A DNA stretch of 64,000 bases, taken from Verrucomicrobiia bacterium (GTDB lineage: Bacteria > Verrucomicrobiota > Verrucomicrobiia > Limisphaerales > UBA1319). Of the stretch, positions 1-64,000 are shown piece by piece; positions within the stretch are counted from its first letter, which is position 1; the number at the start of each line of letters is the position of its first letter. The notes below the pieces were generated by a model, which was not told where the DNA came from, ran no database searches, and was given only the letters and a program-made list of their open reading frames with translations. The translations under genes and the position numbers were made by a program. The stretch covers positions 4,608,001 to 4,672,000 of the forward strand of contig OY760937.1 in assembly GCA_963664225.1 (NCBI GenBank), written 5' to 3'.

Positions 1-2
1 AT

Positions 3-710
3 CCGCGCCAGCCGTGGGTTGGCTTGACCGCTTTTGCGCATAAGGGCGGCATGCATGTCAATGCCGTGCAAAAAGTGTCGCGCAGCTTCGAGCATATTGA
101 CCCCTCGGTGGTGGGCAATACGCGTCGGGTCCTGGTGAGCGATCTGGCCGGCCGAAGCAATATTGTCATGAAGGCCCAGGAATTGGGATTCAAGATCGAC
201 AACGACACACCGGAACTGAGGGCGATACTCAATCATGTCAAGGAACTGGAGCACGACGGCTTTGAGTTCGAGGCGGCGGAGGGGTCGCTATATCTTTTGA
301 TCCGCAAAAAGCTTCGCGACACCCAGCCTCGGTTTTCAGTGGAGGCCTACCATGTGTCCATGCGCCGCTCGAATAATCATTCGATCTGCGAGGCGACCAT
401 CAAGGTGAGGGTGGGGGAAGAGACCGCGCATACCGTGGCGGAAGGGGATGGACCAGTGAACGCCTTGGACAGTGCGTTGCGTTCGGCCCTGGTAAAGTTT
501 TATCCCAAATTGCAGCGCATCCAATTGAACGATTATAAGGTGCGCATCCTGGATTCAACCACCGGCACTGCCGCCAAGACGCGCGTCCTGATCGATTCCG
601 GGGACGGCCGCGAGGACTGGGGCACTGTGGGTGTGAGCGGCAATATCATAGAGGCGAGCCTTCAGGCGCTCTGCGACAGCATCGAATATTTTTTAATGAA
701 AGAGGATTAA
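3..710 (+). CDS. cimA: Citramalate synthase (LeuA/CimA family), C-terminal part; 5' end outside window
   Basis: AFAHKGGMH motif, SDLAGRSN, and a LeuA-type regulatory domain (EGDGPVNALD, WGTVGVSGNIIEAS). Confidence 0.85.
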   Translation, partial: PRQPWVGLTAFAHKGGMHVNAVQKVSRSFEHIDPSVVGNTRRVLVSDLAGRSNIVMKAQELGFKIDNDTPELRAILNHVKELEHDGFEFEAAEGSLYLLIRKKLRDTQPRFSVEAYHVSMRRSNNHSICEATIKVRVGEETAHTVAEGDGPVNALDSALRSALVKFYPKLQRIQLNDYKVRILDSTTGTAAKTRVLIDSGDGREDWGTVGVSGNIIEASLQALCDSIEYFLMKED

Positions 711-729
711 CCTCTCCCAAGAGACTTTT

Positions 730-3372
730 ATGTCAGAAATCAGCAAAGCATACGAACCGCAGGCCGTGGAATCCCGCTGGCATCAATTTTGGCTGGATCA
801 GGGTTGTTTCAAGGCAAACGCGCTATCCACAAAACCGGCTTTTTCGATCGTCATACCACCGCCCAACGTCACGGGCATTCTGCATTTGGGGCATGTGCTC
901 AATAACACCATCCAGGACATTCTGGCGCGCAAGGCCCGGATGGAAGGGTGCGAAGTGCTCTGGCTGCCGGGCACCGATCACGCCGGGATCGCCACACAAG
1001 TCGTGGTGGAAAAACGGCTCAAAAAAGATGAGAAACTGAGCCGGCATGACCTGGGCCGTGAGAAATTCATCGAGCGGGTCTGGCAGTGGAAGGAGAAGCA
1101 CGGCGGGATCATCATCGACCAGTTGAAAAAACTGGGCTGCTCCTGCGATTGGTCGCGCGAGCGTTTCACGATGGACGCCGAATATTCCGGCCGCGTTGCG
1201 GAAACCTTTGTCGATCTCTACAACAAAGGGCTGATCTATCGCGGCAAGCGGATGGTCAATTGGTGTCCGGTCTCGCAGACGGCGTTGTCGGACGAAGAGG
1301 TCATCATGAAGCCGCAGAAGGGCGGCCTGTATTATTTCAAGGTCGAAGTGGCCGACGAACCGGGCACATTCCTCACCATTGCCACCACCCGGCCGGAGAC
1401 GATTCCCGGGGATACAGCGGTTGCGGTCAATCCCAAGGATCCGCGTTATGCGCGCTACATTGGCAAAATGGTCATTCGGCCGTTGCCGTGTGAATTACCG
1501 CTGCAACAGAAACTCATCCCAATCATTGGGGACGAGCTGGTCGATTTCACATTCGGAACCGGCGTGTTGAAAGTGACGCCCGCGCATGACAAGACGGACT
1601 TCGAGATTGGTCAACGGCACAAGCTAGGCTTTATCGAAGTGATCAAGGCCGACGGAACGATGGATGAAAAAGCCGGGACCGACCTTGCGGGCATGGAGAG
1701 GTTTGCCGCGCGGAAGAAAGCGAACGAATTGCTGGGTGAGATGGGCCTCTTTGAGAAGGAGGAACCTTATCAAAACAATGTGGGCTACAGCGAGCGAGCG
1801 GATGTTCCCATTGAGCCCCGTTTGTCCGAGCAGTGGTTCCTGAAATATCCGAGCCAGGAAAAGGCGCGGCAGGTGGTGTCGAGCGGGGACCTGCGGTTCT
1901 TCCCGGAACGCTGGTCGAAGGTGTATGACCACTGGCTGGGGAACATTCAGGATTGGTGCATCAGCCGCCAGCTTTGGTGGGGGCATCGCATTCCGGTGTG
2001 GTACCGGGGCAAGGAAATCAAGTGCCAGGTTGCTTCGCCGGGAGCGGATTGGAAGCAGGATACAGACGTGCTGGACACCTGGTTTTCGTCCTGGTTGTGG
2101 CCGTTCGCCACGATGGATGAGGCCACGCGGAAGAAGTTTTATCCCACCTCGGTGCTGGTGACGGCGCCTGAAATTCTTTTCTTCTGGGTCGCGCGAATGA
2201 TCATGGCCGGGTTCGAATACACCGGGCAGAAACCATTCCGTGACGTGTATTTAACGGGCATCGTGCGGGACAAGCAGGGGCGGAAGATGTCCAAGAGCCT
2301 GGGCAATTCCCCGGATCCGTTGGATCTGATCGCGCGGCTTGGAGCGGACGCGCTGCGGTTTGGTGTGATGCGTTCGGCGCCGCTCGGCCAGGACCTGCTG
2401 TTCGACGAACAGCACGTCGAACTGGGCCGCAATTTCTGCAATAAATTGTGGAACGGCTGCCGATTCCGCCAGATGCAAGGCGGGGAAGTGGAAGGGGAGA
2501 TCGATTCCAAGCGGCTCACGAGCGACGATAAATGGATATTGTTGCGGCTGGACCGCGCGATTCGTGAGATTGACACGGCATACGCGGAATACCGCTTCAG
2601 CGAGGTGACATCGGTGCTTTACCGTTTTTTCTGGAACGAGTATTGCGATTGGTACATCGAGGCCTCCAAGGCGGTGTTCAAGAGTGACGATGCGGCGCAG
2701 AAAGCCAATACGCTGGCGGTCATCGACTTCGTGCTCTCGCACATGCTGCGCCTGTTTCATCCATTCCTGCCGTTCATCACAGAGGAACTGTGGCATGGGA
2801 TGGGATATTGCCAGGAACTTCCCGACGACCAGGGCGGACGGACGATCATGTTTGCGCACTGGCCCAAGCCGTTGGACGAAGACTTCAAGGCGCATTATGG
2901 GTTGATCGAAGAGGACGAAAAATCCGTGAACGCCAAATACGAATTGATCTCCCAGGGGCGGAATCTGCGGCGGGAGGGAAATATTCAGTCCGGCAAGAAA
3001 GTCAAATATGTGTTCAAACCGGCGACCCCGATGTCCGAGTATGAAACCGAGGTGTTCAAACTGCTGCTCAATGCGGAGCCGCTGGTCATGGATGCTCAAT
3101 TCGTTCCGGCCAAGGGAACGCCGGCGGTGCGTTCGGAATTGGGCGAGCTTTATCTGCCCCTGGAAGGCTTGATTGACGTGGGCGCGGAGAAGGCGCGTCT
3201 GGCCAAGGCGCTGGAAAAGATCGACCAGGAGATCGAGCGGGCCAACCAGCGGTTGAACAATCCCGCGTTCACACAGAAGGCTCCGCCCGAGGTGCTTGAG
3301 GAGCATCGGAAGCGGTTGACCGAATGGCAGGCCAAACGCCAACAGACACAGACGGCTTTGGAAGCGCTGTAA
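730..3372 (+). CDS. valS: Valine--tRNA ligase
   Basis: PPPNVTGILHLGH (HIGH), KMSKS, DWCISRQLWWGH, C-terminal coiled coil. Confidence 0.98.
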   Translation: MSEISKAYEPQAVESRWHQFWLDQGCFKANALSTKPAFSIVIPPPNVTGILHLGHVLNNTIQDILARKARMEGCEVLWLPGTDHAGIATQVVVEKRLKKDEKLSRHDLGREKFIERVWQWKEKHGGIIIDQLKKLGCSCDWSRERFTMDAEYSGRVAETFVDLYNKGLIYRGKRMVNWCPVSQTALSDEEVIMKPQKGGLYYFKVEVADEPGTFLTIATTRPETIPGDTAVAVNPKDPRYARYIGKMVIRPLPCELPLQQKLIPIIGDELVDFTFGTGVLKVTPAHDKTDFEIGQRHKLGFIEVIKADGTMDEKAGTDLAGMERFAARKKANELLGEMGLFEKEEPYQNNVGYSERADVPIEPRLSEQWFLKYPSQEKARQVVSSGDLRFFPERWSKVYDHWLGNIQDWCISRQLWWGHRIPVWYRGKEIKCQVASPGADWKQDTDVLDTWFSSWLWPFATMDEATRKKFYPTSVLVTAPEILFFWVARMIMAGFEYTGQKPFRDVYLTGIVRDKQGRKMSKSLGNSPDPLDLIARLGADALRFGVMRSAPLGQDLLFDEQHVELGRNFCNKLWNGCRFRQMQGGEVEGEIDSKRLTSDDKWILLRLDRAIREIDTAYAEYRFSEVTSVLYRFFWNEYCDWYIEASKAVFKSDDAAQKANTLAVIDFVLSHMLRLFHPFLPFITEELWHGMGYCQELPDDQGGRTIMFAHWPKPLDEDFKAHYGLIEEDEKSVNAKYELISQGRNLRREGNIQSGKKVKYVFKPATPMSEYETEVFKLLLNAEPLVMDAQFVPAKGTPAVRSELGELYLPLEGLIDVGAEKARLAKALEKIDQEIERANQRLNNPAFTQKAPPEVLEEHRKRLTEWQAKRQQTQTALEAL

Positions 3373-3509
3373 ACGAAGGCCGACACGGGCAACCCTTTCA
3401 AGGCTGCCCGGGAAATGCCTGGTGAGGCGCCGGAACCATAGCGTGGACCGGCTGGCATGGGGGCCTGGCCTGGCCTGGTCTGGCCTGTGGCAGCGCAAAG
3501 GCGTTTTGT

Positions 3510-3908
3510 ATGTTAAACTACTTTTGGATCGGCGTTGGAAGCGCGATTGGCGGGATGATGCGTTACGGGTTATCCGGTTGGGTGGCGTTGCGCATGGGCC
3601 CCTCGTTTCCCTGGGGCACGCTGGTCGTCAACGTGAGCGGTTCGTTCCTGATCGGGTTCATCGGAGCGATGACGCTACCGCAGGGGCGCATGTGGATCAG
3701 CCCCATGGCCCGTGATTTTCTGATGCTGGGTATTTGCGGCGGTTACACGACGTTTTCATCGTTCAGCCTGCAAACGCTCCATTTGATGAGCGACGGCGAC
3801 TGGCTCAACGCAACACTGAACGTGGCGGGATCCGTTCTGGGCTGCATGGCGGCCGTATGGCTGGGTCACGTGTGCGCGATGAGTTTGAATCAGATGAAGG
3901 GCCAATAA
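3510..3908 (+). CDS. crcB: Fluoride channel Fluc/CrcB
   Basis: GGMMRY, FPWGTLVVNVSGSF, GICGGYTTFSSF motifs. Confidence 0.95.
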   Translation: MLNYFWIGVGSAIGGMMRYGLSGWVALRMGPSFPWGTLVVNVSGSFLIGFIGAMTLPQGRMWISPMARDFLMLGICGGYTTFSSFSLQTLHLMSDGDWLNATLNVAGSVLGCMAAVWLGHVCAMSLNQMKGQ

Positions 3909-4265
3909 ATGAAAATTCCGAAAGAAGCGGTTTTGTTGCGCATCTTCATTGGCGAAAGCGACCGTTGCGGCCATCAGCCTTTGCATGAGGCGATCGTTCT
4001 CAAAGCGCGGGAGCTGCACCTGGCGGGGGCCACGGTGCTGCGTGGCGCGATGGGATTTGGAATCAACAGCCGTTTGCACACCGCTAAGATCCTGCGTTTA
4101 TCCCAGGACCTGCCAGTGATCATTGAGATTGTGGATAGCGAGGAGAAGATTAACTCCTTCCTGCCGATCCTGGATGCAATGATGGGAGGAGGTCTGGTGA
4201 CGATCGAAAAGGTGACGGTGTTGCATTACCGGACCCAACCGGGCGATAACCAGGTGGGCTCGTGA
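3909..4265 (+). CDS. DUF190 (PII-like) protein
   Basis: LLRIFIGESD, AGATVLRGAMGFG, LSQDLPVIIEIVD; typical partner of crcB. Confidence 0.9.
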   Translation: MKIPKEAVLLRIFIGESDRCGHQPLHEAIVLKARELHLAGATVLRGAMGFGINSRLHTAKILRLSQDLPVIIEIVDSEEKINSFLPILDAMMGGGLVTIEKVTVLHYRTQPGDNQVGS

Positions 4266-5068
4266 GAAAATATTGGCACATCGTCAATATTGGGATTCAG
4301 AACACGCTGGTTTATCGCGCCAATTACCTGTTTCGCGGGGTGCTGACCCTGGTGCCGCTGGTGGCGATTTTGTTTTTGTGGGAGGCGGTTTACGCCAGTC
4401 GGGCTACAGGCGGCATGGTGGCCGGTTACGACCTGGCCAAAATGATCTCCTATTACCTCGCGGTGATGGTGGTGGATTCCCTGACGGCGGTGACCGATGA
4501 CGACTGGCAGATCGCCGCGGACATCAAGGATGGCAACATCAGCCAATTTCTGCTCAAGCCGATGGATTACATGGCCTACCGAATCTGCCTGTTCGGAGCG
4601 GGGCGGCTGGTTTATTTCGCGGTTGCCGTGATTCCGATGGCCCTGTTCATACTGTATGAACGTCACTTCATTTATGTGCCGGTTCACGGTGCGACCTGGA
4701 TCTGGTTTGGATTCTCGCTGATCCTGACGGCAATCCTGCAGTTTCTAATTTCCTACACACTGGCGATGCTGGCTTTCTGGCTGCTGGAAATATCGACGCT
4801 GATCTTCATTGTGTTCGCGTTTGAGAATCTTGCCGGGGGGCATTTGTTTCCCCTGGACATCCTGCCACCGCGGCTTGCCCAGATTCTGAATTTCACGCCG
4901 TTTCCCTATCAACTTTTTTTCCCGGTGAGCATTTACCTGGAGCAGGTCAGCGCAACGGCATTGTGGCATGGTCTGGCGATGCAGATCTTATGGGTCACGG
5001 CCATATTTGTTCTCGCCCGGTGGACCTGGCGGCGGGGCATCAAACATTACGAAGCGGTGGGCGGGTAG
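4262..5068 (+). CDS. ABC-2 family permease (DUF990-like)
   Basis: Multi-TM protein with IKDGNISQFLLKP and GHLFPLDILP; GTG start overlaps the previous stop. Confidence 0.85.
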   Translation: MRKYWHIVNIGIQNTLVYRANYLFRGVLTLVPLVAILFLWEAVYASRATGGMVAGYDLAKMISYYLAVMVVDSLTAVTDDDWQIAADIKDGNISQFLLKPMDYMAYRICLFGAGRLVYFAVAVIPMALFILYERHFIYVPVHGATWIWFGFSLILTAILQFLISYTLAMLAFWLLEISTLIFIVFAFENLAGGHLFPLDILPPRLAQILNFTPFPYQLFFPVSIYLEQVSATALWHGLAMQILWVTAIFVLARWTWRRGIKHYEAVGG

Positions 5069-5077
5069 GCTGATTCA

Positions 5078-5932
5078 ATGAATACCAGGAATAAATCAGA
5101 AGATACCGTGGATCCCCGCCCGAGAGGCCCCCAATCCAAACTGCGGCGTTACGCGATCATTTACGCGGCGCTGTGGCGCAATTCCGTGGTGCGGGAGATG
5201 AGTTTTAAGACAAACTTCTTAATGTGGATCGTGGTCGAAATGCTGTGGTTCGTCCTGCAACTCGCGTTTGTGGCGGTGATCTACCAGCATACGGATCAGA
5301 TCGCCACCTGGACGCAGTGGGAAGTCGTGTTGCTGGTGGGAACGAGCCATTTTGTGCAGCAGACATTTGGCGCGCTATTCCTGACCAATTGCGCTCAACT
5401 GTCCGAGCACATCCGGACCGGGAAAATGGACTTCATGCTGTTGCTGCCCGTGAATACGCGGTTCCTGATATCGCTGCGCCAGGTCGATTTGGGGGGATTT
5501 GTCAATGCGGTGTCGGCCCTGGTCGTGGTGGGATATGCGGCCCATCAACTGCATCTGGCACCCACACTGGCACAAATGACGGGTTTCGTGCTGCTGTGCG
5601 GCGCGAGCGTGATCATTCACTACTCACTGATGCTGTTGCTTTCGAGCGTGAGCTTCTGGACCATCCGCGCGCAGAGCGTGGTGTGGGGATATTACAATTT
5701 GTTCAACATCGCCCGTTTGCCAGACGCGGCCTTTAACGGTTTGTTCAAGGCGTTTTTCACAATGGTGCTGCCCATGCTGCTTGTGGCCAATGTGCCAACC
5801 AAAGTATTGGTCCAGCGGTTGAGCCAGCCTGGAGAAATGGCTCTGTTACTGCTGATGTGCGCGGTGTGCTTCGTTGTTTCCGAGGTGGGCTGGCGGGTGG
5901 CTTTAAGATATTACACCAGCGCAAGCTCCTGA
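5078..5932 (+). CDS. ABC-2 family permease, second subunit
   Basis: IRTGKMDFMLLLPVN motif; multi-TM. Confidence 0.85.
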   Translation: MNTRNKSEDTVDPRPRGPQSKLRRYAIIYAALWRNSVVREMSFKTNFLMWIVVEMLWFVLQLAFVAVIYQHTDQIATWTQWEVVLLVGTSHFVQQTFGALFLTNCAQLSEHIRTGKMDFMLLLPVNTRFLISLRQVDLGGFVNAVSALVVVGYAAHQLHLAPTLAQMTGFVLLCGASVIIHYSLMLLLSSVSFWTIRAQSVVWGYYNLFNIARLPDAAFNGLFKAFFTMVLPMLLVANVPTKVLVQRLSQPGEMALLLLMCAVCFVVSEVGWRVALRYYTSASS

Positions 5933-5937
5933 GGGTT

Positions 5938-6966
5938 CTATCCTGCATTGGCCTTGTCGAAAACTTCCGGATAAAGCGTTTGGGCGCATTGTGGGCAGAT
6001 GCCGTGGGTAAAATTCACGGACGCATGCTCCTGCAAGTATTCCTCCACCTGGTGCCAGTAGCCCTGATCGTCCCGCACTTTTTTGCAACTCGCGCAGATC
6101 GGCAGCAGGCCGGTAAGGGTTTTGACGTTGGTGATGGTGGCCTTGAGTTGATTGATGAGCATTTCACGCTCCTTTTCAGTCCGTTTGCGATACGTAATAT
6201 CCGCGCAAACGCCAGCCAATCTCACGGGGCGGCCCGTCAAAGTGCGAATGACGCGACCTTTGCATTGGAACCATCTTTCCTCATTGGAAGCGTCTGAGAG
6301 TCTAAATTCCAATTCGATGGGTTCGTCATCGAGTAGATTTTCCAGAGCGGATTGAATGGTATGAGCCAGTGGCAGCCGATCTTCGGGAAACACCATCTGG
6401 AGATACTCCTCATAGGTCATGTTGCAGTTAATGGGATTTCGGCCGATCAGCGCGGAGGCATCGGGGGACCATGTGAGTCGGTCCGTTTCGATCTCCCATT
6501 GCCAGGTTCCCATTTGCGCTGCGGACAGGGCCATGCCCAGTTGCTCCTCTCTCTGTCGGAGGGCCTCCTCGATGCGCCGTTTCTCGCGCCGGATTTCGCA
6601 CTGTTTGATTTCGCGGTCGATCGCCGGGCCCAGACGGGCAAAGTTATCTTTCAGGATCAAATCATGCGCACCTAGTTTCATGATCGAGGCGGCGGCTTCT
6701 TCACCGATGGCTCCTGTGACGATAATGAATGGAATGTCCAGCTTTCGTTCCTGGACCATGGCCAAGGCTTCGAAGGCGGTAAAAAGGGGCATGGAATAAT
6801 CCGCGAGTATGACTGTCCACCTGCAAACATCCAGGGCGGTCGCCAGTTCGACGGGGGTTTCGATGCGTTTATAATCGAAGTTGTATCCCTGGTTGCTGAG
6901 TTGCCGCACCAGCAATAAAACATCTTCATTGGAGTCCTCGAGGATTAGGACGCGCATCGAATTCAT
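5938..6966 (-). CDS. Response regulator: receiver + PAS + Cys-rich C-terminal domain
   Basis: VLILEDS...ILADYSMP receiver; PAS (MGTWQWEI...RWFQCKG); LLPICASCKKVRDDQGYW...THGICPQC tail. Start approximate. Confidence 0.85.
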   Translation of the reverse strand: MNSMRVLILEDSNEDVLLLVRQLSNQGYNFDYKRIETPVELATALDVCRWTVILADYSMPLFTAFEALAMVQERKLDIPFIIVTGAIGEEAAASIMKLGAHDLILKDNFARLGPAIDREIKQCEIRREKRRIEEALRQREEQLGMALSAAQMGTWQWEIETDRLTWSPDASALIGRNPINCNMTYEEYLQMVFPEDRLPLAHTIQSALENLLDDEPIELEFRLSDASNEERWFQCKGRVIRTLTGRPVRLAGVCADITYRKRTEKEREMLINQLKATITNVKTLTGLLPICASCKKVRDDQGYWHQVEEYLQEHASVNFTHGICPQCAQTLYPEVFDKANAG

Positions 6967-7132
6967 AGACAAATCTCCATCACAGTACATGACGTTACTA
7001 GAGGCGCCTACTGGCAGACAATGGCCGGACCCTCCCCTTCTTGATCTACAACCGACTAGTCCCATTAGCTGTGGTTAGCACCAGTACTGACAAACCCAAT
7101 ATAGGCCCTGTCGGGCATTTGTCTAACGCGCA

Positions 7133-7867
7133 TCAAGCCTCTGGACGAGGTGAGCGGCGCAACCCATTCTGGAAAAGCAACCTCCACGTCATCCAAATCG
7201 CTTCCCAAACGATATGACCGGACATCTTCGAGGTTCCTTGAAAGCGATCTGTGAAAACAATGGGCACTTCCGCCACGGTTTGTCCCTTTCGCCAGATCTT
7301 GTGGGTCATCTCGATCTGGAAACTGTAACCATTGGAGCGCACAGCCTTGAGGTCAATGGCTTCCAGGGCGCGCCTGCGGAAGCATTTGAAACCGCCGGTC
7401 GGGTCCGAAAATGGCATCCCAGTGATGACCTGAACATACTTGGCGGCCGCCATGCTCAGCATCAGCCGTTTGAGCGGCCAGTTGATGACCCGAATGCCGT
7501 TCTTGTAGCGGGAACCCAGGACCAGGTCCGCGTTTTGCGCGGCCTTGAGAAAGGCCGGGATATCGTCGGGATTGTGGGAGAAATCGCCATCCATCTCGAA
7601 GATGAATTCATAGCCATGCTTTAATGCCCAATCGAATCCGGCGCAATAAGCGCGACCCAGGCCGCTTTTCTCGGCGCGATGCAACACCTGAAGCTTGGGC
7701 TGGGCGGCGGCTATTTCGTCCGCAAGCTTGCCAGTGCCGTCCGGCGAATTGTCATCCACGATGAGTAGATCGACATCAACTGGCAATCGCAGAACGCGTT
7801 CGACCAGCGCGGGAAGATTGTCCCGTTCGTTATACGTGGGAACGATGACCAGGGCGTCGTGTTGCAT
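7133..7867 (-). CDS. Polyprenol monophosphomannose synthase (GT2)
   Basis: VPTYNE, VDDNSPDGT, EMDGDFSH, SNGYSFQIEM. Confidence 0.9.
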   Translation of the reverse strand: MQHDALVIVPTYNERDNLPALVERVLRLPVDVDLLIVDDNSPDGTGKLADEIAAAQPKLQVLHRAEKSGLGRAYCAGFDWALKHGYEFIFEMDGDFSHNPDDIPAFLKAAQNADLVLGSRYKNGIRVINWPLKRLMLSMAAAKYVQVITGMPFSDPTGGFKCFRRRALEAIDLKAVRSNGYSFQIEMTHKIWRKGQTVAEVPIVFTDRFQGTSKMSGHIVWEAIWMTWRLLFQNGLRRSPRPEA

Positions 7868-7965
7868 GTCGTTGATATTCTGGCTTAACGCATACCAGAG
7901 TTGCGAAAATTAGCAAGAACGCATCCGGACCAAATATTCCGCAGCCCATGGGGCTTCCCGCAGGC

Positions 7966-8931
7966 TCAATCCAGGCCGCTGGCCAGTTTCGCGCGCTGCA
8001 CCACCTTTTGGGCGATGACGCGGGCTTTGGTGGCGCCTTCTTTCAGCACTTGATGGACATAATCCAGGTTGGCGGAAAGCTCGGCGCGTCTGGCGCGGGC
8101 CGGGGCAAAGAAATTCCAATAGTTCTCAAAAAGGGCCTTTTTAAGGTCTCCGTAACCTAATCCACCCGCGCGCAGACGGCTCTCGTAATCGGCGGAAACG
8201 TCGGCGGGGGCCACGAGCTTAAGCAATTGAACCGCCAGGTTTTTGTCCGCGTCAGGCTTGGGTTCGGCGGGGGAGCGGCTGTCCATGACAATGCTCATGA
8301 TTTTTTTGCGTATGGCCTTTTCATCGCCAAAAATATCGACGGCATTCCCATAGCTTTTGCTCATCTTCTGACCGTCCAGGCCGGGCACCACGGCTGTTTC
8401 GTCCCGGATTTCCGGTTCCGGCACGACGAAAGTGTCGCCATATTGCAGATTGAACTTGATGGCGATATCGCGGGTGACCTCGACATGCTGCTTCTGATCC
8501 TTGCCCACAGGGACAATGTTGGAGTCGTAGATCAAAATATCCGCGGCCATCAGCACGGGGTAGGCGAAAAGACCGTGGTAAGGGGAAATACCACGTGCCA
8601 GTTTGTCCTTGTAGCTGTGGCAGCGTTCAAGCAGGCCCATAGGGGTGATGGTGGTCAGAATCCAGGCCAGCTCGGTGACTTCCGGCACGTCCGATTGCTT
8701 GAAGAAGACCGATTTTTGAGGATCCAGCCCGCAAGCCAGGAAATCCAGGGCCACGTCCAGGGAGTTCTGACGGCGTTTGGCGGCGTCGAACAACGAGGTC
8801 ATGGAATGGTAGTTGGCGATGAAATAATAGGCCTCGCCCCGTGTCTGGAGGTCGATGGCCGGCTTCATCATCCCGAAATAATTGCCGAGATGCAAAGTGC
8901 CTGATGGCTGTATGCCCGATAAAATTCGCAT
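7966..8931 (-). CDS. trpS: Tryptophan--tRNA ligase
   Basis: MRILSGIQPSGTLHLGNY, VPVGKDQKQH, KMSKSYGN; true start taken as the ATG at 8931. Confidence 0.97.
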   Translation of the reverse strand: MRILSGIQPSGTLHLGNYFGMMKPAIDLQTRGEAYYFIANYHSMTSLFDAAKRRQNSLDVALDFLACGLDPQKSVFFKQSDVPEVTELAWILTTITPMGLLERCHSYKDKLARGISPYHGLFAYPVLMAADILIYDSNIVPVGKDQKQHVEVTRDIAIKFNLQYGDTFVVPEPEIRDETAVVPGLDGQKMSKSYGNAVDIFGDEKAIRKKIMSIVMDSRSPAEPKPDADKNLAVQLLKLVAPADVSADYESRLRAGGLGYGDLKKALFENYWNFFAPARARRAELSANLDYVHQVLKEGATKARVIAQKVVQRAKLASGLD

Positions 8932-9094
8932 AATCGGATAGGTTAGCCAGTTTGCGGCGCGTTGCAAGAGCGCGAGTAAGGGGTGGCGCGGGACGCTGAT
9001 TGTGATTGCGCGTTGCTGCGGGACATTTTGGATGGCCGGTGACACGATTTTCGTGACTTTGACAATGCGATGAGTTAAGGCACAATGTCTTAGG

Positions 9095-11287
9095 ATGCGA
9101 ACGTCTTTCACGGATGCCATGAAAAGAATCCCCGCGAGCAGGTTCGTTCGAGGGAATCCATTATTTCGTCGGTGGCTTTGGATCTGGCCGGTCCTGGGAT
9201 TATTGGCATCTGCGGCAATTGGGATATGGGTGCGCAATGGCGTGGAATCCGCCATTACCACCAATCTCGCGAGCGAATTGGATGTCCTGCTGCAGGCCAA
9301 CGTCACAGCGATGCGCATGTGGCTGGAAGCGCATGTGGCCGATGCCCAGGCCGTTGCGGCCGATCCGGATATTCTTGCGCCCGCCCAGGGGCTGCTGCAA
9401 CTGGCCCAGAGTGAGGAAACCACTTCCAGGGATTTGCTGGTCAGCCCCTACCTGACTGCGCTGCGCGAAAGCATCCGGCCTTTGATGGAAAGTCACGACT
9501 ACGCGGATTTTACCTTGATCACACCCGGCGGTCGGTTCATCGCTTCCGGCGTCGATCAACTGATTGGTGGCATGGCTGGAACGAACCTGATTCCGACACT
9601 CTCAAAAGTCATGGCCGGCAGAACATTTGTGACAGCGCCGTTCCCCAGTCGGGTGATGGTGCCCGACGAGAATGGAGTGCGTCGCGCCGGGGTGCCGATC
9701 ATTTTGGTGCTGGCCCCATTGCGGGACGCGCAGCAGCGGGTCATCGCGGCGATCGGACTGCGGTTGCCTCCGGAAAAAGGTTTTAGCGAAATTCTGTCGG
9801 TCGCGCGTTTGGGCGCCAGCGGAGAAACGCTCGCTTTCAACAGGCAGGGATTGCTGGCTTCCGCAGTAAGGTTCGAACCGCAACTCAGGGATCTGGGATT
9901 GCTGCCGGAAGGCGCGGAAGAAGAGGCCATCCTCAATTTATCGCTCCGCGATCCGGGGGCGGACCTTCCGGCGGGCGGACATCCAGAGCTCCGCCGTGGC
10001 AAATGGCCGCTGATTCATCTTGTGACCGAGGCCGTTCAACACCGCGCGGGCGTGGATGTCAAAGGTCACCGGGACTATCGGGGTGTCGAGGTGCTGGCGG
10101 CGTGGACCTGGCTGCCGGAACTCGATCTGGGAATCGCGACCAAAGTGGATCGGGCGGAGGCTTATCAACCGCTCCAGATTCTCTACATATCGTTCTATGT
10201 TTCCGCGGGAATGTCCGTGATCGGGGCATTGGTGACACTGGCAGCGGTGCCGTGGGTTCGGCGGTTCCAGCGCCAGGCGCGCCAGGCGGCCATTACGGGT
10301 GGCAAACTCGGTCAATACATTCTTGAAGAACCCATAGGCGAAGGCGGTTTCGCGATGGTCTATCGCGCCCGCCATGTGCTGTTGCGGCGTCCGGTGGCGC
10401 TGAAGATTCTCAAACCGGCCATCACGAGCGATTTGACCATCGCACGGTTCGAGCGCGAGGTTCAAACCACCAGTCTTTTGACCCATCCGAACACCGTGGC
10501 CATCTATGATTACGGTCACACTGAGGAAGGGCTTTTTTATTATGCCATGGAGTATCTGGATGGGATCAGCCTGCGCGATTTGATCGGGCGATTTGGACCG
10601 CTGCCCGAAGGCCGGGTCATTCATATCATGCGGCAAATCTGCGGTTCGCTTGCCGAGGCGCATGGCATGGGACTCGTCCATCGCGATATCTCGCCGGGCA
10701 ACGTTTTGTTGAATCGCCGCGGCGGTCAGTGCGACGTGGTCAAGGTTGTCGATTTCGGCCTGGTCAAGGCCATCGACCAGCGCCTGCAAATGTCGCTGAC
10801 CATGACGGATACCGCGATCGGCACACCGCAATACATGTCTCCGGAAGCAATCCGGTATCCCGATCAAGTCGATGCCCACAGCGATTTATATTCCCTGGGC
10901 GCTCTCGGCTTTTTCATGCTAACCGGACGTCCGCCCTTTGAGGCGGAAACGCTTGCCGCCTTGTTTGACCGGGAGACCAATACCCCTCCGCCAAGCCCTT
11001 CGCAGATGGCAGCAACACACTTTTCAGCCAGTTTTGAGGCCTTGATACTTGCCTGTCTGGCCAAGGAAAAAGCGGGCAGACCGGCCAGCGCTCTGGCTTT
11101 GGACGAGGCATTGGATTCTTGTGCAGCCTCGACACCGTGGACCGTTGGCCAGACCAACGAGTGGTGGCAGGTGAATTTGCCCGCGACCGCATCGCCAGTA
11201 CCATCCGCCATTCAGGAACGGACGCTCGTCGTCTCAATGAAAACGAAGAATATGGCCAGGGACGGTGGTTCGGATGAGGAGAGCTGA
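9095..11287 (+). CDS. Membrane Ser/Thr protein kinase with periplasmic Cache-like sensor
   Basis: Two TM segments, then IGEGGFAMVY, VALKIL, HRDISPGN, DFGLVK, GTPQYMSPE. Confidence 0.9.
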   Translation: MRTSFTDAMKRIPASRFVRGNPLFRRWLWIWPVLGLLASAAIGIWVRNGVESAITTNLASELDVLLQANVTAMRMWLEAHVADAQAVAADPDILAPAQGLLQLAQSEETTSRDLLVSPYLTALRESIRPLMESHDYADFTLITPGGRFIASGVDQLIGGMAGTNLIPTLSKVMAGRTFVTAPFPSRVMVPDENGVRRAGVPIILVLAPLRDAQQRVIAAIGLRLPPEKGFSEILSVARLGASGETLAFNRQGLLASAVRFEPQLRDLGLLPEGAEEEAILNLSLRDPGADLPAGGHPELRRGKWPLIHLVTEAVQHRAGVDVKGHRDYRGVEVLAAWTWLPELDLGIATKVDRAEAYQPLQILYISFYVSAGMSVIGALVTLAAVPWVRRFQRQARQAAITGGKLGQYILEEPIGEGGFAMVYRARHVLLRRPVALKILKPAITSDLTIARFEREVQTTSLLTHPNTVAIYDYGHTEEGLFYYAMEYLDGISLRDLIGRFGPLPEGRVIHIMRQICGSLAEAHGMGLVHRDISPGNVLLNRRGGQCDVVKVVDFGLVKAIDQRLQMSLTMTDTAIGTPQYMSPEAIRYPDQVDAHSDLYSLGALGFFMLTGRPPFEAETLAALFDRETNTPPPSPSQMAATHFSASFEALILACLAKEKAGRPASALALDEALDSCAASTPWTVGQTNEWWQVNLPATASPVPSAIQERTLVVSMKTKNMARDGGSDEES

Positions 11288-11326
11288 GGGCGTTTGGAAA
11301 TAGAATTTCAAAGTTCCAAACGACTC
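11288..11326. repeat. Intergenic hairpin between convergent genes (REP/terminator-like)
   Basis: cgtttggaa...ttccaaacg inverted repeat immediately after the kinase stop. Confidence 0.45.
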
Positions 11327-11536
11327 CTTAAACAAACTGATGGATGATCCCCATTCCTTTTTCATTGAGTGAGCATTCGCACTAAGTTTCGGGCTTTTAG
11401 GCGACGTCGGCTTTCGGTGGGGCGCTGGAATTTGTGCGCGCGGGAGCATATCCAGCCCTGCGGACTGGGCTGAGGGATCGCGGGCCGTTGGCCCGGACCG
11501 CGATGCCGTTGGGCCGGATCGCAATCCGTCTGCAGG

Positions 11537-12970
11537 TTATTCCCCCATTCCCCAATGTGCCGGGTAGGTGACCTTTCGTTCTGCAGGTTTGAATTTGTAG
11601 GCGGTGACGTTTGGAATCACATCCACCTGGGTCGTGAATTTGAATGGGGCCGGGAGACCGACCCGTGGAAACGTCAATTCCACCATGTAGGCCGTCCAGC
11701 CTTGCGTCGGTTTGGAAACTTTTCCAACGTAAACACCGTCTCCCTCGTCTTTCAAATCGGTGCTCGTCCAGACAGGTCCAATTTTTTCCAGCCGGAAATC
11801 GCGGGCGTTGGGATTGGTCGCCTGCCAGAGCTTGACGGCTCCTGGCTTGTCCTGTGTTTTGACGCGCAGCGTGCCGTCCGGTTCGGAAACCCATGTGAAT
11901 TGGGGCAGGGGAACCTTGTTGATCACGGCGTAGAAACAGGTCACAAGGGTCTCGAGCGCGTCGCTGTTCTTGAGAGAATGGTCGGTATTGGGCACGTAGC
12001 GGAGATACTTTGTGCCGGGGAGGTCCTGGAAATAGAACTGGCTTGAATCGGGCAGGAAGAACTGGTCGCCGGTGGCATTGACGATGAATTTGGGCATGGT
12101 CAGCCGGTCGCTATATTCATACGGCTCCTCGATTTTCATCAGGTTGCGATATTCGGTGGTGCCCTGCCATTCCATGATGCCCGCCTTGACGTAATCCTGC
12201 ACGGCCGGGGCGTATTCCCCGTAAGCTTCCCAGTGATGCTTGAAGGAGGGTTCGATGTTCAGGAGATCGATGACGCACGGCACTATGGCTTTGACCCGGT
12301 GATCGACAGCGGCGGTGGTCCAGGTGGTCCAGCCACGCTTGGAACCGCCCGCCACGACAAAGCTGTCTATCGTGATCCCGCCGCCGTTGGTGCCCGCGCA
12401 AAAGGCGGTAACCGTGTCCATGGCCCGCACCGCGCTCTTGGTCATCGGGAGTCGCGCGGGCCAGCGCTCATCCCCGGTGCGCAAATATTTGTCCCAGGTA
12501 TAGGCGATCAGGTCGTCCTCGACTCTGGGATGGCCGTCGCTGTTGAAGGTCAGCGGCTGGTTGGGGACGTTTTTCAATTCGCACACCACAGATTTGGTGG
12601 CCATCGCGGCGCGAATCGTGTTGCCATCGGCCTGGGTGGGCGCGGGTTTGTCATTGTCGCCACCCCCGATGAACAACAGCGCCGTGGAACTGCTCACCTC
12701 GTCAGGTTTGGTCACCGTCATCCAGTGTTTCCAAAGCGTCCGATCCACCTCTTTGGCAGTGAGCCAGGATTGGGAGGTCATCTCAATCACGCACGTGGTG
12801 TAATGGTCCCCACGCACCGTGTTGATCACAGACCACGTAAAATTCGTATCCGGCGCGGCAATGTAGCGGTCCAGGGCGGTCTGGCTGGCTGCAACAATCT
12901 GCCTTTCCGCAGCGGTGAACAGGATGATGAAGGCAATGGTTGCCCGAAATAAAGAAGCGAGATGATTCAT
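11537..12970 (-). CDS. PqaA-like (PhoPQ-activated pathogenicity-related) secreted alpha/beta hydrolase
   Basis: Signal peptide; RLPMTKSAVRAMD, GGSKRGWTTW, GDQFFLPD, VPNTDH. Confidence 0.88.
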   Translation of the reverse strand: MNHLASLFRATIAFIILFTAAERQIVAASQTALDRYIAAPDTNFTWSVINTVRGDHYTTCVIEMTSQSWLTAKEVDRTLWKHWMTVTKPDEVSSSTALLFIGGGDNDKPAPTQADGNTIRAAMATKSVVCELKNVPNQPLTFNSDGHPRVEDDLIAYTWDKYLRTGDERWPARLPMTKSAVRAMDTVTAFCAGTNGGGITIDSFVVAGGSKRGWTTWTTAAVDHRVKAIVPCVIDLLNIEPSFKHHWEAYGEYAPAVQDYVKAGIMEWQGTTEYRNLMKIEEPYEYSDRLTMPKFIVNATGDQFFLPDSSQFYFQDLPGTKYLRYVPNTDHSLKNSDALETLVTCFYAVINKVPLPQFTWVSEPDGTLRVKTQDKPGAVKLWQATNPNARDFRLEKIGPVWTSTDLKDEGDGVYVGKVSKPTQGWTAYMVELTFPRVGLPAPFKFTTQVDVIPNVTAYKFKPAERKVTYPAHWGMGE

Positions 12971-13194
12971 GGCATGGCCGTTTTCTCTGAACGATTCAGC
13001 GTGTTTGATTGCATGGGCATCATGGCGGAAAAGGCCTGCGGCTGCAAGCTCGCCTGTTGGGAATGTCGCCGCGTCCCAGTGATTACTGACATGAAAGGAA
13101 ACACACTAAAAACTTTCCTCTTCCTCAAACACCTCCCAGGTCTGCAAACGAATCCAATCCGCCTTGGAATAAAGTCCGCGCGGACCAAAATAAA

Positions 13195-13806
13195 TTATTT
13201 CAGGCTTTTCCTGTGGGTGTCATAATAGAAGTTGTTGCTTATATCCCGTTTTTGAAAACTTTGCAGTTTATCTCGTGTGAACAATCCAGACGTTGCATCC
13301 TTCAGTGGAACGATGAAAAACTCGGCTGGATTATCTGCCTGTCCTCCAATGCCGATCACAATGAAAACCGGCATTTTTCGCTGTTCCATAAATCTTCTAT
13401 AGTTGTCGAGTTGATCTTGCCTTAGTTCAATTGCGTTTTGGAAATAGTCGGTTCGGTATTTGCATTCGACTGCAAATTCCTCGGTGACACCTTTATTCGA
13501 AAACTCCATCTGAAGGTCAGGAAAAAGCGTGGATTCGGCGTAAATGCCGTTGGTAAATTTGTCACCCCGCCACTCCTTAGTATTGAAATATCGTCGGTCA
13601 AACTTTTGAACCACATATTGTTCAAAGCAAATCCCTTTTTCCTTGTTAGCGTCTTTTGAGATTTCATTGGCAACAAGGACGTTAGAGTGGTCTAGGTGAG
13701 ATGCTGTGGAGACGTTTTTTCCTGTTAAGATCAAAAGGACTCCGCAGATCACTGATATCAATCCCACAATGATTAAAATAATGCCTGTCATTCTAATTGA
13801 CCTCAC
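13195..13806 (-). CDS. AT-rich hypothetical protein: N-terminal TM plus PD-(D/E)XK-like nuclease motifs
   Basis: KGICFEQYV, FPDLQM, FAVECKYR; visibly AT-richer than flanking genes. Confidence 0.6.
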   Translation of the reverse strand: MRSIRMTGIILIIVGLISVICGVLLILTGKNVSTASHLDHSNVLVANEISKDANKEKGICFEQYVVQKFDRRYFNTKEWRGDKFTNGIYAESTLFPDLQMEFSNKGVTEEFAVECKYRTDYFQNAIELRQDQLDNYRRFMEQRKMPVFIVIGIGGQADNPAEFFIVPLKDATSGLFTRDKLQSFQKRDISNNFYYDTHRKSLK

Positions 13807-14063
13807 AAAGCTTACTGTTATTGGAAGACGGAGTTCCTGTCGAGCTTTTCGGATTTCATCGGTCCTAGCCCAAAGGCTGGATCACGAGAGGAGGCTCGAA
13901 AAAGGATATAGTTTGTTTCCACCACGATTGTTGGTTGCCAGCGAACCGACCAGGCATCTGTGCCCTTTTCCTGAGATTGCCTTGTCGTGTTTGTCGACGC
14001 AGGTTCTCGAAAGCATATTCCTGTTGAAGGGATAAACGGTTATGGCGTATCAATGGGTTCCAT

Positions 14064-14795
14064 ATGAAGCGAATACTTTCATTGATTGCGATGCTCAGCC
14101 TGACCGGAGCCATGGTGGCCACCGCGGCTGATTCAACACCCAACACGCTCACCGACGCTGAAAAAGCCCAGGGCTGGAAACTGCTCTTTAATGGCACTAA
14201 TTACAGCGGATGGCATAACTTCAAACAGCAGGGGATCAAAGAGGGCTGGCAGGTGAAGGATGGGGCGCTCGTTTGTGTGGATCCTCACAACGCAGGCGAT
14301 ATCGTCACGCCTGACAAATACGGCGCTTTCGAGCTCCAGATCGATTATAACATCTCCGAGGCCGGCAACAGCGGGATCATGTATCACGTCACGGACGAAG
14401 GGGGTGCAGCCTGGGCCACCGGACCGGAGTTTCAACTGGAAGATAACGTCAAGGCGGCCGACCAGGTGCGCTGCGGTTGGTTGTATGCTCTTTATGAGCC
14501 GCCCATCGATGCCAAAACCGGTAAGCATTTGGATGCCACCAAGCCTGTTGGACAATGGAATCACATCCGCCTGCTCATCACCCCCGAGAAGTGTGTGCAT
14601 GAGATCAATGGCGTGACGTATTTCGAATATGTTCTCGGCAGTGACGATTTCAAGGCCCGCGTGGCCAAGAGCAAGTTCGCGAGCATGCCAAAATTTGCGA
14701 AGGCGGATGCGGGATATATCGCGCTGCAGGGTGACCACGGCCAGGTGTCCTTCCGGAACATCAAGATTCGCGCCATCCCGGCGACCAAGCCATAA
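14064..14795 (+). CDS. DUF1080 (3-keto-disaccharide hydrolase-like) secreted protein
   Basis: Signal peptide; GWKLLFNG, GNSGIMY, GQWNHIRL, GYIALQGDHG..SFRNIKI. Confidence 0.9.
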   Translation: MKRILSLIAMLSLTGAMVATAADSTPNTLTDAEKAQGWKLLFNGTNYSGWHNFKQQGIKEGWQVKDGALVCVDPHNAGDIVTPDKYGAFELQIDYNISEAGNSGIMYHVTDEGGAAWATGPEFQLEDNVKAADQVRCGWLYALYEPPIDAKTGKHLDATKPVGQWNHIRLLITPEKCVHEINGVTYFEYVLGSDDFKARVAKSKFASMPKFAKADAGYIALQGDHGQVSFRNIKIRAIPATKP

Positions 14796-15012
14796 ACATT
14801 CTGTAATCAGGCAACGGGTGCAGATCCAAGAAAAGGTTCTGCACCCTTCACTTCAATCCTTTCGCCGCGCGTGCTTCGCGGCCCACATGCCCAGCCTCGT
14901 CCGACGCGTCGGGGAAGCATCGGTTTCATTTTCCAAGCTGAGGCGGGTTGTTTTTCCGTGAAATACACAAATACAAAAGGTTGCGCTGCCATACAAAACA
15001 TCGGCATTTAAT

Positions 15013-16236
15013 GTGGAGCGTATGACAAATGTGCCTTTGACAGAATTGGATGCCCGGATGAAACGGTTCCGGGCCGAGATGGATGCCCGATGCCCGGAGT
15101 GGGAGATAACGGCGATATTCGGGCGCATCAACCTGTATTATTACACGGGAACGATCCAGGAGGGAATGCTGCTCATTCCACGAAACGGGGAGGCTGTGTT
15201 CTGGGTGCGGCGCAGTTGCGAGCGGGCGCGTGAAGAATCGGCGTTTCCGCAGATCAAGCCGATGGAGGGATTCCGGGATGCGGCGGGATCGATCACCCCG
15301 CTGCCGAAAACGGTTTACCTGGAGACAGAGCTGGTGCCGCTGGCGCTTTATCAGCGGTTTCGCAAACATTTTCCATTTGCCGATGTCCGTGCGGCGGACG
15401 TGGCGCTTGGCGTGGTCCGTTCGGTCAAGAGCCCTTACGAGCTGGCCTTGCTGGAGGAGGTGGGGATGCGACACGGGCTTGTGCTGGAAGAGCGTGTGCC
15501 GCAAATCCTGCGGGAAGGCATGAGCGAGGTGGATCTGGGCGTTGAGCTGTATTCCATCATGATGGCCGAGGGGCATCATGGGATCCTTCGATTTGGGATG
15601 TTCGGGACTGAGGGGTTGGTGGGGCAGCTTGGCTTTGGGGTAAACTCGCTTTGCCCAACCTGCTTTGACGGTCCGGGCGGCAACCGGGGCATCAGTCCGG
15701 CCGTGCCGTTGCTGGGGGACCGATCGCGCAAGCTCAGGAAAGGGGATTTGGTTTTTGTGGACACCGGGTTTGGCATCGATGGCTACCACACAGACAAAAC
15801 GATGACTTACACGTTTGGGGGTCCGCTTTCAGCGGAGGCGGTGGCCATTCACGAACAGTGTGTCGGGATTCAGGACCGGGTGGCGTCGATGCTCAAGCCA
15901 GGGGCGATTCCGTCCGAAATTTATCGGAGCACGATGCAGGATTTAAGTCCTGAGTTTCTAAAGAACTTCATGGGGTTTGGAAAGCGACGGGTGAAATTCA
16001 TCGGGCACGGCGTGGGCCTGTTGATCGACGAACCGCCTGTGATTGCGGAGGGTTTTGACGAGCCGTTGCAGGAAGGCATGGTGCTGGCTCTGGAGCCCAA
16101 GCATGGGATTGAAGGCGTGGGCATGGTGGGAATCGAGAACACGTTTGTGGTGACGCCCGGAGGTGGACGCTCGATCACCGGGAAGAGCCGGGGATTGATT
16201 CCTGTAACAGAGGGCAGGCTTTCAGGAAGCTGTTGA
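15013..16236 (+). CDS. Xaa-Pro aminopeptidase (M24 family)
   Basis: VDTGFGIDGYHTD, GHGVGL, ALEPK, VGIENTFVVT. Confidence 0.9.
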   Translation: MERMTNVPLTELDARMKRFRAEMDARCPEWEITAIFGRINLYYYTGTIQEGMLLIPRNGEAVFWVRRSCERAREESAFPQIKPMEGFRDAAGSITPLPKTVYLETELVPLALYQRFRKHFPFADVRAADVALGVVRSVKSPYELALLEEVGMRHGLVLEERVPQILREGMSEVDLGVELYSIMMAEGHHGILRFGMFGTEGLVGQLGFGVNSLCPTCFDGPGGNRGISPAVPLLGDRSRKLRKGDLVFVDTGFGIDGYHTDKTMTYTFGGPLSAEAVAIHEQCVGIQDRVASMLKPGAIPSEIYRSTMQDLSPEFLKNFMGFGKRRVKFIGHGVGLLIDEPPVIAEGFDEPLQEGMVLALEPKHGIEGVGMVGIENTFVVTPGGGRSITGKSRGLIPVTEGRLSGSC

Positions 16237-17427
16237 TACGGTGGTGGGTTGGTGGACCGGCGCGTCATGAAGCAGGCGCATGGTCAGAAAACCCGCCACG
16301 AGGGAGATGCCCGCGCAGATGAGGTAGGGCAGGGCGGGATGGTGTTCGAAAAGCACGGCGCTAAACATGGGACCAAAAATGCGGGCAAGGCTGCTGACGC
16401 TTTGGGCCACGCCCAGAGTGGCTCCCTGTTCCCATGCCGGGGTCAGGATGGAAATGAGGCCAAAGATGGGGGGGCGATTGATGCTTGTGCCCAAGGCCAG
16501 GATGGCCAGTGCGAGCAGGAAGAGGCCAAGACTGCCCACCAGTGGCAGGAGGCCCATGCTCAAGGCCATTAGAAAGAAACTTCCCATGATCATCCGCCGC
16601 TCACCCAACCGGGCGACGAGTTTCTTGATCATTCCACCCTGGACCAGTGCGGAAATCACTCCGCCATAGGCGAATAAATACCCGACGTGGACCTGGTCAT
16701 AGTTGAATCTGCGATTGGCCAGCAAGGCAAGGGTGGTCTCGTAGCAGGTAAAACAGAAAGTCGCGAGAAAGAACAAACCGATGAGCAATCCAATCTGCGG
16801 ATGACTGAGCGTGTGGAACCATTGGGCCAGACGGGGGCGGTTTGGCGCCGGTATGGAAGACGGTTTCCAGCTTTCCGGCAGGATAAACCACGCGGCAATG
16901 AGGTTGACGGTGCAAAGACCCGCAGCGACCCAGCCCGGGGCTGCAAGGCCCCAGTGCGCGCTCAAGGCGCCAATGGGTGGGCCGAAAATGAAACCCAATC
17001 CGAAAGCGACTCCGATGAGGGCCATCTTGGCGGATCGTTGCTCAGGCGGGGTAATGTCAGCCACATAGGCCTGGGCGACGGTGATGTTCCCGCCGCAAAT
17101 GCCGGCAAAGGTGCGCGAGGCCAGCAACAGCCACATGCCAGTGGGACCGGGTTTGTTTGAGGCCCAGGCAAAAATGACGTAGGAAATGACTTCCCCCAGA
17201 AGGCTTATCAGCAGGATGGGACGGCGTCCCACGCGATCGGAAAGGCGTCCCCAGATGGGCGAGAAGATGAACTGCATCACCGAAAAAGAGGCGATGATGA
17301 GGCCGATCATGAATCCGCTGGCGCCGAATTGCTCGGAGTACAGGGGGAGCAGCGGCATTACGATGCCGAATCCGATCAGGTCGATAAAGACCGTTAAAAA
17401 AATGACCAATAAAGACGGCTTAGCCAT
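16222..17427 (-). CDS. MFS transporter (TetA/DHA1-like)
   Basis: WGRLSDRVGRRP motif A; AQAYVADIT; ~12 TM. Confidence 0.92.
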   Translation of the reverse strand: MAKPSLLVIFLTVFIDLIGFGIVMPLLPLYSEQFGASGFMIGLIIASFSVMQFIFSPIWGRLSDRVGRRPILLISLLGEVISYVIFAWASNKPGPTGMWLLLASRTFAGICGGNITVAQAYVADITPPEQRSAKMALIGVAFGLGFIFGPPIGALSAHWGLAAPGWVAAGLCTVNLIAAWFILPESWKPSSIPAPNRPRLAQWFHTLSHPQIGLLIGLFFLATFCFTCYETTLALLANRRFNYDQVHVGYLFAYGGVISALVQGGMIKKLVARLGERRMIMGSFFLMALSMGLLPLVGSLGLFLLALAILALGTSINRPPIFGLISILTPAWEQGATLGVAQSVSSLARIFGPMFSAVLFEHHPALPYLICAGISLVAGFLTMRLLHDAPVHQPTTVSTAS

Positions 17428-17582
17428 GAATTATTTTCCAAATGCTTCCCCAAATGCGCCCGACGGAATGTCCGAAGCGGCGTTCCCTTAATGGAAACTA
17501 CACTGCTCGAATACGGTTAATTGTCAAATCTGGTTATACTGCCTGGCAGCCTCTGACACCTGCGCCGGAAGCGGGTTAAACA

Positions 17583-19001
17583 TTATTTGGCGGCGGTATT
17601 GACCGCGTAACTCTGACCGATGGCCCGTTCCAACCGGGATCGAGCCGCAGAGTAATCCCGCATGGCCTGGATTTGGGTGGTGCGCGCTTCGGTGAGCGAG
17701 GTTTGCGCGCTCAGGACATCCAGTTGGGTGCCCGTTCCCGCTTCGCTTCGGGCCGTGGCCAGACGCAGGGCTTCCTCGGCCTGTTCCTGGACTTTCTTCT
17801 GGGATTCGAGCACTTCCCTGGCCTCGATGAAATTGGAATAAGTGGTGCGGACCTCGAGTTCGACGCGGCGGGTGGTGTCGTCAAAGTCCACCTGCGATCT
17901 TTGATAACGCGCCCTGGCCTCGTCCACTTTGCCCTTGGTCAGGAATCCGTCGAAGATATCCCAGGAAGCCTGGGCCCCGGCAAACCAGCCGGATACGTCG
18001 CGGCCCAGATCACTGGTGAAGCTGGAGCTGCGGGAGCCGTAACCGCCGATCAATTGGACGCTGGGTTTGTAGCCGGCCTGGGCGGAAACGAGGTTTTCCT
18101 GGCGCAAACGGATGGCCTTGCTCAAGGCACCCAATTCAGGGCGGCGTTCGACGGCCTGGGCGAGGGCCGAGGGCAGGTCGATATCGTAAGGGGTGGCCAT
18201 ATCCTCGAGGGTGGCGGTCAACTGCAGGGGGATGTCCTCCCAAATATCCTTGGGCACATTGTAACCGAGCAGGTTGGCCATGTTACTCTTGGCCACGCGA
18301 TAGGAATTTCTGGCCTTGATGAGCCGGGGGCGCGCATTGGCCACTTCCACCTCGGCGCGCAGGACGTTGAAGCGGGGAACGGTTCCGGCTTCAAAACGGC
18401 GCTTGGTGTCCTCCAGTTCCCGTGTCAGGAGTTTGACCGAGGCTTCCTGAACGGTGATCAATTGGGCGGCCAGCAGGATGTCCGCATAGGCCAGGCGCAC
18501 TTCCAGCAGATTGTCCGCAATCGCGGCCTGATGGCTCAGCAAGGCTTGTTCCCGGGTGAGTCTGGCGGCACGCATCGCAGAATTGACGCGCCCCCCCTCA
18601 TAAATGGATTGGGACAGCGTGACGTTGGCGTTCCAGCTTTGATCGGGATAATCGATGTTCAAACCGGGCACTCCAGAGAATGGGAATTTATCGATCGACT
18701 CCCTGTCGATGATTTTATACTGGCTTGAGGCGCGGACCTTGGGGATGGCGATGGCGCGGGTTTGGACCACGATGCCGTAGGCGGCCTCGAGGTCTTTTTG
18801 GGATTTCAGGATGGCGCTGTTTTGCGTGAGGGCCAGGTTAATGCACTCCTCGATGGACAGTGGTTTGGCCAGCCATGATGGCGCGTTGGTGGCCACCGCC
18901 GGAGCCGGGTTTTCTGCGGCGCGCAAGGCAGGGGACGAGAACGCCATGCAGGCGCATAATCCAAGGGCCATCGACCGGGCGACTTTCTGCGGAGCGATCA
19001 T
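17583..19001 (-). CDS. TolC family outer membrane protein
   Basis: Signal peptide; RRFEAGTVPRFNVLRAEVE, GTGTQLDVLSAQ. Confidence 0.9.
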   Translation of the reverse strand: MIAPQKVARSMALGLCACMAFSSPALRAAENPAPAVATNAPSWLAKPLSIEECINLALTQNSAILKSQKDLEAAYGIVVQTRAIAIPKVRASSQYKIIDRESIDKFPFSGVPGLNIDYPDQSWNANVTLSQSIYEGGRVNSAMRAARLTREQALLSHQAAIADNLLEVRLAYADILLAAQLITVQEASVKLLTRELEDTKRRFEAGTVPRFNVLRAEVEVANARPRLIKARNSYRVAKSNMANLLGYNVPKDIWEDIPLQLTATLEDMATPYDIDLPSALAQAVERRPELGALSKAIRLRQENLVSAQAGYKPSVQLIGGYGSRSSSFTSDLGRDVSGWFAGAQASWDIFDGFLTKGKVDEARARYQRSQVDFDDTTRRVELEVRTTYSNFIEAREVLESQKKVQEQAEEALRLATARSEAGTGTQLDVLSAQTSLTEARTTQIQAMRDYSAARSRLERAIGQSYAVNTAAK

Positions 19002-19115
19002 AAACTCATACTATAAAACATTAAAATACCTTGTCAAACTGGATTATCGCAATACGGGCACGCATGGGCGCTCTCAAATCGAGGCACCGGGTGTTGCGCG
19101 TCCCACCGCATCGGA

Positions 19116-21020
19116 TCATTTTTTGAGCGCCGCGGGTGTGGGTGTGAAATACTTCAAACCCAGGCCCTCCGGCGAGGTGGCGCTGCTGGCCACAATAAAC
19201 GAGAAATATTTGGAGATCTTCTCGAACGGCGGCAGCAACGAGAAATCGAACCAGGTCTTGAGTTCGGTGGCGGCCTGTGCGGCGTCGGCCTTCTTTCCCA
19301 GGGGATTTTCGTTAAAAAGGCGCTCGATGGTGGCGGTGTCTTTCTTCAGGGTCTCAATGGTGGTCCGCATCGTTTCACTCTGGTTTTCGTAAGTGAAAAA
19401 GCCATTGTTCATGCCTCCCACCTTTTGGGCGGCTTCATTCAGCCCGGCTGTCTCCGCGAGGGGCTTGGGCTTGTTCTCGCCGGGTTTCAAATACTCTTCG
19501 AGCAGGGCGGCATCTGTGGACAGGGCCACATAGCCATCCCCGGCGGCGATATGGAGCGTCTTTTCGGGCGGATCGTCGCCATCGGTTTCCCCGTCATGGT
19601 TGGCCGGCAGAGGGATGGAAATGATTTTATGGCCGCTGAAATCCCGTTCCTTGAGGGCATTGGGCGGGATCAGAAGCCCGGTGCCTGATTTCATGGCCTG
19701 GAAAAGCGCTGCGGCGTTCGTGGTGCCGATGAGAGTGATGGTCGGGGGCGAATTCAACGCCGCGAAAGTGAAGTCGCGCGGATTCTTCTGGTAGGAGATG
19801 ATGTCGTCGCCGAGGTTGCCAATGAGGGATTTTTTCAGGTCGAAATTGGCGTCCTTATCCTTGCCCACGGCGTTGAGCCCCATTTGTATCATGTTGGAAA
19901 TCTCGGGGGAAATCTCCATAAGCATCCCTTCGATGGTGGCGAAGGTTTTTTGACCGTCCAGACGACAGCGGCTGAATTTGACGGCGTCCGCGGGGACAAA
20001 GGGCGGAGGACTCGCGCTCTTTGGCTCCATGGTCAGGATTTTCAGGAAACCCTTGCGCTGGGCTTCAGGCGCGCCCACGAAGACTTGAATACTGCTGCCT
20101 TCCGGGGAACCGGTGATACTGGCTGCCGCGGTTTTGATGCCCTCGAGGCCAATGGCGCCGATGACTTTATCGGACTGGGGCATGATGGAGTTGGTCTGAT
20201 TTCCGCCGGTCGCAGCAGCCGCTTTTTTGGTAATCAGGTTGAGGATGGGTTTGAAATTGAGCCAGGTAAAGCCGATGGACTCCTGGAACATGGGCTGGCT
20301 GGAGCGGAATTCGGGCATGTCGGCAAGAACCGGGGAGGTGCCGCCGCTCTGGCGAATGAGGATTTTTTCCAGGTCTTTCGTGTTGTTGGCCACCAGGAGG
20401 AGAGTGTCGGATTGGCCGATGGTCAACTCGACCTTGTTGGTGGCGGAATTATCGTTATCGGTGTCTTTGTCGGCCTGTTTAGCCAGGGCTTTACGCAAGG
20501 TTTTTGAAAGATCGGCTTCCGTGAACGCGATGGTGGTGAATTCGATGTCGCGGATTTTAACGGCTTTAATCTGTTTGCCGGAATCGGCCCAGTTCTTCTT
20601 CAAGGCGGTGAGGTTGGTCTTGAGCAGTTCGGACTTGTCCTGGGTGTCGATGATCAGGGCCAGACCGGGGGCGAAGTCGCCCGTGCCGTCCCAACCGTTC
20701 ATGGTCACGCCCAGAGTGACCTGGCCGCGGAGGAGTTCGGTGTAATCGGCCAGTTTGATATTCAATTCGCGTTCCAGCGGATCGATGAGCTCGGTTTGGA
20801 CGCGGCCCAAGAATTTATCCTTAAAGGCTTTGAGTTCGGGATCGCGCCACAGTTGGCCCTGGGGGGACTCACTGTAAAAGGAGGCACTTTTTGCCCAATT
20901 CGGCGCGGTGAACAAGAGCAGCGTGTCCGAGGGCAGGAGTTGTTCGGCAGGCGGCACGGCAGCGGGGAGGGTGCAGGTGAGCGCCATCCACAAAAACGCC
21001 AGTTTAAGATATGATTTCAT
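19116..21020 (-). CDS. Conserved secreted hypothetical protein (DUF3352-like)
   Basis: Long ORF with signal peptide MKSYLKLAFL...; LLPSDTLL and LPPFEKISKYF. Confidence 0.65.
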   Translation of the reverse strand: MKSYLKLAFLWMALTCTLPAAVPPAEQLLPSDTLLLFTAPNWAKSASFYSESPQGQLWRDPELKAFKDKFLGRVQTELIDPLERELNIKLADYTELLRGQVTLGVTMNGWDGTGDFAPGLALIIDTQDKSELLKTNLTALKKNWADSGKQIKAVKIRDIEFTTIAFTEADLSKTLRKALAKQADKDTDNDNSATNKVELTIGQSDTLLLVANNTKDLEKILIRQSGGTSPVLADMPEFRSSQPMFQESIGFTWLNFKPILNLITKKAAAATGGNQTNSIMPQSDKVIGAIGLEGIKTAAASITGSPEGSSIQVFVGAPEAQRKGFLKILTMEPKSASPPPFVPADAVKFSRCRLDGQKTFATIEGMLMEISPEISNMIQMGLNAVGKDKDANFDLKKSLIGNLGDDIISYQKNPRDFTFAALNSPPTITLIGTTNAAALFQAMKSGTGLLIPPNALKERDFSGHKIISIPLPANHDGETDGDDPPEKTLHIAAGDGYVALSTDAALLEEYLKPGENKPKPLAETAGLNEAAQKVGGMNNGFFTYENQSETMRTTIETLKKDTATIERLFNENPLGKKADAAQAATELKTWFDFSLLPPFEKISKYFSFIVASSATSPEGLGLKYFTPTPAALKK

Positions 21021-21211
21021 GATCGGATCGAAAGTGGGGGGAATCAAACCATGATTTATGCCTGATGGCCACCTTAAAAAAAGGTCCGTGCTGCAACAGG
21101 ATCGGGCGATTCGCAATTCGGGCACAGGACGATAAGCTGTTGCAACAGGGTTGCGGAATGCTCGAAATTACCCCGTTGAATTAAACCGTTTGTCCGTCTA
21201 GGATCGGTGGC

Positions 21212-24200
21212 ATGAACTCGCATTTCTCACCTCTGGCAGCCTCGTGCTCCAAACTCGTGCGTTTGGGAATCGGCTTTTGCGTCGGCGGATTTCTGGGATT
21301 GATCGCTCAGGGTGTTCACGCGGACAATGCAAAGGAAGCGAAGGCTTTGTTTGCCAAACCGACTCGTGAATACAGCTCCGCGCCGCTCTGGGTGTGGAAT
21401 GATCTGCTCACTGAGGACCAGATTCGCAGCACAATGCGGGACATGGCCGGGCAGCAGGTCCGCCAGGTGTTTGTTCATCCCCGCCCCGGTCTGATGACCC
21501 CCTATTTGTCGCCGGATTGGTTTCGGCTGTGGAAGGTGGCCCTGGACGAGGCGCGGCGGCTGGACATGAACGTCTGGATTTACGACGAGAACTCCTATCC
21601 GTCGGGGTTCGCGGGCGGATTTGTTCCCGAGCAAATGCCCGAATCCCGTGGACGCGGACTATCACTCAAAGAATCCGACAAGGCGCCCGACTGGAATGCC
21701 AATGTGGTGTCGGTGTATCGCAACACGGATTCGGGTTTTGAAAACGTGACCGAACAGGCGCGGAAGGGCTCTCTTGATTCCAAGGATCGCTATGTGGTTG
21801 CGTCCGTCATTCGCGCGGGCAATTCGCCCTGGCATGGCAACCGTTGCTACGTCGATCTTCTGTATCCGGGCGTTACCGAGAAATTTCTCGAGATCACGAT
21901 GGGGGCCTACAAGAAGGAGATTGGGAGCGAATTTGGGAAGCGAGTTCCCGGCGTGTTCACCGACGAGCCCAATATCCGGCCTGCGGGTGGATTGCCCTGG
22001 ACGGAAGACCTTCCGCAGCAATTCGAGAAACGCTGGGGTTATCGGCTGACCGATCATCTGCCCAGCCTGGCGCAGCCTGTTGGAGATTGGCGTCGCGTGC
22101 GTCACAATTATTTTCAACTGCTCTCTGAGCTTTACGCGGAACGTTGGGGAAAACCGTACCACGACTATTGCGCGACCAATCGCCTGGAATTCACCGGACA
22201 CTATTGGGATCACGAATGGCCCAATTGCCTGGGCGTTCCCGATAACATGGCCATGTATGCCTGGCATCAGCGGCCCGCCATTGACATCCTGATGAACCAA
22301 TACCAGGAGAACACCCACGCGCAATTTGGCAATGCCCGCATCCCGAGGGAACTCTCCAGTGTCGCGAATCAACTGGGTCTGCCCCGGACCTTGTGCGAGG
22401 CCTACGGCGCGGGCGGCTGGGATTTGCGTTTCGAGGACATGAAGCGGATTGCCGACTGGCTGTATGTGCTGGGTGTGAACACGATGGACCAGCACCTCTC
22501 CTACATCACGCTGCGCGGCGCGCGCAAACGCGACCATCCCCAGTCCTTCTCCTATCACGAGCCCTGGTGGCCGGCCTATCACATTGAGGGCCGCTACATC
22601 GAACGCCTCACGGCCGCCATGACGCGCGGGCAGCAGGTCAATGCCGCGCTGGTCATCGAGCCCACCACCACCGCCTGGATGCACAACACCGAGGCGGGCA
22701 CGTCCCGGCTCAACGAGGTGGGGAATGGATTTTTCCAACTCCTGATGGACCTTGAAAAAAGCCAGGTGGAATACGACCTGGGCTGTGAGGAAATCATGAA
22801 GAATCACGGTTCGGTTCAGGCAGCCGGACTGGTGGTGGGCCAGCGTCATTACGGCGTGGTGGTGATCCCTGCCGAGTGTGAAAATCTCAACGGCGCCACC
22901 ATGGAACTCATCGAGAAACACCTGGCCGCCGGGGGCAGGGTGCTCGCTTGCGGCGCGACTCCCGCATTTGTGGATGGCGCGCCCTCCAGGCGTCCGGAGC
23001 AGGCCTCGACTCGCGCGGGCTGGCAAAAGCTGGCCCCGGCAACGGTGGTGAGTTCGCTCTTGAAAGATCAGGCGCAGGCCGGTTTTGCCATTCAGCGTGC
23101 TGAGGGGGACGAGGGCATTTTCTTTCATCACCGCAGGCAGTTGGAGGATGGCCAGTTGTTATTCCTCGCCAATACCAGCATCGAAAAAGAGTCGAGCGGA
23201 ACCATTGAAGTCGGCGGCATTGCGGGCGTTGAGGAATGGGATCTGCAAACAGGCAATCCGCGTCCCTATGCCTTTACAGTCGATTCAGGCACGGCGCGAT
23301 GCAGCTTCAAGATTCCCCCTGCGGGAAGCCTGTTATTGTTCCTCTCAAAGAAGGCCATGACGCCACCGCCCATTGTCGGCGCACCTGTGCTGACCACCAT
23401 TCAACCGGTGGGTGCGCCTCAAATTCTGCGCAAAGAACCCAACGTGCTGGTGATCGATTTCATGGATGTCCGCGTCGGAAGCGATTCGGTTACGAACACC
23501 TATTTCTATCGCGCCAATCAGTTCGCCTTCCGGAAAAACGGCATGGAACGCAATCCGTGGGACAGCGCGGTTCAATTCAAGGACGAGTTCCTTTCCAGGA
23601 AGTTCGCGCCCGACAGCGGTCTCGAGGCGGCGTATCGCTTCACCATCGCCGGGGACGTTCCTGCCAATCTGTCCGTCGTGATCGAGAAGCCCGACCTCTA
23701 CCGGATCGAATGCAACGGCACTCCAATCACTCCCAAGAAGGGGGTATGGTGGCTGGACAAGGCGTTTGGTCAGATCGAGATTGCGAAACTCGTGCATGCG
23801 GGTGAAAACGTCATCACGCTCAAGGCCGCGCCCTTCACCATTTATCACGAGCTGGAACCCATTTACGTTCTTGGCGATTTCTCGCTCAAGCCCGTGGATA
23901 AGGGCTTTGTCATCGCGCCTGAAACAGGCCTGTCCATTGCGAAATCCACGGTGGACCCCGTGCATGAGAACGCGCCCAACGGCACCATGTGGTTGAGCTG
24001 CGGAATAGGTTTTGGAACCGATGCGGACGACGATCGCGCGCCGAGCCTGGTGTTTGATTTGGGCCGGGAGACGGATCTGACTGCGGTGAAAATATGGAAT
24101 TACAATGAAAGCAATGTGCGCGACCTGACGTCACGCGGTGCAAATCGTGTGCGTTTGCTGGCGTTGGAGACATCCGAAGAAAGCAGCAAGGCAAGATCCA

Positions 24201-24907
24201 TGGGAGAGTTCGATCTGGCCAAGGCGACAGGAAACACTCCGGGCCAGCTCCTCAAAACCGCGGTTCAAAAGGTGCGTTACCTGAAGATGGAAATACTGGG
24301 CAATCACAACGGCGTTGTGTTTCCCGCCAAGGACACGCCGCCGGATAATGGTTTCGTGGGTCTTGCCGAAGTGCGCTTCATCGATGCCCAAGGCGAACCG
24401 GTCAAGGGCGTTGCCATCAAGCACGTTTCGAGCGAACTGTCCTCAATGGATCGCAAGGCCGAGTATCTGGTCAATGGACGTGGGTTGGCCGGAGTGCGTT
24501 CCGGCTGGAACTCACAAGGCCATCCTTTCTACAGCGCGGGAGTCATTTACCGTGAGAAATTTGAAATCCAGAAACCAAAGGGAGAATATCGCGTATTTCT
24601 GCCGAATTGGTACGGAAGCGTGGCGGAGGTGCGGGTCAATGGCAAGGCTGCGGGCTATATCGCCCATGCGCCGTGGGAATGCGACGTGACCCGTCAACTC
24701 AAGTCCGGCACAAATACCGTGGAAGTAGTGGTCATTGGCACGCTCAAGAACACCCTGGGGCCGCACCATGCGGGTTCCGGCGTGGGTTCTGCCTGGCCCG
24801 GAATGTTCCAGCAGGGGCCGGAAATGGGGCCGCCCGCCGGCGATCAATACGCCACCGTGGGCTACGGATTATTCGAACCGTTCGTGCTGCGGCAGGTGGC
24901 GCGTTAA
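21212..24907 (+). CDS. Glycoside hydrolase, GH106/alpha-L-rhamnosidase-like, with inserted discoidin-like domain
   Basis: APLWVWND, WIYDENSYPSGFAGG, FTDEP, LCEAYGAGGW; C-terminal beta-sandwich (FYSAG...AEVRVNG). Confidence 0.8.
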   Translation: MNSHFSPLAASCSKLVRLGIGFCVGGFLGLIAQGVHADNAKEAKALFAKPTREYSSAPLWVWNDLLTEDQIRSTMRDMAGQQVRQVFVHPRPGLMTPYLSPDWFRLWKVALDEARRLDMNVWIYDENSYPSGFAGGFVPEQMPESRGRGLSLKESDKAPDWNANVVSVYRNTDSGFENVTEQARKGSLDSKDRYVVASVIRAGNSPWHGNRCYVDLLYPGVTEKFLEITMGAYKKEIGSEFGKRVPGVFTDEPNIRPAGGLPWTEDLPQQFEKRWGYRLTDHLPSLAQPVGDWRRVRHNYFQLLSELYAERWGKPYHDYCATNRLEFTGHYWDHEWPNCLGVPDNMAMYAWHQRPAIDILMNQYQENTHAQFGNARIPRELSSVANQLGLPRTLCEAYGAGGWDLRFEDMKRIADWLYVLGVNTMDQHLSYITLRGARKRDHPQSFSYHEPWWPAYHIEGRYIERLTAAMTRGQQVNAALVIEPTTTAWMHNTEAGTSRLNEVGNGFFQLLMDLEKSQVEYDLGCEEIMKNHGSVQAAGLVVGQRHYGVVVIPAECENLNGATMELIEKHLAAGGRVLACGATPAFVDGAPSRRPEQASTRAGWQKLAPATVVSSLLKDQAQAGFAIQRAEGDEGIFFHHRRQLEDGQLLFLANTSIEKESSGTIEVGGIAGVEEWDLQTGNPRPYAFTVDSGTARCSFKIPPAGSLLLFLSKKAMTPPPIVGAPVLTTIQPVGAPQILRKEPNVLVIDFMDVRVGSDSVTNTYFYRANQFAFRKNGMERNPWDSAVQFKDEFLSRKFAPDSGLEAAYRFTIAGDVPANLSVVIEKPDLYRIECNGTPITPKKGVWWLDKAFGQIEIAKLVHAGENVITLKAAPFTIYHELEPIYVLGDFSLKPVDKGFVIAPETGLSIAKSTVDPVHENAPNGTMWLSCGIGFGTDADDDRAPSLVFDLGRETDLTAVKIWNYNESNVRDLTSRGANRVRLLALETSEESSKARSMGEFDLAKATGNTPGQLLKTAVQKVRYLKMEILGNHNGVVFPAKDTPPDNGFVGLAEVRFIDAQGEPVKGVAIKHVSSELSSMDRKAEYLVNGRGLAGVRSGWNSQGHPFYSAGVIYREKFEIQKPKGEYRVFLPNWYGSVAEVRVNGKAAGYIAHAPWECDVTRQLKSGTNTVEVVVIGTLKNTLGPHHAGSGVGSAWPGMFQQGPEMGPPAGDQYATVGYGLFEPFVLRQVAR

Positions 24908-24914
24908 TGGGGCG

Positions 24915-25628
24915 TCAGCGGTCCGAGTGGAACACGCTTTCAAGGATGACTTCCTTGATTTTCCAGAGCATGGCCATGGTCATGGCCACGGGCAGGAGAA
25001 TCAGGAAGATCATCAACCAGAGCAGGCCGCGCGTGAGCATGAACTCCAGCCGTGCGGCCAGGTGAGGCGCGATATCGAGATTCAGGATCGAAAACCCCGC
25101 GACGAAACATCCTGCCGCCACGAGCAGAATGATCATGTTCAAGGTGGAGAAAAGATGCGTCTCATGGCGCAGGGTGGCGTCGGGCAGCATGGACGTCAAC
25201 CGCTTGAGCACGTTGTTCAGATCGTATAGAAAGAACAAGGCCGAGAGGATCAGAACACCCGAGCCGCAGGCGAAATACAACACGCGCGGGGCTTGATACC
25301 ACCAGTACAAAAACGGCGACAGGCCGATATTGATGATTCCGAGCAATTTGGTGCGATCCAGAGCGGATGTCCAGATGCGTTCGCCGGGCTGGAAACGGCC
25401 CATTTCCCAGAGGCCGAAGAGCAAAAGCCCGTTGGCCACCAGCAGCGGCAGAAAACCATAGTGCCGGAGCCAGTCGGAACGCGCTGTTTGCACGCTGACG
25501 ACCAGGGCAATGGGCAGACCCCAAAAAAGCGCGGAAAGCCCCCGCACCAATCGGCCCAGGGACTTTATCAGCGTGGGATGATCCGTTTCGCCGGACATCC
25601 CCTGACTTTGAATTGTGTCAGCCTCCAA
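24915..25628 (-). CDS. Hypothetical membrane protein
   Basis: About 6 hydrophobic segments; overlaps the speA stop. Confidence 0.7.
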   Translation of the reverse strand: MEADTIQSQGMSGETDHPTLIKSLGRLVRGLSALFWGLPIALVVSVQTARSDWLRHYGFLPLLVANGLLLFGLWEMGRFQPGERIWTSALDRTKLLGIINIGLSPFLYWWYQAPRVLYFACGSGVLILSALFFLYDLNNVLKRLTSMLPDATLRHETHLFSTLNMIILLVAAGCFVAGFSILNLDIAPHLAARLEFMLTRGLLWLMIFLILLPVAMTMAMLWKIKEVILESVFHSDR

Positions 25629-27561
25629 AAGTCAAATAGGTGTAATCCTTTAAACCGCGTTCGTAATCGTCGAGCAGACGCATGGCCTCAGAAGGTTTCA
25701 AGCGATCGGACTTGATGGCTTCATCCACCTGGGCCTTCATCAGGCGTTTAAGCTCGTTTTCGTCATATTGCACCGCGGCCAGAGCCTGGCCGATGGTGTT
25801 GCCTTCAATGACTTCCTCGACATAATAGCCCGCCGGTTCATCCGGATCCAAAAAGACATGCACTTCGTTGACCCGGCCGAAAAGATTGTGGAGATCGCCC
25901 ATGATGTCCTGATAAGCGCCCACAAGGAAAATGCCAAGGCAATAGGGTTCAGGCCCGTGACCGTTGCCGATGAGCGGATGCAGAGGCAGGGTGTCCTTCA
26001 CATCGCGCAAATCGATGAATTTGCTGATCTGGCCATCGGAATCGCACGTGATATCCACCAGAGTCGTATCATGAGTCGGCTTTTCGTTGAGCCGATGAAT
26101 GGGCATGATGGGGAATAACTGGCCCAGGGCCCAATGATCGAGCAGGGATTGGAACACGGAGAAATTGCACAGATACTGATCGCACAGGCTGTCTTCGATC
26201 TTGCGAATCTCTTCCGGTATGTAGGCCTGTCCCTTGAAACTGGCAACGACTCCCTGGCAAATCTCCCAATACAGATTCTCGATTTTTGCCTTATCCACCA
26301 GATTCAGCAATCCAAGCATGAACATGTTTTGCGCGTCTTCGCGGCGCTCGGTGGCGTCATGGCAGGCCTCGAGCTTGTTCAGCTTCGCGAGATTATCCCG
26401 AATCTCCAGCAACTCCTTCACCAGCGCATGCTCTTCCGCTCCATATTTCAATGACGTTTCGGGACGCGTTTTGGCGATGGAACCAAACACATCCATGATC
26501 AACACGCTGTGGTGGGCCACAATGGCGCGACCGCTTTCGCTAACGATGGTGGGATGTGGAACCTTTTCGGCGTTACAGACATCGGCAATGTAATAAACGA
26601 TGTCGTTCGTATATTCCTGGAGGGTATAATTGATCGAACTGTCAAAGGCCGAACGACTCCCGTCGTAATCGACCCCCAGGCCGCCTCCCACATCCAGATA
26701 TTCGATGGCAAACCCCATCTGGTAGAGTTTGGAGTAAAAACGGGTGGCTTCCTGAACCGCCTTTTTGACGGTGAGAATGTCCGGTACCTGCGAACCGATG
26801 TGGAAATGCAGCAGCTTGAAATTGGCGGTCAGGTTCTCCGCTTTGAGCAATTCGGTGGCCTCGATGATTTCGGCGGTCGTCAGTCCGAATTTGGCGTTTT
26901 CGCCGCCGCTTTCGGCCCATTTTCCGCTGGCCTTGGTCCACAACCGGGCGCGAATGCCGATCAGCGGTTCCACTCCCATTTGACGTGAGACGGCGATGAT
27001 CTGGCGCAATTCCTCAAGTTTTTCAATGACCAGGATCGTTTTCTTGCCCAACTTGATCCCCAAGAGCGCCATTTTAATGAAGTCCGGGTCCTTGTAGCCG
27101 TTGCAAATGATCAGGGATCCAGCATCCGGTTGCATGGCAAGGCTGGCGAACATCTCGGGCTTGCTGCCAACCTCCAGGCCCATTTCGAAGGGCTTTCCGG
27201 CTTCGAGAATTTCCTCCACCACCTCGCGCAATTGGTTCACTTTTACTGGGAACACCCCGCGGTAGCGGCCTTTATAGTTGAACTGCTCGATGGAGTTGCG
27301 GAACGCCAGGTTGATGGTCTGGACGCGATGGCGCAAAATATCCTGGAAGCGAATGAGCAAAGGGAACTTCAATCCGCGGCCCCTGGCCTCCTCGACGACG
27401 TCATTTAGATCCACGGACGCGCCGGCCTCCTGCAATGGGAGAGCCACAACATGGCCCTCCTCGTTGATATCAAAATAATTGGCGCCCCAGCGATCTATGT
27501 TATAGAGGCTGCGCGCGGCCTGTGTGTTCCAAGGTGTGACCTCAGTGGCTGAAATACTCAT
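25618..27561 (-). CDS. speA: Biosynthetic arginine decarboxylase
   Basis: FPVKVNQ, LEVGSKPE, HFHIGSQ, DITCDSDG, GAYQDIMGDLHNLFG; start approximate. Confidence 0.96.
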   Translation of the reverse strand: MSISATEVTPWNTQAARSLYNIDRWGANYFDINEEGHVVALPLQEAGASVDLNDVVEEARGRGLKFPLLIRFQDILRHRVQTINLAFRNSIEQFNYKGRYRGVFPVKVNQLREVVEEILEAGKPFEMGLEVGSKPEMFASLAMQPDAGSLIICNGYKDPDFIKMALLGIKLGKKTILVIEKLEELRQIIAVSRQMGVEPLIGIRARLWTKASGKWAESGGENAKFGLTTAEIIEATELLKAENLTANFKLLHFHIGSQVPDILTVKKAVQEATRFYSKLYQMGFAIEYLDVGGGLGVDYDGSRSAFDSSINYTLQEYTNDIVYYIADVCNAEKVPHPTIVSESGRAIVAHHSVLIMDVFGSIAKTRPETSLKYGAEEHALVKELLEIRDNLAKLNKLEACHDATERREDAQNMFMLGLLNLVDKAKIENLYWEICQGVVASFKGQAYIPEEIRKIEDSLCDQYLCNFSVFQSLLDHWALGQLFPIMPIHRLNEKPTHDTTLVDITCDSDGQISKFIDLRDVKDTLPLHPLIGNGHGPEPYCLGIFLVGAYQDIMGDLHNLFGRVNEVHVFLDPDEPAGYYVEEVIEGNTIGQALAAVQYDENELKRLMKAQVDEAIKSDRLKPSEAMRLLDDYERGLKDYTYLTFGG

Positions 27562-27809
27562 TTCCGAAATATTCAAATTGTGCGCACTATAAGAAGCCCA
27601 CCCCAGAATTCAATAGGTAGTATCAAAATTCTTTTTGGGCGATTTTGTCAAAAACCAGTGCGGAGAGGTCGATTGGCACATAAAGTGGCCGCCCGGGATA
27701 AAAAGTTGCTGGGATTTACGCCTGTTTTTGCATAGCGTTCCGAGCCGCATCGGGGCGTGGACGTGCATCGTGCCACGGATTGGCCGCCGACTCAAAAACT
27801 AAAGGTCTG

Positions 27810-28700
27810 ATGTTTGCTTTGATTCAACTTGTTAAGAAATGGGGGGAATTTGTGAAATTCTCCCATACGGTGTTTGCACTGCCTTTTGCCATTGCCGCAA
27901 TGGTGGTGGCGTCGCGCGATAACCGTGGCTGGCCCGGTTGGCGCACTTGCGCCTTGATTCTCATGGCGATGGTCTGCGCGCGCACCTGCGCCATGGCCTT
28001 CAACCGGATCGTCGATCGCAAATTCGACGCCGCCAATCCCCGGACCGCCATGCGGCATCTGCCTTCCGGCCAGGTATCGCTCTTGAGCGCCTGCATATTG
28101 TGGCTTCTCAGCGGCGCCGGTCTGGTGCTGGCGGCTTACCTGCTCAATACGGTTTGTTTTTACCTTTCGCCGGTGGCTCTGGCGGTCGTCTGCTTTTACT
28201 CGCTCACCAAGCGGTTCACCGATTACACGCACGTGTATTTGGGCATATCACTGGCACTGGCGCCTTTGGGGGCCTGGCTCGCGGTGCGTGGCACGCTCAG
28301 CCTGAGCGTCGTGGTCCTGGCGGTCGCGGTGGTTTTCTGGTTGATCGGCTTCGACATCATTTACGCCATTCAGGATTACGAATTCGACCAGAAATACAAG
28401 CTCCACAGCCTGGTGGTGGCCTGGGGGGTGGATAATGCGCTCAAAGCCGCGTTCCTGGCGCACATGCTCATGTGGGGATTGCTGCTGGCGTTCGGTTTGC
28501 TTTCACACTTTCGCGTGGCATACTTGTTTGGCCTGTTGATCATCCTGGCGAGCCTCGTGTTCGAGCACTGGCTGGCGCGGCGTCGCAGTTTGAAATGGAT
28601 CAACGTGGCCTTTTTCCGGCTGAACGCGGTCATCAGTGTGGTGTATATGGTGGTCACCATCAGCGAAGTCGTGTTCCCCGGATTCCGTATCACACAATGA
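27810..28700 (+). CDS. UbiA-family prenyltransferase (MqnP-like)
   Basis: VKFSHTVFALPF, NRIVDRKFDAANPRT, GFDIIYAIQDYEFD; adjacent to mqnE. Confidence 0.9.
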   Translation: MFALIQLVKKWGEFVKFSHTVFALPFAIAAMVVASRDNRGWPGWRTCALILMAMVCARTCAMAFNRIVDRKFDAANPRTAMRHLPSGQVSLLSACILWLLSGAGLVLAAYLLNTVCFYLSPVALAVVCFYSLTKRFTDYTHVYLGISLALAPLGAWLAVRGTLSLSVVVLAVAVVFWLIGFDIIYAIQDYEFDQKYKLHSLVVAWGVDNALKAAFLAHMLMWGLLLAFGLLSHFRVAYLFGLLIILASLVFEHWLARRRSLKWINVAFFRLNAVISVVYMVVTISEVVFPGFRITQ

Positions 28701-29821
28701 ACCATTTATTGTCACATTCGGATCTGGGTGATCTGCATGAGAAAGTCGTTGCGGGGGAGCGCATTAACGATGCAGACGCGTTGCGTTTGCTCGAGTGCAA
28801 GGACATCAACGCCGTGGGCGCGCTCGCGGACCTCGTCAACCGCCGCAAAAACAATGGCCGCGCCTCCTATATCGTTAATCGCTACATCAATTACTCCAAT
28901 TACTGCATCCTGAGCTGCCAGTTTTGCGCCTTCGCCAGGAAAAAGCGGGATGCGGATGGTTTCCAGTATTCCGTGCCGGAAATGGTGGAGATGGCGCGCC
29001 AGGCCCTCGAAATCGGCATCACAGAACTCCATATTGTGGGCGGTTTGCACCCGTCGCTGCCCTTTTCCTACTACACGGGTATGTTGCGTGCCTTGAAGGA
29101 CTTGGATGCGCGGCTTCAGCTCAAGTGTTTTACCGCCATTGAAATCCTGCACCTGGCCTGGTTATCGCGGCAAACCACTCAGGAGACGTTGGTTGCGCTG
29201 CGCGAAAGTGGCCTGGATTCTCTGACTGGCGGTGGGGCGGAAATCTTCCGGCCGGAAGTGCGCCGGGCCATCGCCAAGGGCAAGGAATCCGCTGCGGAAT
29301 ACCTTGATGTTCATCGCATTTGGCATCGACTGGGGGGGCGCAGCACCTGCACCATGCTCTACGGACATGTCGAGTCGCTGACGGATCGCGTGGACCATCT
29401 GCGGCAACTGCGTGCGCTGCAGGATGAAACGCATGGATTTGTCGGGTTCGTTCCTCTGGCATACCATCCGGAAAACAACCAGATTCCGGTGCGGCACGCG
29501 CCCACAGGGGCCGATTCTCTGCGCACTATTGCATTGAGCCGCATATACTTGGACAACTTCGATCACATCACCGCCTATTGGGTGGGGCTTGGGGTCAAAT
29601 TGGCGCAACTGGCTCTGAGCTATGGCGCGGACGATTTGCATGGGACCATCGTCGAGGAGAAGATTTTTCACATGGCCGGTGCGGTCACCCCGCAGACCCA
29701 ATCCGCTCAGGGAATGATTCATGCCATCCAGGAAGCGGGGTTCAAACCGGTGCAGCGCAACACGTTTTATGAGCCGGTCGGTGGTGAGACTCCGCGTTTG
29801 CAGGTCGTGGGCGTCCATTAA
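28697..29821 (+). CDS. mqnE: Aminofutalosine synthase (radical SAM)
   Basis: NYSNYCILSCQFC (CxxxCxxC), ELHIVGGLHP, TMLYGHVE, LRALQDET, SYGADDLHGT. Confidence 0.88.
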   Translation: MNHLLSHSDLGDLHEKVVAGERINDADALRLLECKDINAVGALADLVNRRKNNGRASYIVNRYINYSNYCILSCQFCAFARKKRDADGFQYSVPEMVEMARQALEIGITELHIVGGLHPSLPFSYYTGMLRALKDLDARLQLKCFTAIEILHLAWLSRQTTQETLVALRESGLDSLTGGGAEIFRPEVRRAIAKGKESAAEYLDVHRIWHRLGGRSTCTMLYGHVESLTDRVDHLRQLRALQDETHGFVGFVPLAYHPENNQIPVRHAPTGADSLRTIALSRIYLDNFDHITAYWVGLGVKLAQLALSYGADDLHGTIVEEKIFHMAGAVTPQTQSAQGMIHAIQEAGFKPVQRNTFYEPVGGETPRLQVVGVH

Positions 29822-29866
29822 TGGATTGGCTCTGGCGCTCCGGACAAGATTCTTCCGCAATGGGGA

Positions 29867-29972
29867 GACGCCGCCCAGGACATGGCCTTTTCAAGTGATC
29901 GACCGCGAGGAGGGGATTTTTGCGTTCAACCGGTTGACCACCGGTTGACTGCGGTTGACTGCGGTTGAACGG
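29867..29972 (+). repeat. ~100-bp direct repeat, left copy (contains TCAACCGGTTGA palindrome and four CGGTTGA motifs)
   Basis: Aligns by eye with 35215-35310 (e.g. ttgcgttcaaccggttgaccac.ggttgactgc). Confidence 0.85.
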
Positions 29973-30027
29973 GAAATTGGGTGACAGATCGATTAGGACG
30001 TCAGGTTTCAAACGCGACAAGACAGCC

Positions 30028-30450
30028 ATGAACCCCAGAGTCATCGTCAGGATCGCCGCGACCCTCACCGCATTGTTGGCGGTGGCGGCGCTCGTGGTTC
30101 TGATGGTGGCTGCGGCGCGATTTGTCAGCCAGGAGCCAAACTCGTCCCAGTTCCACAGAAGGCTGGGAGTTTTGGGGCTGTTCGCCATTGTCCCGGTCCT
30201 GTTCATTTGGGCCACGATTCAGGCGTGGCGCGGGACTCCCAAGGGGATTGTTTCGCTGAGTTCGGGGTGGATTCTGTTCGGGCTGGGCGGCAGCATTGGC
30301 TAACTGTTCTGGTTTTTCATGGAGTGGAAAATCCAGGATGCCCTCATGGCAATTATTTGGATTGGCGTATTCCTGTTCGGTGTTTTGATTGCCAGACAGG
30401 AAAACAAAATTGTGCGCCCGACCTCCCGCAGTAAACCAAGCCAGCCATGA
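30028..30450 (+). pseudogene. Small membrane protein with in-frame TAA at 30301; first unit of the array
   Basis: Frame continues past TAA (LFWFFMEW...SKPSQP) to TGA 30448-50, which overlaps the next ATG; 5' end is a degenerate array repeat. Confidence 0.7.
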
Positions 30451-30670
30451 TTCCAAAACTCCTCGATGGACTGTCTGTGGCGTGAGCAAAATCCGACTGT
30501 TGAATTCCGGGAGTATTCCAGAACCGACTCCGTCTAATCAGGAGATGAAAACTGAAGTCGTCCTTGTCCGAGCATTCCAGGGATTTTGCAATGATTTTAC
30601 ACCTTTCTGACATTTGTCCCCCTCAAGAACGCAATCAATGTGGACATGAAAAGTCCGCGACGTCGGAACC

Positions 30671-30778
30671 ATGAAACCCAAACTGATCCTCTGCCTCGCG
30701 CTCGTTTTGAGCGACGGGCTGTTCGATTCCAACGCGCAGAGAAAAGACGGGCAAGACGGTCGTCCAGAACCTCTTTGA
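30671..30778 (+). pseudogene. 35-aa remnant: repeat-encoded signal peptide plus short tail
   Basis: Translates MKPKLILCLALVLSDGLFDSNAQRKDGQDGRPEPL*. Confidence 0.6.
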
Positions 30779-30793
30779 TGAGCTGCCCGCGTC

Positions 30794-31090
30794 GTGAAAG
30801 CGATCAACATTTCAAAGATGCAAAAAGCGAGAACACCTTCTTCCAAAAGATACTTCTGGCAACTTGTCATTTGCCTGGCGTTGGGTCTCGTAATGTATTG
30901 GCCGCTTTATCTGGGAGAACTCGCCGCAGCAATTTACATTTATGGCTTCACCGTTGGCGTTTATTTGTTGATTCAGCTATCAACGCGGTTTCGCAATCCG
31001 CTACACGGCGTATTAATCATCTGTGTTTTAGCCCCGATTGCGTTCTACCTGGGCTGCTGCGCGGTGGCTATGGGCGGAATGGGACGTTAG
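30794..31090 (+). CDS. Small hypothetical membrane protein (array cargo)
   Basis: Three hydrophobic segments; start uncertain. Confidence 0.6.
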   Translation: MKAINISKMQKARTPSSKRYFWQLVICLALGLVMYWPLYLGELAAAIYIYGFTVGVYLLIQLSTRFRNPLHGVLIICVLAPIAFYLGCCAVAMGGMGR

Positions 31091-31102
31091 CACAAGCGAA
31101 TC

Positions 31103-32320
31103 ATGAAACCCAAACTCAACCGCTGCCTCGCGCTTGCCTTTGTTGGTGGCGCTGCCTGCATTTACGCCGCCAGCACTCCGCTGGATCGGGTCGCAGCGGA
31201 GCAACGCGAATTGTCCGTGTTACTGGCCAAAGCCAGTCCGAGCAGTTTCGGCACTAACTCGCCGGACTTGTCCCGCCGTGACGATAATTTTTCCCCCTAT
31301 CTCACCAGGGCAGAGAACGAGCGGTTTGTCCAATTGCTGCGCGATGCCGAAATATCGGCGGCGGTAACGCGTGAACAAGCACTGGCTGCGGTTAAGCAGC
31401 GGCAACTTGACGAGAACTTGCCGGGTTTCCAGTACAACGCTTTGATGGACCTCGTCAATCGAAGATGGCCGCATGATGAAGCAGTGATTGGCTTTTATCG
31501 CGACGCGTTGGCAAGGCGCGGCGAAGTGGCAATCTCTGATTTGTTTTCTCCCACTCCGGGCATTTGGGATGATTCGTTGCTTGAGCCGGTCATCGCAGTG
31601 ATTGAGAAGGCTGGCAAACCGAACCAAGTTCATTGGAACGTTGTGGACCACGCGCTCGCCGTGCTCGACCGTCATCACTCCGTTTGGGAAACGAATACCG
31701 CGATTCCTCCGCGGCTGAGCAAAGCTGTGTTGGCGATGTTTCCCTCCTTGACGAATACTGCGGTTTCCGGCCCGCGACCAGGCGAGCAAATGTGGTGCTA
31801 CGCCCTGCAAATGCTCGCAAAGACCCACGACTCTGAAATGATCCCGGTGCTGCGGCCGTTTTTGACGAACAAAGGGATGGCGGGCGATGGCTGTTATTGG
31901 ATCGTCGAGGCCAATCCGCCATTACGGGCTTGCGATAGAGCGGCCATCACAATCAGACAGCTCCTCGGGGAACGGAACTCCGTTGAGCCAATCGGAATGC
32001 CGGGCCTGCCTTACTGGAACGTGCGCGAGTCATATCCGAAATGGGATGAATGGGACGGAAAGATAGCTGAGTTGCAGCAACAACTTGATGCGCTCGGAAG
32101 TGCGTTACATTTCATCTGCACAAACCATCTGGATACCGCGCAACAAATGATGACGACGCCTGAAGCCATTCAGAGGATTCCAGGCGAAGGCGAAGGCGCA
32201 AGCGCCTGGCGAGTCTCGTGGAAGCACAAAATACCTGTCGGCGCTGCTGCAATTAAAGGCGGCCAACTCCTCATTATCGTCCACGATTCTGGCAAAGTGG
32301 AAAAAGGGTTCAGCGAATGA
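31103..32320 (+). CDS. Secreted hypothetical protein (array cargo)
   Basis: Starts MKPKLNRCLALAFVGG; 405-aa ORF; stop overlaps the next ATG. Confidence 0.75.
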   Translation: MKPKLNRCLALAFVGGAACIYAASTPLDRVAAEQRELSVLLAKASPSSFGTNSPDLSRRDDNFSPYLTRAENERFVQLLRDAEISAAVTREQALAAVKQRQLDENLPGFQYNALMDLVNRRWPHDEAVIGFYRDALARRGEVAISDLFSPTPGIWDDSLLEPVIAVIEKAGKPNQVHWNVVDHALAVLDRHHSVWETNTAIPPRLSKAVLAMFPSLTNTAVSGPRPGEQMWCYALQMLAKTHDSEMIPVLRPFLTNKGMAGDGCYWIVEANPPLRACDRAAITIRQLLGERNSVEPIGMPGLPYWNVRESYPKWDEWDGKIAELQQQLDALGSALHFICTNHLDTAQQMMTTPEAIQRIPGEGEGASAWRVSWKHKIPVGAAAIKGGQLLIIVHDSGKVEKGFSE

Positions 32321-33417
32321 AAACAAACTTCCTCTGTCTCGCGCTCGTTTTGAGCGGTGGTGTGTTCGACTGTTCCCGCATCGTTCGGGCGGACGAAGCT
32401 GTTGCCAAAACGGTTTCATCCAATACAGACCTGAGTTTTGAATCGCTTTTGAACGCGGCATTTCCGGGCAGGCAATTGCATGAGCTTAATTTGTATGGGC
32501 CGGATGCCCGCCAGTTGTCGAGCGAGCGATGGAATCAACTAGCCGTTGCCGCTGCACGCGAGTTGTCGCTCCAGACAACCAATGGCTTGGTGATAACCAA
32601 GGAAACAGTGGCTGGATTGCCTAACGGCTCATTGGCGACCGACTCACCGGAACAAGCCGCGCTTCGCCGATTGTGTTGGAGCAACGAGGAACAGATGACA
32701 TTCCTTCGTGATGCGTCGAACAACCGCCTGTTCAATGACGCAGGGGTCATCGGGCCTCTGATCGCCATGCTCGATTATCCCGGGGAGAAAACCATCATCA
32801 GACAGGAGGCCGCACAGATTCTGTGCCAGTTGACCCTGCGCGGTCGGCCGGAACAGACGCAGATATACCTCTACGTGGATGGGGAAAACAATCCAAAGCG
32901 CCCCCAATATGCTGCGTGGTGGCGAGAGTGGTGGGCAAAAAACAAAAGCAAACATCCCGTTTTCGATTCAACGGTTGAGGCGTTGGTCTCGAACCGCATC
33001 GCAGGCATTGAATTACAGTTGGACAAGGATGTAGCGAAGAATTACTCGGAGTTGAACTATTTGAAGCCCAAATACATTCGATTTGACGTCCATCCAGTGA
33101 ATGTGATTGATGTCAGAGTGGATTCTTCCATCCTCTCAGCAATTGGTTCTCGCACTGCGCCTGATGGAACGTGGCGAGAAGCCGGGGAAGAGGATCACAT
33201 CTATCTTCGCATCACGGCCGGCTTTATAACACCGCCGTTTAGTCCGGTTTCAGACGACACTCCAAAACGTTGGCAATCATTAAAGAAAGAGGTTTTCCGG
33301 GAAACCATCCCGGATACGGATATTGTCATCACGGTTCAGGCAGCCTCGAAGGACGCCGAGTTTGTCCGACAAGTGCGGGCGTGTTTGGCAAAGCTGTCAC
33401 CCATGAAAGAGAATTAA
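32317..33417 (+). CDS. Secreted hypothetical protein with HEAT-like helical segment (array cargo)
   Basis: Starts MKTNFLCLALVLSGGVFDC; VIGPLIAMLD...IRQEAAQILCQLT...WWREWWAKNK. Confidence 0.75.
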   Translation: MKTNFLCLALVLSGGVFDCSRIVRADEAVAKTVSSNTDLSFESLLNAAFPGRQLHELNLYGPDARQLSSERWNQLAVAAARELSLQTTNGLVITKETVAGLPNGSLATDSPEQAALRRLCWSNEEQMTFLRDASNNRLFNDAGVIGPLIAMLDYPGEKTIIRQEAAQILCQLTLRGRPEQTQIYLYVDGENNPKRPQYAAWWREWWAKNKSKHPVFDSTVEALVSNRIAGIELQLDKDVAKNYSELNYLKPKYIRFDVHPVNVIDVRVDSSILSAIGSRTAPDGTWREAGEEDHIYLRITAGFITPPFSPVSDDTPKRWQSLKKEVFRETIPDTDIVITVQAASKDAEFVRQVRACLAKLSPMKEN

Positions 33418-33418
33418 C

Positions 33419-33703
33419 ATGAAGCTGAACCTTGTCCTCTGCCTCGCTCGAGGTTTGCTTTACACATATTGTCTAATTCTCCCGTACGGCCTGTTTGTGG
33501 CTTGGACGGGAATTAGAATGTGGAAAGATCCTCAGGCATCCTGGTGTGAGATTGTTCTTGGCGCTCTTGGTATATCTTTTTACACCTTCGCCACATGGTG
33601 GTATTTCAGCCTGCCCTTGGTCGCCGCCATAGCGTGGTGGTTGTATCTGCGGAGACAGGCCAAGGACTCACTCAACAAGCAATCGCCCCACGCTAAACCA
33701 TGA
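33419..33703 (+). CDS. Small membrane protein (array cargo)
   Basis: Starts MKLNLVLCLA; hydrophobic; TGA is provided by the next repeat. Confidence 0.7.
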   Translation: MKLNLVLCLARGLLYTYCLILPYGLFVAWTGIRMWKDPQASWCEIVLGALGISFYTFATWWYFSLPLVAAIAWWLYLRRQAKDSLNKQSPHAKP

Positions 33704-33738
33704 AACCCAAACTCATCCTCTGCCTCGCGCTCGTATGA
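33700..33738 (+). other. 'Empty' repeat unit: 12-codon mini-ORF MKPKLILCLALV*
   Basis: ATG 33700 overlaps the upstream TGA; its own TGA overlaps ATG 33735. Confidence 0.8.
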
Positions 33739-34160
33739 AACCATATTTTACTTCCATTGCTTTAGGCGTGGCAGCGTCCGCGATAGGCAGTGCCATCCTC
33801 GCGTCTGGTTCTGCCATAACCGCCGGGGCGACAAAGCATGTTTTGGAGGCATGGCCGTGGCTATTTTCTGTTTCTGTCATTCCCTGCGCGATTCTTCCAG
33901 CAATTGTCCTCCGGCTTGGTTCTAAAGTTTCATTTCGTGGCGGGCATTTTCTCTGCGTCTTCCTGCTCGCCTTTGCTGCCGTGGCCTTGGCTGGTTCTGC
34001 CGGCATTGTTATTGTGGAATCCGCGAGACGCGGCATCGCCAACGTAAATGTTTCCGGATATTTGGTTTGGTGCTGGGTCTATGCAATTGCTCTGCTGCCA
34101 GTCTCTTATCCTTTGGCGGCACTGGTTCTTTACCTTTCCGAAAAGAGACGCGAGCCATGA
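33735..34160 (+). CDS. Four-TM hypothetical membrane protein (array cargo)
   Basis: Starts ATGAAACC (MKP); hydrophobic; stop overlaps the next ATG. Confidence 0.72.
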   Translation: MKPYFTSIALGVAASAIGSAILASGSAITAGATKHVLEAWPWLFSVSVIPCAILPAIVLRLGSKVSFRGGHFLCVFLLAFAAVALAGSAGIVIVESARRGIANVNVSGYLVWCWVYAIALLPVSYPLAALVLYLSEKRREP

Positions 34161-34546
34161 AACCGAAAATTACCCTCTGCCTCGCGCTTGTTTTGAGCGG
34201 CGTTTTGCTCGGCTGCTCAACCAGCAACCGACATTCTGCCACGGCTTCTGTGTTGAACCACGGGCAGTCGGCTGTAGAGATAGTTCTCGCCGGCCACCAT
34301 TTTGCGCCTCCCACTACCGTCCGAGGGACAGGCGACGTCGTGTGGACAATTGCGGCAAGGCCACGCTCAAATTCCGCCGTCGAAATAGCGCAGGTTGAGA
34401 CGCACCCGGATGGTCGAATCACGGTCGAGATTTACAGTTGCCAGTATGTCGCGAGCGAGTGGGCCAGGCTTGGTCCCAAGTTTGCCGATCCCGGCCTGAA
34501 ACAGGAGGCAATGACGATGCTAGACCAGATTCTCAGAATACCATGA
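34157..34546 (+). CDS. Hypothetical lipoprotein (array cargo)
   Basis: MKPKITLCLALVLSGVLLGC with lipobox LLGC. Confidence 0.78.
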   Translation: MKPKITLCLALVLSGVLLGCSTSNRHSATASVLNHGQSAVEIVLAGHHFAPPTTVRGTGDVVWTIAARPRSNSAVEIAQVETHPDGRITVEIYSCQYVASEWARLGPKFADPGLKQEAMTMLDQILRIP

Positions 34547-35043
34547 AACCCAAACTGTCGCCTTACCACTTTCAACGCCGTCGGCCTGGTGCATTGGATC
34601 ATCTGCAGATTGCGGAAGCAACGGCGCAGGCGGTTGCCGAAATTCGCGCTCTGACCGGCTGGCTCTTGAGGGAAGGTTGCCCCGCCGTGGCGCTGTGGGG
34701 CTTTTCGCTAGGCGGACGATTGGCGGGATTAACAGCATGCCGCGATTCGCGGCTGGCCGCTATCGTTCTGACCAAACCCGGCGTGCGCAGCAATCTCTCG
34801 TTCCCAGAACTGGTCCTCTGGCGTGGCATTCGGGAAACGTTGCAGGGGCAGCGCGCGGAGTGGGCGGCGTTGAACCTGACCTCGTGGACTCTGACCTCGG
34901 CCCAGCCAGCCATCCCCAAGGAGAACATTTTGTTGATCGAAGCGGTCCATGACTTGTTGACGCCGAGAGAACCCCTCGTAAAGGGGTTCGCCCATAGAAC
35001 GGTGCGGTTATGGGCGCACATGGACGATGAAAAGGGTGGGTGA
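34543..35043 (+). pseudogene. Alpha/beta hydrolase fragment fused behind MKPKL
   Basis: PYHFQRR, ALWGFSLGG nucleophile elbow, IEAVHDL; N-terminal part absent. Confidence 0.7.
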
Positions 35044-35054
35044 ATGAGGTCTTG

Positions 35055-35082
35055 AATGGACAATGGATAATTGACAATTGAC
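35055..35082 (+). repeat. Heptamer tandem repeat, four copies
   Basis: aatggac aatggat aattgac aattgac. Confidence 0.7.
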
Positions 35083-35096
35083 CAAGGTGGATAAGA

Positions 35097-35165
35097 ATGC
35101 CGCTCCGCTGGAGCTTGGGTTTTGTCGTTGTTCGATTTCTATAAACATGCCACTCCTACGGAGTT
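35097..35165. repeat. REP-like element (gctcc-ggagc hairpin...ctataaacatgcc...hairpin)
   Basis: Same architecture as 49128-49230 and 49744-49846. Confidence 0.7.
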
Positions 35166-35214
35166 TCTGATTGCGGTCCACCGGGCGGAGGCATCCGGAA
35201 CATCCGCAGACGAG

Positions 35215-35310
35215 GACGCCCCCCGGCCATGACCGTTTCAAGCGATCCTCCGCAAGGAGTGGATTCTTGCGTTCAACCGGTTGACCACGGGTTGACTGCA
35301 GTTTGAATGG
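35215..35310 (+). repeat. ~100-bp direct repeat, right copy
   Basis: Aligns with 29867-29972. Confidence 0.85.
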
Positions 35311-35549
35311 CCAGGATGAACAGGATGGGGAGTGGATAAGGAGGAGGCATCCGCAGATGCCCGACCATCGCCGCGCGGATTGGCACGGAGCGATTTCTGA
35401 TTGTCTGAAATCACGACTTCCTGGTTGGTGGTGAGTGCGGGATGCTCTCCACCGGCGAGCCGATGCAGTTCGCCGCCGACCTGGGGTTGCGGGTATGAGC
35501 CATGGGGGAAGTGTTCGATGCGAGCGGGAGATTGTTTGAGCAGACCCGG

Positions 35550-36803
35550 CTATTTTTCGCCCAGAGAATTTCGCGCCAGCCTTTCCAGGTCTGCGTCTGT
35601 CGCGTTGGGAAGAAAGCGCTTTCGATACAGTTCATCATGCAATATCTGCAAAATAGCGACCAGGGGCGCCGCGACCAAAACACCCAGAACACCGAAGGCA
35701 GCCACACACAAAAGCATGGAAAAGATGACTGCCGTGGAATGCAGCTTCATGCTGCGCGCGATGATCAGTGTGGAGATCACATTATTTTCCAGGAGCTGTA
35801 CGGCGAGATACGCGAGGAGAACCCAGAGGGGAGTCCATCCTCCCTTGGTCAGAGCGAACATGAGGGCGGGCAGGGCGCTGAGGATGGGGCCGATATAGGG
35901 AATGGCTTCGAGGACACCCGCGATGAGTCCCAAGACCAAGGCATCGGTAAAACCCAGGAGGGGCCACATCAGCACAAAAACCAAAAGACCGACGGCCAGC
36001 ATCGACAGAGCAGTGGCCAATGCCCAGCCCGGCACAAATTTTGCTATGCGTTGCATGATGGTCAACGTCTGAGCGTGGTGGCGCTCGGGGACCAGAGAAA
36101 AGATGGCCCCGAAAATCGGGCGGGGGTTCATGAGCGTATAAGTCACGCCAAAGAAGACGGTCCCCAGAACGAACAGAATCTGGGCCACATTGAACGCCAC
36201 GGCCGTAAAGCGGCCGGCCACTCCCTGTAGCGTCTGGCTTAAACTGGAACGAATCGAGCCGGTCGCCGTTGTGGTTTTGTCCGGAGTCGGCTCGCTGGCG
36301 GGCGCGACTTCCGGCTTGTCCGATTTCGTCGGGGAACTTGAAATTTCGGAAGTGACTTCGGCCTGAATTTTGTCCTCGGAATGAGCCGCCTGGCGCTCCA
36401 ATTTGATCAAGGGCTTTTGAATCCGCGCCCAGTAAACCGGAAACTCATCCGATAGCTTTGAGAACGAGGTTTTCAATGGCGCGAAAAAGGCCAGTCCCGT
36501 CAGGGCGAAAAGCGCTATCATTGAGGCCGCAAGGATCGCTGTGGTGATTTTTCTCCCGCCCGTCAAAGCTCGCATCCTGGAAATGATTGGATTGACGGCA
36601 AGTGAAATCAGGAGAATGAGCAGAAACGACAGCAGAATGGGTGACAACAGCGAGAACGTCTGGATGAAAGCAAAGGACGCCGCTCCCAGCAGCACATAAA
36701 ACGAGGTCGAATGCGGATTCGCTTCTTTTCTCAAGTGGCCGGGCATTTCATCTTTTTCCCAAGTTATTTTGCCGTCCGACGGTGCGGCTTGCGGTGTTCT
36801 CAT
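35550..36803 (-). CDS. AI-2E (PerM) family transporter
   Basis: EAIPYIGPILS, QLLENNVI, FGVLGVLVAAPL; start may be 36746. Confidence 0.88.
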   Translation of the reverse strand: MRTPQAAPSDGKITWEKDEMPGHLRKEANPHSTSFYVLLGAASFAFIQTFSLLSPILLSFLLILLISLAVNPIISRMRALTGGRKITTAILAASMIALFALTGLAFFAPLKTSFSKLSDEFPVYWARIQKPLIKLERQAAHSEDKIQAEVTSEISSSPTKSDKPEVAPASEPTPDKTTTATGSIRSSLSQTLQGVAGRFTAVAFNVAQILFVLGTVFFGVTYTLMNPRPIFGAIFSLVPERHHAQTLTIMQRIAKFVPGWALATALSMLAVGLLVFVLMWPLLGFTDALVLGLIAGVLEAIPYIGPILSALPALMFALTKGGWTPLWVLLAYLAVQLLENNVISTLIIARSMKLHSTAVIFSMLLCVAAFGVLGVLVAAPLVAILQILHDELYRKRFLPNATDADLERLARNSLGEK

Positions 36804-37082
36804 AGTGGTTGGCCAGGACGAGAAGATGCTTCCCGTCCGGTTTGGTAAAATGGTCGCGAGGACGTTTTGCCATCTTTTCAGCCGTGATCCTACGAACAGG
36901 CGGGACGGCCCGAAGCGTCCTGGTCCTTAACACCTGCCGCTGTTTATCCACCTCCTGTCACCCTTTGAGCCGGTTCGATTTCCCGGTTGAGAAACATCGC
37001 AGGATGGAATTGGCTCCGGGCGGGGCCGCCTGGAAAATTTGTGTTTTCCAAACCCACTTGAAGGGCGGATGGAGGATGAAAT

Positions 37083-37269
37083 TCATTTACGAAACATTTT
37101 TGCCACGAAGAAGATGACGATGGCCCCCAAAAGTCCTCCGCCTCCCAGGAGATATGGCGGCTTTGGCCATTTTTGGCAATGCCTGGACGATTCGGCGCTC
37201 AGCGTCATACATGTCCGCGAGTTCGTCCAAGAACAAATCTTTAAGAACTTTTTTGTTCGTTGTGTTCAT
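37083..37269 (-). pseudogene. Truncated DUF892/YciF ferritin-like gene joined to the 3' end of a small membrane protein gene
   Basis: LKDLFLDELADMYDAERRIVQALPKMAKAA stops abruptly; another frame reads LGGGGLLGAIVIFFVAKMFRK*. Confidence 0.7.
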
Positions 37270-37339
37270 AGGTCTATAAAGGGTGGGGCAAGCCCCCTGT
37301 GGCCGAGTCCTCCCGACCGCAAGGGGCGCCCCGGCCGTT

Positions 37340-37924
37340 TTAGTGGAAGACCGAGTGAGTTACCTCGGATTTAGTACCCGGGCGATCGGCGGCCCGGACT
37401 TCCTTGGATGTGGACGCTTCACCGGAGGTGCAGATGTCCTGCGCTCCCGCTTTGGTGAATATGTCCCTGGCCCGTGTAATCTCCTCCGAACTTTCGGTGT
37501 GGACCGACAGGAGAAGGTTGCCGGCCTTGACCTTGCCTTCGTAGCGTTTGGCTTCGAACTCCGGAATGCCCAGACCGATCAACCCTCCGGCGATACCACC
37601 GACGGTGGCTCCAATGGCCACACCGCTTAACGCGGCGATAATGGGGCCGGCCGCGATGAACGGCCCGACGCCCGGAATCGCCAATGCCCCAATCCCTGCA
37701 ATCCAGCCCAAGGCACCACCGATGACACCACCGGTGCCCGCACCGGCGACAGCGCCTTCGGGGGCTTTGGTGTTCTTCTCATGTGCGAAATCGCGAGTCG
37801 TTCCCTTGTCCGGGAACAGGACGGAAATGTCGTTATTGGAGAAGCTGGCGTTTTTGAGCTGATCGACAATGCGGTCAGCCTGGTCGCGGGAGGTGGCCAA
37901 ACAGAATACGGATGTTTTAGACAT
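37340..37924 (-). CDS. General stress membrane protein with glycine zipper
   Basis: SNNDISVL, GALAIPGVGPFIAAGP, GIPEFEAKRYE. Confidence 0.8.
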   Translation of the reverse strand: MSKTSVFCLATSRDQADRIVDQLKNASFSNNDISVLFPDKGTTRDFAHEKNTKAPEGAVAGAGTGGVIGGALGWIAGIGALAIPGVGPFIAAGPIIAALSGVAIGATVGGIAGGLIGLGIPEFEAKRYEGKVKAGNLLLSVHTESSEEITRARDIFTKAGAQDICTSGEASTSKEVRAADRPGTKSEVTHSVFH

Positions 37925-37972
37925 ATGCTTAAGTGCTTTCTTTTGTTTGTTAGAAATTGAAGACGGAACTAA

Positions 37973-39490
37973 TCAAGGCTCCTCGGGAAGTTTGACGTCC
38001 AATTGGTTGTCAACATTCCCGGCGTGCGCGATTCGATCCGCGATTTCACCGATGAGACGTTTTTCCTCTGCGGTATTGACGGGTCCACGTAATGTAACTT
38101 TGCCTCCATTACTGATGATTTTTATGTTTTTGGCATTCACAGACATTCCTTTGTCGGCGATGATTTCTTTGCGGATCTGGGCCGTGGTAGCGATGTCGGC
38201 CACGCTATTGCCCTGGTCAAGCGGGGTTAGTGTCTTCGTTCCGCGATCACGAACGTTGCGACGGGTGTTGTCCGCGTCAGTCGAAGTTTCGTTGCGAATC
38301 TGAGCGTTGGTATTGATGTCGGTCGTGCCATTGCCCTGTTCAAGGGGCGTTAGTGTCTTGTCGTCGCGATCAGGAACATTGCGATCAGCGTTGTCCACGT
38401 CAGTCGAGGTGTCGTCGCGCATCTGAGCGTTGGTATTGATGTCGGTCGCGCCATTGCCCTGTTCAAGTGGCGTTAGTGTCTTGTCGTCGCGATCACGAAC
38501 ATTGCGATGGGCGCTGTCCACGTCGGTCGAGGTTTCGTTGCCGAAGTAGGGCTCGACTTTGTAGGCGCGGTAAACACCACCGGCATAGGCAGGCTGGCCA
38601 AGATCGGGCCATTCGTTGGCCTTGAAATGCGGCGAAGCGGACAGCATTTCTTTTGAGGTGTTGAGCTCAAGGCTGTCATGGCTCGCATTGTATTGAAAGG
38701 CCGTAGGCGGAACCGCGCTTAATTCGTCGCCCAAACCGATGAATCCACCCGATGAGATAATGACGGCAACGATGCGGCCTGCCGACAGATCCAGGACGAT
38801 GTTTTCCACCTTGCCGAGCTTGTCACCCTGAGGATTTTTCACCTGCGTGCCCATAAGCTTGCTTGCTTTTTGAACGTAACCCAGGCTTGCCCGCTCAGGT
38901 CTGGCTTGTTTGTCACGCGCATTGAGTTGCCCGGGTGATGTTGCATCGGCTCCGATTGTCCCATCCTTGTTCGTTGTCCAATCCCCATCATGAGCGGCCA
39001 TGAAGTAAGGATTTTCGCCATAATAGCCATAGACTTCGGCCAATCGATTGGATTGCGTCAACTCCTCCCACTTGGTGGTGTCAAACTTGGGCGCCGCGCC
39101 CAGTTTTTCCCTGGTGATGTCCAAATGAAGGACTTTGTTTGCGGAATCATAATGCAACGAGCGCGGAGGTACTGCGTTGAGCGTGCTGCCCATGCCGAGG
39201 AATCCGCCGGAGGAAAGAATCACCTGAACGATTCGCCCGGACTCCATATCCACGCCCAAGTCCTCCACCTTGCCGAGTTTTTCGTTCTGATTGTTTTGAA
39301 CCACCATACCGATGACGTCGCTGGATTTGATCGCAGCGATTAACCGTTCCGGGCGTTGGTTCTGGAGCATGCGCCTGCCAGGGCGGTCCGATTGGTCGGC
39401 CATGGAATCAGGCGCTTCTTGTGCCAGTGCTGCAATCGTCAAGACGGATGCCGCCGAGGCACTCACAATTAATCTAATATTTCGTTTCAT
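37973..39490 (-). CDS. Secreted PRC-barrel x2 + BON domain protein with internal repeats
   Basis: Two PRC barrels (EKLGKVEDL, DKLGKVENI); BON (GKVTLRGPVNTAEEK...VDNQLDV). Confidence 0.88.
   Translation of the reverse strand: MKRNIRLIVSASAASVLTIAALAQEAPDSMADQSDRPGRRMLQNQRPERLIAAIKSSDVIGMVVQNNQNEKLGKVEDLGVDMESGRIVQVILSSGGFLGMGSTLNAVPPRSLHYDSANKVLHLDITREKLGAAPKFDTTKWEELTQSNRLAEVYGYYGENPYFMAAHDGDWTTNKDGTIGADATSPGQLNARDKQARPERASLGYVQKASKLMGTQVKNPQGDKLGKVENIVLDLSAGRIVAVIISSGGFIGLGDELSAVPPTAFQYNASHDSLELNTSKEMLSASPHFKANEWPDLGQPAYAGGVYRAYKVEPYFGNETSTDVDSAHRNVRDRDDKTLTPLEQGNGATDINTNAQMRDDTSTDVDNADRNVPDRDDKTLTPLEQGNGTTDINTNAQIRNETSTDADNTRRNVRDRGTKTLTPLDQGNSVADIATTAQIRKEIIADKGMSVNAKNIKIISNGGKVTLRGPVNTAEEKRLIGEIADRIAHAGNVDNQLDVKLPEEP
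38172..38540 (-). repeat. Intragenic 123-bp tandem repeat, three copies (41 aa)
   Basis: tgagcgttgg recurs at 38301 and 38424; xxTSTDxD...KTLTPLxQGN...AQxR x3. Confidence 0.9.
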
Positions 39491-39724
39491 TTTCATTTTA
39501 CTCATTTGTTTCGAGGTGAGCCCCCTCATTCTCACTGCTGGCAAACTAGGTGCGGAGCAAGGCTGGCACCATGGGGTGTTATCCTACTGGAGTCCCGACG
39601 GAGGGAATGGATACTGGACAATGAAGTTTCGGGATGAAGGATGGACAGGATGGGAGAAGGGCGGAAGCGATAATGGAGGAGGAAGTGGGGTTCGGATTGG
39701 ACTAATCAGGACGGAATCACCCAC

Positions 39725-39757
39725 AAAAAAGCGCCCTCCGAATGTGGAGGGCGCTTT
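39725..39757 (-). terminator. Rho-independent terminator after the HEAT-repeat gene
   Basis: gcgccctcc/ggagggcgc stem with T6 tail on the minus strand. Confidence 0.85.
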
Positions 39758-39779
39758 GCAGAATTAATTGAATCGGGGC

Positions 39780-41756
39780 TTATTTGCCTTCGGATTTCAG
39801 GGCCAGGGCCTTGGCGCGCTGGGCCAGGCCGGTGTTGGCGGTGACTTCAGCCGCTTTCTGGAGCGGGGCGGTCAGCTTGGAGGCCACATCCTTGTCCTTG
39901 TTGTCTTTGAGGATTTTCTCCGCAATGGAGACGGTGGCTGCGCTGGCTTCCTCTTTGACGGCGTCATCCCCCAGATAGGGAGCGATGGCGGTGACCGCAT
40001 CCGGGCTGGTGATGCCGCCCAGTGTGCCGAGCAGGAGTTTCTTCTCATCGGGCTGTTGCACGAGAGGAGCGATGTCCTGGCACATGGCCAGGCGTTTTGC
40101 GGCGGGCAATTCGTTATCGCCGGCCCAGGAGAGATAACCGCGCAGGCAGACCATTTTATCGGTGGGATTGGCGGCCGATTTCGCGAGGCCGAGCAGTTCG
40201 GGCAAGGCGTCGGTCGTTTTCCAGGAACTCAACTCCCGCAAGGCGGCGATGTGAATGTCCGCATTGGAATCATCGACGGCGGCGCGAACGGCTTTGAGGG
40301 CCTTTTGTCCGCCAATGCTGCCGAGCGTGCGCAGCAGGACGAGCTTCTGGGCGGTTTCAGCGGAACCCAGCGCGTCCACCAGTTTGGCGGCGCTTTCGTC
40401 TGTGTTTTGTTCGCGTCCGCAGATCGCGACGAGGGCCTGCTGTGCGGCCTCGGTATCCTGGGAATCTTTTCCGTTGTTCAGGAATCCGATCAATGCGGGC
40501 AATTCCTTCGTTCCGCCCAATTCTCCGATCCTCTTGACGGCGGCAACACGCACCTTGACATCGCTGTTGGTTCCAGCATTCAGGAGTTCGGGCAGGGCTT
40601 CCACCATGCGACGCCGACCGATGAGTTCGATGCCGTTGAGTTTGTTGGCGGCGTCGTTGCCGGCCAGCATCATCATGACCATTTCGTTGGCTTCCTTCAC
40701 CTTCATCGAGGCCAGGGCCTCCTGTGCGGCCTGGGCGACTTCAGGATTGCTGTCGCTCATCAGCCCGGTGAAATGGGGAACGCTGGAGGCATCTCCAATC
40801 TCCGCCAGGGCGCGGATGGCCGCCAGACGAATGGCGGGCTTTGGGTGGTTTGACCATCTCTTCAGATTATCGAGCGCAACGGCCGACTCGCCCCGTTTGC
40901 CAAGGGCTTGTATCACGAGCAACTTCTGGTCCTCCGAGTAATTACCGAAATCCGTCGCCAGCGCCGCGGTCACATCCATTCCCGGCATTTCCATGGCGGT
41001 CCGGATGGCGGCATCGACCAGAATGAAGTCGTTTCCATGGAGGGATTGCTTGAGCAGAATCATTGCCTCATTGGAAGGACGGTTCAGGATGGCGCCGCGC
41101 AATGCTCCCGCCCGCACCTGATGGGGCACTTTGGCGTTCTGCAATGTGTCGTAGATGGCCAGGGCTTCCTTGCGGAGGCCCTTGTTTGAGAGGCCTTCAG
41201 CGCAGCGCAGCATGCCTTCGGCGAAGACCAGATGACCGGGCGCCGGGGTGTTGGCCCAGGCGGCCTGGAGGGCTTTGGCCGCAGGCGCCGTGCCGATGCT
41301 TCCCAATGAGTTTGCCGCCGCCGGACCCACTCCGGGTTCGGTCGAAAACATCAAGGCGGTGAGTTGCGAAATGGCTTGGGAATTGTGCCGGACGCCCACG
41401 CTGGTGATGACACCGATGAGCGGTCTGCCATGCAATTGATTCAACGCCGACAGGAATGCGTTATCGACTTCCGCTCCCGGGATGGGCTCCAGGGCGTACC
41501 GGGCCATGTGGGCCATTTTTTCGTCACCCAACAGGGACGCCAGAACTGGAATGGCGTCCTTGTCGCCAATGATCCCCAACTGGCGGCAGGCATCCGCTTT
41601 GTCCTTTTGCGAGGCGTCGGATTTGAGAGTGGCGATCAGTTTATCCATCTTCTCCTTGTTCGAGGCGGATGCTTCCTGGCCAAAGGCAAAGGTTGGAGCC
41701 GCGCAGGCGAAGGTCAGTGCGAGGGCGAGGGCGGAAAATAATTTGGATTTTTTCAT
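39780..41756 (-). CDS. Secreted HEAT-repeat protein
   Basis: Signal MKKSKLFSALAL...; repeated LAAIRALAEIGD/AAVKRIGELG motifs. Confidence 0.85.
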   Translation of the reverse strand: MKKSKLFSALALALTFACAAPTFAFGQEASASNKEKMDKLIATLKSDASQKDKADACRQLGIIGDKDAIPVLASLLGDEKMAHMARYALEPIPGAEVDNAFLSALNQLHGRPLIGVITSVGVRHNSQAISQLTALMFSTEPGVGPAAANSLGSIGTAPAAKALQAAWANTPAPGHLVFAEGMLRCAEGLSNKGLRKEALAIYDTLQNAKVPHQVRAGALRGAILNRPSNEAMILLKQSLHGNDFILVDAAIRTAMEMPGMDVTAALATDFGNYSEDQKLLVIQALGKRGESAVALDNLKRWSNHPKPAIRLAAIRALAEIGDASSVPHFTGLMSDSNPEVAQAAQEALASMKVKEANEMVMMMLAGNDAANKLNGIELIGRRRMVEALPELLNAGTNSDVKVRVAAVKRIGELGGTKELPALIGFLNNGKDSQDTEAAQQALVAICGREQNTDESAAKLVDALGSAETAQKLVLLRTLGSIGGQKALKAVRAAVDDSNADIHIAALRELSSWKTTDALPELLGLAKSAANPTDKMVCLRGYLSWAGDNELPAAKRLAMCQDIAPLVQQPDEKKLLLGTLGGITSPDAVTAIAPYLGDDAVKEEASAATVSIAEKILKDNKDKDVASKLTAPLQKAAEVTANTGLAQRAKALALKSEGK

Positions 41757-41791
41757 GTTCAATTTTCTTTCAGGTAAATGTGTGTCCTCAA

Positions 41792-43117
41792 TTAAACGGT
41801 CCAGGGTTCGCGCATCGCACGGGAACGCAGACGATTGGCCTCCGCGTCGTTGATGAACGATTCGTTTTGGTAGTCGAAGTGCATGTCCCGTTTCAGCCAC
41901 ATACAGATGTTGGCTGCGTGAACGGTGGTCATCGAGCAGTGCATGACCAGCGGGTTGGCCACCGTGAGCCGGCGGGTTTTGATGCAGTTCAAGTAGTCGC
42001 GCATATGGCTCATGGGGCGCTGGGTGCGGGCGATGTAGTCGCCGACGATTTTTCGGAAATCGCCCAGCAGCGCCGGGGAGGAAACGTCCGGCTTGGTGTA
42101 GCCGTCCGCGACCGCCACCCAGCCTTCCGGCCCTTCAAATTTCATGCCGCAGGAGCCGGTCCACACGCCTTCGCGGTGCAGGACCATTTTGACGCCGTTG
42201 GGGAATTCGGTGACCATGCCGTCGCCGGTGGGGTTGTTCACGTAATGATACTCTGTGGCGGGCTTGTCAAGGGAATCGATGCCGGCCATCGCCTGGGCAA
42301 AGGTATGGGCGCCCCATTCGCCGATGCAACTGGTGTGGAAATCGTAATGGCCGCGCCATCCGCCGCTGGTGTAGGCGGAATTATAGGGACGCCATGGGCA
42401 GGCTCCCAGCCATTCATCCCAGTCCACCACATCCTTAGAGGGCAGGGGTTCCTCGGGGAGCCAGTCATGATTCATTTCTGCGGCGTCCCAGGGGGCAATG
42501 TGGGCGCGGGCGGTGTGGATTTTTCCGAGACGGCCGCTCTTGGCCAGTTCAATGGCAAATACGAAATTCGCTTCGCTGAGACGTTGCGTGCCGGTTTGAT
42601 AGACGCGGCCATAGCGTTTGGCCGTTTCAACCACCGCCTGACCCTCGGCAATGGTCATGCTTGAGGGTTTTTCGCAATAGACATCCTTGCCCGCGCGCAT
42701 CGCCATCGTGGCGGCCAGGGCGTGCCAGCGGTCGCCGGTGGCGATCAGCAGCGCGTCGATGTCGGTCCGCTCGGCCAGAAATTCACGCATGTTGCCGTAG
42801 AGTGCGCAGTCGGTATTTCCATAGCGGGCGTCCACGATTTTTTTCACCGCTTCCCGGCGGCTCTTTTGGGCATCGCACACCGCCACGAACTGCACATCGG
42901 CTTCGGGCAGCATCCAACCCAGGTCGCTGGTGCCGCGCGGGCCGATTCCCAGGCCGCCCATGACGATGCGTTCACTGGGCGGAACCGCGCCATTGCGTCC
43001 CAGCACGGAGGCGGGGATGAAGAGCGGTGCGGTCAGGGCTCCCGCCACCAGCGCGGTGTGTTTGAGGAAGTGTCGTCGTGTCAGGGCTTTCGAGTCGGAA
43101 GAGACGGCAGGCGACAT
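41792..43117 (-). CDS. Tat-exported Gfo/Idh/MocA oxidoreductase
   Basis: TRRHFLK Tat motif, GLGIGPRG, DVYCEKP, QTGTQR. Confidence 0.92.
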   Translation of the reverse strand: MSPAVSSDSKALTRRHFLKHTALVAGALTAPLFIPASVLGRNGAVPPSERIVMGGLGIGPRGTSDLGWMLPEADVQFVAVCDAQKSRREAVKKIVDARYGNTDCALYGNMREFLAERTDIDALLIATGDRWHALAATMAMRAGKDVYCEKPSSMTIAEGQAVVETAKRYGRVYQTGTQRLSEANFVFAIELAKSGRLGKIHTARAHIAPWDAAEMNHDWLPEEPLPSKDVVDWDEWLGACPWRPYNSAYTSGGWRGHYDFHTSCIGEWGAHTFAQAMAGIDSLDKPATEYHYVNNPTGDGMVTEFPNGVKMVLHREGVWTGSCGMKFEGPEGWVAVADGYTKPDVSSPALLGDFRKIVGDYIARTQRPMSHMRDYLNCIKTRRLTVANPLVMHCSMTTVHAANICMWLKRDMHFDYQNESFINDAEANRLRSRAMREPWTV

Positions 43118-43343
43118 GGTTAGAGGCTTGGATACAAGACTCCCAATGGGTGATTTTTTGAGTGCCATGGGTTCAGAGTAGCAGCACGATTTTTCGATGG
43201 GAAGTCCTACTTTTTGAATTTTTGGCCAGTGGCCGAAGTCCAATTCTCCGGCCGCCTCTGAATAGGACACGATTCCTTTTGACCTGAGGGGAGGTTGTCG
43301 CTACACCATTCAGCCATAATGTTATTGAGCTAAAGGGATTCAA

Positions 43344-44081
43344 ATGACAGTCCCCAATATTATTTTCATGGCGGTCGATTTGCCGCAGTCCGAGCTTTAC
43401 TTCGTCTGGAAGCAAGCCACGCCGGAGGCCAAGGTTATAATCATGGTCCTGGCCATTTTTTCCATTTTTGCATGGACCGTGATGGCCTCGAAGGCGATGC
43501 AAATGCGGCGCGCCAAGAAGCTGAACCAGTATTTCAGCCTCGAATTCCGGGCGCAAAAAAGCGTTTTGGAAATTCACGACCGGCAGGTCCAGGTGGATGG
43601 CTGTCCGCTCTTTGCGGTTTACCAGGAGGGTTGCACGGAACTGGCCGGACGGCGCAAAAGCGCCGCCCTCAAGCAGGAGAATCCCAAAATCAGCTTAAAC
43701 TCGATGGAGCATGTCAAACGCGCCCTGGAGCGCGCTGTGGCGGACGAATCTCTGAAGCTCGAGTCGGGTCTGATTCTGCTGGCCATTGCGGTCAGCGGGG
43801 CTCCGTTCCTGGGATTGCTGGGCACCGTCTGGGGGGTGATGAGCACGTTCAGTTATGTGGCCATGAAGGGGCAGGCGGATTTGGCCACCATGGCTCCGGG
43901 TGTGGCAGCGGCGCTGATCACGACGGTGGCCGGGTTGCTGGTCGCCATTCCCTCCATGTTCGGCTACAATTATCTGGTGCACAATTTGCGGGTTTTGACC
44001 GTGGCCCTGGATAATTTTGCCGCGGAAATGATTTCGAAGGCTGAAATTGAATTTCTCCAAGACGATGAGCCCGGTCGATGA
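43344..44081 (+). CDS. tolQ: TolQ/ExbB proton channel
   Basis: APFLGLLGTVWGVM, MAPGVAAALITTVAGLLVAIP; tol-pal context. Confidence 0.9.
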   Translation: MTVPNIIFMAVDLPQSELYFVWKQATPEAKVIIMVLAIFSIFAWTVMASKAMQMRRAKKLNQYFSLEFRAQKSVLEIHDRQVQVDGCPLFAVYQEGCTELAGRRKSAALKQENPKISLNSMEHVKRALERAVADESLKLESGLILLAIAVSGAPFLGLLGTVWGVMSTFSYVAMKGQADLATMAPGVAAALITTVAGLLVAIPSMFGYNYLVHNLRVLTVALDNFAAEMISKAEIEFLQDDEPGR

Positions 44082-44082
44082 G

Positions 44083-44400
44083 ATGGTGATCCAGAGGCCG
44101 GCGAAGCGCGAAGTTGGGGTTGAATGCGCCAAATGCGGTCGAGAAAACCGGCGGGGGATCAAAACCTGCAAGGTTTGCGGCGCGCATTTATATGTGAAAT
44201 GCCTGTCTTGCGGGCATCGCAATCAGCGCGTATTGACCCAATGCGACAAGTGCGGCGAGGCCATGCACCGATCCGCATGGAAGCGGTGGATGAAGAGATT
44301 GACGCCCAAAAAAGCCATGGTCAAGCCGGTGCATTTCCTGATGCTGATTGTAACGGTCTATCTGGCCTACCGGATCGTGGTTCGTCTGGCCAATTTCTGA
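44083..44400 (+). CDS. Double zinc-ribbon protein with C-terminal TM
   Basis: CAKC, CKVC, CLSC, CDKC; hydrophobic C-terminus. Confidence 0.75.
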   Translation: MVIQRPAKREVGVECAKCGRENRRGIKTCKVCGAHLYVKCLSCGHRNQRVLTQCDKCGEAMHRSAWKRWMKRLTPKKAMVKPVHFLMLIVTVYLAYRIVVRLANF

Positions 44401-44452
44401 CGATGGCAGTTTTTGCGCGGATTTAACGTCTAATGGTTTGCAGGTTTGTAAT

Positions 44453-44872
44453 ATGCGACGGTTCTCACAACGAAATTCACTGGTCACGCTGAGTGATATC
44501 AATATCACTCCGCTGCTGGACCTCGCATTCGTGCTGCTCATCATTTTCATCATCACCACGCCCCTCCTGACCCAAAGCATGGATGTCAAGCTGCCCGGCG
44601 GGGGTCGGGTCGATAAGATGCAGATCGAACCCAAGGACGTGAGAACCATCGAAGTGGGCCTGGACGGTCAGTACCGTTATGACCGCCGACCGATGGTTCT
44701 GGCCCAAATTGAGGCTGAATTGGTCCGGGCCTTTCAGGCGAATCCAAATCTCGTCGTTTATATTCGGGCGGACGAAAACGGGGCTTATCGGAATGTGGCC
44801 GCGGTGTTGGATTGTTGCCAGCGGCACGACATCACCCGTGTTTCGTTGCGGACAGAGCAGAAAAAGCGTTGA
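44453..44872 (+). CDS. tolR: TolR/ExbD
   Basis: DINITPLLDLAFVLLIIFII, VYIRAD. Confidence 0.9.
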   Translation: MRRFSQRNSLVTLSDINITPLLDLAFVLLIIFIITTPLLTQSMDVKLPGGGRVDKMQIEPKDVRTIEVGLDGQYRYDRRPMVLAQIEAELVRAFQANPNLVVYIRADENGAYRNVAAVLDCCQRHDITRVSLRTEQKKR

Positions 44873-45828
44873 TGAACCGGTCCCAGAAAAAGTGTTTGAT
44901 CGTGTCACTTGCGACCCATGGGTTTCTGTTGCTCATGCTGGTCGTGGGGCCTGCCTTTTTGCCTGCAAAACCACAGGTCGTGGACCTTCCGTTGTTGGAT
45001 GTGATTCCATCCAGACTGGTCGATGACCTTATCTCCAGCGGCGGCACGCCTGCGCCGGTGACTCCAGCCCCAACGATTGCCAAACCGGCTCCGCAGGTCG
45101 CTGTGCCCGCCGTTCAGCCTGAGCCTGTAAAACCGGAACCAGTGAAGCCGGAGGTCAAGACGGCCAAACCGCCCAAGAACGAGCCTGAGCCAGAGGATGT
45201 GCCTGAGCCGGAACCGGTAAAAACCGTGACGAAAAAGATACCGGACCCCGATGCCATACCCATCGATCCGCCGAAGACAACCAAGAAACATGTTGTGGTG
45301 GATCTCAAAAAGCCGGTCACACGCAAAGTCGGCGGCAAATCCCACGGGGAGGACGAGAAAGCGCGTCAAGAGGCTGAAGAAAAGGCTGCGGCAAAGGCTT
45401 ACGCGACGGCCCAAGCCAACCGGCGTGCTGCTCTATCCGGGGCGATCAGCGATATTAAGGGCGGTTTGACCGGTTCGGTGAAGATCGAGGGGATTGGCGA
45501 CGGCGCAGGCGGTGGAATGGGTGGCGGCCCGGCGGCTGCCAATTACGCCCAGGCGATCCGCAGCATCTATGACAAGGCCTGGTACGACCCGCCCGAAGAG
45601 GTCACAGACACTTCTCTTAATGTCGAGGTGAAGATCAATATCGCCCGGACGGGTCGCATCGTGTCGGCGCGTGTGACGGGGCCGTCCGGCAACAGCACTT
45701 TGGATCGCTCGGTGCGTCGGGCGCTGGACCGCGTGAAGTCCGTCCCGCCATTCCCGGAGGGAGCCACAGATTTGGATCGCACCTACACGATCTTATTTAA
45801 CCTTAAATCCAAGAGGCCATTAGGTTGA
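44872..45828 (+). CDS. tolA: TolA/TonB-like protein
   Basis: N-terminal TM with S..H, Pro/Lys-rich linker, TonB_C-like SGNSTLDRSVRRAL. Confidence 0.82.
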   Translation: MNRSQKKCLIVSLATHGFLLLMLVVGPAFLPAKPQVVDLPLLDVIPSRLVDDLISSGGTPAPVTPAPTIAKPAPQVAVPAVQPEPVKPEPVKPEVKTAKPPKNEPEPEDVPEPEPVKTVTKKIPDPDAIPIDPPKTTKKHVVVDLKKPVTRKVGGKSHGEDEKARQEAEEKAAAKAYATAQANRRAALSGAISDIKGGLTGSVKIEGIGDGAGGGMGGGPAAANYAQAIRSIYDKAWYDPPEEVTDTSLNVEVKINIARTGRIVSARVTGPSGNSTLDRSVRRALDRVKSVPPFPEGATDLDRTYTILFNLKSKRPLG

Positions 45829-45878
45829 TTTGGTTGATTCGATTGATGACCAGAACAACTTCAGGCCGATCATTACTC

Positions 45879-47066
45879 ATGAGCATTGTTAATACATTGT
45901 CCCGCAAATATTTACCCGCTGTTTTGCTGGCGGGAATCCTACTCGGCGGAGCGAGAGCCTCCGGCCAGAACGACCAACCGATGGTCATTTCGCGCACCGC
46001 CGATCAGTCGGAGGTCATTCCCATCAACCTGAGCGGTTTCTCCGGGGAAGTTCTTTCCACGCTGAAATTCGATCTCGAGGCGGTCGGATTCCAGGTCAAA
46101 AGTGCAGAGGTCTCGAAATATCAGGTCATCGGAGCCAACGATTCACATGTCGAAGGTCGTTTGACGGTGAGCGCCTCCAAGGCGGAGTTGCTGGCCAAGG
46201 CGTATCAGGGGGGATCCATGCGCACCCAGGCCCACGCGCTGGCGGATGACATCATCGCCGCCATCCGTCATTGCAAGGGGATTGCCCAGACGCGGATTGC
46301 CTACAAGGGGGCGACGGGGGACACGAGTGAGATTTACATCGCCGATTACGACGGGAACAAACCGGTGGCGGTGACTTCCGATCGCACGATTGTGGCCGCG
46401 CCCGCCTGGGCTCCGGGAGGCCGAATGCTGTATTACACCTCTTACAAGCTGGGAAACCCGGATGTCTATTCGCATGATTTGAGCACTGGAGCGCGCAAGA
46501 TTGTGGCCCGCTACACGGGGTTGAACACCAGTGCCGCGATTTCACCCGATGGACAGCATGTCGCCATGATACTGAGCAAGGCGGGCAGCCCTGATTTGTA
46601 TGTGGGCAATGCCGATGGAACCGGCCTGAAGCAAATGACCACCACCAAGGAGGACGAATCCTCGCCCTGCTGGTCGCCGGATGGCAAAACGATCTGCTTT
46701 ACCTCCAGGATGAACGGGCGTCCGCAACTGTTCACGATTCCCGCCGGGGGTGGCGCGATGAAGCGCCTGCAAACAGCGGGGGTCCTTAATACGACGGAGC
46801 CGGATTGGTCACCGGACGGGCAATTCATCGCCTTCACAGCCAACATGGGCAGTTTTCAGATTTGCGCGCTGGAATTGAAGACCGGAACGGTCAAAACCCT
46901 CACTGCGGGCGAGGATCCGAGCTGGGGTCCCAATTCGCGCACGCTCATATTCAACCGGCGCGTGGGCGGGAAAAATATCGTCTCTTTGCTTGACGTGCCG
47001 ACTAAACAAGTGAAAGATATTGCGCAGATTTCGGCTAACTGTTCTCAGGCTTGTTGGGCCAGGTAG
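45879..47066 (+). CDS. tolB: TolB
   Basis: AHALADDI, TRIAY, PD40 repeats (WSPDG). Confidence 0.9.
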   Translation: MSIVNTLSRKYLPAVLLAGILLGGARASGQNDQPMVISRTADQSEVIPINLSGFSGEVLSTLKFDLEAVGFQVKSAEVSKYQVIGANDSHVEGRLTVSASKAELLAKAYQGGSMRTQAHALADDIIAAIRHCKGIAQTRIAYKGATGDTSEIYIADYDGNKPVAVTSDRTIVAAPAWAPGGRMLYYTSYKLGNPDVYSHDLSTGARKIVARYTGLNTSAAISPDGQHVAMILSKAGSPDLYVGNADGTGLKQMTTTKEDESSPCWSPDGKTICFTSRMNGRPQLFTIPAGGGAMKRLQTAGVLNTTEPDWSPDGQFIAFTANMGSFQICALELKTGTVKTLTAGEDPSWGPNSRTLIFNRRVGGKNIVSLLDVPTKQVKDIAQISANCSQACWAR

Positions 47067-47098
47067 GGCTTCAGGCAAAGAAAACAAAGAGACAAAAA

Positions 47099-47734
47099 AT
47101 GAAACGTTCTATTTTAGTGAATTTATTGGTTCTGGGGCTGGTGGTCGCCATTGGCGGTTTTGGCTGCAAAACCAAGCCCAAAGGGCTGACCCCAATCACC
47201 GGGCAAAAAACCGCAGTGGCGGGTCCTGGCACAGGTCCGTTTGTGGGCACGGGCGCAGTGGCCCCGGGATTGGATACGACGACAACCGCCAACACCAAGC
47301 CTATCGATTTGGCACCCAAGGGACCTGAGGGAACGAGTCCTCTGTCCGGTTTGGAGAACTTCGAGAATTTCGATGCGAACCGCGAGGTCTTCAAGGCCTA
47401 CACGGTTTATTTCGAATTCGACCGGTCGTCCGTCAAGGAAGGGGAACGTTCCAAGGTTGAGGCCGTGGCTGCGTATTTGAAAACCGCGCCGAACGATAAC
47501 GCCCTTTTGATCGAGGGACATTGCGACGAACGCGGTACCGAGGAATACAACCGGGCCTTGGGTGAGCGCCGCGCTCTGGCTCTGCGTGATTATCTGATCA
47601 ACCTGGGCATTGGCGCCGAACGCATCCGCACCATCAGCTACGGCAAGGACAAGCCGCTGGATCAGGGTCATGACGACACCGCATGGGCGAAGAACCGCCG
47701 CGGCGAATTCCTGCTGCTGACCCCCAAGAAGTAA
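47099..47734 (+). CDS. pal: Peptidoglycan-associated lipoprotein
   Basis: Lipobox GFGC; VYFEFD, EGHCDERGTEEYN, AWAKNRR. Confidence 0.94.
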   Translation: MKRSILVNLLVLGLVVAIGGFGCKTKPKGLTPITGQKTAVAGPGTGPFVGTGAVAPGLDTTTTANTKPIDLAPKGPEGTSPLSGLENFENFDANREVFKAYTVYFEFDRSSVKEGERSKVEAVAAYLKTAPNDNALLIEGHCDERGTEEYNRALGERRALALRDYLINLGIGAERIRTISYGKDKPLDQGHDDTAWAKNRRGEFLLLTPKK

Positions 47735-47777
47735 GAGGTTTGGGTTTGGCACGCACGGTTCAAACCGTGATTTAAGC

Positions 47778-47809
47778 AAAAGGGCGGAACTTGGAGTTCC
47801 GCCCTTTTT
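47778..47809. terminator. Bidirectional intrinsic terminator
   Basis: aaaagggcggaac-ttgga-gttccgcccttttt between convergent genes. Confidence 0.88.
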
Positions 47810-47881
47810 CGTTTTCCAACTCAACAGACCGGGAGTTGGTTTTACGTTGAGAGTCTGGCTTTCGCCTGCAACGGGATTGGC

Positions 47882-48271
47882 TTATTTGGCCTTTTCGACG
47901 GGCTGATTTTCCGCCACCCAACCCTGGATGCCCTTGCTGTAGTGCTTCACGTTTGTATAGCCCAGTTCCTTGGCGGCCTTGGCCCCGGCTTGATAGGCCT
48001 GGCACTTCTCGTTGCCGCAATAAGCGACAACCAGCGCGTTTTTGTCCGCGGGAAGTTTCTCCGCGAGTTTGGTTTCCACGGCATCGAAATTGAGCGCGCC
48101 CGGGATATGCCCGTTGCGCCAGCTTTGGGTGCCGTTGACGTCAAGCAGGACGACCTTTTTTTCGCTGATCGCCTTGTTCAGGTCCGCAGTGGAGATGGAG
48201 GGGAACGAATCGGCTGCCGCCGCCGCGAAAGTTCCCAGAGCCACCATTAATGCATAAATAACATTTCTCAT
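47882..48271 (-). CDS. Secreted rhodanese-like protein
   Basis: LLDVN..SWRNGHIPGA, VAYCGNEKC, GIQGW. Confidence 0.88.
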   Translation of the reverse strand: MRNVIYALMVALGTFAAAAADSFPSISTADLNKAISEKKVVLLDVNGTQSWRNGHIPGALNFDAVETKLAEKLPADKNALVVAYCGNEKCQAYQAGAKAAKELGYTNVKHYSKGIQGWVAENQPVEKAK

Positions 48272-48793
48272 ATTGAATATTAGGATAGCTAAGAATCGTG
48301 TCCTGTCAAATGAGTCGGAGGAATGCCGGGACAGGGTTGCGGATCCACGCCAATAAATAATAATTCGAACTTGACACCAGAACCAGCATTCTCTATTCTG
48401 ATTGATGTTGATGAGAAAGGGGCGCATGCACAATCTGAAGAACAAGTTCGTTTCATGAAACCGTCACGATCGCCAATATATTAAATCCAATTCATTGGGT
48501 CATCCAGACCGGATGACTGTCCCGTTGGTCAGAGAATCCTCCAATTACATTGTGGCTGTGACACTTATCGGAGGATTGGCTGATGTTGCTGCAACGAACC
48601 CTTAAATAGCCATGAACCTTGATGCAAGGCCTGAAAATATGCTGGAGCCATCCGGTGCTGGCGCATTCAGTTCCGCCCTCGAGGTCGGTGTCGTACGAGG
48701 GTGGTGAGTCACCTTTTACCGTCAGGCAATTGGGCCATTGGGCCATTGGGAATTGCCACGTCAGAAAAACACAACCAACAAAATAAAGAGGAC

Positions 48794-49063
48794 ATGACAA
48801 TGAAAACCGCAGCGGAAAAACTGAAAGACTCCAAAGTATTCCTGAAGAACGCGAAACAGGCGACGAAGCAGCTCGAAAAATTCACCGAACTGCTCGAAAA
48901 AGACCCAAAATTCCAACAGCTTTGGGAAAAAGATTCAGCAGCAGCACTTCGTCAGGTGGGCATCAACCCTGATGCGCGAATGGAAATGGGAAAGCCCCCC
49001 TACAGCAAAGGTCCCGAATGCACTTGGTGCTACACGCCTTTGGGGAATCTTTGTCACTGCTAG
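48794..49063 (+). CDS. Small protein, RiPP-precursor-like (helical leader + Cys-rich core)
   Basis: RBS gagga; DPKFQQLWEKDSAAALRQVGI leader; C-terminal CTWCYTPLGNLCHC. Confidence 0.65.
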   Translation: MTMKTAAEKLKDSKVFLKNAKQATKQLEKFTELLEKDPKFQQLWEKDSAAALRQVGINPDARMEMGKPPYSKGPECTWCYTPLGNLCHC

Positions 49064-49127
49064 AAAACGAACCATCCGGAATGGTCCGTGGCAGCGGCAT
49101 GATAACGACAGTCACAACCCGGCGTGA

Positions 49128-49230
49128 CGGTTGATTGACGCGCGCGTTGGGAATGTGCCGCCCCGCTGGGGCTTGGAAATTGGTGTGGGCTGGCGTGCTA
49201 TAAACATGCCGCGCCTCTGGCGCTTCGGAT
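49128..49230 (+). repeat. 103-bp REP-like direct repeat, copy 1
   Basis: About 8 mismatches (hand count) to 49744-49846. Confidence 0.9.
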
Positions 49231-49449
49231 GTGGGACTTGGGAGATGAACGCGCGCGGGACTTGGAGATGAACGCACGCAAAATAACTCCGTAGGAGAAG
49301 CCAACAGCCTCGCCCTACCATTGGGCGCTCGGGGGGTGAGCAAGATAGGATAGCTCGGCGAGCCTCGCCCTACCGGGACGCCCCCCGTTCGGCAGGGTTC
49401 CTAATTATCGGTTGAGACCAGTCGTCATGCGGCCTATTGTAAATATGGT

Positions 49450-49743
49450 ATGACTGTTCCGATGATGCTTAAAAAGCCGAGCGCGTTTCTCCCCCTGGCC
49501 TTGTCGTTTGCCGCACTGGCCATCGTGCTTGGGCACGTCGTTCTCTTCGGGGCTGCTCGTGAAGCCGATGAGGGGACTGCAGCCCATCTCTGGCAGCTAC
49601 TCATGGCTGCACAGTTACCGGTTATGCTGTTTTTTGCCGTCAGATGGCTGCCGCGCAGTCCAAAGCAGGCCCTGCCGATAATGGCGTTGCAAGCCTGTTC
49701 CGCTGTCGCTGCACTTGCGCCCGTTTACTTTCTCAACCTTTAG
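49450..49743 (+). CDS. Small three-TM membrane protein
   Basis: ADEGTAAHLWQLLM motif; hydrophobic. Confidence 0.75.
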   Translation: MTVPMMLKKPSAFLPLALSFAALAIVLGHVVLFGAAREADEGTAAHLWQLLMAAQLPVMLFFAVRWLPRSPKQALPIMALQACSAVAALAPVYFLNL

Positions 49744-49846
49744 CGGTTGATTGACGCGCGGGTTGGGAACGGGCCGCTCCGCTGGGGCTTGGAAATTGGT
49801 GTGGGATTGGGTGCTATAAACATGCCGCGCCTCCGGCGCTTCGGAT
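49744..49846 (+). repeat. 103-bp REP-like direct repeat, copy 2
   Basis: Starts immediately after the TAG of 49450-49743. Confidence 0.9.
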
Positions 49847-49959
49847 TTTGCCAAATGAATGCGATTTAAAGCGTTCTCCTGAGCCTGGGCATGGATTGGA
49901 ATGCGCCATCGGCGTTTTGCAAATTGTCATGGGGGAATGGTTTGCTGTATAAACGGGGC

Positions 49960-50886
49960 GTGCCGGAAATCGGACATCCAATAATATCAGCGACAACGCG
50001 CTATTGCGCGGTGCTTGGGCATCCGGTCAGGCATTCCGCCTCGCCCGCGATGCACAATGCGGCGCTGGAAACCATGGGGCTGGATTGGCGTTACCTGGCG
50101 TTCGATGTGGAGGCGGAGCATCTGGAGACCGCGCTGGCCGGGGCGCTGCGGATGGGATTCATCGGGCTGAACTTGACGGTGCCGCACAAATTGGCGGCGC
50201 ATCGCTGGGTGACGGAACTGGATGAGGCAGCGCGGTTTTGGGGGGCGGTCAATACCATCCGCTTTGAAACCAAAAACAAGGCGGGCGAGTGGTGTTCCGT
50301 GGGGACGCTGGCGCCGGAGCAAATTGGGACGGTGCGGGCGAAGGGATTTAACACGGACGCGGATGCGATCGTTCGCGCGATACAGGAGGATCTGGCTTTG
50401 GACCTGCGCGGTCTGCGCGTGTTGCTTCTTGGGGCTGGAGGGGCCGGACGGGTGGCGGCAATCAAACTGGCGTCCGCCGGGGTCGGCCATTTGCACCTGA
50501 TCAATCGGACACAGGAAAAGGCGGCCGTGGTGGCCAGGGAGATCCAACGACATTTTCCGCAGGTTGGTGTTTCCCTTGAATACCCGGGCGAGCCTGTCGA
50601 TCTTGTCGTCAATGCGACTTCGCTGGGGCTTCTGCCAACCGATGAATTGCCGTTGGACGAATGGCTATGCCCGTTGAGCAAGGTGGGGGCCGTGTTTGAC
50701 ATGATTTACCGGCCGGCGGTAACGCCGTTGTTGAAACAGGCGCGCGCGCGGGGTTGCCGTGTGGCCAATGGGTTGGGCATGTTGCTGTATCAGGGGGCGG
50801 CGGCGCTGGAATTGTGGACTGGGAGGCCCGCGCCTTTGGGGGTGATGCGTGCGGCATTGAATGGGAATATTTATGGCGATGTTTGA
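49960..50886 (+). CDS. aroE: Shikimate dehydrogenase
   Basis: GHPVRHSASPAMHN, NLTVPHK, GAVNT, NTD, GAGGAGR, DMIYRP, GLGMLLYQG. Confidence 0.93.
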   Translation: MPEIGHPIISATTRYCAVLGHPVRHSASPAMHNAALETMGLDWRYLAFDVEAEHLETALAGALRMGFIGLNLTVPHKLAAHRWVTELDEAARFWGAVNTIRFETKNKAGEWCSVGTLAPEQIGTVRAKGFNTDADAIVRAIQEDLALDLRGLRVLLLGAGGAGRVAAIKLASAGVGHLHLINRTQEKAAVVAREIQRHFPQVGVSLEYPGEPVDLVVNATSLGLLPTDELPLDEWLCPLSKVGAVFDMIYRPAVTPLLKQARARGCRVANGLGMLLYQGAAALELWTGRPAPLGVMRAALNGNIYGDV

Positions 50887-51973
50887 TGCTAAAGCGTGGG
50901 CCGCTGTGCCTTTTCATTTTTGGACGGTCGTGTTTTTTGCCTTTGGGAGCATCGTGGGGAGCTTTCTGAATGTGTGCATTTACCGGATGCCGCGCGGGGA
51001 GAGCATCGTGTCGCCGCCGTCGCATTGCCCGCATTGCAACTACAGCATTCCGTGGTATCTGAATATTCCCCTGGTTACGTGGCTGTTTCTGCGGGGCAAA
51101 TGCGCGCATTGCGGGGCACCCATTTCACCGCGCTATTTCGTGGTGGAACTACTCACGGCGCTGCTTTTTTCGGGCTGCTGGCTCATGCATGGTCACACGG
51201 CGGCGCTGCTGGCGCTGGCTTATTGCATGCTTCTGGGCGGGCTGGTGGTGGCGGCATTCATTGACCTGGAGCACTTCATCATTCCCGACGAGATCACGAT
51301 TGGAGGAACGGTGGCCGGTTTTTTATGGGCCTTTGTCGTTCCGGTAATGCATCAGAGCAAGAGTCGCACGGAGTCGCTCGAACGGAGTTTAGTGGGGATC
51401 GTGGTGGGGGCGGGGATTGTCTATGCGATATTACGGCTGGCGAAAGTATTTTTTGGCCGCCAGCGCTTCGAGCTTCCACCGGAGACGCTGGTGGTGTTCG
51501 GCGAAACGGGCCTGAAATTGCCGGATCGGGAGATTCCATATGAGGAAATATTTTACCGGAAATCGGATGCCATTACATTAAAGGCGAAAACGGTTCAGAT
51601 GGGCGAACGGAAGTTTGAGGATGCAACAGTGCGGTTGAAGCCCGATGAATTAAAAATAAACGAGGAAACCTTCAAGCCGGAAGAAGTGAAAAATCTCGAG
51701 GTCGTGACGGATCTGATTACGGTGCCCCGCGAGGCGATGGGGCTGGGGGACGTGAAATTCATGGCGGCCATCGGGGCGTTTCTGGGATGGCAGGGGGCGA
51801 TCTTCTCGTTGATGATCAGTTCTGTGATCGGCGCGCTGGTGGGCGTGGGATTGATCCTGCTCCGGCGCAAGGAATGGTCGAGCCGCATTCCTTACGGACC
51901 CTATATCGCGCTGGCGGCGGCCTTGTGGGTGTTTGGCGGGCGAAGCTGGGTGGTGTGGTGGTTTTCCATGTAG
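50873..51973 (+). CDS. pilD: Prepilin peptidase (A24)
   Basis: GSFLNVCIYRMP, CPHC..CAHC, FIDLEHFIIPD, MGLGDVK, IPYGPYI. Confidence 0.92.
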   Translation: MAMFDAKAWAAVPFHFWTVVFFAFGSIVGSFLNVCIYRMPRGESIVSPPSHCPHCNYSIPWYLNIPLVTWLFLRGKCAHCGAPISPRYFVVELLTALLFSGCWLMHGHTAALLALAYCMLLGGLVVAAFIDLEHFIIPDEITIGGTVAGFLWAFVVPVMHQSKSRTESLERSLVGIVVGAGIVYAILRLAKVFFGRQRFELPPETLVVFGETGLKLPDREIPYEEIFYRKSDAITLKAKTVQMGERKFEDATVRLKPDELKINEETFKPEEVKNLEVVTDLITVPREAMGLGDVKFMAAIGAFLGWQGAIFSLMISSVIGALVGVGLILLRRKEWSSRIPYGPYIALAAALWVFGGRSWVVWWFSM

Positions 51974-52370
51974 AGCGCAATCTGGTGGATGCATGACAAA
52001 ATTCTTCGGCAAGCGAAAAAGTCCTTAAAAAGGGCATGCGAGTATATACGAAACAAACATAGCAAGAGTTTCGGGAATGGCCGGGCGCCGATTGAGGGTC
52101 CGGCAAAGGTCAGAGGTGGAAGGACGACCGCCCTCAACCCGGCCTTCCCCCAGGAGAAGGAGGAGTATTGCGAGCCCTGGGTTTATTGCACGGTTTGGAG
52201 GATACCGCCGCGTCGGATTACATGCCCCACATCGCAGACTGGAGTCCTGGCTGGGTTCGTACGGTTTAGGCTTCTACCAGCTTCCTGAATTTTGTCCTGC
52301 ACCCCATTCTGCTTTGAGTGGTCAGCCAAGCTTGCCATGTGTGCCGCTCATTCCCTATAAAGGCGCCCAT

Positions 52371-53003
52371 ATGTTCAAGGGTCTTATTGCGTGGTATATG
52401 GCCACACTGAAAACAGGCGGATATCCATTGATCGCCTTGTTGATGGCCATCGAGAGTTCCGTACTTCCGCTTCCCAGCGAGTTTGTCATTCCCCCGGCGG
52501 CGCATCTGGCGCACACGCAGGGGACGTTCAGCCTTGTCGGCATCGTCCTGGCGGGAATGTTCGGCTCGTGGGTGGGGGCTTCCGCGATGTATTGGATGGC
52601 GCGCTGGGCGGGGCGTCCGCTGGCATTGCGCTATGGACGGTATTTCATGATTTCAGAGGAGAAAATAAGGGGCGCGGAACGATGGGCGGCGCGGTTCGGA
52701 TCGATTGGCATATTCATCTCGCGATTGCTTCCCGTGGTGCGGCATTTGATCGGGATTCCAGCGGGAATCGTCCGGATGGATTACCGGCATTTTTCAATTT
52801 ACACGATGGTGGGTTCCGGGGTGTGGTGCGCGGTGCTTTGCTGGATTGGCATCGTGGCGGGACAGGATGAAAAACTGATGGCGGGCCAGATGCATAGAGT
52901 GACATTGTGGCTGGCGGCTGCGGTTTTGGTGATTGGAGTGATGTATTATTTTTTAGTGCACCGTTACATGAAAGAAACTCCATCAGGGGGCGACAAAGCG
53001 TAG
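52371..53003 (+). CDS. DedA family membrane protein
   Basis: IESSVLPLPSE, ISRLLPVVRHLIGIPAG. Confidence 0.92.
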   Translation: MFKGLIAWYMATLKTGGYPLIALLMAIESSVLPLPSEFVIPPAAHLAHTQGTFSLVGIVLAGMFGSWVGASAMYWMARWAGRPLALRYGRYFMISEEKIRGAERWAARFGSIGIFISRLLPVVRHLIGIPAGIVRMDYRHFSIYTMVGSGVWCAVLCWIGIVAGQDEKLMAGQMHRVTLWLAAAVLVIGVMYYFLVHRYMKETPSGGDKA

Positions 53004-53024
53004 CCAAAGATGGCAGGTGGTTGC

Positions 53025-54251
53025 ATGAACATTCTGGTTCTAAACGCGGGTTCCACGAGCTTGAAATTTGCCTTGTTTGGGGCGGGGGGCGATGAGGCGT
53101 TGTTAGCCGGTGGAATCGACTGGCCTGATGGCAATCGATCTCAAGCCTGCATGACGATCCACCGCGCGGGGGTCGCGACGGAACTGGCGCGGGTGAACGT
53201 GCCGAATGGGTCCGCGGCAGCGCGCTGTGCGATAGAGGCGGTGTCGCGGGAGTTTCGCATCGGCGCGGCGGGGCATCGGGTGGTGCATGGGGGGGCGGCG
53301 TTTCGGGAAAGCCGGCTGGTGGATGGAGGGGTTAAATCCGCCATGGCTGGTCTGGCGCAGCTGGCGCCGCTGCATAATCCTCCCGCCCTGGAGGCGATTG
53401 AAGGGGTGGAGAAGGCGCTGCCGGGCGCGCCCCAAGTGGCGGTGTTCGACACCGCATTTTTCAGCGGGCTGCCGGAGCGGACTTATCTTTTCGGCCTGCC
53501 CTACGGTTGGAATGAACGCTACGGGGCGAGACGTTATGGTTTTCACGGCATCAGCATCGCCTACTGCGCGGCGCGCGCGGCGGAGTTGCTGGGAAAGCCG
53601 GATTTGCGGCTCGTCATCTGTCATCTGGGCGGCGGTTGCTCGGCGACCGCGGTCAAGGCTGGATTCCCGGTGCGCACTACGATGGGGTTTTCGACGTTGG
53701 ACGGACTGATGATGGGAACGCGATGTGGGGCGGTGGATCCCGGTTTGCTGTTGTATTTGCAGCGTGAATGCGGCGTCAAACTTGACGAGTTGGACCGCGC
53801 GCTGACTTGCGAATCGGGGCTGTTCGGGATTTCAGGCCTTTCTGCGGACATGGCGCAAATTGAAGTTGCAGCGGGGCAGGGGAACGAACGGGCCCGGCTT
53901 GCCTTTGGCATGTTCGCGGACCAGGTGCGCACGGCGATTGGAGGACTGGCGGTGAGCATGGGAGGATTGGACGCGTTGGTGTTCACGGATCGCATTGGAG
54001 AAAATTCACCGGCGTTACGCGCGGCGGCCTGTCAGGGACTGGAATGCCTGGGGGTGCATCTGGATGTGTCGCGGAACGATTCTTGTGCGGCCGATGCCGA
54101 TGTGGCCACTGCTCAATCCCCGGCGCGGGTGCTTGTACTGCGAACGCGCGAGGAGTTGATGATCGCGCGAGAAACCCGGAGCGTGGTGGCCGGGGCATGG
54201 GAGGAGTCAGTGGGTGTAAAAAAACACGGTATCGGTTCTTGCGCAAGATGA
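53025..54251 (+). CDS. ackA: Acetate/propionate kinase
   Basis: ILVLNAGSTSLKF, GHRVVHGG, APLHN, VFDTAF, RRYGFHG, GTRCG, TREELMIA. Confidence 0.9.
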   Translation: MNILVLNAGSTSLKFALFGAGGDEALLAGGIDWPDGNRSQACMTIHRAGVATELARVNVPNGSAAARCAIEAVSREFRIGAAGHRVVHGGAAFRESRLVDGGVKSAMAGLAQLAPLHNPPALEAIEGVEKALPGAPQVAVFDTAFFSGLPERTYLFGLPYGWNERYGARRYGFHGISIAYCAARAAELLGKPDLRLVICHLGGGCSATAVKAGFPVRTTMGFSTLDGLMMGTRCGAVDPGLLLYLQRECGVKLDELDRALTCESGLFGISGLSADMAQIEVAAGQGNERARLAFGMFADQVRTAIGGLAVSMGGLDALVFTDRIGENSPALRAAACQGLECLGVHLDVSRNDSCAADADVATAQSPARVLVLRTREELMIARETRSVVAGAWEESVGVKKHGIGSCAR

Positions 54252-55426
54252 ATTCTTCCAGGAATTCAATGCTCGACATGATTCGCGGTCTGGCCGCGTT
54301 GGAGGTCGCATTGAGCCATTTGCGGGGGTTCCTCTTCGATGATTATTTCCACCTCGTGAATCCGAGTTTATTGGTCAAAGTATTTTACTTTCTGACCGGA
54401 TTCGGACATCAGTCCGTGACCGTTTTTTTTGTGCTTTCCGGTTATTTGGTGGGTGGATCGGTGCTGGCGGCCCGGAGCGAGGGCTTTTTCGTCCGTTATT
54501 CGGTTCAGCGGTTGTCCCGGCTTTGGATTGTCCTTCTGCCGTGTCTGGCGGCCACCGCCCTATGGAATCTGCTGGGCTATCATGTCGGAGGGGCCGATTT
54601 CCTGAACGGGAAACTCGATGCGCGTACGTTTGTCGTTCTGCCTGTTCGCACCGATATTTTTGCATTTCTGGGGAACTTGTTTTTTCTACAGACCATTGTC
54701 ACACCGGTGTATGGGGACAATGTCCCGCTCTGGAGTCTTGCGAATGAATTCTGGTATTACGTACTCTTTCCACTGCTTTATTTTGGATTCAAGAAAGAGA
54801 CCCGTAATAAGATTCTCCTGCGCGGCATCTGTGTCGCATCCGGGATCGCAATCCTGATGGCCCTTCCCTGGGGAATTTGCCTTGGCTTTATTGTGTGGCT
54901 CTCCGGGATGGCGATTGCGGCGTTCGAGAAACACGGCATCGATAAAATATTCAGCAGCAAGTGGTATGGAGTTCCGGTGATCTTAACGTGTGCCGGGGTG
55001 TTTGCCTGTTCGCGCTTCCACTTTATTCACGATATCGTGCTCGGGCTGAGCTTTGCCGCGGCATTGCCGGTTTTTATGCGGCTGCCAAGTCTTCCCAAAT
55101 TGGTGGCATTGCCATCGGCGTGGCTGGCCGATTTTTCCTATACGCTTTACCTGGCGCATTTCTCGCTGGCTGCGTTCATTTGGTACGGAATCTTCGATTC
55201 GCAGCGACTCCAACCCTCCTGGGCCGCAGGGGGCCGTTATGGGTTTTCGGCTCTTGTGGTCATTGCCTACTCATTCGGTTTGTCGCTCCTGTTCGAGCGG
55301 AACACGGACAAATTGCGTCGTTTCGTGATGCGTCATTTGCCGGGCCAGGAATCGAGTCGGGCGCTGGCTCAGCCCGTATCCGTTGCGGCGGCGACTAATG
55401 AGGACAAGAACCGGCGTGAGTCTTGA
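54248..55426 (+). CDS. Acyltransferase-3 (OafA-like) membrane protein
   Basis: LDMIRGLAA, FFVLSGYL, LWSLANEFWYY, SYTLYLAH. Confidence 0.9.
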   Translation: MNSSRNSMLDMIRGLAALEVALSHLRGFLFDDYFHLVNPSLLVKVFYFLTGFGHQSVTVFFVLSGYLVGGSVLAARSEGFFVRYSVQRLSRLWIVLLPCLAATALWNLLGYHVGGADFLNGKLDARTFVVLPVRTDIFAFLGNLFFLQTIVTPVYGDNVPLWSLANEFWYYVLFPLLYFGFKKETRNKILLRGICVASGIAILMALPWGICLGFIVWLSGMAIAAFEKHGIDKIFSSKWYGVPVILTCAGVFACSRFHFIHDIVLGLSFAAALPVFMRLPSLPKLVALPSAWLADFSYTLYLAHFSLAAFIWYGIFDSQRLQPSWAAGGRYGFSALVVIAYSFGLSLLFERNTDKLRRFVMRHLPGQESSRALAQPVSVAAATNEDKNRRES

Positions 55427-55559
55427 GCGTTTTCTGAAACTTCGAAGAGCAGTTGCTGGTGGGCTATCATAAGTCAGCGCTCCTGCGGGGGAGGTGTTTC
55501 CTGGCATGCACCAGATGGCTGGATGATGACGGGGGTCAAAACGCTTTTTGGAGGACCTT

Positions 55560-55870
55560 GGTTGAACCCCTGATACGGTTTCCACAGGTAATCATCCGTT
55601 GGCGAGGAGAGCCCCGGGAAGCTCCCCGCAGCTAACGGTGAATAACTGTGCCGCCGCCAAAAAATCGAGCGGTGAAAAACTTTTGTCGCCGGAGTATAAT
55701 GCTTCTGGCGGCATCGCCCCGGATGGATCACGGTCATACACCCCTTGTCTTAAGAAGACTGAGGAGAGTTTACCGGCCCGTCCGACGGCGCCTGTCAAAA
55801 AGTCTGAGAGAACTATTGCCCGCGAGGCTTCCTGTATCAGGTTGACTGACGACAGCGCTCCGATGCCCCG
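55560..55870 (+). ncRNA. Putative bridge RNA in the IS110 left end (limits approximate)
   Basis: Position upstream of the recombinase; AGAGAACTAT (55807-16) equals the predicted donor junction; GAGAGTT (55764-70) is the reverse complement of the right flank. Confidence 0.55.
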
Positions 55871-55883
55871 TAACGGAGGATCT

Positions 55884-57134
55884 ATGAAATCATGGTTGGA
55901 GATATCCTGTTTTGCCGGATTGGATTGGGCCCGGGATCATCACGATGTGGTCATCGTCGATCGAGAGGGCAAGATCGTGGAACAGTTCCGCTTCGAGCAT
56001 TCCCAGGAAGGCTGGGAGCAATGGCGGAAAAAGACGGCGCCCTTCGCCCCTTTGGCGGTGGCCATTGAGACGAGCTTCGGCACGGCTGTGGACCAGCTCC
56101 TGAGGGGGGAGGCAACGGTCTATCCGGTCAATCCCAAGAGCGCCCAGCGGTATCGGGATCGCAAGGTGCCCAGCGGCAGCAAGACCGATTTTCTGGATGC
56201 CTGGTCTCTGGCCGATGCCTTGCGGATCGACGGGCACGGTTGGAAAGCGCTGGTCCCAACGGACGCGCTGACCAGCCAGTTGCAGATGCTCTGCCGGGAT
56301 GAGGTTCATCTCATCGGTCAGCGCACGCTGTTCGTAAATCAATTGCAACAAGCTCTCTTGGAATACTATCCGGCGGCCCTGGAGGCCTTTGAGGATTGGA
56401 CCATGGCCTCGGCGTGGGATTTCATCATTGAGTTTCCAACGCCTCGTGCGCTGGTCAAAGCCGGCAAGCGACGGTGGGAAAAGTTCCTGCACGTTCATAA
56501 GCTCTGGCGGCCGGAAACCGCTGAAAAACGGATGGGCATTTTTGCACGGGCCGATCAGTTTTGCGGCTCGGCGGCCCTGACGGCGGCCAAGGGCACCCTG
56601 GCGGTGAGCCTGGCCAAAATGTTACGCACGTTGCAGCAGCAACTGGATGTTTATCACGCGCAAATCCAGGCCTTGTTTGCACAGCACCCCGACCATGACT
56701 TGTTCGGTTCGCTGCCCGGAGCGGGCTCGTTTTTGGCTCCACGGCTGCTGGGAGAAATCGGCGGCGGGTCGGGCCGGTTTGAAAGCGCACAGCATCTGCA
56801 GGGCATTGCGGGCACGGCTCCTGTGAGTTATCAATCGGGACAAATCGACAAGGTCCGCATCCGCCACCACTGCGACAAGTTCCTCCGCCATGCCGTGCAT
56901 CTGTGGAGCGATTGCAGTCGCAAGAAATGTCTTTGGGCACAGGTTTACTACCAGAAAAAACGGGAAGAGGGCAAAAGCCACGCTTGCGCTTTGCGGTGTC
57001 TGGGCCAGCGGTGGCTCAAAATCATCTGGAAAATGCTCCAAACCCACGCGCCCTACGATCCGGAAATACATGCCAAAAACCAGCAGCTGCATGGTTCGTG
57101 GGTGCTGAGTCTGCAGACCAAAACCGCCAGGTAA
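55884..57134 (+). CDS. IS110 family transposase/recombinase
   Basis: FAGLDWARDHHDV, VAIET, KTDFLDA, SLPGAG, GTAPVSYQSG; RBS ggagga. Confidence 0.95.
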   Translation: MKSWLEISCFAGLDWARDHHDVVIVDREGKIVEQFRFEHSQEGWEQWRKKTAPFAPLAVAIETSFGTAVDQLLRGEATVYPVNPKSAQRYRDRKVPSGSKTDFLDAWSLADALRIDGHGWKALVPTDALTSQLQMLCRDEVHLIGQRTLFVNQLQQALLEYYPAALEAFEDWTMASAWDFIIEFPTPRALVKAGKRRWEKFLHVHKLWRPETAEKRMGIFARADQFCGSAALTAAKGTLAVSLAKMLRTLQQQLDVYHAQIQALFAQHPDHDLFGSLPGAGSFLAPRLLGEIGGGSGRFESAQHLQGIAGTAPVSYQSGQIDKVRIRHHCDKFLRHAVHLWSDCSRKKCLWAQVYYQKKREEGKSHACALRCLGQRWLKIIWKMLQTHAPYDPEIHAKNQQLHGSWVLSLQTKTAR

Positions 57135-57195
57135 TTTTGGTGAATAACTTTTATGAAAAACCATTTTACAACACAGAGAACAACTCTCTTGTGTT

Positions 57196-57226
57196 CTCTC
57201 CCCGCTCGTGCCTCGCGGGGCGAGAG
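57196..57226. repeat. REP-like hairpin flanking the IS110 right end
   Basis: ctctccccgc-tcgtgcctc-gcggggcgagag. Confidence 0.6.
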
Positions 57227-57555
57227 GGTCAAATGGCATGTTTCGCGAAATGTTTAGTTTTGGAGGCATGGGAGCAGAAGAGATCGCGGGCGGCGTGCAG
57301 CGGACTGCCAGTCCAATATACTTCCATGTCGTTTTAAAGCCTTTTTCGGCTTTCTGAAGAGTTTTATCCTACGCCCGCAGGATGAACCGGGAGTAAACTG
57401 CCGTTGCAGACTTCGAGAAAAGGTGGTTTAATCCGCCGCGTTGAAGCGATGAGAATTGCTTTGTATCTGACGCGGGTGTCGGGTTTCCAAATGATTTAAC
57501 CTGGCACAAAGGCCGGTTTCCTCGAACACTCGCAAGCGGTTGGCGGTGAACGGTT

Positions 57556-57639
57556 GCGCGGGTGGTGGAATGGCAGACACGCCAGACTTAGGATCTGGTC
57601 CCGTAAGGGGTAGGGGTTCAAGTCCCCTCTCGCGCACCA
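57556..57639 (+). tRNA. tRNA-Leu (anticodon TAG)
   Basis: Acceptor gcgcggg/ctcgcgc + ACCA; anticodon arm ccaga-cttagga-tctgg; long variable arm; GGTTCAAGTCC T-arm. Confidence 0.96.
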
Positions 57640-57677
57640 CTTTTCGAGTCAATCTACAAGCGGTTTAATAACTTAAT

Positions 57678-58415
57678 ATGCGTATTTTGGGGATTATTCC
57701 TGCGCGGTTTGCCTCGACACGGTTTCCGGGCAAGCCGCTGGTGTTGATTGCGGGCAAGCCGCTCCTGCAACATGTGGTGGAGCGCTGCCAAAAGGCCGCC
57801 AGGCTCTCGGAAGTGGTGGTGGCCACGGACGACGCCCGTATTGAGGAGGCCGCCCGGAAGTTCTGCCGGGTGGAGATGACTTCGGAAAACCACCCCAGCG
57901 GGACGGACCGCGTGGCCGAGGTGGCGCGACGTTGCGCATGCGATGCGGTGGTGAATATCCAGGGCGACGAGCCGTTGATCGATCCGGCGGTGGTGGATGC
58001 CGTGGCCGGGGCTTTGGAGGGCGCGGAGATGTCCACGGCGGCGGCTCCAATCAAGGATTTTTCCGAATACGATAACGCGAATGTCGTAAAAGTCGTTGTC
58101 AACGCAGCCGGGCGGGCCTTATATTTTTCGCGGCGCACGATACCGTATGTGCGGGATTGGGCGCAGCGGCCGGTGGCCGAGCAGTTGGCGGCCTTTCCCT
58201 TTCTAAAACATCTGGGCATCTACGGGTATCGGCGTGAGACACTTTTGCGGCTTGTGCAGATGCCGGTATCAGCATTGGAACAGGCGGAGAAACTGGAGCA
58301 ATTGCGGGCTTTGGAAAATGGCCTGGACATTGCCGTGGTGAGGGTCAATTACGACAGCGTAGGGGTGGACGTTCCCGGAGACGTTCAGCGCGTCGAAGAA
58401 CGGATGCAAACTTGA
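57678..58415 (+). CDS. kdsB: 3-deoxy-manno-octulosonate cytidylyltransferase
   Basis: [38 protein letters not shown]. Confidence 0.96.
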
Positions 58416-60031
58416 GCACCAAATTTATTTTTGTAACGGGCGGCGTGGTGAGTTCACTGGGCAAGGGCCTTACGGCCGCATCCCTGGGAACGCTGCTGGA
58501 GCATCGCGGCCTGAAGGTCACGCTTCAGAAGTTCGATCCTTATCTCAATGTCGATCCGGGCACCATGAGCCCCTTTCAACACGGAGAGGTTTATGTGTTG
58601 AATGACGGCGCGGAGACCGATCTGGATCTCGGTCATTACGAACGCTTCACGCACACCAACCTGACCCGCTTTAACAATCTGACCAGCGGCCAGGTTTATA
58701 AGACGGTGTTGGATCGGGAGCGGGCGGGCGGTTATCTGGGCAAAACGGTGCAGGTCATTCCGCATGTCACCGACGAAATCAAGACACGCATCCACGAAAT
58801 TGCGGTTCAGAGCAATGCAGACGTGGTGATCACAGAGATCGGCGGGACCACGGGAGACATCGAGGGATTGCCGTTTTTGGAGGCCATTCGGGAATTCGCG
58901 CTTGAGGTGGGATTTCACAATGTGCTGTTTTTGCATGTGACCCTCGTGCCTTTCATCAAGGCGGCCGGTGAGCTGAAAACGAAGCCGACGCAGCAATCGG
59001 TGGCGAAATTACGGGAAATTGGTATTACGCCCCACATTGTCGTGTGTCGTTGCGAGCAGCCATTGAACAAGGATCTGCGGCAGAAAATCTCGCTTTTCTG
59101 CAATGTTCCCTACGAGGCGGTGATCGAGGAAAAGGACGTGGATCATTCGATCTACGAAGTGCCGATGATGCTGCAGCGGGAGCGTTTGGACGATCTGGTT
59201 TGCGAGCATCTCCGGCTGGATGTGCCTCCGGCGAACATGTCCGAATGGCAGGACATCCTGCGCAAATTGATTGCGCCCCAAAACCGGGTTCGCATCGGCG
59301 TGGTGGGCAAGTATATCGGACTGAACGATGCCTACAAATCGGTGTATGAAGCGGTGGTGCATGGGGGCATCGCCAACGATTGCGCGGTGGCGATTGAGAA
59401 GATCGAATCCGAGGAGATCGAGAAGAACGGCGCTGCAAAAATGCTGGATGGTCTATCGGGCATTCTCGTTCCAGGCGGGTTTGGCGAACGGGGCATACTG
59501 GGGAAGGTCATGGCCGTGCAATATGCGCGGGAAAACAAGATACCGTATTTGGGCCTGTGCCTTGGCATGCAGGTGGCGTCGATTGAGTTTGCGCGCCATG
59601 TGCTCAAGCTAACCAAAGCCCATTCGACGGAATTCGAACCTTCCACTCCGCACCCGGTGATCGTGTTGCTGGATGAACAAAGGAAAGTGACCAAAAAAGG
59701 GGGAACGATGCGTTTGGGCGCTCAACCCTGCCAATTGGCGCTGGGTTCGCTCGCGGCCAGATTGTATGGCGCGTTCGTGGTCAACGAGCGTCACCGTCAT
59801 CGCTACGAATTTAACAACAGCTATCGTGAAGCTTTTGCCAAGGAGGGATTTGTGTTCAGCGGCACTTCACCTGATGGGAAGCTGGTCGAAGTCATTGAAT
59901 TGACCGATCATCCTTTTTTCATCGCCTGCCAGTTCCATCCGGAATTCCAGAGCAAGCCCAATCAATCGCATCCATTGTTCAGGGGATTCATCAATGCCTG
60001 CATGGTGCTGCAACAGTCGCGGCAAAAATAG
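58412..60031 (+). CDS. pyrG: CTP synthase
   Basis: [40 protein letters not shown]. Confidence 0.98.
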
Positions 60032-60200
60032 GGGCACTTGATCCAAAGCAAGAGACTTTGTCGATTTATTGGAATTCACCACAGAACATAGGCCCCAACC
60101 TTTAGGGCGAAGCCGGGGGATTGAAGGAATCGATCCTCCAACCTGCGCCTTCAACGGTTTGTTCCTTTAATGCAATCGTGAGCCGGTTCCATCATTTGCA

Positions 60201-61553
60201 ATGACCTATTCCGAGTCCATCGATTTTCTGTATAAGCTGCGTTTCTTTGGCGCCAAGTTTGGCCTGGAAAACACCCTGAAACTGGCCGGTCAGGCGGGGT
60301 CTCCCCAGCGCCGGCTGCGATTCATCCATGTCGCCGGCACCAATGGCAAAGGCTCGACCTGCGCGATGCTGGATAGTATTTATCGAAAGGCGGGCCTGCG
60401 CGTCGGGCTGTTCACTTCGCCGCATCTGGTTGCCTTTGGCGAGCGCATACAGGTCAATCGTCAACCCGTCTCGGAGGCGCAGATCATCCGTCTGGTTGGG
60501 GAAATGCGGGCCATGCTCGATGATCCCATCTGGCACGCGCCGGAATCGACGCCGGGTCAGGGCGTGGAGTCGAAGGAACCTTACTGGGGGCATCCGACTT
60601 TTTTTGAGGTCGTGACCGTAATGGCGCTCCGATATTTTGAGGAACAGCATTGCGATCTGGTTATATGGGAAACGGGACTGGGAGGCCGTCTGGACGCCAC
60701 GAATATTGTGACGCCCCTGGCCAGCGTGATCACCAATGTTCAATACGACCACCAGCAGTGGCTGGGAGACACACTTGAGAAAATCGCCAGCGAGAAGGCG
60801 GGCATCATCAAGCCCGGGATTCCAGTCTTGACGGCGGCCCAGGCCCCGGAAGCGCTCGAAGTGATCCGGCAAACCGCCGAACGCGAGCATGCGCCTTTGT
60901 CCATTGTGACGCCCGGGGAATCCGACGAGCAGGGCTTGCAGGGCGTGAAGCTGGCGTTGCGCGGAGATCACCAAAGGCTCAATGCGGCGCTGGCCGTTCG
61001 CACGGTGCGCCAATTGCAAACGCTTTTGCCCGTGAGTGAATCGGATGTCATCAGCGGGTTGGAGGATGTGGATTGGCCGGGGCGTTTCCAACTGGAGCGC
61101 ACGGCGGAAGGGCGGATGTTTTTGCTGGATGGGGCGCATAATTGCGCGGGGGTTGAAACCCTGCGGGCGGCGCTCCTGAAATACTTTCCACAAACAAGGC
61201 CAGCCCTGATCCTCGGCATCCTCAAGGACAAGGATTGGCGGTCCATGTGTCGTATTCTGGCTCCGCTGGCCAGTCGTGTCATACTGGTGCCGGTACACAG
61301 CGAGCGCAGCGCGTCGCCGGAAGACATGCGCGCCGTGTGCGAAGAAGCGAATCCGCAGGCGCAGGTACAGCTTTGCCCGGATTTGCGCAGCGCGTTGGAA
61401 CGGACAGCCAATGAACCGTTTGTGGGAATATGCGGCTCCCTTTACCTGATTGGGGAGGCCATGGAATTGTTGGAATTGCCGGGATTAGGGGGAGTACGGG
61501 CACTCGGAGAACGGGGGCTGAACGAATGGAGCGCCGGGGCGGCGCCGCGTTGA
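60201..61553 (+). CDS. folC: Folylpolyglutamate/dihydrofolate synthase
   Basis: HVAGTNGKGS, FTSPHL, ETGLGGRLDATN, WPGRF, LDGAHN, GSLYLIG. Confidence 0.95.
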   Translation: MTYSESIDFLYKLRFFGAKFGLENTLKLAGQAGSPQRRLRFIHVAGTNGKGSTCAMLDSIYRKAGLRVGLFTSPHLVAFGERIQVNRQPVSEAQIIRLVGEMRAMLDDPIWHAPESTPGQGVESKEPYWGHPTFFEVVTVMALRYFEEQHCDLVIWETGLGGRLDATNIVTPLASVITNVQYDHQQWLGDTLEKIASEKAGIIKPGIPVLTAAQAPEALEVIRQTAEREHAPLSIVTPGESDEQGLQGVKLALRGDHQRLNAALAVRTVRQLQTLLPVSESDVISGLEDVDWPGRFQLERTAEGRMFLLDGAHNCAGVETLRAALLKYFPQTRPALILGILKDKDWRSMCRILAPLASRVILVPVHSERSASPEDMRAVCEEANPQAQVQLCPDLRSALERTANEPFVGICGSLYLIGEAMELLELPGLGGVRALGERGLNEWSAGAAPR

Positions 61554-61824
61554 AAAAGCACGCGCGTCTTAAAAATAAGATTAAGTCATTATTATAAACT
61601 TATAGTAATAATTAATAAGTTATAATAATACCGATCCATTGGGATTGACGAGCGCGTTCGAAACCAGATAGATTGCCGCCGCTGGGTCGCAAGAAAACGA
61701 CCGGTCCCTTTGTAAAGCACGCTGGAACAATTTCCGGGGGTTTGAAAAGGTGGCGCGAGAGCAACCCGTCAGCGTGAATGGCTGCCGGGGCAAGGCATGT
61801 GGCCTGAAAGCGTTTGTTATACAA

Positions 61825-62502
61825 ATGAATATTATTAAATGTATTTTTGCCTCCTCGATTGGCAAGAAATATGTCATGGCGGTGACCGGGTTGATGCTTT
61901 TCGGTTTCGTCTGCATTCATCTAGTGGGCAACCTCCAAATCTTCCTGGGGCCTGATCATATCAACGCCTATGCGGCGATGCTGCAAGGCAACAAGCTGGT
62001 GCTTTGGTCTTTCCGGGCTGTCATGCTGGGACTGGTGATGACGCACATCACGATGGCCACAAGCCTGACCTTTGAGAATCTTGCCGCGCGTCCGGTGGCT
62101 TACGCCGGAGGGAAAGTGCCCTATTCGAGTTTTGCCTCGCGGACGATGGTGTATGGCGGCATCGCGTTGTTCGCATTCATTCTTTTTCACATTCTTCACT
62201 TTACCGTCGGCGTGGTGACGCCGGATATCATGCATCACATCGACGTCAAAGGGCGGCATGATGTGTATCGAATGATGATCGAGGGATTCTCCTACAAATG
62301 GGTTTCAGTGGCTTACATCGTCGCCATGGTCGCCCTTTACCTGCACCTGAGCCACGGGGTGGAGAGCTTCTTTCAGACGCTCGGGCTCAAGAATCGGGTT
62401 TACGGGTGCGCGATCACGGCATTTTCAAAACTTGCGGCGGCGGTTATCCTGTTCGGAAACTGCGCGATCGTTCTGGCCGTGATGACCGGGATCATTCATT
62501 AA
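61825..62502 (+). CDS. sdhC: Succinate dehydrogenase cytochrome b subunit
   Basis: SSIGKKYVMAVTG, HLVGNL, HLSHGVESFFQTLG. Confidence 0.92.
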   Translation: MNIIKCIFASSIGKKYVMAVTGLMLFGFVCIHLVGNLQIFLGPDHINAYAAMLQGNKLVLWSFRAVMLGLVMTHITMATSLTFENLAARPVAYAGGKVPYSSFASRTMVYGGIALFAFILFHILHFTVGVVTPDIMHHIDVKGRHDVYRMMIEGFSYKWVSVAYIVAMVALYLHLSHGVESFFQTLGLKNRVYGCAITAFSKLAAAVILFGNCAIVLAVMTGIIH

Positions 62503-62523
62503 CCAATTTACTATTTCTGTCGC

Positions 62524-64000
62524 ATGAAACTGGACGCTAAAATTCCCTCAGGGCCCCTGGATAAAAAGTGGGACCGTTACAGCATCGAAATGAAGTTGGT
62601 CAATCCGGCCAACAAACGCAAATTCGAGATCATCGTGGTTGGTTCGGGTCTGGCGGGCGCCTCGGCGGCTGCGTCGCTCGGCGAACTGGGATACAAGGTG
62701 AAATGCTTCTGTTACCAGGACAGTCCGCGCCGCGCCCACAGCATCGCCGCGCAGGGGGGCATCAACGCCGCGAAGAATTATCCCAACGATGGGGACAGTG
62801 TTTATCGTCTCTTCTATGACACGGTCAAGGGGGGTGACTTCAGGGCGCGCGAAGCGAACGTGCATCGACTGGCCGAGGTGAGCGTCAATATCATCGACCA
62901 GTGTGTGGCACAGGGGGTGCCGTTTGCCCGAGAATACGCGGGTGTTCTGTCCAATCGATCCTTTGGCGGCGCGCAGGTTTCCCGGACATTTTATGCGCGC
63001 GGACAAACCGGCCAGCAATTGCTGCTGGGCGCCTACCAGGCGTTGAGCCGTCAGATTCAGGCGCGCACGGTGACGATGTTCCCGCGCATGGAAATGCTGG
63101 ATCTCGTGTTGGTGGATGGCGTGGCCAAGGGTATCGTCGTTCGCAACATGGTCACGGGCGAAGTGAGCTCGCATTCCGCGGATGCGGTGGTTCTGGCCAC
63201 CGGCGGTTACGGAAACGCCTTTTTCCTTTCCACCAACGCCCGGGGTTGCAACGTCACGGCCATTCATCGCGCCTTCAAGCGCGGCGCGGCGTTTGCCAAT
63301 CCGTGTTACACGCAGATTCACCCGACCTGCATTCCGGTCAGCGGCGAGCATCAGAGCAAGCTCACCCTGATGTCCGAATCCCTTCGTAACGATGGGCGGG
63401 TGTGGGTTCCCAAGAAGAAGGGCGACAAACGCGCGCCTGCGGCGATTCCGGAAGCGGAGCGCGACTATTATCTGGAGCGCAAGTATCCCAGCTACGGCAA
63501 CCTGGCCCCGCGCGATATTTCGAGCCGGGCGGCCAAGGAAGCCTGCGATGCGGGTCTGGGCGTGGGTCCAAGCGGGCTGGGTGTGTATCTGGATTTTGCC
63601 GAATCGATCAACCGTTTGGGTCTTGGAAAAATCAAGGAACGCTACGGCAATCTGTTCGACATGTATGAATGCATCACCGGAGAAAACGCCTACGGCCAGC
63701 CGATGCGTATTTTCCCTGCGGTTCATTACACCATGGGCGGTCTGTGGGTGGATTACAATTTGATGAGCAACATTCCCGGCCTGTTTGTGCTGGGTGAGGC
63801 CAACTTCTCGGATCACGGGGCCAACCGCCTCGGGGCAAGCGCGTTGATGCAGGGTCTGGCGGATGGCTACTTCGTTTCGCCACTGACCATCAGCAACTAC
63901 CTCGCCAGCGCCAAGCCGACCCGGGTGCCGACATCCCATGCGGAATTCAAGCGCGCGGAAACCGACACCAACGAGCGGACCAAGCGGTTGCTTGGGATCA
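62524..64000 (+). CDS. sdhA: Succinate dehydrogenase/fumarate reductase flavoprotein (runs off window)
   Basis: Read by hand from ATG 62524: [43 protein letters not shown]. Confidence 0.95.

Follow-up and report, generated by a model that had tools for sequence, protein, structure and literature searches.

A candidate recombinase-free cassette array in Verrucomicrobia whose junction repeat encodes a translation start and a predicted export signal

Why do consecutive genes with unrelated products begin with nearly the same DNA? The question was raised by a 64,000-nt stretch (the window) of the 5.78-Mb genome of a soil Verrucomicrobium, in which an array of such genes occupies 30028..35043 on the plus strand. 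An earlier note on this DNA described an integron-like accretion system in which the recombination site is itself the translation start and export signal, so that any captured DNA would be expressed and potentially secreted. Our comparison of this array with related ones makes a modified version probable: a recombinase-free, integron-like cassette array, in which a coding repeat may serve at once as recombination homology, translation start and export signal.

A coding repeat at the start of unrelated genes

The repeat, here called the head, combines a cc-ATGA stop/start overlap with a signal-peptide start made up of n- and h-regions (MKPKLILCLALVLSG). It extends from -5 to +45 and often on to +62, the longer form adding a GLFGC lipobox, and its consensus peptide is MKPK, LILCLALVLSG(GLF) and GC. 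The charged n-region, hydrophobic h-region and lipobox with Cys are those of Sec and lipoprotein signal peptides; on sequence grounds, the head is predicted to encode the first two of these for a Sec-type signal peptide. Cys occupies codon 20 in 39 of 130 heads. None of the N-terminal sorting-signal models of NCBIfam fitted, and 25 of the 26 window-array and head-bearing proteins had no NCBIfam match (E<=0.01), the only matches being those of hydrolase models to a truncated hydrolase body. The array lies at a synteny break 3' of mqnE; when the mqnE-downstream site was compared with that of a same-genus genome, mqnA and leuA followed mqnE there, without a head. Its features are as follows.

29874..29956, no strand: left flank, copy of a dispersed intergenic repeat (genome-wide, not array-specific)
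30028..30303, plus: first unit, 91-aa predicted membrane protein, degenerate head in its first 21 nt, ATGAACCCCAGAGTCATCGTC
30319..30450, plus: 43-aa hydrophobic ORF, its TGA within the ATGA of the next remnant head
30447..30485, plus: degenerate head remnant, 12-codon ORF (repeat-family member, sequence reading)
30666..30775, plus: best head copy, ATG at 30671, followed only by a 34-codon ORF
30794..31090, plus: 98-aa predicted membrane protein without a head (ORF and Pfam scan)
31098..32320, plus: head (alike to about +32) and 405-aa secreted-type protein (repeat family, blastp)
32313..33417, plus: head, one codon shorter, and 366-aa family F2 protein (repeat family, blastp)
33414..33703, plus: partial head (alike to about +29) joined to a 94-aa predicted membrane protein (repeat family)
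33695..33734, plus: solo head, 35 nt, 12 codons, its own TGA overlapping the ATG at 33735
33735..34160, plus: 141-aa predicted membrane protein, sharing with the head only ATGAAACC (first 8 nt)
34152..34546, plus: full-length head (to +62, lipobox LLGC) and 129-aa lipoprotein (repeat family, sequence)
34538..35043, plus: first 18 nt of the head and a 5'-truncated alpha/beta hydrolase (repeat family, Pfam, NCBIfam)
35044..35303, no strand: right flank, two dispersed intergenic repeats (genome-wide, not array-specific)

Seven copies of the approximately 50-nt head lie within 30671-34543. A repeat search placed five in a 60-nt family (starts 30666, 31098, 32309, 33695 and 34152), the sixth in a 40-nt family (33418) and the seventh in an 18-nt family (34540), in agreement with the ATGs listed in the earlier note (30671, 31103, 32317, 33419, 33700, 34157 and 34543). 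Its three degenerate copies were also recovered: at 30028, 16 of the first 21 nt agree with the head (counted by eye), 30447 is the 12-codon remnant and 33735 is confined to the 8 shared nt. At 32317, 33700, 34157 and 34543 the TGA of the upstream gene lies inside the ATGA. ATGA was present in 117 of 141 heads, 56 of which overlapped the stop of an upstream ORF of at least 60 codons. A preceding stop inside cc-ATGA suggests that the genes may be translationally coupled.

Four head-bearing genes of the window are intact (31103, 32317, 33419 and 34157), and besides them there are three orphan or remnant heads and one head fragment fused into the truncated hydrolase; the head at 30671 was classed as truncated or orphan because only a 34-codon ORF stands behind it. 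With its solo heads and 5'-truncated hydrolase, the window array is a partly decayed example. The hydrolase body begins at about residue 127 of a 328-aa relative and matches the NCBIfam RcgR profile at positions 139-261 of 332. The head of this gene (34543-35043) is reduced to 18 nt and the hydrophobic core is absent, which contradicts the idea that any captured DNA becomes secreted. The 31103 protein had no match to Pfam or NCBIfam families; over 341 aa it shares 53% identity with a protein that bears a head in an array of another genome (L065). The 32317 protein shares 50% identity over 325 aa with a HEAT-repeat protein that likewise carries a head (L036). No Pfam family above the cut-off was found for the protein of the first unit (30028..30303), the GC3 of which (0.78) resembles that of native neighbours. 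GC3 was 0.49-0.62 in window cassettes B-I versus 0.69-0.74 in mqnE and ubiA. For the 34157 lipoprotein, the protein atlas gave a weak lead to 'lipoprotein' clusters (0.87).

The gene bodies proved unrelated, as the earlier note had stated. No pairwise blastp match at E<=1 was found among the eight window ORF bodies longer than 40 aa after removal of their first 18 residues, a set that left out the 34-aa ORF at 30671 and the 12-codon remnants at 30447 and 33700. The 114 head proteins compared formed 60 blastp clusters, 39 of them singletons. Pfam matches were found in 20 of 96 scanned head proteins and none in the other 76; the families include Sel1, GDSL lipase, alginate lyase, M14 peptidase, pectate lyase, TPR, serpin, WG repeat, PL4 lyase, GxGYxYP, LRR, HEAT and beta-propeller. 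No immunity family was among these Pfam matches, which leave 76 of the 96 proteins unassigned; the repeat proteins and the serpin could act as inhibitors. In a public library, the head profile matched 478 representative protein clusters, nearly always at the N-terminus. It is thus extremely improbable that these genes are simply tandem paralogues or that their signal peptides are alike by chance. Signal peptides are alike in composition, and the 31103 and 32317 bodies may both be helical-repeat proteins, but the bodies share no blastp match, the head proteins fall into 60 clusters with many different Pfam folds, look-alike peptides elsewhere in this genome differ at 8-13 of 27 nt versus 1-2 in the array locus, and shuffled sequence gave no matches. 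We rejected this explanation on these grounds. A weak atlas lead (0.82-0.83) connects the 31103 protein with HEAT clusters, and family F2, to which the 32317 protein belongs, includes HEAT proteins.

Distribution and nucleotide-level conservation of the head

The 43-mer of the earlier note, at <=3 mismatches, gave a single match at 30671 with 1 mismatch (0 expected in 100 shuffles), the other copies being more diverged or shorter. Over the 5.78-Mb genome, a 25-nt core at <=4 mismatches gave three matches and the 14-mer ATGAAACCCAAACT four exact ones, all within the array locus. No head copy was found elsewhere in the genome.

The head was present in other Verrucomicrobiia/Limisphaerales genomes. 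In a sample of 401 genomes of the order, 8 from 7 families had its core (<=1 mismatch), and none of 9 same-family relatives had it; a reversed-pattern control gave no matches. The exact 25-mer is carried by 32 MAG records (49 stretches), most of them Verrucomicrobiia/Limisphaerales, and by at least 153 metagenome contigs, nearly all comparison data being MAG or metagenome contigs. The 25-mer usually stands in tandem arrays of up to 12 copies.

The similarity of the heads extends beyond the peptide to the DNA, with no less conservation at synonymous positions than at the rest. Because the loci were selected for at least one exact 25-mer, figures for conservation have an upward bias, from which only the any-codon pattern and the non-seed copies are free. 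At codons 7-15 the consensus codon was used in 0.79-0.99 of 130 heads, versus 0.15-0.58 of the usage in bodies, and third codon positions were about as conserved as first and second ones. Among exact LCLALVLSG peptides in the loci, 42 of 61 had no DNA difference, and 0 of 125 near-matches exceeded 4 differences in 27 nt. The any-codon pattern gave 17 matches in the 401 genomes (control, 5), 13 with the canonical codons and 4 diverged. Head DNA identity was 85-87% in all body-identity bins from 23% to 99% (116 pairs). Differences per 52 nt of head averaged 11.03 within a genome versus 11.36 between genomes, and 53 of 300 permutations were as low; with no clear excess of similarity within genomes, simple within-genome gene conversion is not what homogenises them. 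In one orthologous cassette, beside trxB, the head is identical from about +31 to +56 in three genomes amid matching DNA that is about 83-85% identical, which implies direct constraint or repeated conversion. A function at sequence level, whether in RNA, in protein binding or as a recombinase site, could account for the constraint just as well.

Cassette variation and crossovers at heads

Relatives carry different cassette sets at corresponding chromosomal positions, and homology between them is interrupted at the heads. At the trxB-side site, the last cassette and the right flank are common to three genomes, the common part starting exactly at the cassette ATG, and 1, 5 or 7 different cassettes stand ahead of it. 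The uvrB-side site has one head in one genome and five in another. Of 259 internal ends of inter-locus alignments, 65 fell at -10..+65 of a head, versus 7.0 +/- 2.6 (maximum 15) for random placement. In related bacteria whole genes come and go at heads, so the array behaves like a gene-cassette system, one that has no enzyme gene of its own close by.

One crossover could be followed within a head. L043 and L052 are two arrays of one MAG with one common cassette (about 99% identity). Over -60..+17 (53 informative sites) the next head of L043 tracks one L052 head, and over +29..+109 (51 sites) it tracks another; L043 lacks the intervening 1,819 nt of L052, which contain a serpin and a second cassette. 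The clean chimeric head marks a head-to-head crossover that added or removed two cassettes, a single case that could in principle mix strains within the bin.

In a half-head test we compared pairs at least 97% identical on their common side. Six pairs shared the upstream cassette, one of them without a head mismatch; in four of the five informative ones the head is identical through at least +16, and the fifth mismatches at +5. All five pairs with a common downstream cassette have head differences inside +0..+15. Those crossovers that are resolved best fall around +18..+34, next to a small palindrome (CGCTC-GTTTT-GAGCG) within the most conserved core of the head. The two best-mapped intervals, +18..+28 and >=+31, do not overlap, their limits resting on one or two sites each, and further pairs point to crossovers no later than +16 and no earlier than +47. 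Such variable crossover and fusion points are more in keeping with general homologous or illegitimate recombination than with a single fixed site; the crossovers beside the palindrome, together with a sharp 3' head end (+44..+46 in 91 of 303 heads), leave room for a structure- or site-specific process.

We looked for a linked recombinase. No Phage_integrase was found in the 41 window ORFs of at least 130 aa (E<=1e-6) or in the array ORFs, in line with the earlier note, and among 14 related loci one had a Phage_integrase ORF within about 8 kb of its array (L065). In a comparison limited to assembled contigs, neither excised circles nor their joints turned up. The integron-like accretion proposed in that note is supported in part: it stands as to cassette variation, breaks at heads and one crossover within a head, and a dedicated linked recombinase is not supported. 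The DNA-level head, the unrelated bodies and these exchanges also bear out its view that the junction is itself start codon and predicted export signal.

Candidate mechanisms and known systems

The reading we favour is as follows. The locus would be an operon-like tandem array of unrelated genes for exported proteins and lipoproteins, joined by a portable coding module of about 50 nt. Being near-identical in DNA, heads would act as patches of homology; recombination between two heads would delete, duplicate or swap whole cassettes, and head-body-head DNA could recombine into any array. The exchanged unit would begin with the 3' part of one head, span the body and end with the 5' part of the following head. 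The likeliest agent would be the general homologous recombination of the cell, with occasional illegitimate joins, and not a linked integrase. Cassettes with drifted heads would be immobilised, so that the heads sampled appear held at nucleotide level, from a pool shared across Limisphaerales-type Verrucomicrobia. We infer that exchange would be RecA-dependent and horizontal, that heads would be selected for recombination proficiency, and that cassettes would be expressed, coupled and exported.

Alternatively, a dedicated recombinase, site- or structure-specific and with its gene elsewhere in the genome, might use the head as its site, making the array a true integron analogue. There is precedent for mobility by host enzymes in Acinetobacter plasmid modules, which are flanked by Xer sites. 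The palindrome in the core, the junctions near both edges of it (+18..+28 and >=+31) and the sharp end of the head accord with such a site, as does a constraint that is uniform over codon positions. The tyrosine-recombinase family found beside L065 occurs in 5 of 8 head-positive genomes versus 92 of 393 others (p ~0.02, our own binomial estimate, post hoc and ignoring kinship). However, that family is present in 97 of the 401 genomes, is missing from three of the eight head-positive ones (52-89% complete), adjoins 1 of 14 arrays and lies about 885 kb off in genome G000. The non-overlap of the two best-mapped intervals, the crossovers suggested outside them and the window head fragments of 8, 18, 32 and 35 nt fused to other DNA also speak against a fixed site, and we regard a recombinase site as quite unlikely. 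The broader proposal that a trans-acting enzyme or a palindrome-specific process reads the head, as a second, independently evolved integron-type system with its att in coding sequence, seems rather unlikely.

We hold it rather doubtful, too, that the head is conserved for a function in mRNA or transcription, with cassette shuffling a by-product. Candidates are re-initiation after ATGA, a target of a small RNA or RNA-binding protein, and a pause or anti-termination site. Third codon positions are conserved accordingly, heads of one genome show no excess similarity, head identity is independent of body divergence and the ATGA overlaps are frequent; moreover, a terminator-like scan selected a head hairpin with a T-rich tail at 34185-34199, and in about 14 other loci the first head stands behind a conserved promoter-like leader. 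But five heads folded as RNA did no better than shuffles (z -1.53 to +0.52), an Rfam scan of 29000-36000 gave no matches, and 24 of 123 complete head ORFs are debris (<=60 aa) that keeps the head sequence. An mRNA function also leaves unexplained why one sequence stands on hundreds of unrelated genes and why homology breaks at it.

Among known systems, integrons carry an intI tyrosine recombinase gene beside the array, and their attC sites are imperfect inverted repeats at the 3' end of cassettes, conserved in structure and not in sequence. Head arrays resemble them in same-strand arrays of unrelated, mostly promoterless cassettes, in content that varies between relatives with breakpoints at the repeat, and in a repeated junction that crossover splits between neighbours. 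They differ in having no intI in the window, a recombinase near only one of 14 related arrays and variable crossover points; unlike attC, the head keeps its sequence rather than a fold, is placed at the 5' coding end and supplies a start codon and signal peptide.

A full-text literature search aimed at such a repeat found no description of the head, but partial precedents qualify the statement that no system of this design has been described. Bacteroidales rAID-1 arrays have integron-like intergenic repeats, a conserved XerD-family recombinase gene and immunity-gene cargo (bioRxiv 10.1101/471110); in head arrays, by contrast, no such recombinase was found at the window cluster, nor generally at the 14 related loci, the repeat is coding, and the cargo includes enzymes, a serpin and repeat proteins. 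In Borrelia, Erp/Elp lipoproteins whose mature parts are unrelated have leader peptides in common (PMC12018966), and recombination in Erp genes is named in titles cited by PMC10016077. The Erp genes (OspE/OspF/Elp, with an 'upstream homology box') are three protein families on prophage plasmids of one genus, mono- or bicistronic, whereas heads stand on at least 60 clusters in the loci and 478 library representatives, in chromosomal tandem arrays of up to 12 with apparently ATGA-coupled junctions. Orphan cassettes of polymorphic toxins are reported to recombine as standalone units through a conserved stretch beside a variable part (PMC3482391); there the conserved part precedes the variable C-terminal toxin domain of a large protein and the cassette brings an immunity gene, whereas a head cassette is a complete gene whose conserved part is the signal-peptide start only.

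If the favoured reading holds, soil and peat Verrucomicrobia would keep a common, exchangeable pool of hundreds of exported proteins, moved by nothing beyond a 50-nt coding homology patch. One sequence would then be recombination junction, translation start and export signal, integron-like gene accretion would be possible without an integrase, and the head would offer a concrete case of nucleotide-level selection within a signal peptide and a possible birth route for new secreted proteins. Were a trans-acting enzyme to read the head, an inserted cassette would gain a start codon, an export signal and translational coupling at once, and new exported proteins could arise where heads fuse with arbitrary DNA, a kind of fusion seen in the truncated hydrolase at 34543. 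The head is also a ready marker for mining the variable secretome of this abundant, poorly cultured soil lineage.

The head array in the window

The head, a repeat of about 50 nt comprising a stop/start overlap (cc-ATGA) and the n- and h-regions of a signal peptide, is a coding module conserved at the nucleotide level and joined to unrelated cargo; arrays of cassettes (head plus gene body) differ cassette-wise at orthologous sites, and one crossover lies inside the head. Positions in the head are counted from its ATG. In the window array (30028–35043), the sizeable ORFs are all on the + strand and closely packed. The earlier note had placed head ATGs at 30671, 31103, 32317, 33419, 33700, 34157 and 34543, and these were borne out by direct-repeat copies starting at 30666, 31098, 32309, 33418, 33695, 34152 and 34540. 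Its 43-mer had one match at ≤3 mismatches, compared with none in 100 shuffles, and the remaining copies in the window were shorter or more diverged. As read from the sequence, the TGA of the preceding gene lies inside cc-ATGA at 32317, 33700, 34157 and 34543. With its degenerate, orphan and cut heads and its truncated hydrolase, the window array looks worn.

Features of the window array
33700 (+): solo head, a 35-nt piece whose own TGA overlaps the next ATG (33735)
34543 (+): head fragment, only 18 nt of the head kept
30671 and 33700 (+): orphan heads
33419 and 31103 (+): cut heads, cut at +29 and +32, respectively
Start of the array: two degenerate heads
34543 (+): last gene of the array, 18 nt of head joined to residue ~127 of an alpha/beta hydrolase

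The hydrolase relative of the last gene is 328 aa long in genome G031. Across the whole genome of the window (5.78 Mb), the core, the most conserved 25 nt of the head, had three matches at ≤4 mismatches and the 14-mer ATGAAACCCAAACT had four exact matches, all within the window array locus. GC3 of window cassettes B–I was 0.49–0.62, against 0.69–0.74 for ubiA and mqnE, which the array directly follows. The product of gene 31103 showed 53% identity to a head-bearing protein of L065, and that of gene 32317 showed 50% identity to a head-bearing HEAT-repeat protein of L036; in both of these loci from other genomes, the relatives are in array contexts unlike the window's. For the function of the window proteins, protein-atlas scores were all below 0.9, and NCBIfam gave no match except for the hydrolase.

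In a same-genus genome (L086, G001:C143), which was compared with window 28700–29821, mqnA and leuA come after mqnE. In the genome of the window (G000), mqnA and leuA lie at 3.09 Mb (C1:3084366–3086967), 1.55 Mb from mqnE; therefore, the window array stands at a synteny break, and a rearrangement endpoint coincides with the array. No head was found in the same-genus genome, and comparison with it gave no empty site, synteny stopping right after mqnE. Five relatives were searched for the downstream AI-2E transporter, and none yielded a homologue. An 83-nt direct repeat bracketing the array (29874–29956 and 35221–35303) was considered as the ends of an island and rejected, as its copies, more than 20 in the genome, are scattered over intergenic regions. 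Two dispersed intergenic repeat families, with more than 20 copies genome-wide, both flank the array (window 29874–29990 and 35044–35420) and recur at, for example, G000:C1:2566421–2568412 and 4123196–4123586; one contains GTTCAACCGGTTGACC-type motifs, and the other has a tandem run near 2.567 Mb with a period of about 200–230 nt. Six public sequencing runs in three studies contained the locus, all as assembled contigs and with no RNA dataset among them. Four runs were compared, giving one contig identical over 28000–35126 and fragments elsewhere, with no joints among them; contigs cannot show circles or rare variants.

Spread, anatomy and conservation of the head

The repeat was found outside the genome of the window, as the earlier note had thought worth checking. 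Its core (≤1 mismatch) occurred in 8 of 401 sampled genomes of the order, in seven families and often clustered (reversed-pattern control, 0). The exact 25-mer was present in 49 stretches of a species-representative genome collection, from 32 MAG records, and in at least 153 metagenome stretches. Labels of 24 of these records were Verrucomicrobiota, Verrucomicrobiia or Limisphaerales, and two were 'uncultured bacterium'; the six with other labels, whose head contigs are all ≤15.1 kb, are suspected to be mis-binned. A DNA search of 41 relatives gave no array match in nine same-family genomes, and it gave head copies in G013, a genome of another family in which four consecutive genes begin with the head.

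Fuzzy matching in the genome-collection loci and the window yielded 140 distinct heads, with as many as 12 in one array. The start codon was ATG in 120 and GTG in 9 of the 141 heads with enough upstream sequence; ATGA was present in 117 of them, and in 56 the head overlaps the stop codon of a preceding ORF at least 60 codons long. The consensus is aaacc ATGAAACCCAAACTCATCCTCTGCCTCGCGCTCGTTTTGAGCGGCGGTTTGTTTGGCTGTTC, or MKPKLILCLALVLSGGLFGCS. In a larger set, the left edge was sharp (290/325 start at −5..0), and the right edge peaked at +44..+46 (91/303), +50/51 (34) and +62 or beyond (56). The module defined by these edges is thus the n- and h-regions; each cassette brings its own c-region, and the long form has a predicted lipobox. 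No NCBIfam model covered the head. Complete head ORFs of ≤60 aa (24/123) are read as orphan heads or debris. Among the 150 matches listed, five library proteins (P0001–P0004 and P0044) match the head profile in two stretches, the best-scoring of which begins at residue 1, 16, 1, 51 and 70, respectively; each may be a read-through or wrongly called ORF that covers two heads.

The check on synonymous positions of the repeat showed third codon positions to be about as conserved as first and second ones; it covered the 130 heads (of 143) that had 45 nt of upstream sequence and began with a standard start codon. At codons 7–15, heads with the consensus residue used the consensus codon in 0.79–0.99 of cases, and the same codons made up 0.15–0.58 of body usage. 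Because the heads had been found by DNA likeness, the test was repeated with protein-level ascertainment. In the loci, six-frame translation gave 125 matches to LCLALVLSG with at most 2 residue changes; all had ≤4/27 DNA differences, and 42 of the 61 exact peptides had none; four look-alikes elsewhere in G000 differed at 8–13 of 27 nt. An any-codon peptide pattern gave 17 matches in the 401 genomes, 13 with canonical codons and four diverged (reversed control, 5). When 116 same-family pairs were binned by body-protein identity (23–99%), head DNA identity was 85–87% in every bin. Judged from these figures, which come from loci picked for one exact core, from non-independent kin and mostly from MAG data, the conservation of the head resides in the DNA. 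Concerted evolution within genomes was rejected as not significant (11.03 differences per 52 nt within genomes vs 11.36 between genomes; 53/300 permutations as low), and codon 6 (ATC vs CTC) was the sole codon that appeared genome-biased. Heads tended only weakly to travel with their bodies (6.17 vs 6.86 differences per 45 nt; 19/500 permutations as low).

Whole-cassette differences and a crossover within the head

Pfam analysis of the flanks of 14 loci (145 ORFs) found ordinary housekeeping neighbours, and some arrays occupy the same chromosomal site in different genomes. When cassette content was compared there, whole-cassette differences were found at the trxB- and uvrB-side sites, with homology breaking at heads. 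At the trxB and epimerase site, the DNA common to L074, L067 and L038 comprises the final cassette plus right-flank sequence of about 3 kb, with 83–85% identity; their homology begins exactly at the ATG of the last cassette, in front of which stand one, five and seven different cassettes, respectively. The site between uvrB and a gluconolactonase gene has one head in L058 and five in L078. In inter-locus alignments of ≥250 nt and ≥75% identity, 65 of 259 internal ends fell at −10..+65 of a head ATG, compared with 7.0 ± 2.6 (maximum 15) in 200 trials of random placement; part of this excess is expected, since alignments run on through the conserved head. The alignment ends at heads show that homology is cassette-sized.

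L043 and L052 come from a single MAG, in which the two arrays lie on separate long contigs. Their common cassette has 8 differences in about 770 nt after the head, vs 6 in the first 31 nt of the head. The next L043 head equals the third L052 head at 53 informative sites (−60..+17) and the fifth L052 head at 51 informative sites (+29..+109), and the 1,819 nt between the third and fifth heads, with a serpin and one more cassette, are missing from L043. This is a head-to-head crossover within 11 common bases, +18..+28.

When the set was enlarged to 193 loci, with 347 distinct heads in full context, it contained 13 pairs with only the upstream cassette in common and 10 with only the downstream one. 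Six upstream-sharing pairs were ≥97% identical on the common side, one of them uninformative for having no head mismatch. In four of the five informative pairs, the heads were identical through at least +16, and the fifth mismatched at +5; first mismatches reported for upstream-sharing pairs besides the latter were at +17, +29, +29, +44 and +45. All five comparably identical downstream-sharing pairs differed within +0..+15. Therefore, the exchanged unit begins in the 3' portion of one head and ends in the 5' portion of the following one. Crossover limits vary from pair to pair, most being set by one or two informative sites; crossovers may favour a zone around +18..+34.

Explanations for the head arrays, and elements beside them

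The claim that the bodies are unrelated stood, as eight window bodies of >40 aa, with their first 18 residues removed, had no pairwise blastp match at E≤1. Single-linkage blastp clustering sorted the 114 head-bearing ORFs of ≥60 aa into 60 groups, of which 39 were singletons. Pfam was run on 96 of 109 non-window head proteins, the 13 excluded being short or partial ORFs or extra members of represented families, and 20 had matches: Sel1, GDSL lipase, alginate lyase, M14 peptidase, pectate lyase/beta-helix, TPR, serpin, WG repeat, PL4 lyase, GxGYxYP, BspA-type LRR, HEAT and beta-propeller. In a library of 1.84 billion proteins, a head profile (32 positions, 96 heads) matched 478 cluster representatives (clustering at 50% identity) at E≤0.001, 31 of them at ≤1e-10, and nearly all matches were N-terminal. 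Ordinary tandem paralogy, in which the same-strand cassettes would be plain paralogues, is virtually excluded. It is also unlikely that an RNA- or transcription-level function is the main constraint on the DNA-conserved head: five heads folded as RNA were no better than shuffles (z −1.53 to +0.52), and Rfam (E≤1) had no match over 29000–36000. Scanning the region for sigma-70 promoters gave 3 sites vs 2.8 expected.

A trans-acting site-specific enzyme acting on the head is quite unlikely. No integrase had been visible to the earlier note, and none was found among the window array ORFs and 41 flanking ORFs of ≥130 aa. A tyrosine recombinase adjoins the array in one of 14 related loci (L065). 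Its family occurs in 97 of the 401 genomes of the order and in five of the eight head-positive genomes, the other three being 52–89% complete; in G000, the L065-type recombinase lies about 885 kb from the window array. The check for a co-occurring recombinase thus returned a weak, kinship-confounded, post hoc association (5/8), and the family is a weak lead for a head-linked enzyme. L065 is also the largest array seen (12 heads), flanked by a HipA-type toxin kinase gene and the tyrosine recombinase gene; the bracketing genes are at L065:13968–15209 (−) and L065:1725–2855 (+). In the window, the only mobile-element gene found was an IS110-family transposase gene at 55599–57131 (+), with DEDD_Tnp_IS110 and Transposase_20, about 20 kb from the array.

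We propose that general homologous recombination between heads drives the loss, duplication and replacement of cassettes. The invariant core of ~25–30 nt is close to the minimum length usually quoted for efficient RecA-dependent exchange. Cassettes would also move from genome to genome, and this would account for the patchy occurrence of the head across families; only those with a near-consensus head would keep moving, which would hold the head sequence constant. In addition, the head would give each cassette coupled translation and export. Such an array works like an integron, but it is without intI and attC, the integron's defining features. The rAID-1 arrays of Bacteroidales resemble it too, but carry a XerD-family recombinase (bioRxiv 10.1101/471110). 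Borrelia Erp/Elp lipoproteins have leader peptides in common, as the cassettes have the head (PMC12018966; PMC10016077). No description of a head-like repeat was found in full-text literature on such repeats or on Verrucomicrobia, a scope that largely leaves out subscription journals. Recombination-driven cassette arrays are known; what is unusual in this design is that start codon and signal peptide themselves form the junction.

In about 14 other loci, the first head is preceded by a conserved promoter-like element, TGAACG...GTCAGAGTTACAAT, with the ATG 6–7 nt beyond it. In many arrays, a conserved element of ~40 nt, AAATGAACGAACTGGTTTAATTTTGTGTCAGAGTTACAAT, ends 6–7 nt before the ATG of the first head (L078:9308, L058:8539, L069:8997, L071:8543, L063:820, L043:8518, L075:1281, L065:13710 and others), often directly after a terminator-like hairpin. 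It looks like a putative promoter: either it has a TACAAT −10 and would yield a near-leaderless mRNA, or it is of ECF type, with a TGAAC/GTC pair. By eye, TGAACG and GTCAG were both located upstream of 30028 but at another spacing, and this leader was not called the same element. An ECF sigma gene (L049:5726–6196) and a FecR gene (L043:9697–10494) adjoin two arrays. In some loci, the promoter-like element directly abuts a head cut at +45 (L053:6909–6966, L064:8028, L041:1941–1998 and L037:9738–9806), which creates a conserved ORF of 22–30 codons shortly before the next head, its product being the head peptide extended by (E/K)MNE..; this ORF could encode a leader peptide or be a mere junction scar.

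Follow-up and report, generated by a model that had tools for sequence, protein, structure and literature searches.

Introduction

Lipoproteins of the Erp group of Borrelia (OspE, OspF and Elp) share leader peptides, and their mature parts are unrelated (PMC12018966). Leaders that resemble each other in front of unrelated mature parts are also what we find in the gene arrays described here, which are built around a coding repeat that we call R, and the Erp group is the nearest described analogue of the R arrays. Marconi in 1996 and Akins in 1999 reportedly ascribed to recombination a role in moving the Borrelia leader onto different genes. Erp genes reside on cp32 prophage plasmids, typically with one locus per replicon, whereas R arrays are found on chromosomes among housekeeping genes, run head to tail, can comprise at least 12 units, possess ATGA junctions and empty units and lie in no phage context. 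Also, an upstream homology box is present in the Borrelia group, whereas the conservation of R starts no more than about 4-5 nt ahead of its ATG.

Gene cassettes of integrons offer a second comparison. Like them, the units of R arrays are co-oriented, compact, promoterless-looking and of largely obscure function, their order is variable and each cassette is bounded by the repeat. However, no intI-like gene accompanies the R arrays, neither among 31 ORFs of the window (the whole stretch of 64,000 nucleotides of Verrucomicrobiia DNA that was analysed) nor among 68 flanking ORFs of 14 other loci, and R is a 5'-terminal, coding, sequence-conserved and direct repeat of variable depth which does not form an attC-type imperfect palindrome. 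In the variable lipoprotein clusters of Mycoplasma (vsp, vlp, vsa and vpma), a conserved 5' region together with the signal peptide is the substrate for recombination; site-specific recombinases are encoded adjacent to these loci, DNA inversion or promoter switching takes place, and the mature parts are internally repetitive. A conserved 5' region is common to those loci and the R arrays, but R units are all direct, no recombinase was found among the ORFs just mentioned and the cargo consists of unrelated enzymes, repeat proteins and membrane proteins.

In conotoxin superfamilies, the signal region is conserved, silent sites included, beside highly divergent mature regions, and the same juxtaposition is seen in R arrays. 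Conotoxins, however, are eukaryotic, their signal is encoded in a separate exon and their mature peptides, although they evolve fast, are homologous, whereas the cargo of R is prokaryotic and unrelated. Finally, ATGA is the commonest type of gene overlap in bacteria. As in the coupled leader ORFs of natural operons and of two-cistron designs, a stop lies inside the next start in the R array, the unit at 33700-33738 ending on the cargo ATG at 33735; in contrast to those cases the leader would be the relic of a signal-peptide module and not a dedicated leader, and its coupling is putative.

The R array is an unusual variant of these known shared-leader and cassette phenomena. In the full-text literature that was covered, subscription journals lying outside of it, R is not described and its peptide strings occur in no paper. 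Here we propose, with moderate confidence, that the 52 bases at 33694-33745 are a truncated R copy within a cassette-like array that extends from 30447 to 35043.

Results

Organization of the locus

R is a coding repeat of about 60 nt, (aa)ccATGAAACCCAAACTC…, with the product MKPKLILCLALVLSGGLFGC, and it heads most genes of the row at 30447-35043. Every gene of this row is on the + strand, the genes are tightly packed and mutually unrelated, and all R copies of the locus are direct repeats. Repeat finding recovered five to six copies in register (30666, 31098, 32309, 33418, 33695 and 34152) and an additional stub of 18 nt at 34540. A 35-nt R pattern had two matches at no more than 3 mismatches, compared to none in 100 shuffles, and an 11-nt R core had seven matches where 1.34 were expected, six of the seven on the + strand at 30689-34185. 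When the whole genome (5.78 Mb) was searched with up to 8 substitutions allowed, the four R matches obtained were all located in this locus. The presence of R copies in the locus is not due to chance.

Housekeeping genes flank the locus, UbiA and an MqnC-like gene upstream and an AI-2E transporter downstream. Two copies of a dispersed intergenic repeat (family D3) that are 86% alike bracket it on the + strand, one upstream at 29874..29956 and the other downstream at 35221..35303. An island with an att duplication was rejected, since this 83-nt repeat has at least 20 other copies in the genome. Ahead of the row lies a gene for a membrane protein of about 136 aa (30030..30450, +), which is broken by an in-frame TAA at 30301-30303. 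Its intact 136-aa homolog in G013, a relative from a different family (G013:C55), has a Gln at the position of this TAA. The 43-aa ORF at 30319-30450, which has its stop in the ATGA at 30447, was rejected as a separate gene and represents the tail of this nonsense-broken one. Also, position 30030 was rejected as the start of an extra R unit, because the N-terminus encoded there matches its own family in G013:C55.

The row itself, with all features on the + strand, begins at 30447..30485 with an R stub (MIPKLLDGLSVA followed by a stop; repeat family D5, consensus alignment). This copy at 30447 is very degenerate. An R copy at 30666..30778 stays near the consensus to about +52, heads an ORF of only 35 codons and has lost the lipobox Cys. 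It is followed by a predicted membrane ORF of 98 aa (30794..31090) that lacks R, has no family match and ends with a TAG stop 12 nt ahead of the next unit. In that unit (31103..32320), R is kept to about +35 and is joined to a cargo of 405 aa, the stop of which is the TGA of the ATGA at 32317. The following unit (32317..33417) contains the full R, with a 3-nt gap and VFDCS, and a 366-aa cargo that has no similarity to the 405-aa cargo beyond the signal. A diverged R (to about +29) heads a membrane ORF of 94 aa that ends in AKP on the ATGA at 33700 (33419..33703). Then comes the 'empty' unit (33695..33738), which is composed of aaacc and the first 35 nt of R, counts 12 codons and has its TGA inside the next ATGA. 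The membrane-protein cargo of 141 aa behind it (33735..34160) has its own N-terminus, MKPYF…, and ends in REP on the ATGA at 34157. It is followed by a unit (34157..34546) with the full R including the lipobox LLGC and a predicted lipoprotein cargo of 129 aa that ends in RIP on the ATGA at 34543. At the end of the row (34540..35043), 14 nt of R (MKPK) form a terminal stub, and the reading frame continues from it into residues 127-283 of a hydrolase.

The 52 bases at 33694-33745 read aaaccATGAAACCCAAACTCATCCTCTGCCTCGCGCTCGTATGAAACCATATT and comprise the A-K-P-stop of the 94-aa ORF, the 12-codon ORF and the start of the 141-aa ORF. The 35-nt head of the unit at 33700 is identical to 30671-30705 except for one N position. 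With the exception of the hydrolase fragment, which scored below the cut-offs, no Pfam or NCBIfam family was detected in the cargo of the window, and an atlas search led to scores of at most 0.86, with HEAT-like leads only. Families of integrases, transposases or invertases were absent from the 31 ORFs of the window (14-48 kb) and from the 68 flanking ORFs of 14 other loci, in scans that covered a few kb and ORFs with a minimum length of 100-120 aa.

ATGA junctions and the origin of the cargo stop

Reading the locus directly, we find ATGA overlaps at 30447, 32317, 33700, 33735, 34157 and 34543, where in each case the upstream ORF ends on that TGA, and a Pro from CCA-TGA is the last residue of four upstream ORFs (those ending at 30450, 33703, 34160 and 34546), all of which is in accordance with the preliminary description. 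R begins with ATG-AAA, usually after (A)AACC, and an upstream ORF in the -1 frame therefore ends in …(K)P-TGA. It is correct, then, that R carries the start codon and, in one frame, the stop, its 5' flank (A)AACC giving the upstream protein a terminal (K)P.

Overlaps of this type are present at 6 of the 10 junctions in the window. Across arrays, the upstream ORF ends on the ATGA of R in 33 of 78 cases and most other junctions fall within 2-28 nt. Compared to a rough baseline from the same genome, where ATGA was counted at 375 of 9716 long open stretches (3.9%), ATGA overlaps are enriched in R arrays (42% versus about 4%). When 89 units were considered, 82 started with ATGA, and this was preceded by CC in 46 units and by AACC in 29.

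It had been suggested that cargo lacking its own stop is rescued by the junction. The homologs of the cargo genes speak against this: in the two families (2/2) for which both overlapping and spaced copies are available, the TGA is located at the same codon. Members of the 211-aa family end in …NLLR-TGA, in one copy followed by a 17-nt spacer and in the other placed inside the next ATGA, and in the 529/523-aa family TGA occurs at the same codon with an ATGA overlap or with a spacer. In three further cargo families the C-terminus is likewise identical, a TAA or TGA belonging to the cargo closes the ORF, and 1-16 nt of spacer follow. K[GV]F[SG]E is the C-terminus shared by the 405-aa cargo and its closest homologs, P0002 and P0003, and a more distant homolog has a TAA and a 24-nt spacer. 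When homologs are aligned, the C-terminus of the cargo does not always abut ccATGA, and own stops are kept with spacers in several families. Since the cargo stop falls at the same codon with or without a spacer, the overlaps reflect loss of the spacer behind the cargo's own TGA; the ATGA is a compaction onto a TGA that was already there and not the rescue of a stop-less cargo.

An ATGA overlap in itself is ordinary biology. Tetramers resembling a Shine-Dalgarno sequence were encountered in only 10 of the 89 units, and promoter-like or terminator-like sites internal to the locus were not above the level of shuffles. The 4-nt overlaps most likely serve to couple translation, in an operon where Shine-Dalgarno motifs are largely missing.

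Depth of R and type of N-terminus

Gapped alignment to the consensus revealed that identity to R stops at varying depths, both in the window and across arrays. Within the locus, R extends to about +52 at 30671, to about +35 at 31103, to about +29 at 33419, to +35 at 33700 and to +14 at 34543; it is full with a 3-nt gap at 32317 and full with the lipobox at 34157. The variable depth reported earlier is thus borne out, but the 'MKP' match claimed for 33735 is not: the 8-nt ATGAAACC at this position is near chance level and a trait of the cargo family, homologs of the 141-aa cargo starting with MKPYL, VKAYL or MKHIL.

The idea that the depth of the junction sets the kind of N-terminus is plausible, with a full R including the Cys leading to a lipoprotein type (34157) and a shorter R leading to another type or to none (31103, 33419 and 34543). 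By inspection, the signal at 34157 is made up of MKPK, ILCLALVLSG and LLGC and fits the n-region, h-region and lipobox of an SPII signal. Its Cys20 is invariant in the 129-aa family, 32317 has an atypical VFDC and the other units are without Cys. Behind modules that are cut after about LVLSG there are, again by inspection, ends that look cleavable (…VFAQN, …ANAAAT), membrane anchors or nothing. Among homologs of the 129-aa lipoprotein, R is found only on the one with 91% identity; the distant ones have signal peptides of unrelated sequence, in which the Cys is nevertheless aligned. Similarly, one cargo encoded on the metagenome contig L047 is headed by R, and its G013 homolog (homology by eye) has a different signal peptide.

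From residue 5 onward, the ORF at 34543 aligns with an alpha/beta hydrolase of 328 aa from G031, starting at residue 127 of the latter, with 43% identity over 169 residues, and no other pieces of the hydrolase gene were detected in the genome. As MKPK is joined in frame to the middle of a hydrolase the rest of which is absent, this ORF represents the remnant of a gene, and the fusion of MKPK to the hydrolase looks like a recombination scar. At least some junctions would, in view of this fusion, be products of illegitimate recombination. P0066 is a cargo fragment that reads through into the next R.

The 12-codon unit ahead of the 141-aa gene

The stretch 33700-33738 is indeed a unit of 12 codons, MKPKLILCLALV followed by a stop, and its TGA is part of the ATGA with which the 141-aa ORF begins at 33735, as had been described. 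On the metagenome contig L047, a unit of 20 codons with a GTG start, VKPKLIPGLALVLSGAPPSP, is located ahead of the orthologous 141-aa gene. The 20-codon and the 12-codon units are a 27-nt indel apart and both end in ccATGA on the first ATG of the cargo. The remnant R of L047 has a Pro in the h-region and agrees with the window copy in 31 of 35 nt. DNA identity of the 141-aa cassette between the window and L047 amounts to 84%, both neighbours differ, and the shared sequence extends from the cc before the remnant R to the ccATGA of the next unit. Given this L047 version before the orthologous 141-aa gene, the 'empty' unit of the window is not a random scar; it is inherited together with the membrane gene behind it.

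In a third, unrelated case, a unit of 21 codons ends in ATGA on an ORF of 304 aa, and in two related loci units of 19 and 27 codons stop 4 nt ahead of a histidine-kinase gene. A total of 18 distinct short units (<60 codons) occur across arrays. By our reading, a short unit or stub closes 7 of the 12 multi-unit arrays for which 1 kb or more of sequence is available downstream. The stop-on-start geometry is kept despite the change in length and SD-like motifs are few, which makes a role as leader ORF or in reinitiation plausible; the 12-codon unit probably serves as a coupled leader ORF, with termination and reinitiation taking place at the ATGA.

Distribution and conservation of R

In a pattern scan, R was present in 4 of 151 genomes of the same order, and a DNA search of relatives led to three R copies in one locus of G013. 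When an exact pattern was used on one genome per species, R recurred in 30 stretches on 24 contigs of 19 other assemblies, 16 of which are titled Verrucomicrobia, Verrucomicrobiia or Limisphaerales and three of which are bins with other names. In these cases R is found mostly in same-strand gene clusters, with at least 12 units on one contig of 13.7 kb.

An ungapped profile of 65 units shows conservation from about -4 (AACC), a peak from +1 to +45 and a stepwise decay that reaches background at about +58, where the lipobox Cys codon is located. In 12 units from two loci, which had been retrieved via cargo homology and not via a DNA pattern, the consensus codon was used at 117 of 135 consensus-residue positions, compared to 44.1 expected from cargo codon usage. 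Similarly, in 66 units ascertained by pattern on the first 32 nt of R, the consensus codon was used in 68-96% versus 16-42% expected at codons 11-17, which lie outside the search pattern. When nine cross-genome cargo pairs were compared, identical residues shared the codon in 78 of 94 cases inside R, and in the cargo regions of the same pairs codon sharing was 30-67% in eight and 90% in the ninth. R is therefore conserved down to synonymous codons, i.e. at the DNA level.

Identity of R copies was 0.768 within a genome (202 pairs) and 0.771 between genomes (3453 pairs), with a permutation p of 0.62. Copies from the same genome being no more alike than copies from different genomes, concerted evolution within the genome is not supported, and the conservation is not accounted for by simple gene conversion inside a genome. 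Two explanations are left, namely selection on R itself as DNA or RNA, or a common pool from which genomes exchange cassettes. R copies beside orthologous cargo are barely more alike (0.80) than random R pairs (0.77). In the 405-aa family, which was found independently of R, the N-termini drift, with about 8-14 of 15 residues matching the consensus by our own count, and R is thus not immutable.

Cargo and its neighbours

No Pfam family was assigned to 41 of the 53 cargo proteins of other arrays, and the remaining ones belong to HEAT, TPR, serpin, GH16, M14, beta-propeller and similar families. Cargo families recur between genomes at 37-93% identity. For 12 homologous cargo pairs from different genomes, the downstream neighbour was alike in none of the 11 evaluable cases and the upstream neighbour was clearly alike in one of 12. 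Cargo order is shuffled between genomes.

One further match between upstream neighbours, of 16 residues, is probably R itself. A particular cargo domain can directly follow R in one genome and be displaced into the protein by about 100-200 residues in another. Contigs from four sequencing runs contained no recombination joints; two of the runs carry the locus unchanged, and in the other two it is fragmented, with many of the fragments continuing into dissimilar sequence.

Discussion

We consider it reasonably probable that the locus is a cassette-like array which is held together by the recombinogenic coding repeat R. To each gene of such an array, R would supply the start codon as well as the n- and h-regions of a Sec or lipoprotein signal peptide. 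A cassette would consist of R and the cargo up to the cargo stop, and unrelated cassettes would follow each other head to tail in an order that differs by genome. Where the cargo stop is TGA, loss of a short spacer would merge this TGA with the ATGA of R to form the 4-nt overlap, and selection for compactness and coupled expression would trim spacers to ATGA. Recombination, deletion or duplication between R copies, or between R and unrelated DNA, would create, reorder and truncate cassettes. The varying depth of the junctions would then be a product of recombination and deletion and not of design, a deep junction keeping the lipobox Cys and giving rise to a lipoprotein, and a shallow one giving rise to another signal type or none. 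The 12-codon 'empty' unit would be such a truncation remnant, retained with the 141-aa gene. Recombination at R as the mechanism of shuffling, a single transcript and translational coupling are what we infer from the arrangement, and a sequence-specific enzyme encoded elsewhere, or a role at the RNA level, may keep about 45 nt of R constant.

A more far-reaching and rather doubtful version of this model is that soil Verrucomicrobia possess an undescribed cassette system with R as its attachment or homology site, so that recombination would take place at a coding sequence, i.e. a 'secretome integron' without integron integrase. An ORF placed behind R would in a single step be provided with a start, with coupling and with a signal for export or lipidation, selection would act on the DNA of R and not on its peptide, and an empty R would mark the exit or entry of a cassette.

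Several features of the locus would be expected also for an ordinary operon of paralogous secreted proteins and lipoproteins, in which the signal peptide is selected at the protein level, ATGA compaction is routine and the decayed genes are ordinary pseudogenes. The cargo has its own stops at conserved positions, ATGA is generally known as the commonest bacterial overlap and is found 375 times elsewhere in this genome, decayed genes are present in the locus (the nonsense-broken membrane gene and the hydrolase fragment) and the N-termini of the 405-aa family drift along with the cargo. However, protein-level selection does not account for the synonymous codons kept in R (117 of 135 versus 44 expected), the cargo proteins are unrelated and not paralogous, the same cargo occurs with different neighbours, one cargo family occurs with R or with unrelated signal peptides, and the ATGA frequency of 42% is far from the baseline of about 4%. 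We therefore regard an ordinary operon as unlikely.

Alternatively, R might be conserved as an RNA or translation element, acting either as an unstructured A/C-rich initiation region or as the target of a common regulator or sRNA, and the array would then be secondary. Conservation that reaches 4-5 nt upstream of the ATG and includes synonymous sites, the small number of units with an SD-like motif and the first ~20 nt of R, which are unpaired in most predicted folds, are consistent with such an element. The L047 remnant might also be, as it looks non-translated (GTG, Pro in the h-region) and yet is near the consensus, with 31 of 35 nt as in the window copy; its conservation of 89%, however, is about that of the cargo (84%), so that no special constraint on the remnant is needed. 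Structured RNA was rejected, as z-scores between -1.32 and +0.32, which are not significant, were obtained when six R-containing stretches of 90 nt were folded in silico, and no match of R to Rfam was obtained at E ≤1. A stable or covarying structure is not seen, the conserved ~45-57 nt exceed the usual length of an sRNA seed or of an initiation region, and shuffling and fusions are left unexplained, all of which makes R as a primarily RNA-level element improbable.

An integron-like site-specific system, in which an unlinked or unrecognised recombinase would act on R, with the 5' edge (ccATGAAACC) as the most plausible region, and captured genes would gain a start, coupling and an export signal, agrees with the co-oriented, promoterless-looking and shuffled cassettes with boundaries at the 5' edge of R, with the many arrays that end in an empty R and with R being conserved equally within and between genomes, as for shared machinery or a cassette pool, but is very unlikely in view of the lack of a recombinase among the 31 window ORFs and the 68 flanking ORFs of 14 loci, of a junction depth on the cargo side that is not fixed and varies from +14 to +63, and of the absence of an inverted-repeat or hairpin signature from R (fold z -1.3 to +0.3).

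If the locus is a cassette-like array held together by R, some consequences follow. For annotation, ORFs of 12-35 codons and N-terminally 'truncated' enzymes in such loci would have to be taken as junction scars and not as genes. R arrays would offer a natural device for coupling by leader ORFs, the coupling itself being putative, and R is a testable case of synonymous-site selection on a signal peptide across genera. The array would show how a gene gains or loses a signal peptide in a single recombination step. The repertoire of exported proteins in these bacteria would be built and reshuffled from modules with one nucleotide-conserved head, and integrons and polymorphic-toxin loci would thus be joined by a third way in which cassettes make genomes plastic.

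Gene remnants and sequence repeats at the locus

The locus (30447-35043 in the window), where a coding repeat of about 60 nt supplies the start codon and signal peptide of unrelated cargo genes, lies close to a gene of about 136 aa for a four-helix membrane protein that is split by an in-frame TAA at 30301-30303. The counterpart of this gene on contig C55 of G013, a genome from a different family, is intact and has a Gln codon where the window has TAA. At 34543-35043, residues 127-283 are all that is left of a 328-aa alpha/beta hydrolase; the G-F-S-L-G nucleophile elbow is present in this remnant, and its resemblance to the RcgR lactone-hydrolase family was weak, with a score below the cut-off. 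A further scrambled unit is P0066, a metagenome protein of 135 aa. Here, part of a protein from the 405-aa cargo family (31103-32320 in the window) is flanked by two copies of the repeat, and its reading frame continues into the second copy.

An 83-nt direct repeat brackets the locus (29874-29956 and 35221-35303; copies 86% alike); it is one of a family of dispersed intergenic repeats that has at least 20 further copies genome-wide. A second dispersed family is represented at 35100-35190, and at least 10 of its copies, spaced by about 200-220 nt, were found within a single 2-kb stretch elsewhere in the source genome (G000:C1:2566421-2568412).

When sequencing runs X4 and X5 were compared with window positions 29900-35300, the locus was present solely as short identical pieces, many of which (share 0.32 and 0.74) run on into sequence that differs from the window. 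A related strain carrying other cassettes, or assembly breaks at the repeat, may account for this pattern.

Repeat units in other assemblies

At three loci, L023 (at 516) and, both on the minus strand, L032 (at 800) and L034 (at 5512), the first repeat unit is preceded by a common conserved leader of about 45 nt, and the units behind it begin with MKPKIIL. Leader and repeat together may represent a longer, array-leading version of the repeat.

Solo short units were encountered in two assemblies, at L018:1487-3520 (27 codons) and in L021 downstream of 4308 (19 codons); each ends 4 nt ahead of the start of a histidine-kinase gene, and the two kinase genes are homologous. At L016:4959-5606, a repeat-headed gene of 202 aa is located within a BatD/MoxR/DUF58/VWA (aerotolerance-type) operon and, therefore, the repeat is not restricted to arrays.
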